Origin: a virus
Lineage: Duplodnaviria; Caudoviricetes
DNA length: 25,206 nucleotides
IMG/VR virus record: IMGVR_UViG_3300037483_000030
Coordinates: 1 to 25,206 of that record
Reading direction: 5' to 3' (one strand)
The notes under the pieces are model-generated. The model did not search any database, was not told where the DNA came from, and saw only the letters and a list, made by a program, of their open reading frames with translations. The first letter of the stretch is position 1; every line of letters starts with the position of its first letter. Below are positions 1 to 25,206 of this stretch, piece by piece. The translations under genes and the position numbers were made by a program.

Positions 1-2
1 AA

Positions 3-350
3 GGACAGCGCAAGAAACTTCCCGCCGCCACGGTTCGGGTGCAGGCCAGCGCCGGATTCAAGATCGGGGCGAACCAGCCCGACGGTGCGGCGCAGAGTCC
101 GATACAGGTTGCCCCGGAATGGAACGATATGAAGGACGCCCCCATCGAGAGCGAGGCTCCGTTTGGGAGTTCTGTGCTGCCACTCTATACGGGCGATTTG
201 AGGGTTCCGCTACCGGGCGGTTATGACCGTAAGGGGCAGGTGGCTATCCAACAGACGTTGCCGTTGCCGTTAAACGTGTCGGCGATTATCCCAGAGATTT
301 TCCCCGGCGACACGCCTCAACTCAAAGTTCAAGGCGGTGGTGGAGAATGA
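3..350 (+). CDS. Tail tubular protein B / nozzle (T7 gp12-like), C-terminal fragment, 5' truncated by the window
   Basis: Frame is open from base 3 (GQRKKLPAATVRVQAS...). C-terminal PLYTGD...GGYDRKGQVAIQQTLPLPLNVSAIIPE resembles podovirus tail tube B ends, and the gene sits before the ejection genes. Confidence 0.75.
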   Translation, partial: GQRKKLPAATVRVQASAGFKIGANQPDGAAQSPIQVAPEWNDMKDAPIESEAPFGSSVLPLYTGDLRVPLPGGYDRKGQVAIQQTLPLPLNVSAIIPEIFPGDTPQLKVQGGGGE

Positions 351-877
351 TTGAGATCGTCGAAGGAAAACCTTGGCACTGCGGGCAGATGGCACGAATC
401 TTGCGGCATGAACATCAGCGCGAATTGACCCATGCCGGGGTGAATATCCACCGTGAAATCAAGTCCAGCTTCGATGGTTCGTTCTGGCGGCGCGCCGGGT
501 TGATCGATGGCCGCTTGGTCGGGCTTGGCGGCGTCATGGGTTCCGGCATCAATTCGATTGGGTTTGTCTGGATGGCGCTGTCCGATGAAGTCCGTAAACA
601 TCCTATTGCAACGGCACGGATTCTGCGTGATCTGCTAGACGAAATCATGGAGACCAGACGCGAACTGGCGACCGTTGTCATCCCCGAAGATGATGCGGCA
701 TTGAAACTGGCTGTTTTCTTAGGATTCCACTGTGAGCATGACGGTCAAGGCGCTCAGGCGTATAGCCGAATCGGACGGCGCGACTTGGCTAAATATCTCA
801 AAGAAAATCAAGACCTAAGAATGAATAGTGGAAAGGGAACTTGTGTTCCGTTAGGATATAAGAGGAACGAATTGTGA
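347..877 (+). CDS. GNAT-fold-like virion assembly protein (T7 gp13 / internal virion protein A position)
   Basis: ATGA overlap with the upstream stop and GGAG SD. Pattern LIDGRLVGLGG...GFVWMALSD...ALKLAVFLGF resembles this family, and the synteny fits. Confidence 0.6.
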   Translation: MIEIVEGKPWHCGQMARILRHEHQRELTHAGVNIHREIKSSFDGSFWRRAGLIDGRLVGLGGVMGSGINSIGFVWMALSDEVRKHPIATARILRDLLDEIMETRRELATVVIPEDDAALKLAVFLGFHCEHDGQGAQAYSRIGRRDLAKYLKENQDLRMNSGKGTCVPLGYKRNEL

Positions 878-886
878 GGGTGCCAA

Positions 887-1486
887 ATGGGTTTTGATCC
901 GGCTACTGCATCGTTGGTATTGAGCGCCGTTGGTACGGCTACCTCTGCCATGGGTGCGATGCAGCAAGGTAAGGCGGCTTCGGCGGCGGCATCCTATAAT
1001 GCCCAGGTCGCCGAGAACAACCGTAAAATCGCGGAACAGAACGCCGAATACGCGACACGCGCCGGGATGGCGCGGGCCGAACAGGAATCCCTACAGGGCC
1101 GTGCCGCGATGGGTAAAATCCGTGCCGCGCAGGCGTCGAGTGGTGTCACCGTTGGATCGGACTCGTTTGCCGATGTCGAGGAAGGTGCGCGGGAAGCGAA
1201 TGTTCTCGACGTTGCCAACGTCATTCAGAAGGCCCAACTCGAAGCCTATGGCTATCGTAGTCAGGCTGCTGGGTTTGAGGCCGAAGCAGGATTGTCTAAG
1301 ATGCGCGCCGATGCTGCGGAGTCCGAAGGTACGGTTGGGGCGCTGGGAACGCTGCTGTCCGGGGCTGGGGCGCTGGGTGGAAAATATGCCATGGCGTCTG
1401 GATTTGACAGTTTTGGCGGAAAATCAAGTGGATCAGGATCGCCGCAGAAGGCTGTCGGTGACTTCTATAACTTAGATGTTGGGTGA
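887..1486 (+). CDS. Internal virion / ejection protein (T7 gp14-like)
   Basis: Ala/Gly-rich with hydrophobic N- and C-terminal segments; AAASYNAQVAENN and IRAAQASSGV..GS pattern; synteny. Confidence 0.7.
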   Translation: MGFDPATASLVLSAVGTATSAMGAMQQGKAASAAASYNAQVAENNRKIAEQNAEYATRAGMARAEQESLQGRAAMGKIRAAQASSGVTVGSDSFADVEEGAREANVLDVANVIQKAQLEAYGYRSQAAGFEAEAGLSKMRADAAESEGTVGALGTLLSGAGALGGKYAMASGFDSFGGKSSGSGSPQKAVGDFYNLDVG

Positions 1487-1493
1487 GTCTTAA

Positions 1494-4400
1494 ATGACCG
1501 ACATGCCATCACTCGCAATGGGGCTTGCCTCGGTTGATCCCGGTGGGGTCAGCAACGCGCCGTCAGCCTATCAACGCCAACAGGCGTCACCGGAAGACTT
1601 CGGCGGAGGAAGTACGGGCCGTGGCCTCCAGACGTTTGCGGCTGGCCTAGAAAATATGGCAATCGCCGGGTTCAAGGCGGCGGATCATTTCGATACCATT
1701 GCGGCTGATGATGCTGAATTGCAGTTCAAAAACCAAGTCAATGCGCTGCTACATGGTGACGCCACGACAGGGGCGACAGGATATACTTCGCTTCAAGGCC
1801 GCGCCGCCCTAGATGCTCGCCCAGAGGTTCAAAACAAGATCAAGGCCTTGATGGAGCAAACATCTCAGGGGCTTCAAAATGACCGTCAGAAAAGCCTGTT
1901 TGGCCGTAAAGCAGCCATGTACGGAAGCGATGTAAACCTACTGATCGGGAGCCATGCCAGCAAGGAGACGACGGCGTGGGGCGTGGAATCCAATAAATCC
2001 CGTGCGAAGACAAGCATCCATGAGATCGGAGCCAACTGGCAAAATCCCAACATGGTTTATAAGGCGTCACAGGAAGTGACGGACGCCTATACAAAACTGG
2101 CTCAACTGACGAAGGGTGCGCAACCCGGTGATCCGGTGTGGATGGAGGCTGTGGATAATGCCGCACGGGATTCCTTGGCGACCTACGTTGATGCCATGTC
2201 GGTAGAAAACCCAGCGGTGGCGTGGGATGTTATCAACACCCCTGAGAATCGTAAAATTCTTGGTGCATCGTATGATGAAACCGCAAATCCTATTCGTTCT
2301 AGATACGACCAAGAGGTTGGTGCAGAGGCTGGAATGTCTGCGATATTCGACCAGCGCCCCGCTCCGATGCAGCAGCAGGGGCAGGAAGTTAAGGGTCTCG
2401 TCGAAAAAGGAAACATCGACCTTCTTAACCGCCCGCGCGTAAAAAATGAAGACGGCTCAATTAGCACGGTTCGCTCCATTTCCTTCAATGATGGGAAACA
2501 AGAAGTTCTTATTCCAACCGTAAGCGATGATGGAAAAATTCTCTCCAATGAGGACGCCATTAAGCTGTACGAAGATACCGGGAACCACCTTGGGAAATTT
2601 AATACCCCGCAGGAAGCGGATGCTTATGCGGAACAGCTTCACAAGGAACAGGAGCGTTATTATACGGCTCCCACGGTAGATCAAGTGGCCGATGTTATCT
2701 TGCAGCAGGAATCCATCAACAATGATGATGTCGAGACCAGCGTTGATGGTGCCGTTGGCCCCGGACAGATCACGCCGGATACTTTCAAGATGTACGCCAA
2801 GGAAGGCGAAGATATTAAAAATGCAGCCGATAATCGCGCCGTTAGCAAGCGCATCATCGAAGATTACATGGGTCGCTACAACAATGATGTTAGAAGGGCA
2901 TTCGTTGGATATTTCTCTGGTACGGGAAATGTCGCGGAAGCAGGAAGCGAGACTCCCTGGAAGGAAGATCGCGCCGATGGCAACGGTAAACGAGTTTCCG
3001 AATACGTCTCTGATGTAATGGAAAGACTTCAAAAGGCTGGTGTAGATGTGCCAGATGGAGAAATGGTCCTCTCCGCAGGAACCGATAACCAGCCGATGCC
3101 CGTTGGTGAAACGGCGCGCATGGCGCGTGCGGGTGCGTTGCAGCGTCTTGATGCCCGAACCGATTTGAATGCAAACCAAAAAGTCGCAGGCCGCGCCACA
3201 ATAAAAACATATTACGAAACACAGGCGGCGATTGAGGCCGAAGAAAAACGCGCACAGATACAGCGCCAATCCGAGTTCACGTCCACATTCGAGATTGAAC
3301 TAAATCGTGGTCAGAAAAATTACATGGACATTGAATCCGCATGGGCGCGCGGCGACATCAGCGATGCCAACAGGACGCAGTTCACGATTCTTCTCGATAA
3401 AAATAGGGAAAAACAGGACTCCATTACCGGCTCCATAGCGCGGGTTCAGAGTATTTTGAATGATGGCGGCGTCCTTGACCCAAAGACGGATCAGGACAAA
3501 AAGGACGTTGATCTTCATTTTGAGATGACTTCTCAGGCATGGGGCAAAATTCCTCCTGCTGAAGTCGTCAGCCGTAGCGTTCAGTACGCCGTCAATGTCG
3601 GGATCGTGCCGACACCATTGAAGCAGATCGTCCGAGGCGGATTGCGGAGCATGGACCCGCAACAGGCCGTTCTCAGCGCCGACATCGTTGGGCAGATGAG
3701 AAACTCAAATCCTCAATTGCTGAACGATTTTAACGAACAGGATTTGACGATGGCGAATCTTATCGGCACCTATACAGAATACGGCATGAAACCACAAGAT
3801 GCGTTTACAACGGCCCATGAATCCATGAAGGTGACGGATACGGTTCGCAATGCCCGACGTGCCGAGTTCGATCTGCAACTTGGATCGGACACAAAATCAC
3901 GGGAAGCCAAGGTCAGGTCTTGGATCGGTGACAAGATGAGTACGGGATGGTTTACGAACCCAACATTTGATCCCATCATGTCGGCTGAGTTCCAGAACTT
4001 GTCTCGTCTGGAGTTTGAGAAAACAGGAAACATGGATGCGTCCATGACATTTGCGCTGGATAAAGTCAGCAGAACTTGGGGAAAGACGGAAGTCGGTGGA
4101 TCGTCTCGTTACATGAAATATGCGCCGGAGAAATTCTATGGCGTTTTCCCAAACGACCCCGCTTCCGATGCCGAATGGATGAACCAGCAATTGCTGTACG
4201 ATGTGACCAAGGGTGGTATGATTAATCCCGCAACTAAGCAAATGATAGTTGCGCAAAATGTAATTGATCCTGAAAATCCAATTACGTTGGATATGTTTCA
4301 TCTAACTCCAGACCCAACGAAAATTGGTGCCGATGGGCGTCCGACTTATCAGGTTTCAATCATGGTTAATGGTGGGTTGCAAACAATACGCAAGGCAGAC

Positions 4401-4568
4401 GGCGCTCCAATTTCTTGGGTTCCGTCATGGGAAAAATCTCCACAAAGAATGATGGCTGCACAAAAGGTAATCGATGAAGAAAAATCGCTAAGGGAGGATA
4501 GGGTTTCTAAACAAGAACGTGCGGAAGCAAGACGTTTACAGGGAGTGTCCCCTTATGCCGTTCCTTGA
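1494..4568 (+). CDS. Large internal virion / ejection protein with a lysozyme/SLT-like peptidoglycan hydrolase domain
   Basis: 1024 aa. ILQQES (putative catalytic Glu), GAVGPGQI and GYFSG match SLT motifs I-III approximately; synteny in the ejection module. Confidence 0.72.
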   Translation: MTDMPSLAMGLASVDPGGVSNAPSAYQRQQASPEDFGGGSTGRGLQTFAAGLENMAIAGFKAADHFDTIAADDAELQFKNQVNALLHGDATTGATGYTSLQGRAALDARPEVQNKIKALMEQTSQGLQNDRQKSLFGRKAAMYGSDVNLLIGSHASKETTAWGVESNKSRAKTSIHEIGANWQNPNMVYKASQEVTDAYTKLAQLTKGAQPGDPVWMEAVDNAARDSLATYVDAMSVENPAVAWDVINTPENRKILGASYDETANPIRSRYDQEVGAEAGMSAIFDQRPAPMQQQGQEVKGLVEKGNIDLLNRPRVKNEDGSISTVRSISFNDGKQEVLIPTVSDDGKILSNEDAIKLYEDTGNHLGKFNTPQEADAYAEQLHKEQERYYTAPTVDQVADVILQQESINNDDVETSVDGAVGPGQITPDTFKMYAKEGEDIKNAADNRAVSKRIIEDYMGRYNNDVRRAFVGYFSGTGNVAEAGSETPWKEDRADGNGKRVSEYVSDVMERLQKAGVDVPDGEMVLSAGTDNQPMPVGETARMARAGALQRLDARTDLNANQKVAGRATIKTYYETQAAIEAEEKRAQIQRQSEFTSTFEIELNRGQKNYMDIESAWARGDISDANRTQFTILLDKNREKQDSITGSIARVQSILNDGGVLDPKTDQDKKDVDLHFEMTSQAWGKIPPAEVVSRSVQYAVNVGIVPTPLKQIVRGGLRSMDPQQAVLSADIVGQMRNSNPQLLNDFNEQDLTMANLIGTYTEYGMKPQDAFTTAHESMKVTDTVRNARRAEFDLQLGSDTKSREAKVRSWIGDKMSTGWFTNPTFDPIMSAEFQNLSRLEFEKTGNMDASMTFALDKVSRTWGKTEVGGSSRYMKYAPEKFYGVFPNDPASDAEWMNQQLLYDVTKGGMINPATKQMIVAQNVIDPENPITLDMFHLTPDPTKIGADGRPTYQVSIMVNGGLQTIRKADGAPISWVPSWEKSPQRMMAAQKVIDEEKSLREDRVSKQERAEARRLQGVSPYAVP

Positions 4569-7500
4569 TGACGCACAGCCAGCAGGGCTGGCCCCGGCAG
4601 GAATAGATGAAGTCGATGCGGCTTCCGATCCTTCGTTTGGGTCGTTGTTGGGTGCTGCGTTCCAGAGAGAGAATACGGTTGGTTCGGCCATTACGGCTAT
4701 TTCAGAAGGGTACGATAACCCATCTACACCATACGATAGTTCGTTTGATCCGTGGTCCGATGTCAAGGGATACGAAGATTATCTGGGCAGCTTCATCGAC
4801 GCCAACAGCTTTGAAGATGTGGCCCGTGTAAAATCTCGCATTGATAATGAACGGTCCCGCGCTGAGATGCTGCAATCTGGTGGCGCGATGGGAACCGTTG
4901 CGGAACTGATTGCTGGTATTGCAGACCCAATCAATCTGATACCCGTTGGCGGCCAGATGATCCGCGTCGGTCGATTGGGAGAGCGTGCAGTGGCTGGCGC
5001 TCTAAGTGTTGGTGCCGTAGCTGGCGGTTCTGGGCTGGCGACCGAGGGCGTTCTACAGGCGACACAGGAAACTAGGACGGCACAGGAATCGGCGCTGAAT
5101 GTAGCGGGAAGCGTTCTGTTGGGTGGCGTTCTTGGTGGCGGCGTCGGTGCCGTATTCGGCAAAAGCCCGGATGCTCTGGATACTCTTGCCAAGGGGTTCT
5201 TGGATCAGAGCGAAGGTATGGCGGATGATATTGCATCGAACATTCCGAACAGCGGTGGGCCCATTTCTGGTGGCAGTACGGTTGGTGCCAAGAGCGCGTT
5301 GCCGACTCTGGAAGAAGAAACCATCGCTGGCCTAGGAAAATTCCCTGAATGGATTCGCAAGACTTCGCCTACTCTGCGGCTGCAAACAAGTCCAGAAGTG
5401 GTGTCGCGTATTCAAGGCCAAGAATTGGCCGAGAACCCCCTGATGACCAAGGGTAATCTTGAGGGTAAGGCTTCGCCTATTGCCATTGAATCCTTAATGA
5501 GACAATGGAACTACCCGCTCTATACAGCATTGGTTGGGGTTGATGATATTTTTGTAAAGTATCGCACAGGAAATGCAGCGAAAATGGGAGACCTTGCGCG
5601 CATTAGAGCAGGGGATGTTTTGTCCACTCCAAACGCATTGACACGCGATGATTTTCTGAACGCTGTTGGCCGTGCCATGTGGGAGGATGATGCCTCAGAC
5701 ATAATAGAGGTCGCCGAAGCAGCAAAATTGATGCGTAAAACCGTGTTTGATCCCATGAAAGACAGAGCGGTGGAAAAAGGCATTCTGGATGCCGATGTGG
5801 ATTCCAAGGTAGCCGCTTCATACATGATGCGTATGTATAATCACGACAAGATTGTATCAGATGGTAATGGGTTCAGAAAAATAATCACGGACTGGTATGA
5901 GTCCGAACAGTCCATGAAGGCTGAAATTCAGGGGCGTGTACAGACGATCTCCGATGATATGGAGCGCGCCAGAACAGAACTTGACAGCGGGAATATTAAA
6001 GAGCCTGCACGCATCGCAGAACTTGAAAATGAATATGCCAGACTTAGGGATAATCTGGAAGAACAAGTCTTATCTTGGCAGGGAAAATCATCCGCTGCGG
6101 CTAAGGGTGCTGTCAAACAACGAGCGGCTTACGACGCAAAGCGTAAGGAGGCTGCCTTAGCTAGTGGGGAGGAAGGTGAGTTCGGTCGTCTGTCTCAGGC
6201 AGACCGCTCCGTGATGAACGCCGCCAAGCGCATCATGGCAGCGAACACACGTCTGGAGCGCGGCGATCTCGATAATATCGCGGCTCAAACCGTAAGCCGT
6301 ATTCTTGGAACTCCGGCAGGACGGTTGCCGTATGATGTTGAAATCTCGGCTCCGGGGTTCATGCGTGCCTTAAATGATGATACACCCGACCTAAAAGCGA
6401 AGCCGCTTAAGGGTATCCAGCTTATGATACCCACCAAGTTAATCGTCGATTATCTTGAAACAGACATTTCAGTATTGGCTAAGGCTTATACGCGAACGAT
6501 GGCCCCCGATCTTGAAATGGCCGAGCGCGGATGGCTTGATCTGGATTCAAAACTGAAACAGATCGACGATGCCTATTCCAATAAAAAGGCAAAAGCAACC
6601 ACACCAGAAGAACAAACAAAATTACACGATCACATGGGCGAAGACATCGAAATGATTAAGGCAATCTGGGAAAGATTGCGGGGAACGTATGCTCTACCTA
6701 AAAATCCAGATGGCTTGTGGAGCCGATCATTCGCAGTGGCCCGAGACTTGAATTATCTTCGCCTTCTTGGTCAGCAGACTTTTTCGTCCATTCCTGATAT
6801 TGGGCATGTTGTGGTTCAGCATGGAATGAGAAATTTTACAAATGGCATTGTTCCAATGATTAAGGATTGGAAAACATATCGTCTTGCCGCAGAGGACGTG
6901 AAGACGAGCGGTGAAGGTATTGATATGATTATCAATAGCTATGCCATGAATTTAGGGGAAGTTTTTGACGATTTCGGAAGACATTCAAAATTTGAAAGAG
7001 GACTGAAAAAAGCGACCAATGCGTTTGGATACCTGACATTGATTACCCCGTGGAATACAGCGTTGAAACAATTCGTTGGGATCGTTGGACAGACCAGATC
7101 GCTGCAAGCCATTGAGAACTTGATAAATGGAACCATTGATAACGCCGAACGAGCGCGCCTTGCTCTATTCGGGATTAACGATGATGATGCGCGTGCAATC
7201 TATGGTCAATTTTCAAAGCATGGTGTAAAACATAGCAATATATGGTGGGCGAATACGAACGATTGGACAGACGTAAATGCGGCACGGGTATACCGCGCCG
7301 CGATGTCTAAGGAAATAAACAAAGTCATTGTTACTCCGGGTCAGGAGAAACCTTTGCTGCTGTCAACTGAACTTGGAAGAACTGTTATGCAGTTCAGATC
7401 ATTTTCAATATCATCAATGCAGCGAGTGACGATGGCTGCAATTCAGCAACGCGATGCTAAGGCTGTAGCAGGCGTTACGATGATGGTTGGTCTAGGTATG

Positions 7501-7911
7501 CTGGCTTATTATTTGAAGACTCCAAATGAAAAACTTTCCAATGATCCTGCCGTATGGGTTGCTGAGGGAATTGATAGATCAGGTGTAACGGGCTGGTTAT
7601 TTGATGCCAATAACATGATTGAAAAAGGAACCCGTGGTTCTATTGGCGTAAGCCGTTTGGTTGGTGCCCCGCAGATGAGCCGCTATGCTAGCCGTAATCT
7701 TGTGGAGAGTTTTTTGGGGCCAACATCAGGGCTTGCTACGGATGCTGCAACGATCATAGGATCGGTGACTTCGGGAGATATAAAGGAATCAGATATGAAA
7801 GCCGCGCGTAGAATGTTTCCGCTTCAAAATGCGATTGGATTTAGGCGCGGGTTTGATGCTCTTGAGGAAGGAGCAAATAACGCATTAGGCATACCGATGA
7901 AATCCAAGTAA
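4555..7911 (+). CDS. Large internal virion / ejection protein (T7 gp16-like position)
   Basis: Start moved to ATG 4555 (MPFLDD, GGGAG SD), giving 1118 aa. Gly/Ala-rich hydrophobic segments near the N-terminus; C-terminal QFRSF...LGP...RRMFPLQNA pattern recalled from podovirus ejection proteins. Confidence 0.7.
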   Translation: MPFLDDAQPAGLAPAGIDEVDAASDPSFGSLLGAAFQRENTVGSAITAISEGYDNPSTPYDSSFDPWSDVKGYEDYLGSFIDANSFEDVARVKSRIDNERSRAEMLQSGGAMGTVAELIAGIADPINLIPVGGQMIRVGRLGERAVAGALSVGAVAGGSGLATEGVLQATQETRTAQESALNVAGSVLLGGVLGGGVGAVFGKSPDALDTLAKGFLDQSEGMADDIASNIPNSGGPISGGSTVGAKSALPTLEEETIAGLGKFPEWIRKTSPTLRLQTSPEVVSRIQGQELAENPLMTKGNLEGKASPIAIESLMRQWNYPLYTALVGVDDIFVKYRTGNAAKMGDLARIRAGDVLSTPNALTRDDFLNAVGRAMWEDDASDIIEVAEAAKLMRKTVFDPMKDRAVEKGILDADVDSKVAASYMMRMYNHDKIVSDGNGFRKIITDWYESEQSMKAEIQGRVQTISDDMERARTELDSGNIKEPARIAELENEYARLRDNLEEQVLSWQGKSSAAAKGAVKQRAAYDAKRKEAALASGEEGEFGRLSQADRSVMNAAKRIMAANTRLERGDLDNIAAQTVSRILGTPAGRLPYDVEISAPGFMRALNDDTPDLKAKPLKGIQLMIPTKLIVDYLETDISVLAKAYTRTMAPDLEMAERGWLDLDSKLKQIDDAYSNKKAKATTPEEQTKLHDHMGEDIEMIKAIWERLRGTYALPKNPDGLWSRSFAVARDLNYLRLLGQQTFSSIPDIGHVVVQHGMRNFTNGIVPMIKDWKTYRLAAEDVKTSGEGIDMIINSYAMNLGEVFDDFGRHSKFERGLKKATNAFGYLTLITPWNTALKQFVGIVGQTRSLQAIENLINGTIDNAERARLALFGINDDDARAIYGQFSKHGVKHSNIWWANTNDWTDVNAARVYRAAMSKEINKVIVTPGQEKPLLLSTELGRTVMQFRSFSISSMQRVTMAAIQQRDAKAVAGVTMMVGLGMLAYYLKTPNEKLSNDPAVWVAEGIDRSGVTGWLFDANNMIEKGTRGSIGVSRLVGAPQMSRYASRNLVESFLGPTSGLATDAATIIGSVTSGDIKESDMKAARRMFPLQNAIGFRRGFDALEEGANNALGIPMKSK

Positions 7912-7921
7912 GGAACCAGCC

Positions 7922-8266
7922 ATGAACGAAAACATCTCCGCCCGTTCCATTGCCGATAGCGTCGGACTCCGCGCCGCGCATCAGATATTAACGGTTATCG
8001 GGTTGCCGATTATATTGGGGATTTCGGGGTGGACGTTGTTGACGACGGTTGAGGCGAATGAGCGGCTGGCGGTTCTGGAAACCTTGAAGCCGAGGATTGA
8101 TCGGCTGGAGAATATGGCCGATGGGCGCGGCCCTGTTTATCCGCTCGCCGATGGGCGCGAACTGGAGAAGGAAGTCGCCATTCTTGGTGGCCGCGTCGGA
8201 GCGCTGGAGCGACAAGCACCGAGGGGTAGCGGAACCCCCATGCCGGACAGGGTGACATCGAAATGA
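7922..8266 (+). CDS. Single-TM membrane protein with coiled coil, probably lysis-associated
   Basis: AAGGA SD; hydrophobic ILTVIGLPIILGISGWTLL; ATGA overlap with the endolysin. Confidence 0.55.
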   Translation: MNENISARSIADSVGLRAAHQILTVIGLPIILGISGWTLLTTVEANERLAVLETLKPRIDRLENMADGRGPVYPLADGRELEKEVAILGGRVGALERQAPRGSGTPMPDRVTSK

Positions 8267-8655
8267 CTGATCTAGCGAAATGGAATCCTGCGGATACACC
8301 GTCGTTTAGTCGTGAAGAAATGGCCTGCAAGTGCGGGCACTGCGATGGCCGCGCCGATATGGACGCCGACTTCATGGCGAAACTACAGGCCATGCGGGAT
8401 CGCAGCGGACCCCTCGCCGTTACCAGCGGGTTCAGGTGCCCCCAACATCCCGAAGAACGCAAGAAATCATCTCCCGGTTCCCACGCCCAAGGAAAAGCCG
8501 CCGATCTAAGCGTATTGGCTGGAGCAAAGAGGTATGTTATCCTACATCTGGCATTTGAGGTCGGGATGCAGGGTATCGGTATCGGGGAAACCTTCATCCA
8601 TCTTGATTCCGGCCACGACCACGCCCCACGCCCCGCAGTATGGAGATACCCATGA
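8263..8655 (+). CDS. Endolysin, Zn peptidase M15 family (Peptidase_M15_3-like)
   Basis: F..EE.ACKCG, TSGFRC..H, SH..GKAAD and GIG..FIHLD supply the His/Asp/His zinc ligands. Confidence 0.9.
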   Translation: MTDLAKWNPADTPSFSREEMACKCGHCDGRADMDADFMAKLQAMRDRSGPLAVTSGFRCPQHPEERKKSSPGSHAQGKAADLSVLAGAKRYVILHLAFEVGMQGIGIGETFIHLDSGHDHAPRPAVWRYP

Positions 8656-8897
8656 ACTCAAAATTGATGGCCCCTGGCACCGGCGGCGCGTCTGCTGTTT
8701 TGCTGATTTGGTGGTTGAGCAGCGAATTTGGAATCCAAGCCACAGCGGAACAGACCGCTGCATTGGCGACGGGCCTATCCGTGGTTTACGGGTTCTTCGA
8801 TGAAATCGTATCCGCGTTTAAGGATGTTATCTTGGCGGCACTGAAATCGAAACGTGATGCCGTGGCCGATGAACCAGCGCAAGGAAACGCCCCATGA
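8652..8897 (+). CDS. Putative holin (two TM segments, charged C-terminal tail)
   Basis: Start moved to ATG 8652 (GGAG SD, ATGA overlap). Two hydrophobic segments (ASAVLLIWWL; ALATGLSVVYGFF); adjacent to the endolysin. Confidence 0.6.
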   Translation: MNSKLMAPGTGGASAVLLIWWLSSEFGIQATAEQTAALATGLSVVYGFFDEIVSAFKDVILAALKSKRDAVADEPAQGNAP

Positions 8898-9343
8898 AAA
8901 AAATTACGGTTGCTGTTATCGCGGCCCTGATCCTCAGCGGCTGCGCCCAGAACGATGCTGGCCTAACCAGGGCCAAGGTGACGTGGTGCGACGGACATAT
9001 CTGTGGTGCCGAAATCATCGACGGCAAGGAGAAGGCCGCTGTCGGTCTTAAGGTCGCGTTCCCCGATGGTGCTGTCGTCGAGTATTCTGCAACAGATGTT
9101 AAGGCGTTCCGGGCGTTTGAAATCCGGGGTGCCGTTGAAAACGCGCTGATCGAAACGACGGGTAAGGCTGTTCCAGAGGTTGTCAGCGCCGTTACGCGGG
9201 CCGTGCTGGGGGTTGCGGGGCTGGAGGCCATCACTGGTGCCGTCGGTGCCAAGGCGGCGCTACAGGGTGCCCAGATCAAGGCGGATACGGCATTGGAAGG
9301 TGCCCGTATCCAAGCCGGGGCGGCGGCGGCACGGAAACCGTAA
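8894..9343 (+). CDS. Lipoprotein, spanin candidate
   Basis: Signal peptide MKKITVAVIAALILSG|C with an LSGC lipobox; last gene of the lysis cassette. Confidence 0.65.
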   Translation: MKKITVAVIAALILSGCAQNDAGLTRAKVTWCDGHICGAEIIDGKEKAAVGLKVAFPDGAVVEYSATDVKAFRAFEIRGAVENALIETTGKAVPEVVSAVTRAVLGVAGLEAITGAVGAKAALQGAQIKADTALEGARIQAGAAAARKP

Positions 9344-9346
9344 CGG

Positions 9347-9955
9347 TTATTCTCGGCGTCGTAAGGCGGCTCGGTAACGATGCAAGAAATGATCCATGAT
9401 ACCACCCGGATTCTCGGGGTGTGTGAGACGTATTTCGTCGCCGACGTGACGGTAACGTAGGATCAAGAGAGCGCTCGGCGGAACATGCGGCACCGGATCG
9501 TGGCCGTTGACGTATCGTTCCACGGGGAACCTGCACCGATTAGCGAGGGCCGAGAACCCAGCGCGCGGCGATCCAAACGTAATCAGTTTGACCACGTTGA
9601 CCCCAGCGGTTTTTAATAAAGCCGCCAAGATGGTGGCCTCAGCCGCACCCTTGGAATGACCGCAGACGATGACCCGTTCGGCGGCATATACCCGTTGCAG
9701 GATGGCTGGATATGCGCTACGGGCGGACTTGAAGAACCCGATGTGGCAAAAACATTTTAGTTCCGGGGAACGCCACGGCAGGGTGCGGAGGTTACGAACC
9801 CAATCCTCGGCCTCGTCGGAACCGCCGATGGCGACGTATCTTGTACCGTCAACATCCTGAACCGCGCACTCCAAGTCTCCGATCTCGATAGGTTTAATTT
9901 CCGCGTCGTAGACGGATTGAATTAAATCGGCGGCGGTTTCGGCTTCGTCGGTCAT
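9347..9955 (-). CDS. Class 3 lipase (alpha/beta hydrolase)
   Basis: HIGF, GHSKG nucleophile elbow, TFGSPRAG, NGHDPVPHVP and C-terminal DH..Y give a Ser-Asp-His triad. Start moved to ATG 9955 (202 aa) because the longer ORF runs through the promoter region. Confidence 0.88.
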   Translation of the reverse strand: MTDEAETAADLIQSVYDAEIKPIEIGDLECAVQDVDGTRYVAIGGSDEAEDWVRNLRTLPWRSPELKCFCHIGFFKSARSAYPAILQRVYAAERVIVCGHSKGAAEATILAALLKTAGVNVVKLITFGSPRAGFSALANRCRFPVERYVNGHDPVPHVPPSALLILRYRHVGDEIRLTHPENPGGIMDHFLHRYRAALRRRE

Positions 9956-9960
9956 GGCGT

Positions 9961-9969
9961 ATTGTATCA
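9961..9969 (-). promoter_or_regulatory. Extended -10 promoter (TGnTACAAT) for the lipase gene
   Basis: Minus strand reads TGA-TACAAT-acgcc-ATG. Confidence 0.55.
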
Positions 9970-9992
9970 CGGCGCAGAAATAAAAAAAGGTG

Positions 9993-10021
9993 TTGACGTA
10001 ATGCACCGTATCGGTAATCAT
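9993..10021 (+). promoter_or_regulatory. Sigma70-type promoter for the rightward accessory operon
   Basis: A-tract (UP-like) upstream, then TTGACG, 17 bp, AATCAT (weak -10). AGGAGG SD at 10038-10043. Confidence 0.55.
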
Positions 10022-10049
10022 CGTGATATAGAAAGAAAGGAGGAACCAC

Positions 10050-10844
10050 ATGTCCGATATTTCAGTAGAAGACCTAATCACATACCGCGACGATCCAGTT
10101 AAGATGGTCGCCGATTTGTTTGGCGCAGTCCCTGATCCTCGCCAGGAAGTAATCTTGCGTGCGTTTCCGTCATCGCCACGTCTCGCAATTCAAGCTGCTG
10201 CTGGAGTTGGGACAACGGCATGTCTGGCTTGGCTGGCATGGAATTTCCTGCTGACGCGGATTGATGCCCGTATCGGCGTAACCTGCGTCCCCAATCATAA
10301 CCTGCATGAATTTTGGAATGAACTGAAAAAATGGCATGACGTTTCCGATGTTTTGCAGAACCGTTTTGAGTTCACCAGAAAATATGCGCAATCCAAGGAA
10401 CGCCCTGATATATGGCGTATGGACATGCGCCCATTGAGCGGGGCATCTACCGTCGATGAAATAAACGAGCGCCTTATCGGTGTATCTGGCGACCATATTA
10501 TGTGGATAATCGACCATGCTGAACACGCGCCATCTTTTATACTCACCATCATTAAAAGTATTTTTCAGGTGTCCGATGTCGATGCTCGTATCATTATCGG
10601 TGGGACGCCAAGCAAGCATAATGGTTCCATTCCTTACCAAGTCGCAGTGACCGAACGCGATGCTTGGAACGTCATCAAAATCACGTCTGATCCCGACTCC
10701 GCAGATCGCAGCACGCGCGTTCCCGTGGAATATGCCAGACAACAGATCGAGCAGTATGGCCGCGATTGCCCATTGGTAATTAACAACATCCTTGGAGAAT
10801 TTTTACATATCCAAGCAACGCAGAAAAATAGGCAGTCATCGTGA
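10050..10844 (+). CDS. Truncated terminase large subunit ATPase-domain paralog with degenerate Walker A/B and no nuclease domain
   Basis: TerL N-domain pattern DPV..V.DLFG..PD..Q, GVGTT (for GxGKT), LAWLAWNFLL, IIDH (for IIDE), GGTP and EYARQQIEQYGRD...ILGEF. It stops 13 codons after GEF. Confidence 0.8.
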   Translation: MSDISVEDLITYRDDPVKMVADLFGAVPDPRQEVILRAFPSSPRLAIQAAAGVGTTACLAWLAWNFLLTRIDARIGVTCVPNHNLHEFWNELKKWHDVSDVLQNRFEFTRKYAQSKERPDIWRMDMRPLSGASTVDEINERLIGVSGDHIMWIIDHAEHAPSFILTIIKSIFQVSDVDARIIIGGTPSKHNGSIPYQVAVTERDAWNVIKITSDPDSADRSTRVPVEYARQQIEQYGRDCPLVINNILGEFLHIQATQKNRQSS

Positions 10845-10867
10845 TATATAGTAGGGAGTGAAATTAA

Positions 10868-11182
10868 ATGACTGAAACATGGAAAAGTTATATTAAGAAA
10901 GAAATGAGAAAACACCGAGAAAAAATTGCAGATATCGTGGAGATGTCTGTTGAGAAACAGCGTCAATGGACATCCGATCCTTCAACTCCAATCTTGGGCA
11001 GAGAATGGATGGATGTTGAGCACCAAAACGAATACGCTCTTGTAAGGGCAGCGTCCTTCACCATATGGACATCCAAGAGGGTCTATTTCCCGGCTGGATA
11101 TGATGGCAATGTGAGTGTCGCATCCGTCTCCCGTGATCCTGACGGTATGCCTACGCCTTACGTCGGAGGGGGGTGTGAATGA
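10868..11182 (+). CDS. Hypothetical phage protein
   Basis: GGGAG SD; FTIWT..RVYFP..YDG..V.SVSRDP resembles a recurring phage protein of unknown function; ATGA-coupled to the next gene. Confidence 0.65.
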   Translation: MTETWKSYIKKEMRKHREKIADIVEMSVEKQRQWTSDPSTPILGREWMDVEHQNEYALVRAASFTIWTSKRVYFPAGYDGNVSVASVSRDPDGMPTPYVGGGCE

Positions 11183-11754
11183 CTAACATCGCAGCCGCCG
11201 ACCCGTTCACCGATGATCTCGACTCCGCCCCGGCGTATTCGCGGGCCGCATTCGATTTCTACCCGACGCCGCAGAGCATCATCAAGGTGCTGCTATCAAG
11301 GTGGCATCCGATGCGCGGGTTGGTATGGGAGCCATGCTCAGGGGATGGCCGCTTCGTCGAAGCCCTGCGCGGCGCTGGTATCGAAGTTGTCCACGGAGAC
11401 ATCCAGACCGGGGAGAATTTTTTCACCACGTCCAAGGCTCCGGCTCCGGTCATCGTGACGAACCCACCGTTTCAGCATATCAGAAAGTTCATCGACCACG
11501 CCTTCGCCATTGGCGTACAGGAGATGGCCTTGGTCGGGCCGGAGCGATTATGGGCATCCCGTGTTGGCCGTTGCCAGTTTGAGCGCCACCGTCCCTCGGT
11601 CTGGGCCAACATGGACTGGCGTGAAGATTATCTCAACAAGGGTGGTTCACCGGATCGCGCCCTAGCCGTCGGTATCTGGGGAAGCCCATGTGCGGCGACG
11701 TGTGAATTTCAGGTCTGGCCGAAGCCGGATGAACATCCGTCACTGTTTTATTGA
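11179..11754 (+). CDS. Small amino (N6-A/N4-C) DNA methyltransferase
   Basis: DFYPTP, SAM-binding motif I WEPCSGDG, catalytic motif IV IVTNPPF. Confidence 0.8.
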   Translation: MTNIAAADPFTDDLDSAPAYSRAAFDFYPTPQSIIKVLLSRWHPMRGLVWEPCSGDGRFVEALRGAGIEVVHGDIQTGENFFTTSKAPAPVIVTNPPFQHIRKFIDHAFAIGVQEMALVGPERLWASRVGRCQFERHRPSVWANMDWREDYLNKGGSPDRALAVGIWGSPCAATCEFQVWPKPDEHPSLFY

Positions 11755-11769
11755 TTTGGAGTATGAGCG

Positions 11770-12000
11770 ATGAGCAAGAAGATTGAGACGCCTGATAAAA
11801 TAGAACCTCCTGTGTTGGACCACCAAATAATTATTGGTAAGTGCGGGATACTAATCAGTGAATCCGATCTGCGCCGTATAGAAGAACTTGTTGTTGATAC
11901 GGATAACAAATTAACGGAACTTTTTGTGCAGCCGCTTATTGGCAGGGCGCTCTCAATTATACGCCGCAGGGAATTACTAAAATCGGAGCAAACGAAATGA
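11770..12000 (+). CDS. Hypothetical protein
   Basis: GGAG SD, in-operon packing, ATGA overlap with the next gene. Confidence 0.55.
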   Translation: MSKKIETPDKIEPPVLDHQIIIGKCGILISESDLRRIEELVVDTDNKLTELFVQPLIGRALSIIRRRELLKSEQTK

Positions 12001-12239
12001 GCGACCTTGTTGAACGTTTAACAAATAGCAACCCGACAGAAAGTTCGCACGAACTTGCTTGCCGATGCGGTGAAGCAGCTATCGAAATTTGTCATTCCCA
12101 AGCACTCAACACAATTCTGCTGGAGGCATTAGAAGCGTTGTGCGATGCAACTAGAATCAAGGATGACATCAAAGCCATGGGCATACGCTGCGGAATTGCC
12201 GCATCCGCCATAGCCCACGCCAAGGAGGGGATGAAATGA
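11997..12239 (+). CDS. Hypothetical protein
   Basis: GGAG SD; MSDLVERL start and LLEALE..AIAHAK end are typical of small phage accessory ORFs. Confidence 0.6.
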   Translation: MSDLVERLTNSNPTESSHELACRCGEAAIEICHSQALNTILLEALEALCDATRIKDDIKAMGIRCGIAASAIAHAKEGMK

Positions 12240-12631
12240 AGAAACATGATACTTTAGAAAACGCTCCAATAGGCGACATTCTCAAGGACATAATCAATGG
12301 CTTTGGCAATGGTAATGAAGGAGACATTGGATTGTTACCTTTTTACGATCCAGACGGAATCCTTATTGACTGCTTTCTCTATCTGCACATCGGACCAACT
12401 TGGAAAAGAGAATTTCCAATTGGTACGGCAGATGTAGTTTCCGCTGCGTTTGAAAAACTTGCTTCTGCCAATCCTATGAATAAGCCACTCGTAAGTTCTT
12501 CACGAATATTAACGGAAGCCTTTGATAAGGAGAGAACGCGCGCCAAAAAGCTGCTTGAACTGCACACTGGCTCAAGAAAAGAAGATGTTGATAAATATCT
12601 GCATTCGTTTAATCAACAACCGTTGAATTGA
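12236..12631 (+). CDS. Hypothetical protein, tandem paralog 1
   Basis: AGGAGG SD; aligns by eye with 12643..13014. Confidence 0.7.
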   Translation: MKKHDTLENAPIGDILKDIINGFGNGNEGDIGLLPFYDPDGILIDCFLYLHIGPTWKREFPIGTADVVSAAFEKLASANPMNKPLVSSSRILTEAFDKERTRAKKLLELHTGSRKEDVDKYLHSFNQQPLN

Positions 12632-12642
12632 TGGGGGATGAA

Positions 12643-13014
12643 ATGAAAACTCGAAGCGAAAACTTGGCCGACATCTTGAACGACATCGTTGATGCCATCA
12701 TTGAAAATGGAGCCTACGATACCGGGATCGTCCCGATGTGGGATGCCGACGATAAATTCTCGGACTGCCACATCATGCTGAACGCCGGGGATACATATCG
12801 TAAAGTGTTCCCCCTAAAAACGGCGGAGATTTTGGCCGTGGCATTTGAAGAAATGGGGGCCATCCAAGACGGCGCAGATCATAACGATGCTCGAAATCTC
12901 GCCGCCAATCTGCTGGAGGTTATCGGAGCGGCCAAGGAAATGATCGAGCGCCGTCCGACGATGGCCGAGGTCAAAGAGGAACACGCCCAGAAATATCTGG
13001 CGACGTTGAATTGA
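12643..13014 (+). CDS. Hypothetical protein, tandem paralog 2
   Basis: Start moved to ATG 12643, which has the same GGGGATGAAATGAA context as paralog 1; aligns with it. Confidence 0.7.
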   Translation: MKTRSENLADILNDIVDAIIENGAYDTGIVPMWDADDKFSDCHIMLNAGDTYRKVFPLKTAEILAVAFEEMGAIQDGADHNDARNLAANLLEVIGAAKEMIERRPTMAEVKEEHAQKYLATLN

Positions 13015-13021
13015 GGGAAAT

Positions 13022-13369
13022 ATGGCCGACAAAGATAAACAATGGCTATCCAATTTACGGGCGTTGGCGACCGCTGCGACCTGCCATGAATGGATTGTTG
13101 AGGAAAGCAAAAACATGGGCGAAACTTGGCCCATTGGGTCTATTATTGATTGCGGTTCAGCGGAAGGCGAAGGACAAACCTATTCTAAGTTCATCGTAAC
13201 AACTGATGGGGTTAGGGGAAGTCAGCTTAACAGCGGAAGCGCCAAAGACGATGCACAATTCATCGCAGCCATGAACCCCGTGGCAACAATCAAGCTGCTA
13301 AACATGATTGACATGCTCGTTAAAGACGCCATCACCCCCGAACGCCTAAACCTTTTGCTGAAAGGGTGA
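13022..13369 (+). CDS. Ead/Ea22-like accessory protein
   Basis: LRALATAAT..EW...DAQFIAAMNP...LL pattern; GAGG SD. Confidence 0.55.
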   Translation: MADKDKQWLSNLRALATAATCHEWIVEESKNMGETWPIGSIIDCGSAEGEGQTYSKFIVTTDGVRGSQLNSGSAKDDAQFIAAMNPVATIKLLNMIDMLVKDAITPERLNLLLKG

Positions 13370-13375
13370 TGTGAC

Positions 13376-13633
13376 ATGACCCCAGGACAAAAGAGATGGC
13401 TTGAAAAATTGCAATCCAGCGGGCGTCAGAGCCGCCCCAGATATGGGGCTTTACCGTGTAGCGTTTGCTATCGTAACGGGTGGACAAAAGCAGTTTGTAT
13501 CGACACTCAAACGGGCGAAGAAATTACAAAAGAACAATTGATCGCTCGTAAATTTGATGGCTGCCACTTCGAAGAAATTATTACAGCAGAAGGGGTAGCT
13601 GTTTTAAAAGAGAATGTAAATAATAAAGGGTGA
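13376..13633 (+). CDS. Hypothetical protein, possibly winged-helix-like
   Basis: MTPGQKRWLEKL...RNGW...ITAEG..VL; tight operon packing. Confidence 0.55.
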   Translation: MTPGQKRWLEKLQSSGRQSRPRYGALPCSVCYRNGWTKAVCIDTQTGEEITKEQLIARKFDGCHFEEIITAEGVAVLKENVNNKG

Positions 13634-13636
13634 GCT

Positions 13637-13843
13637 ATGAACAACCTCTTCATCGCAGTTGCAATCTGGTTTTCCCCGATCAATGGAGAGATAACCGAAA
13701 CCGCACTAATTGACGATACCCCCAGGTATCTTGATGAGTGCCTCAAGATCGCAAAACAGGTCAAGGGCGACGGCGCGGTCGGGGCTTGTGTGGACGTCAG
13801 GGAGTTTAAGCGAACCCCGACCGTCACAGGCGACGCATTTTAG
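13637..13843 (+). CDS. Small hypothetical protein with hydrophobic N-terminus and a Cys pair
   Basis: LFIAVAIWF, EC...ACV; operon packing. Confidence 0.5.
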   Translation: MNNLFIAVAIWFSPINGEITETALIDDTPRYLDECLKIAKQVKGDGAVGACVDVREFKRTPTVTGDAF

Positions 13844-14160
13844 CAGCCTGTCACCGCCCGGTGGGGGAAGCACCCAGCCCGTGGAACAATTCGGACACCG
13901 TTTTATGCTAAGGCTTGCAGCCATGCCACGATGTGCCATTTAGCCGAACGAAGAATATCTCTGCGCCAATGAAACGTGAAGAATGGCGTCCACACCATAG
14001 TATTGTGATCCGTCCAAGAAAATCCCCACCGCCTACGACCTGGGCTTGGATTGAACTGGATAAAACAACTCAACCACTGGAACATTATTCAGTCTCCTAA
14101 AACACCCCACTCTACCACCAAACAAAAACCCGCGCCATATTTCAGACGCTGGTTTCGTTT

Positions 14161-14237
14161 TGGTCTGAGCGGCTGGATTTGAACCAACGGCCTCCTGCAC
14201 CCAAGGCAGGCGATCTACCAGACTGATCTACGCTCAG
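14161..14237 (-). tRNA. tRNA-Pro(UGG) with encoded CCA
   Basis: 77-nt cloverleaf: acceptor CTGAGCG/CGCTCAG-A-CCA, D stem GATC/GATC, anticodon stem CCTGC/GCAGG with loop CT-TGG-GT, T arm GTTGG-TTCAAAT-CCAGC. C1:G72 and A73 are Pro identity elements. Confidence 0.96.
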
Positions 14238-14249
14238 GATGTTGGCGGG

Positions 14250-14278
14250 ATTATAGCCCCGCCATCTGGACCGTGCAT
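14250..14278 (-). promoter_or_regulatory. Sigma70 promoter of the tRNA gene
   Basis: Minus strand ATGCAC-17 bp-TATAAT, ending 12 nt before the mature tRNA 5' end. Confidence 0.7.
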
Positions 14279-14354
14279 GGGGCACGTATCCGCCGCATCT
14301 TTACTTTTAAGCCCAACTGTATTCATGCGGATATCCGGGTCATCCCGCGCAGTA

Positions 14355-15296
14355 TCAGATCGGGATTTCATCGTCTGCAACGGGTCCGCCATCGGAGCCG
14401 TCGCCACCATAGACTTCGCCGGTTTCACCGTCAATGATTTCACCGTTTCCGGGGCCGTCATACAGCGGCGGTTCCTCGGCGGGGGGCGGTGGAGTTTTCT
14501 TGGCGGCAACGGCGGCTTGGGCGCGGCTCTGGCGCTTCGGCTGCTCCGGTTCAGGCTCTGGGGTGACATCACGCATCTCAGGGGCCGTGCGCGGTGCCGG
14601 AGCCGTATCTGCGGCGACGACGTGTTCATCATCGTCGTGACCAAACAGTCCGTCCATATCCGTTGACATCGGCAGCCGTTTCGAGAGGCGGCGCATCGCG
14701 GTCTTACGGGCCATTTCATCCCACCACGTAACCCATGGACCATTGTTCGCTGCCTTGCTGACCTTGCGGACCTGTTCGACCTGGGCCTTGGTAAGGACTT
14801 CAACGTACAGCGCACCGTCATGGAGTTTTGCCATCGCAAAGACGCCGATGACTTCGCCGCGTTCAGCAAACATATTGGGTTCAAAATTCAGATGTTCGCC
14901 ATCGGAGTCCACCCAATACTTGAAGTTGTCGTTGCGATGAACGATAAGCGCCGTGATGCTGGACAGTTCGCCACTGTTGCGGAGTTTTTTCAGGATGCCT
15001 GCCATCATCGGCATGTACTGCGCCTGATTGCCAAACATCACAAACGCCGCTTCTCGACCGTCTGGTAGCAGCCCATCGGCTGCGGCCTTGTTGCAAGCCG
15101 CGTACAGTGACGTACGGTCGGCCTTCAACAGATTGGCGTTTCCGTTGATCGCGGTGGCGGCGACACGGACAAATTTTTCGGTACGTTTGTGGTCCCCGTT
15201 AAGTGCCTTCTGAAATTCAGGGGCCATAATGTTCAGGGTTCGATTGATTTCCTGCGCCGGTGTAAGCTGGCGGGATTGTTGCTGTGTGGTATTCAT
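14355..15296 (-). CDS. recT: RecT-family single-strand annealing protein
   Basis: SLYAAC.KAA.DGLLPDGREA..V.F, GILKKLRNSGEL, PWVTWWDEMARKT..RRLSKRLP; acidic tail ending DDEIPI; AGGAGG SD. Confidence 0.92.
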   Translation of the reverse strand: MNTTQQQSRQLTPAQEINRTLNIMAPEFQKALNGDHKRTEKFVRVAATAINGNANLLKADRTSLYAACNKAAADGLLPDGREAAFVMFGNQAQYMPMMAGILKKLRNSGELSSITALIVHRNDNFKYWVDSDGEHLNFEPNMFAERGEVIGVFAMAKLHDGALYVEVLTKAQVEQVRKVSKAANNGPWVTWWDEMARKTAMRRLSKRLPMSTDMDGLFGHDDDEHVVAADTAPAPRTAPEMRDVTPEPEPEQPKRQSRAQAAVAAKKTPPPPAEEPPLYDGPGNGEIIDGETGEVYGGDGSDGGPVADDEIPI

Positions 15297-15354
15297 GGTT
15301 CCTCCTAAGTGTTAGATAACGGTTAATCTGCGGAACCCGCCGTCACGCGGCGAG

Positions 15355-16392
15355 TTAATCTGTGGCGTCCGCCGGGGGTTTCGGTTTCTTCAAGGTAACG
15401 CGGAATCCGCGATACTGTTTCCGGGTGTACGCGATTTCGGCTTCGGCCACCATTCCGGCGCTGATGGAGCCGCCTTCCCATGTGACCTTTTCGGCGTCCC
15501 CGATTTCGGTGAGGATTTCCGCTTTCAGGGCGTCACGTTTGGTTTCCAGTTCTTTTATCGCGCGGCCCAGATTGGCCTGTTCGATGGCAAGGGCGGAGAC
15601 GTGATCGCTGGCCTCAACGAGTTTACCGGATTCGGCGTAGCCATGGAGCCTAAAAATAACCTCGGCATCACGCTCGAAATTCGGAACCGGTTCTTCACCG
15701 GAATCAATGCTGCGCCAGAACTCGGTGATCGCCTGTTTGATGGCATCCTGAACCACCGGGTCAGGGGTGCGTTCCGAGAGCAAGATGCGGTTGCCCCCGA
15801 CGAGGGCGGCAAGATAACATTTCTGGACACCGGACACCAACATCTGATGCTGAATCTGCATCTCGATATGGACCGGTGCTTCGATGTAATCGTCGGTGCC
15901 GTCGCGCTCGACGATCCAGCCTTCCTTGGCGATCCAGTGATCGACGTTCTTGATTTCGAGCAGGGCCGTGGGCCGCAGGCGATAGCCGTCGCACGCACAC
16001 TCAGCGCCGGGGCGGCAGGCACCCTCCTCATGGATATGGGCGCTCTTGGGATGGCCGCAGACGCAGGTTTCGTGTTCGTCGCCGATGCAGAAATCGAAAC
16101 TGGACCCAGCCCTAAGATCGCCGAGAATAGCAAACTCGTCCATGCGGCGGACCTTCCAGCCGTTGTCCTCGGCAACGCCCATGGCAATGGCGTCTTGCAG
16201 CCGAGTACCCCAGCGGGTGCGCTCCGATTCCTCGAACGCCGAATCCAGCCGACCAGCCTTGCGGTGCCACAACTCAAACGCCGTCATATACGGCGACTGA
16301 TCGAACAGCGCCGCGACTTCGGTTGATGTCAACACGGTCGTTCTGAGATCGAGCCAGTGGGCCTCGTCGCGCGGGGTGATGAAGGTGGTCAT
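15355..16392 (-). CDS. YqaJ / lambda-exonuclease-family recombination nuclease
   Basis: W...R...LTSTEVAAL...SPY.T.FELW..K, SSFD, LLEIKN, QIQHQMLVSG; paired with RecT. Confidence 0.92.
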   Translation of the reverse strand: MTTFITPRDEAHWLDLRTTVLTSTEVAALFDQSPYMTAFELWHRKAGRLDSAFEESERTRWGTRLQDAIAMGVAEDNGWKVRRMDEFAILGDLRAGSSFDFCIGDEHETCVCGHPKSAHIHEEGACRPGAECACDGYRLRPTALLEIKNVDHWIAKEGWIVERDGTDDYIEAPVHIEMQIQHQMLVSGVQKCYLAALVGGNRILLSERTPDPVVQDAIKQAITEFWRSIDSGEEPVPNFERDAEVIFRLHGYAESGKLVEASDHVSALAIEQANLGRAIKELETKRDALKAEILTEIGDAEKVTWEGGSISAGMVAEAEIAYTRKQYRGFRVTLKKPKPPADATD

Positions 16393-16604
16393 ATCACGTA
16401 TCCTTCCGGGTATTTAGTGGTAAGGGCGCGATAATCTGGAGATGCTTTTTCACCACAAGACTTACAAATCATCGTTGGTATGACGTTTTCATGGAAATTG
16501 GAATCGTCGTATCCACCCCCCTTTTGTTCATGGCCGCAGTGTTCGCATTCGTAGATCGCGGTGAAGTCACGGCGATGTTGGCTTACGATCTGTTTTATTT
16601 TCAT
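16389..16604 (-). CDS. Small zinc-ribbon protein
   Basis: CEHC and CKSC; GGAGG SD; ATGA-coupled to the exonuclease. Confidence 0.75.
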   Translation of the reverse strand: MKIKQIVSQHRRDFTAIYECEHCGHEQKGGGYDDSNFHENVIPTMICKSCGEKASPDYRALTTKYPEGYVI

Positions 16605-16635
16605 TTCTCTGTTCCTCCAAACAAATTACACGATC

Positions 16636-16664
16636 ACTATATATACCGTCTTGACGGTTGTCAA
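16636..16664 (-). promoter_or_regulatory. Leftward sigma70 promoter (recombination operon)
   Basis: Minus strand TTGACA-17 bp-TATAGT. Confidence 0.82.
16645..16658. promoter_or_regulatory. Palindromic operator candidate ACCGTC-TT-GACGGT
   Basis: Perfect 6-bp inverted repeat in the leftward promoter spacer, covering the rightward -35. Confidence 0.6.
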
Positions 16665-16679
16665 TATGCACCGTATGAT
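16651..16679 (+). promoter_or_regulatory. Rightward sigma70 promoter (replication operon)
   Basis: TTGACG-17 bp-TATGAT, followed by an AGGAGG SD at 16698. Confidence 0.82.
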
Positions 16680-16710
16680 CGGTCCAGATATTTTTTCAGG
16701 AGGAACCGAA

Positions 16711-17031
16711 ATGAGCAAGGAAAGTAAAACCAAGAAAAAACTTATGAAGAATGGTGTTCGACCGCCAATGAATACGGTCCGAGAACCCATGCCGAAGAAA
16801 CCCACCCGTACACGACATCTCTCACCACCGGAATACGTCATCGACTACCTCGGCGGCCCCCGCGCCACGGGGCGCTTCGTTGGCCGATGCCATTCGTCCG
16901 TCATCAAATGGCGGAAGATGGGTGTCATACCGCCCGATTCGCAGATACTGATTTTGACCGAGGCCACGGAACAGGGATGGGACATCACCGCCTCCGATTT
17001 GATCCTTGGCCGCGACGTGCCGGTGGAGTGA
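16711..17031 (+). CDS. Cro/YdaS-like HTH regulator with a basic N-terminal extension
   Basis: Start moved to ATG 16711. VIDYLGGPRATGRFVG..HSSVIKWRK.G.IP...IL......ITASDL; first gene after the promoter. Confidence 0.75.
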   Translation: MSKESKTKKKLMKNGVRPPMNTVREPMPKKPTRTRHLSPPEYVIDYLGGPRATGRFVGRCHSSVIKWRKMGVIPPDSQILILTEATEQGWDITASDLILGRDVPVE

Positions 17032-17035
17032 CGCC

Positions 17036-17539
17036 ATGAAACTCCCCTCACGTATAACCGCATTTCTGCGGGATCGCCTGCTGCGTGTCGCCGACCGCCG
17101 TCCGCCGGACTGGATCATCGGGGCCGAGACTCCGGTGCCTTATATGCGGCGCTGGTGGATTATTCCTCGGAATAGATTCCTCAACATTTATATCCATCAC
17201 TTCCAGCGCAGCGATGATACATTGGAACTGCACGACCATCCTTGGGCGAATATGTCCGTGGTGCTGAAAGGTGGGTATGTTGAGGTTATGCCGATGCGCG
17301 GAACAGACCCGAAGGATCGTGACTGGCACTACCGTATCAGCCGCACCGCTGGCGATGTGGTCGTTCGGTGGGCGTCTGCTCCACATCGGGTAGAGGCTCT
17401 GAGGTGGAGCCACCCTGGATACGGCTCAGGCGCATGGACCCTATTCATCACCGGTCCTCACGTCCGCGAGTGGGGCTTCTGGACCAAGACAGGATGGAAG
17501 CACTGGCGCGATTTTGTCGGGGGCTGCTGCGAAGAATGA
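17036..17539 (+). CDS. Cupin-like metal-binding phage protein
   Basis: Start moved to ATG 17036 (GGAG SD). LHDHPW..SVVLKGGY.E...HRVE...WTLFITGP..REWGF. Confidence 0.7.
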   Translation: MKLPSRITAFLRDRLLRVADRRPPDWIIGAETPVPYMRRWWIIPRNRFLNIYIHHFQRSDDTLELHDHPWANMSVVLKGGYVEVMPMRGTDPKDRDWHYRISRTAGDVVVRWASAPHRVEALRWSHPGYGSGAWTLFITGPHVREWGFWTKTGWKHWRDFVGGCCEE

Positions 17540-20022
17540 CTGTGAATCTGCACCCATTTCAGGCCGACATCATAAACGAGGTCAGGGCAGGTATGCGAAG
17601 CGGCATCCGTGCCCAGTGCGTAGTCGCTCCGACAGGGGCGGGAAAGTGCCTTGGAAAAGGAACTCCCGTCATGATGTACGATGGGCAAATCGTGCCCGCG
17701 GAAGAAATCAGGAACGGCGACTTGGTGATGGGGCCAGATAGCGCACCAAGAACTGTGAAGGGAGTCACCAAAGGGGTTGGTCCGCTTTTCAAGATTACCC
17801 CTGTCAAAGGCGATTCCTATATCGTCAACGATGCCCATATTCTCAGCTTAAAACGTACTGCTGAGAAGGCCGGAGACACGCGCAAAGGAACTATTGTTAA
17901 TATTTGTGTTCGTGATTTTTATGAAACTAACACTTGGTTTCGCCACGTTCACAAAGGATGGCGGGCTCCGATTAATTTTCAAGGCGAATGCGATCTTCCT
18001 ATAGACCCATATTTTCTTGGCCTTTGGCTTGGTGATGGAACGTCTAGGACATCAGGAATAACCACTGGCGATAAAGAGATTGTGCAATGGATATGCGGAC
18101 ATGCAGAGCGTATCGGTATGCGGATTAGTTTTCATGAACAGCGCGGCAATTGCATCGAAGTTAATACGGTTAGTCACATGGATAAACCACGTTCTTCATC
18201 TTTGCAGGCGTTGATGCGGTCACACAATCTGTTGGGAAATAAACACATACCGCATATTTATAAAACCGCATCACGCGAGAATCGGCAAATTCTACTGGCT
18301 GGAATGTTGGATTCCGATGGATACCTGTCTAAGGGTGGCTTTGAGGTCGTATTTAAGGTAGAGAAACTATTTGATGATCTCTTGTTTCTTGCCCGATCAC
18401 TTGGGTTCGCTGCATATAAAAAAGAAACGCAAAAAACATGCACCAATACCAATGCAACTGGAACCTATTATCGGTGCTATATCACCGGAGATTTTTCAGA
18501 GATTCCGTTTTTGCGTAAGCGCCATTTAAATATTCCACTGCGCGCACAAAAAAAAGACCATCTGGTAACTGGGTTAAAGGCTGAACCAGCCGGATTGGGA
18601 GAGTATTTTGGGTTTGAGTTAGAGGGTCCGGATCGTTTATTTCTTCTCGGTGATTTTACGGTAACTCACAATACCGTGATGACTGCCAACATGCTCGGCA
18701 CCGCCGCAGAACGCGGGACTCCATCGCTCTTTTGCGTACATAGACGTGAGTTGCTTTCGCAGAGCACCAACACATTTAATTTCGGCGGCATCCCCCACGG
18801 CATCATCGCGCCGGGGTTCGCGCCCGACTCCATCCATCCGATTCAAATCGGTTCGATACAGACCCTATCGCGGCGACGGGACAGGCTGCGGAGGCCGAAG
18901 CTGATCGTTATTGATGAAGCGCACCACTTGGCGGCGAAGACATGGGAAGCCCTGATTGAGGCGTTCCCCGACGCATGGCTGATCGGGCTGACGGCGACAC
19001 CGGAGCGGACGGATGGCAAGGGACTCGGTAAATATTTTCAACGCATCATCCAAGGCCCATCGGTGCGGTGGCTGATCGACAATAATTATTTGTCCCCATA
19101 CACCCTGTACGCGCCGGGCGCACCTGATCTTAGGAAGGCCCACACCCGCATGGGCGATTATGTGCAGGCCGAACTCGCCGCTGAAATGGACAAGCCCACT
19201 GTGACCGGAGACATGATCCGGCATTATCAGAAACATGCCGCTGGAAAACGCGCCATATTACGTGCCGTTTCGGTTGAACACTCCAAACATATCGCGGCTC
19301 AGTTCTGCGCCGCCGGGATCGTTGCGGTTCATGTTGACGGCGACACGCCGACGAATGAACGCGAATCGGCGATGGAGAATTTTAGAGCCGGGCACATAAA
19401 GGTCTTGACAAACGTGGATTTGTTCAGCGAAGGAGTCGATGTGCCAACGGTGGAGTGCGTCATCGACGGCAGGCCGACGCAATCGCTGACGCTGTGGCTG
19501 CAATTCTGTGGGCGGGCGCTGCGATATATTCCGGGTAAAACTGCAATCATCTTGGATCACGCCGGAAACGTGCAACGCCACGGCTTGCCCGACGAGGAAC
19601 GGGTATGGTCACTCGAAGGTCGTGAAGGTCGCCAGAAAAAATCCGCAGCGTCGGAGGTTAAAATTAAACTCTGTCCGGGCTGCTACGCGGCGCAACCACC
19701 GGGCGGTACGGTGTGCCGGTTCTGTGGCACCCCGTTTGTCGTCGAAGGCCGCGCCGTGGATTACGTCGAAGGCGAGTTGCAGCAGATTGATCCAGCCGTA
19801 TTTAAGCGCCAACACGTCGATGCGTTTAAGGCCAGCCTTGGTGCCGGGATGCAGCCCGTCGAGGCTGCCTACGACTTGGCGAATCGGCTGGGCGGAAACG
19901 TCCAAGAACTTGAATACCTGTTGAGGATGGCGAAGAAGACGAACAAGAAACCGTCTTGGGCGGCGCACGTCTTTGTCGCCAAGATGCAGAAGCGAAACGC
20001 GAAGAAGGAAGGGAGAGTGTGA
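17536..20022 (+). CDS. SF2 DEAH helicase with C-terminal Zn ribbon, interrupted by an intein
   Basis: Start moved to ATG 17536 (ATGA overlap). Q motif LHPFQ, APTGAGK/T split by the intein, DEAHH, GLTATPER, LFSEGVDVP, QFCGRALR, CPGC/CRFC. 828 aa precursor, 486 aa after splicing. Confidence 0.93.
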   Translation: MTVNLHPFQADIINEVRAGMRSGIRAQCVVAPTGAGKCLGKGTPVMMYDGQIVPAEEIRNGDLVMGPDSAPRTVKGVTKGVGPLFKITPVKGDSYIVNDAHILSLKRTAEKAGDTRKGTIVNICVRDFYETNTWFRHVHKGWRAPINFQGECDLPIDPYFLGLWLGDGTSRTSGITTGDKEIVQWICGHAERIGMRISFHEQRGNCIEVNTVSHMDKPRSSSLQALMRSHNLLGNKHIPHIYKTASRENRQILLAGMLDSDGYLSKGGFEVVFKVEKLFDDLLFLARSLGFAAYKKETQKTCTNTNATGTYYRCYITGDFSEIPFLRKRHLNIPLRAQKKDHLVTGLKAEPAGLGEYFGFELEGPDRLFLLGDFTVTHNTVMTANMLGTAAERGTPSLFCVHRRELLSQSTNTFNFGGIPHGIIAPGFAPDSIHPIQIGSIQTLSRRRDRLRRPKLIVIDEAHHLAAKTWEALIEAFPDAWLIGLTATPERTDGKGLGKYFQRIIQGPSVRWLIDNNYLSPYTLYAPGAPDLRKAHTRMGDYVQAELAAEMDKPTVTGDMIRHYQKHAAGKRAILRAVSVEHSKHIAAQFCAAGIVAVHVDGDTPTNERESAMENFRAGHIKVLTNVDLFSEGVDVPTVECVIDGRPTQSLTLWLQFCGRALRYIPGKTAIILDHAGNVQRHGLPDEERVWSLEGREGRQKKSAASEVKIKLCPGCYAAQPPGGTVCRFCGTPFVVEGRAVDYVEGELQQIDPAVFKRQHVDAFKASLGAGMQPVEAAYDLANRLGGNVQELEYLLRMAKKTNKKPSWAAHVFVAKMQKRNAKKEGRV
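17647..18672 (+). mobile_element. Intein with LAGLIDADG homing endonuclease (342 aa)
   Basis: Begins CLGKGTPVMM; block B VNDAHILSL; blocks C/E PYFLGLWLGDG and LLAGMLDSDG; ends DFTVTHN with +1 Thr; visibly more AT-rich than the exteins. Confidence 0.95.
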
Positions 20023-20025
20023 GTT

Positions 20026-20544
20026 ATGGAGGATAATATTATTAAACCGATTGCACCGCTAGAACGTGTCGCCCTCGACTCCGCCCGCGACATCGCGCTA
20101 CGAAACTTCGTCCGTGAGAGCAACCGCATCGAGGGCATCCTGCGGGAACCGACGCCGCAGGAAATCGCGGCGCATGAACGGTTACTGTCTAGGTCGCAGA
20201 TCACGGTTCTGACGCTGACTGAATTTGTTGCCGTCGTCGCCCCCGGAAAACCGTTGCGTGATAAACTCGGAATGAATTGCCGAGTCGGGAAATATGCGCC
20301 GCCTCTGGGCGGTAACGAAGTCGTTCATCGTCTGCGAGAAATTCTCTGGAACGAAAACAACGCGACAAGAACACCGTGGGAAATTCATTGCCTCTATGAA
20401 ACGCTACACCCCTTCATGGATGGCAATGGCCGTTCCGGTCGTGCGCTGTGGCTCTGGATGATGGGTGGCCCTGAGAACGTGCCGTTGGGGTTCCTGCATA
20501 CGTTTTATTATCAGACGCTGGAAAACAGCGAGGGGAGGAAGTGA
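20026..20544 (+). CDS. Fic-domain protein (putative AMPylase)
   Basis: Canonical HPFMDGNGRSGR motif, plus N-terminal SNRIEG matching the (S/T)xxxE(G/N) inhibitory helix. Confidence 0.9.
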   Translation: MEDNIIKPIAPLERVALDSARDIALRNFVRESNRIEGILREPTPQEIAAHERLLSRSQITVLTLTEFVAVVAPGKPLRDKLGMNCRVGKYAPPLGGNEVVHRLREILWNENNATRTPWEIHCLYETLHPFMDGNGRSGRALWLWMMGGPENVPLGFLHTFYYQTLENSEGRK

Positions 20545-20930
20545 AAATGAGTGTCAACACGGTGTTGTTTGAAGGGAATATTAGTGATTTAGAAGGCAAA
20601 AGGGTAAAGCCAACGAGTGAAAAACAATTTCCACCGCACGGGTGCAAATGGGTAGAGGACAATAACGACCCGTCTTGCGAGTTTAAGCCTGACTGGTGTT
20701 CATATGCCCAAGCCCTGTCAGAACATTTAAAGACGCATAGTGCTCTTGTTTGCGCTTACAACAATCTGGTTGAAGAATTAGGCGTTTGGATCGGTGCCGC
20801 GACTTGCCCGAGTGAAAAAATGGAAAGTTGCGAACTCGGTGATGTTTGCGAATGCAGGGGCAAGGCAAGCCAGATTGCCGAATCGCTTTTATTAAATGCC
20901 ATCAAATCTGAGGTGAAAACCAATGAGTGA
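20541..20930 (+). CDS. Cys-rich hypothetical protein
   Basis: GAGG SD; overlaps the Fic stop; in-operon. Confidence 0.55.
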   Translation: MKMSVNTVLFEGNISDLEGKRVKPTSEKQFPPHGCKWVEDNNDPSCEFKPDWCSYAQALSEHLKTHSALVCAYNNLVEELGVWIGAATCPSEKMESCELGDVCECRGKASQIAESLLLNAIKSEVKTNE

Positions 20931-21003
20931 CATAGGCCATAATTCCGCCACCCATTGGCTCACGCTTACCCCACCGCCAGCCAAGCCGGAGACCGAGGAA
21001 TGA
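20923..21003 (+). CDS. 26-aa micro-ORF MSDIGHNSATHWLTLTPPPAKPETEE (not in the ORF track)
   Basis: GAGGTG SD; overlaps the upstream stop and has an ATGA overlap with the VRR-NUC start. Confidence 0.55.
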   Translation: MSDIGHNSATHWLTLTPPPAKPETEE

Positions 21004-21389
21004 AAGAATCCGACATCTCCCGCGCCATCCAGATCGAGGCGACGAAACAGGGCTACCGCCTGTTCCGCCAGAACGTGGGACTGGCCTGGGTTGGTGAAGT
21101 TATCAGGCGCACCAAAACACAAGTCACGCTCATCGATCCTAGACCATTGCGGGCTGGCCTATGCAGGGGTTCAAGCGATTTGATTGGATGGGTCACGGTG
21201 TCAATAGGAGGGCGCGATCTAGCCATCCTGTGTGCCGTTGAGGTCAAGACACCGCGCGGAAAGGTGAGCGACGTACAGCAGAATTTCATTGACCGCGTAA
21301 ACGCGGCTGGGGGTATCGCCATCATCGCCCGTTCTCCGGACGAGGCCATGGAGAAAATCGCTCTGGCAATCGCTGCACTAAATACGTGA
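21000..21389 (+). CDS. VRR-NUC (PD-(D/E)XK) nuclease, probable junction resolvase
   Basis: Start moved to ATG 21000. E..I...LFRQNVG...GSSDLIG...AVEVKT..G.VS..Q..FI..V..AGG.A.IARS. Confidence 0.88.
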   Translation: MKESDISRAIQIEATKQGYRLFRQNVGLAWVGEVIRRTKTQVTLIDPRPLRAGLCRGSSDLIGWVTVSIGGRDLAILCAVEVKTPRGKVSDVQQNFIDRVNAAGGIAIIARSPDEAMEKIALAIAALNT

Positions 21390-21402
21390 AAAGGAAAGTT
21401 AA

Positions 21403-21627
21403 ATGAAACATACAGATGAAGAAATTTCATTCGTCAAACTAGAGATGGCAGTTAAGGATGCATTTTACGCACACATTACAGAAGATTATTTTGAAGATGA
21501 TCTTGATCGTAAATTTCAAGAGCGCGGATTTACTATTTGTCTGGCTAACAAATTACGCCATCTAGGCGTTAGTATTGGAAAATTTGATGGAGGACCGCTT
21601 CTTAAAGAGAGGCCAGAGATCATTTAA
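21403..21627 (+). CDS. Hypothetical protein
   Basis: AAGGA SD; AT-rich ORF in the operon. Confidence 0.5.
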   Translation: MKHTDEEISFVKLEMAVKDAFYAHITEDYFEDDLDRKFQERGFTICLANKLRHLGVSIGKFDGGPLLKERPEII

Positions 21628-21705
21628 TACGCATTCTCGGTGGTGAAAATATTCTCAGTGCCATCGCCGCGATAACGGCGTAGGTTTGGAGTTTCGGGAG
21701 GGACC

Positions 21706-21771
21706 GTGGCAAAATTACTGAACTCATATTGGGCTGGCCTTACCGTCGCGCTACGGGTGCGGCATGGCTGA
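21706..21771 (+). CDS. Possible 21-aa leader ORF MAKLLNSYWAGLTVALRVRHG (not in the ORF track)
   Basis: GGGAGG SD, GTG start, and a stop inside the primase start region (ATGGCTGA). Confidence 0.35.
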   Translation: MAKLLNSYWAGLTVALRVRHG

Positions 21772-24031
21772 TAATCCAAAATACGATGATAAATTCATCG
21801 CCGACCTTAAAGCACGGGTTTCTCTGGCCGGGTTGATCGGTTCCCATGTCGTGCTGTCCAAGGACGGTGCCGACCTCAAGGGATTATGCCCGTTTCATAA
21901 GGAAAAAACTCCTAGTTTCACGGTCTATGACGACCATTACAACTGTTACGGCTGTGGGGCCAACGGCGATCACATCGAATGGCTGCAACAAGCCGAACGG
22001 CTGACATTCCCGCAAGCGGTGGAAAAACTCTCCGGTATGGCCGGGGTGTCTGCCCCATCTGGGACACCACCTCGCGCCCGCGCCCCGGAGCCGACCATCG
22101 GGAGACCGCCGGAGAATACGCCGCCACCTACCTGTATTCTGAACGGTGCCAAACCAACCATCCTTACCCCGTATCGTGACGCCCACGGGCTGGCGCTGTT
22201 CTACGTCGCCCGTCACGACACCGATAACGGTAAGATCATCCGTCCATGGTCATGGGATGCTGAAAAACGGGCATGGGCCAGCGCCGGATACCCGTATCCG
22301 CGCCCCGTGGTCGGACTGCCGCAGATCATGGCGGAGCCGGAGAAACCGATCTTGCTCGTCGAAGGTGAGAAAACCCGTGAAGCCGCGATGAAGATCGCTG
22401 GCCGCGTCTATCATGTGACAACGTGGTGCGGCGGTGCCCAAGCCATCAAGAAGACTGATTTCTCAACCCTGTTTAGACGCAAGATACTGATATGGCCGGA
22501 CGCCGACCGTCACCTGATTAAGACCGAAGCCGATGCCGAGAAACACGGCCTCAAGATCGGTGACATCCTACCCTACGATTACCAGCCCGGTCCGTCGGCG
22601 ATGCGCCAGATCGCGGCGATACTTGGGCCAAACTGTCCAGATATAAAAATGCTCGAAGTCGGAATCGATACCAGCCGCGCCGATGGATGGGACGCCGCAG
22701 ATGCACTGGCCGATGGCATGGACTGGACGAAATTCGTGGCCTGGGCCAAGCCCCTGGCAAAGCCGTGGAAGGGCGCGAAAGTCGTAAACCTTGGACAGGA
22801 GCGCGAGGAACGGAAGAACGCCGCTGGCGCTGCTGGGGATGCGCCGCGCTCTGAGCGTGCGGGTGGACGTGCCGTCACGCTCGAAGCGAAATGGGATGAA
22901 ACAGGACTTCAACTTAACACCACGGGAACCCCCGTAGCCAATATGGATAACGCGGTACGAGTCCTAGAACGATGGCCGGATTTCAAGGACGCCTTCTGGT
23001 ACGACGAATTTTCCAACCGTGTCTATACGACATGGGATTGCGAAGAAAAAGAATGGGACGACCACGACACCCTGAGACTGACGCTGTTCCTGCAACGCGA
23101 CTTCGGAATCCGCCTTCTCAAAGACACCGCCGCCAACGCCGCCATGATTTTGATGGCGAAGAAAAATACCATCAATGCCCCACGTCAATGGATGGAGTCC
23201 CTAACGTGGGATGGGCGTCCACGAATACTTTCATTTTTCACAAATGCCCTCGGGGCGGATGCGTCCGAATACACGGAAAGCGCATCCATGAATTTTTGGA
23301 TCAGCTTGGCAGCACGTATTTTTCAACCCGGCTGCAAGGCCGACAACATGGTTATTCTAGAAGGTATGCAGGGCATCCAGAAATCAAGCGCCCTGTTTGA
23401 AATCGGCGGCGACTGGTTTGCCGAATCCGGCACCTCGATCACGGACAAAGATTTCTTTCAGCAGCTTCCGGGCAAGATGCTCATCGAAATCGCCGAACTG
23501 GATTCGTTTTCCAAAGCAGATCACAAACGAATCAAGGGTGTCCTCTCCCGCCGCGTTGACCGATACCGTCCAAGTTATGGCCGACACTCTATGGATTTTC
23601 TGAGGCAGTGTATTTTTGTTGGCTCCACCAACGAACACAAATACCTCGAAGATGCCACCGGTGGGCGCAGGTTTTTTCCGATACGATGTGGAAAGATTGA
23701 TCTTGAAATGATTAAGAGGGATCGAGACCAGCTATTCGCCGAAGCCGTGGCGCGTTTTAAAAGTGGTGAAACATGGTGGGAAATGCCGGAGCAGGAAACG
23801 AAGGCAATCCAAGAATCCAGGCGCGAAAAAGACGAATGGGAATCCTTGATCTCAAACCATATGTCGTTGCAGACATCTTCGTTTATCACGATGTCTGATA
23901 TTGCCCGTGACGCCTTGGGGCTGAAACCGGAGCGTCTGGACAAGCCGACGCAGCGTCGGATCGCGCAGGCCATACGAGGTGCAGGATGGGCATCGGATAC
24001 CGAAGGCCGCTGGACGCGGGAACAGAAATAA
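21764..24031 (+). CDS. Primase-helicase: CHC2 zinc finger, TOPRIM-like domain and VirE/VapE ATPase
   Basis: CPFH.EKTPSF...CYGC; LLVEGEK, WPDAD, GWDAAD; PGCKAD..ILEG.QGIQKS, IEIAELD, YRPSYG, FVGSTN, TGGRRF. Confidence 0.9.
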   Translation: MADNPKYDDKFIADLKARVSLAGLIGSHVVLSKDGADLKGLCPFHKEKTPSFTVYDDHYNCYGCGANGDHIEWLQQAERLTFPQAVEKLSGMAGVSAPSGTPPRARAPEPTIGRPPENTPPPTCILNGAKPTILTPYRDAHGLALFYVARHDTDNGKIIRPWSWDAEKRAWASAGYPYPRPVVGLPQIMAEPEKPILLVEGEKTREAAMKIAGRVYHVTTWCGGAQAIKKTDFSTLFRRKILIWPDADRHLIKTEADAEKHGLKIGDILPYDYQPGPSAMRQIAAILGPNCPDIKMLEVGIDTSRADGWDAADALADGMDWTKFVAWAKPLAKPWKGAKVVNLGQEREERKNAAGAAGDAPRSERAGGRAVTLEAKWDETGLQLNTTGTPVANMDNAVRVLERWPDFKDAFWYDEFSNRVYTTWDCEEKEWDDHDTLRLTLFLQRDFGIRLLKDTAANAAMILMAKKNTINAPRQWMESLTWDGRPRILSFFTNALGADASEYTESASMNFWISLAARIFQPGCKADNMVILEGMQGIQKSSALFEIGGDWFAESGTSITDKDFFQQLPGKMLIEIAELDSFSKADHKRIKGVLSRRVDRYRPSYGRHSMDFLRQCIFVGSTNEHKYLEDATGGRRFFPIRCGKIDLEMIKRDRDQLFAEAVARFKSGETWWEMPEQETKAIQESRREKDEWESLISNHMSLQTSSFITMSDIARDALGLKPERLDKPTQRRIAQAIRGAGWASDTEGRWTREQK

Positions 24032-24063
24032 AAACGCAGCCCCATCGTTAAACGGGGCCGCGT
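24026..24063 (-). terminator. Intrinsic terminator at the convergence point
   Basis: Minus strand ACGCGGCCCC-10 nt-GGGGCTGCGT (one G:U pair) followed by TTTTATTT, shortly after the 24083 stop. Confidence 0.65.
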
Positions 24064-24082
24064 ATGTTGTGTGACGGTAATA

Positions 24083-24439
24083 TTAGTCTTCGACCCGACG
24101 CCAGCCCTGCGGGGTATATTCACGTTGTCGCCGGATTTCATAGTTACCGGGACCAAACATGATCGGCGCATGGGTGTCGTGAGGACGCAAATGGGTGATC
24201 GGCGTCGGTTCCTTCACCGCGATATACGACACCATGCCGCCACCGCCAGACTGCCCTTCGTTGGGCAAGAACCGCTTAACGCGCGCGGCGTTCATGACGT
24301 GGTGATGGCCGGTTTCGGAATGAGTGATGACGTGGTTTCCATCAGGTTCAGGCAGGGCTTCGGTGACACCATCAGGGATGGCGTCGATCTTGATAAACAT
24401 GACATCGCCTTGAGCTGCCATGCGGTTAAACTGTTTCAT
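24083..24439 (-). CDS. His-rich partner protein of the DUF6745-like gene
   Basis: QGDV...HSETGHHH...HLRPHDTH....G.YEIRRQREY....RRVED; GGAGG SD; ATGA coupling. Confidence 0.75.
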   Translation of the reverse strand: MKQFNRMAAQGDVMFIKIDAIPDGVTEALPEPDGNHVITHSETGHHHVMNAARVKRFLPNEGQSGGGGMVSYIAVKEPTPITHLRPHDTHAPIMFGPGNYEIRRQREYTPQGWRRVED

Positions 24440-25206
24440 GTCCGTACCTCCGGTTTAAAAATTGATAGATCGTCGATTGCATACGTCCAAGCATTTGCTT
24501 GGAGTGCCGTAGTCATTTCAGGTGGCACCGGCAGCGCAAACTCTCGGCCAGTTCCACACAAAACACGTAGAAATTTCTCACGCCCACTATCGGGTAGCGT
24601 GACCTCGATAAGTTCACCAACCATAGGGTCATCGTCCTTATCAACAGTCACAGCATCAAGCCTGGACAGGATGTTGGCCCACCCCAGAATCTCACATGCA
24701 GCGCGGCGCTGTTCAACATTTTCCCATTGTAGCGCGATCTCCGGCGTCAGAGAAGCCTTGTCCTCGATCCATTCTCCGGGGATGCGAACCCCGCGCCATG
24801 AAAATAGCGAATAGCCGTCGCGGTACAGAATTGCCGGACCGTCCTCACAGTGCAGAGTAGCACCATCATCGATTTTGATAATTTCGGGCCTATCCGTGAT
24901 GATGCAAAACTTCTCAAACGGGTAAACAAGCCCGCAAGATTTAACGATCTCGCAGTGATCGAAAAGGGCGGCTTCCGACTTGTCATCGTAAGTCACACCG
25001 AGGCGTCTGCCGGTTTCGTAAAAACCCCAATATCCGGCGTCCCACGATCCATAATGCCACGTACCCGTAAAGCGTAATTGCTGGCCCCAAAGCTGGCCCC
25101 AAAGCTGGCCCCAAAGCTGTCCCCAAAGCTGGTCCCCAAGCTGGCCCCAAAGCTGGCCCCGAAGCTGGCCCCGAAGCTGGCCCCCAAGCTGGCCCCAAAG
25201 CTGGCC
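24436..25206 (-). CDS. DUF6745-like protein with GQL(W/R/G) repeats, 5' truncated by the window
   Basis: The frame of the 186-aa ORF stays open to base 25206 (GQLW...QQLRFTGTWHYGSWDAGYWGFY). C-terminal LHCEDGPAI.Y.DG..L..WRGV.IP, NVEQRR, LPVPP...A..A.AWTY. Confidence 0.8.
   Translation of the reverse strand, partial: GQLWGQLGGQLRGQLRGQLWGQLGDQLWGQLWGQLWGQLWGQQLRFTGTWHYGSWDAGYWGFYETGRRLGVTYDDKSEAALFDHCEIVKSCGLVYPFEKFCIITDRPEIIKIDDGATLHCEDGPAILYRDGYSLFSWRGVRIPGEWIEDKASLTPEIALQWENVEQRRAACEILGWANILSRLDAVTVDKDDDPMVGELIEVTLPDSGREKFLRVLCGTGREFALPVPPEMTTALQANAWTYAIDDLSIFKPEVRT
25081..25206. repeat. 12-bp tandem repeat CTGGCCCCAAAG, 10.5 copies, running off the window end
   Basis: Five exact full units, five variant units and a half unit; encodes tetrapeptide repeats on the minus strand. 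Confidence 0.97.

What the first reader, a model, noticed from the sequence alone, without database searches (positions are those of the whole stretch)
10050..10844. Catalytically dead, nuclease-less TerL paralog leading an early-type operon: candidate decoy or packaging inhibitor
Seen: a whole TerL ATPase domain in an uninterrupted 264-codon frame. The Walker A Lys is replaced by Thr (GVGT55T) and the Walker B catalytic Glu by His (IID155H156). The ORF ends 13 residues after GEF, about where the linker to the nuclease domain lies. It has an AGGAGG SD and is the first gene behind a sigma70-type promoter, away from any packaging genes. Known: TerL acts as an oligomeric motor with portal and TerS, and Avs1-3 STAND immune receptors sense TerL. 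Inference: loss of both catalytic residues with retained length and expression signals suggests a repurposed pseudoenzyme rather than decay. It could be (a) a decoy for TerL-sensing immunity, (b) a dominant-negative poison of competing phages' packaging, or (c) a timer of the phage's own packaging.
Basis: partly seen in the sequence, partly recalled or inferred. Interest (0 to 1): 0.85.

Follow-up and report, generated by a model that had tools for sequence, protein, structure and literature searches.

The report
Dead terminase copy, candidate immune decoy
This sediment phage carries a second, shortened gene for the ATPase half of its DNA-packaging motor that has lost the ATP-splitting residues and the nuclease half, while an intact copy lies on an overlapping contig that is likely the same genome; the short protein likely works by binding, most likely as a decoy that would occupy host immune sensors of the motor without setting them off.

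Summary
Observation confirmed. Window 10050-10844 encodes a 264-aa TerL ATPase fold with K55T and E156H, plus two unnoticed losses (H146S, N186T), and no nuclease. Run contigs show no assembly error, and it is not a split gene: record G002 overlaps both window ends (127 nt exact; a shared tandem repeat) and holds an intact terL, a TerS-like gene and the portal. Eleven short homologues (23-62% identical) lose the same catalytic positions, keep the P-loop glycines, Walker B Asp and lid, and ten end 1-16 residues after the lid. A second contig also holds a short and an intact copy. The gene is accessory (0 of 18 near-complete relatives) and shares an exact 41-nt lid tract with its own terL, likely gene conversion. 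Function is untested. Best reading: non-activating decoy for TerL-sensing immunity (0.42), because the lesions match what Avs2 and Avs3 read for activation; against it, bare ATPase domains activate Avs2 and Upx. This scan found the same kind before on other DNA (P1/D6-like and jumbo phages); I confirmed one P1-like case. Closest in print: T4 vs.8, which keeps its Walker motifs.

The parts
10050..10844 (+). Short TerL paralogue, 264 aa: ATPase core and lid, no nuclease domain
   Evidence: 41% identical over 238 aa to the intact TerL of G002
10203..10217 (+). Walker A GVGTT; Lys replaced by Thr55, both glycines kept
   Evidence: Lys in 116 of 117 full-length and 2 of 11 short proteins
10485..10487 (+). 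Ser146 in place of the family's near-invariant His before Walker B
   Evidence: His in 119 of 120 full-length and 0 of 11 short proteins
10512..10517 (+). Walker B Asp155 kept, catalytic Glu replaced by His156
   Evidence: Asp 11 of 11 short; Glu 120 of 120 full-length and 2 of 11 short
10605..10607 (+). Thr186 in place of the invariant Asn of the G-N-P motif
   Evidence: Asn in 120 of 120 full-length and 0 of 10 short proteins
10680..10805 (+). Lid region (residues 211-252), kept near family level in the short proteins
   Evidence: identity to full-length TerL is 0.89 of the full-full level, against 0.60 for residues 126-190; 'lid' is assigned by position before the linker
10725..10765 (+). 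41-nt tract identical to the intact terL of G002; likely gene conversion
   Evidence: 13 of 13 identical codons against 27 of 77 elsewhere; own 41-nt contig at depth 20.7 in run X2
10038..10043 (+). Shine-Dalgarno-like AGGAGG, 6 nt before the ATG
   Evidence: sequence
9982..10033 (+). Likely promoter stretch with the sigma70-like site 9993-10021
   Evidence: not above chance; unchanged in one soil contig where another reading frame seems to follow
10001..10011 (+). 11-mer repeated exactly at 16666-16676 in the divergent control region of the recET and Cro-like genes; possible shared operator
   Evidence: spotted by eye, with two mismatches not above chance
10018..10030 (+). Left copy of a 13-bp direct repeat that flanks the gene
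10836..10848 (+). Right copy of the 13-bp repeat, overlapping the stop codon
10868..13843 (+). Downstream run of small accessory genes (104-aa unknown, DNA methyltransferase-like, weak Ead/Ea22-like, others unknown); no terminase nuclease match
9347..9955 (-). Divergent lipase class 3 gene
   Evidence: PF01764, E 7e-19
1..127 (+). Exact overlap with the end of record G002, which holds the intact terL
   Evidence: 100% over 127 nt
25080..25206 (+). 12-nt tandem repeat that continues at the start of G002

Best explanation
The gene is a second copy of the ATPase half of the large terminase that lacks the catalytic Lys, Glu and Asn and the nuclease half, and it likely acts as an early-made decoy that would bind TerL-sensing immune receptors (Avs type) without activating them. 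Shown: the fold, the lost residues, the uniform cut after the lid, the spread of the short form, its accessory status and an intact terL on the overlapping record. Inferred: (1) it is transcribed early from the promoter at about 9990-10030, ahead of the real TerL; (2) it cannot hydrolyse ATP and holds the gamma-phosphate poorly; (3) its shape still fits the sensor pocket, since these sensors accept terminases under 10% identical; (4) it fails the two published activation checks, the ATP-bridged contact of Avs2 (Walker A Lys, catalytic Glu) and the nuclease contact of Avs3; (5) occupied sensors would then not oligomerise when the real TerL appears.
For: Selective loss: among 11 short homologues K55 2 of 11, E156 2 of 11, N186 0 of 10, H146 0 of 11, against 116 of 117, 120 of 120, 120 of 120 and 119 of 120 in full-length TerL, while Q32, G52, G54 and D155 are kept in 11 of 11. 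Ten end 1-16 residues after position 251. A frame stayed open to 62% identity in 8 of 2000 neutral simulations. An intact terL coexists in both cases where context was seen. Traits usual for counter-defence genes: absent from 38 of 38 relatives' records, 18 of them at least 90% complete; a slot behind a conserved promoter that another phage seems to fill otherwise, and two alleles at 62% identity in one sample. Avs2 binds the terminase ATP held by Walker A Lys and a second ATP that contacts the catalytic Glu, and sensor mutations there weaken activation (10.64898/2026.08.25.746987 section 7; PMC13601566); SeAvs3 needs both domains. The same losses recur in an unrelated P1-like PacB copy.
Against: No binding, expression or defence data. 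Bare ATPase domains of 5 of 5 terminases activated EcAvs2, and they activate Upx even with Walker B mutated; the stand-alone T4 protein vs.8 is toxic with EcAvs2 (PMC13601566). So a short copy could be a trigger, not a shield. Losing the ATP contact may weaken binding as much as activation. Residues 126-190, where the Avs2 C-terminal sensor contacts fall by simple offset from the catalytic Glu (no superposition done), are the least kept part of the short proteins. One short member (P0123) keeps both Lys and Glu. The host and its defence systems are unknown. No known anti-defence gene was recognised next to it in the window (no anti-defence library was searched).
Confidence: 0.42

Rival explanations
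1. A cap or mask for the phage's own TerL: the kept lid face would bind a free TerL monomer while the decayed opposite face cannot recruit another subunit, which would hide TerL from sensors or delay ring assembly (includes the reader's 'timer').
For: N-terminal helices and lid are kept at 0.95 and 0.89 of family level, the core at 0.60-0.71. The lid tract is identical in DNA to the own terL. In phi29 the linker bundle contacts the adjacent subunit (PMC7617512 section 12). Avs sensors appear to target monomers (PMC13581612 passage).
Against: No such DNA tract in the second phage (longest run 9 nt, null median 9). Conversion may be a by-product of RecET acting on the most similar part. A regulator of the own motor should be a core gene, but 0 of 18 near-complete relatives have it. 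Inactive subunits slow the T4 motor (PMC8589836 abstract), a cost to the phage.
Confidence: 0.2
2. A dominant-negative poison that would enter the packaging rings of co-infecting related phages or bind their TerS or portal.
For: Dead subunits join and slow the T4 motor (PMC8589836 abstract). Packaging is a known target of inter-phage conflict (TerI, 10.1101/2025.02.27.640495 abstract). Allele diversity fits conflict.
Against: No PF00589 or PF00239 match in the window or G002, so no sign of a lysogen in which to act. The best-matched target is its own TerL. In HK97, phi29 and T7 the nuclease domain faces the portal, and it is missing here.
Confidence: 0.13
3. A binding protein with another partner or ligand (for example a nucleotide sink or a binder of a host protein), using the TerL fold as a scaffold.
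For: Adenine-binding Gln, P-loop glycines and Walker B Asp are kept in 11 of 11. The authors of PMC13601566 leave the role of vs.8, Ksap1 and Ksap2 open.
Against: No new motif is shared by the short proteins beyond TerL residues; they are as close to full-length TerL (36-46%) as to each other (23-46%, apart from the allele pair).
Confidence: 0.2
4. A decaying pseudogene, an assembly artefact, or half of a split terminase.
For: No expression data; P0001 against P0002 differences are only weakly enriched at variable columns (p 0.06-0.08); dN/dS could not be computed.
Against: Open frames across 23-62% identity, the same end point and targeted losses; 8 of 2000 and 0 of 2000 neutral runs stay open; contigs confirm the sequence and the P0002 stop in another study; a full-length terL lies in G002.
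Confidence: 0.04

Closest known systems
Large terminase TerL, ATPase domain (T4 gp17, Sf6 gp2, HK97, P74-26, D6E; parent clade PHROG 5902/PHROG 2, as in Xanthomonas phage CP2-like podoviruses)
   Same: ASCE fold with lid, Q motif, P-loop glycines, Walker B Asp; 41% identical to the intact TerL of G002; 36-37% to terminases of 16 Xanthomonas and Xylella phage records.
   Different: No Walker A Lys, catalytic Glu, motif Asn (likely the equivalent of D6E N169, which bonds the P-loop Lys; PMC5727402 passage) or His146; no nuclease; outside the packaging module; accessory.
T4 vs.8 (PMC13601566)
   Same: Stand-alone homologue of the terminase ATPase domain in a phage that has an intact terminase; role unknown.
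   Different: vs.8 keeps Walker A and B and is toxic with EcAvs2; this protein has lost them and comes from another TerL clade.
Ksap1 and Ksap2 (PMC11564622, PMC13601566)
   Same: Phage proteins with terminase-like structure tied to Avs2; proposed by the authors as possible anti-defence proteins.
   Different: They are small, without clear sequence homology to TerL, and activate Avs2; this is a whole TerL ATPase domain.
TerI of Listeria prophage phi10403S (10.1101/2025.02.27.640495)
   Same: Phage-encoded, acts at the level of packaging (if the poison reading holds).
   Different: TerI is a prophage defence protein with anti-TerI immunity proteins; here the protein is TerL-derived and no integrase was found.
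Second PacB copy of P1-like phages (AXF39147.1 in MH422554.1; annotated only as terminase large subunit)
   Same: Optional second copy of the ATPase half, 35% identical to PacB, with Walker A Lys, Walker B Asp-Glu and the pre-Walker B His lost and the lid well kept.
   Different: 364 aa with a C-terminal extension; other TerL clade; temperate phage-plasmid; function also unknown.

Membership tests
Active large terminase (TerL) | ASCE ATPase fold with lid | tested here: met
Active large terminase (TerL) | Walker A Lys | tested here: not met
   Thr55
Active large terminase (TerL) | Walker B Asp and catalytic Glu | tested here: not met
   Asp155 kept, His156
Active large terminase (TerL) | C-terminal RNase H-like nuclease domain | tested here: not met
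   ends 13 residues after position 251; full-length relatives go on for about 200-280
Active large terminase (TerL) | Placed in the packaging module before the portal | tested here: not met
   neighbours are a lipase and small accessory genes; the G002 terL lies before the portal
Split terminase | Nuclease half encoded next to it and no other terL | tested here: not met
   no nuclease match downstream; full-length terL in G002
vs.8-like stand-alone terminase ATPase | Homologue of the TerL ATPase domain without nuclease, beside an intact terL | tested here: met
vs.8-like stand-alone terminase ATPase | Conserved Walker A and B | tested here: not met
   vs.8 motifs per PMC13601566
vs.8-like stand-alone terminase ATPase | Activates Avs2 | not testable with these tools
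   needs co-expression
Anti-Avs counter-defence proteins | Restores phage growth or cell survival against an Avs system | not testable with these tools
   needs the bench
Anti-Avs counter-defence proteins | Binds the sensor | not tested
   no host Avs sequence known; no complex with an Avs was folded
Anti-Avs counter-defence proteins | Accessory, fast-changing gene in an early variable slot | tested here: inconclusive
   accessory and variable shown; early timing only inferred
TerI-type packaging inhibitors | Encoded by a temperate phage and made in the lysogen | tested here: inconclusive
   no PF00589 or PF00239 match in the window or G002; other lysogeny routes not excluded
TerI-type packaging inhibitors | Blocks packaging of invading phages, with self-immunity proteins | not testable with these tools
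   needs the bench

The most novel reading that the evidence does not exclude
Phages repeatedly turn a copy of their own large terminase into a pseudoenzyme, cut at the lid and stripped of exactly the residues that Avs2 and Avs3 read, and keep its lid matched to the working gene by gene conversion: a decoy of a conserved viral pattern that blocks bacterial NLR-like receptors.
Probability: 0.4. Interest if true: 0.88.

Novelty: new variant of a known kind. Interest (0 to 1): 0.68.

Why it matters
TerL is essential and its active site cannot change, which is why Avs1-3 and Upx use it as a trigger. A natural family that keeps the fold but drops the ATP and nuclease features would show how phages can answer such sensors by mimicry, and it gives a ready panel of 11 natural variants for separating sensor binding from activation. 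It also bears on the open question of what T4 vs.8 and the Ksap proteins are for. If it binds TerL instead, it is a natural inhibitor of a packaging motor. In practice, such genes are annotated as 'terminase large subunit' (P0047, AXF39147.1) and can mislead TerL-based trees.

Tried and rejected
Complex prediction of the paralogue with the G002 TerL: no answer (median score 0.24, mark 0.32, controls not folded); not evidence either way. Runs: no RNA holder listed. Loci of short members: a degenerate pattern for a Lys-free Walker A gave 0 hits in viral contigs and 2 plus 2 chance hits in metagenomes and genomes; the single-protein scan gave none; alignment scans gave full-length terL only (35 and 80 loci; 69 of 149 confirmed stretches were not returned). 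Of 13 new loci, two (L150, L153) hold 267-272 aa frames of another terminase type with intact motifs and were not followed. So context was seen for 2 of 11 short members, plus the P0002 allele by contigs. The second match in G010 is a terL end at the contig edge, not a short copy. Sequence search of the PDB found nothing; Pfam had no match. dN/dS: P0002 DNA was seen only as 11 listed differences inside the ORF, too few. One origin or several: FastTree joined the ten short rows (0.96), IQ-TREE C20 needed 5 changes and 4 without the lid, AU test p 0.14; unresolved. The grouping of P0001/P0002 with the own TerL (98/97) vanished when the lid was removed, so recent duplication from the own terL is rejected as unsupported. 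Literature searches that found no description of a dead TerL paralogue: (listings), with passages checked. The 2022 Science paper on Avs1-4 was not held.

Full report
OBSERVATION. The frame 10050-10844 (+) is open for 264 codons, with AGGAGG at 10038-10043. Walker A reads GVGT55T, Walker B IID155H156, and the protein ends 13 residues after GEF251. Pfam has no match; PHROG 5902 matches at 3e-21, and the same family matches intact TerL. The model has pLDDT 81.5 and matches terminase ATPase domains first in the PDB and the viral library. A contig of run X1 crosses the stop with 0 differences (X1 may be the source), and X2 and X3 hold the Walker parts unchanged. The sigma70-like site is not above chance.

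THE PHAGE HAS AN INTACT terL. The window is a linear virus record, 53% complete, with no other match. Run contigs showed a second sequence sharing window 10725-10765 but going on as a normal TerL, in all four sediment runs. A scan with that stretch found records G002 (36,053 bp) and G003. The last 127 nt of G002 equal window 1-127, and its start continues the 12-nt tandem repeat at the window's end (92-95%). I infer one circle of about 61 kb; the repeat junction is not proven. G002 encodes a TerS-like protein, a 503-aa TerL with GPGKS, DE and GNP motifs and a nuclease half, portal, scaffold or protease, capsid and tail proteins. No PF00589 or PF00239 match was found in either record, with controls positive in 14 and 13 of 14 genomes. 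The host is unknown; a GcrA-like gene in G002 and a MucR-like gene in G001 suggest Alphaproteobacteria (my recall of these families; no call names them).

A FAMILY OF SHORT, DEAD COPIES. Among the 230 protein ids returned, I picked 11 short ones by length and motif, so the Lys and Glu counts are partly circular. Counts: K55 2 of 11 against 116 of 117 full-length; E156 2 of 11 against 120 of 120; N186 0 of 10 against 120 of 120; H146 0 of 11 against 119 of 120; Q32, G52, G54, D155 11 of 11. Ten end 1-16 residues after position 251; P0173 is a 185-aa piece, and P0048 may be cut by its short contig. As a control, ten short proteins that keep Lys and Glu and pass position 251 end 27-81 residues later. 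P0123 keeps Lys and Glu and lacks only His and Asn. Pairwise identity is 23-46%, apart from P0001/P0002 at 58-62%. Point-mutation runs stayed open to 62% identity in 8 of 2000 and to 41% in 0 of 2000. Conservation across columns tracks that of full-length TerL (Spearman 0.49), but the test within the P0001/P0002 pair was weak (p 0.06-0.08). The N-terminal helices and the lid are kept at 0.95 and 0.89 of the family level, residues 71-210 at 0.60-0.71. In T4 these two kept segments form one subdomain (recalled). One origin or several is unresolved.

CONTEXT. P0123 lies on record G001 with an intact terL 34% identical to it, at the end of a run of small genes and near an RtcB-like gene. None of 38 larger records chosen from the 83 closest terL loci has a short copy, 18 of them at least 90% complete, so the gene is accessory. 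In the window it follows the lysis genes and a divergent lipase and leads a run of small genes. It is flanked by an exact 13-bp repeat, and an 11-mer of its promoter recurs in the control region of the recET genes; both were spotted by eye. Run X2 holds both the window allele and a P0002-like allele, with the P0002 stop. One soil contig at depth 2.5 keeps 52 nt of the promoter and then turns to another ribosome site and ATG. Early expression is inferred from this, not shown.

THE SHARED TRACT. Paralogue and G002 TerL are 41% identical but share 41 nt exactly in the lid: 13 of 13 identical codons against 27 of 77 elsewhere (Fisher p 7e-6; longest run in 300 synonymous re-draws 27). The tract was found first and tested after. 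In X2 it is its own contig at depth 20.7, about the sum of its flanks, as a real two-copy repeat would be. Gene conversion is the likely cause; its direction and whether it is selected are unknown. G001 shows no such tract.

MECHANISM. The protein cannot be a working motor subunit, so it likely acts by binding. Avs2 binds the TerL ATPase domain through the ATP held by Walker A Lys and a second ATP that touches the catalytic Glu, and sensor mutations there weaken activation; SeAvs3 needs both domains (10.64898/2026.08.25.746987, passages and sections 7 and 9; PMC13601566, parts 1-3 of 7 and passages). The two lesions match these two checks, which with the accessory and fast-changing pattern makes a non-activating decoy the best reading (0.42). 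Against it, bare ATPase domains activate EcAvs2 and Upx, the latter regardless of Walker B; what active-site mutations do to Avs2 is in a figure I could not see; and the likely contact face of the Avs2 C-terminal sensor is the least kept part (mapped by offset only). The kept lid and its match to the own terL also fit a cap on the phage's own TerL (0.20; PMC7617512 passages and section 12; PMC13581612 passages). A poison of competitors gets 0.13 (PMC8589836 abstract; 10.1101/2025.02.27.640495 abstract), another partner 0.20, decay or artefact 0.04.

COMPARISON AND NOVELTY. It is TerL-derived but fails the tests for an active TerL and for a split gene. The closest published case is T4 vs.8, a stand-alone terminase ATPase with intact Walker motifs that is toxic with EcAvs2; Ksap2 has weak structural likeness only (PMC11564622 passages). 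The anti-Avs proteins in the passages I saw of 10.1101/2025.06.06.658234 are a ligase and a Rossmann-fold protein; 10.64898/2026.06.04.730250 (passages) was not relevant; PMC5727402 was seen as passages. Searches showed no paper on a dead TerL paralogue; most subscription papers are not in this library. This scan noted the same kind three times on other DNA. I checked the P1 case: 3 of 175 phage records matching PacB have a second place, and in the one I opened, MH422554.1, the copy has lost the Walker Lys, Asp-Glu and His and keeps the lid. The ESM Atlas lists several clusters of 230-280 aa terminase-like proteins near the query; whether they are dead copies or fragments was not checked.

VERDICT. 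Real, conserved, recurrent and not described in the papers I could search; function untested. New variant of a known kind (stand-alone TerL ATPase paralogues). Interest 0.68.

Noticed in passing
window 14161-14237 (-): tRNA-Pro(TGG) gene between the converging accessory and recET operons.
   Followed up: no
window 17536-20022 (+): DEAD-type helicase with an intein and homing endonuclease in Walker A.
   Followed up: no
window 25080-25206; L134 1-270: 12-nt tandem repeat, read on the minus strand as a Gly/Ala/Ser-rich repeat at the front of a gene before the DUF6745 gene; it breaks the assembly.
   Followed up: partly
window 9347-9955 (-): Lipase class 3 gene right after the lysis genes, with a good extended -10 site only about 6 nt before its ATG, perhaps leaderless.
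   Followed up: no
window 20026-20544 (+): Small Fic/DOC family gene among the replication genes.
   Followed up: no
L135 11750-14342 (G002): Three tandem paralogues of the same tail protein family (PHROG 394), one with two matched stretches.
   Followed up: no
L136 41-1390 (G003): A close relative's terL seems to carry an intein end just after Walker A and has the same 41-nt tract.
   Followed up: no
L138 826-2791 (G001): RtcB-like RNA ligase and an HNH gene between the short paralogue and the intact terL.
   Followed up: no
L134 8336-10294 (G002): Genes on the opposite strand between the TerS-like gene and terL, which are 5 kb apart; the terL region also has a DNA methyltransferase with a long overlapping frame.
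   Followed up: no
L150 9947-10762; L153 2154-2954: 267-272 aa terminase-like frames of another type with intact Walker motifs and no nuclease half; perhaps vs.8-like or split genes.
   Followed up: no
window 10804-11229: The P0002-like allele in run X2 has other sequence in place of the 104-aa gene downstream.
   Followed up: no
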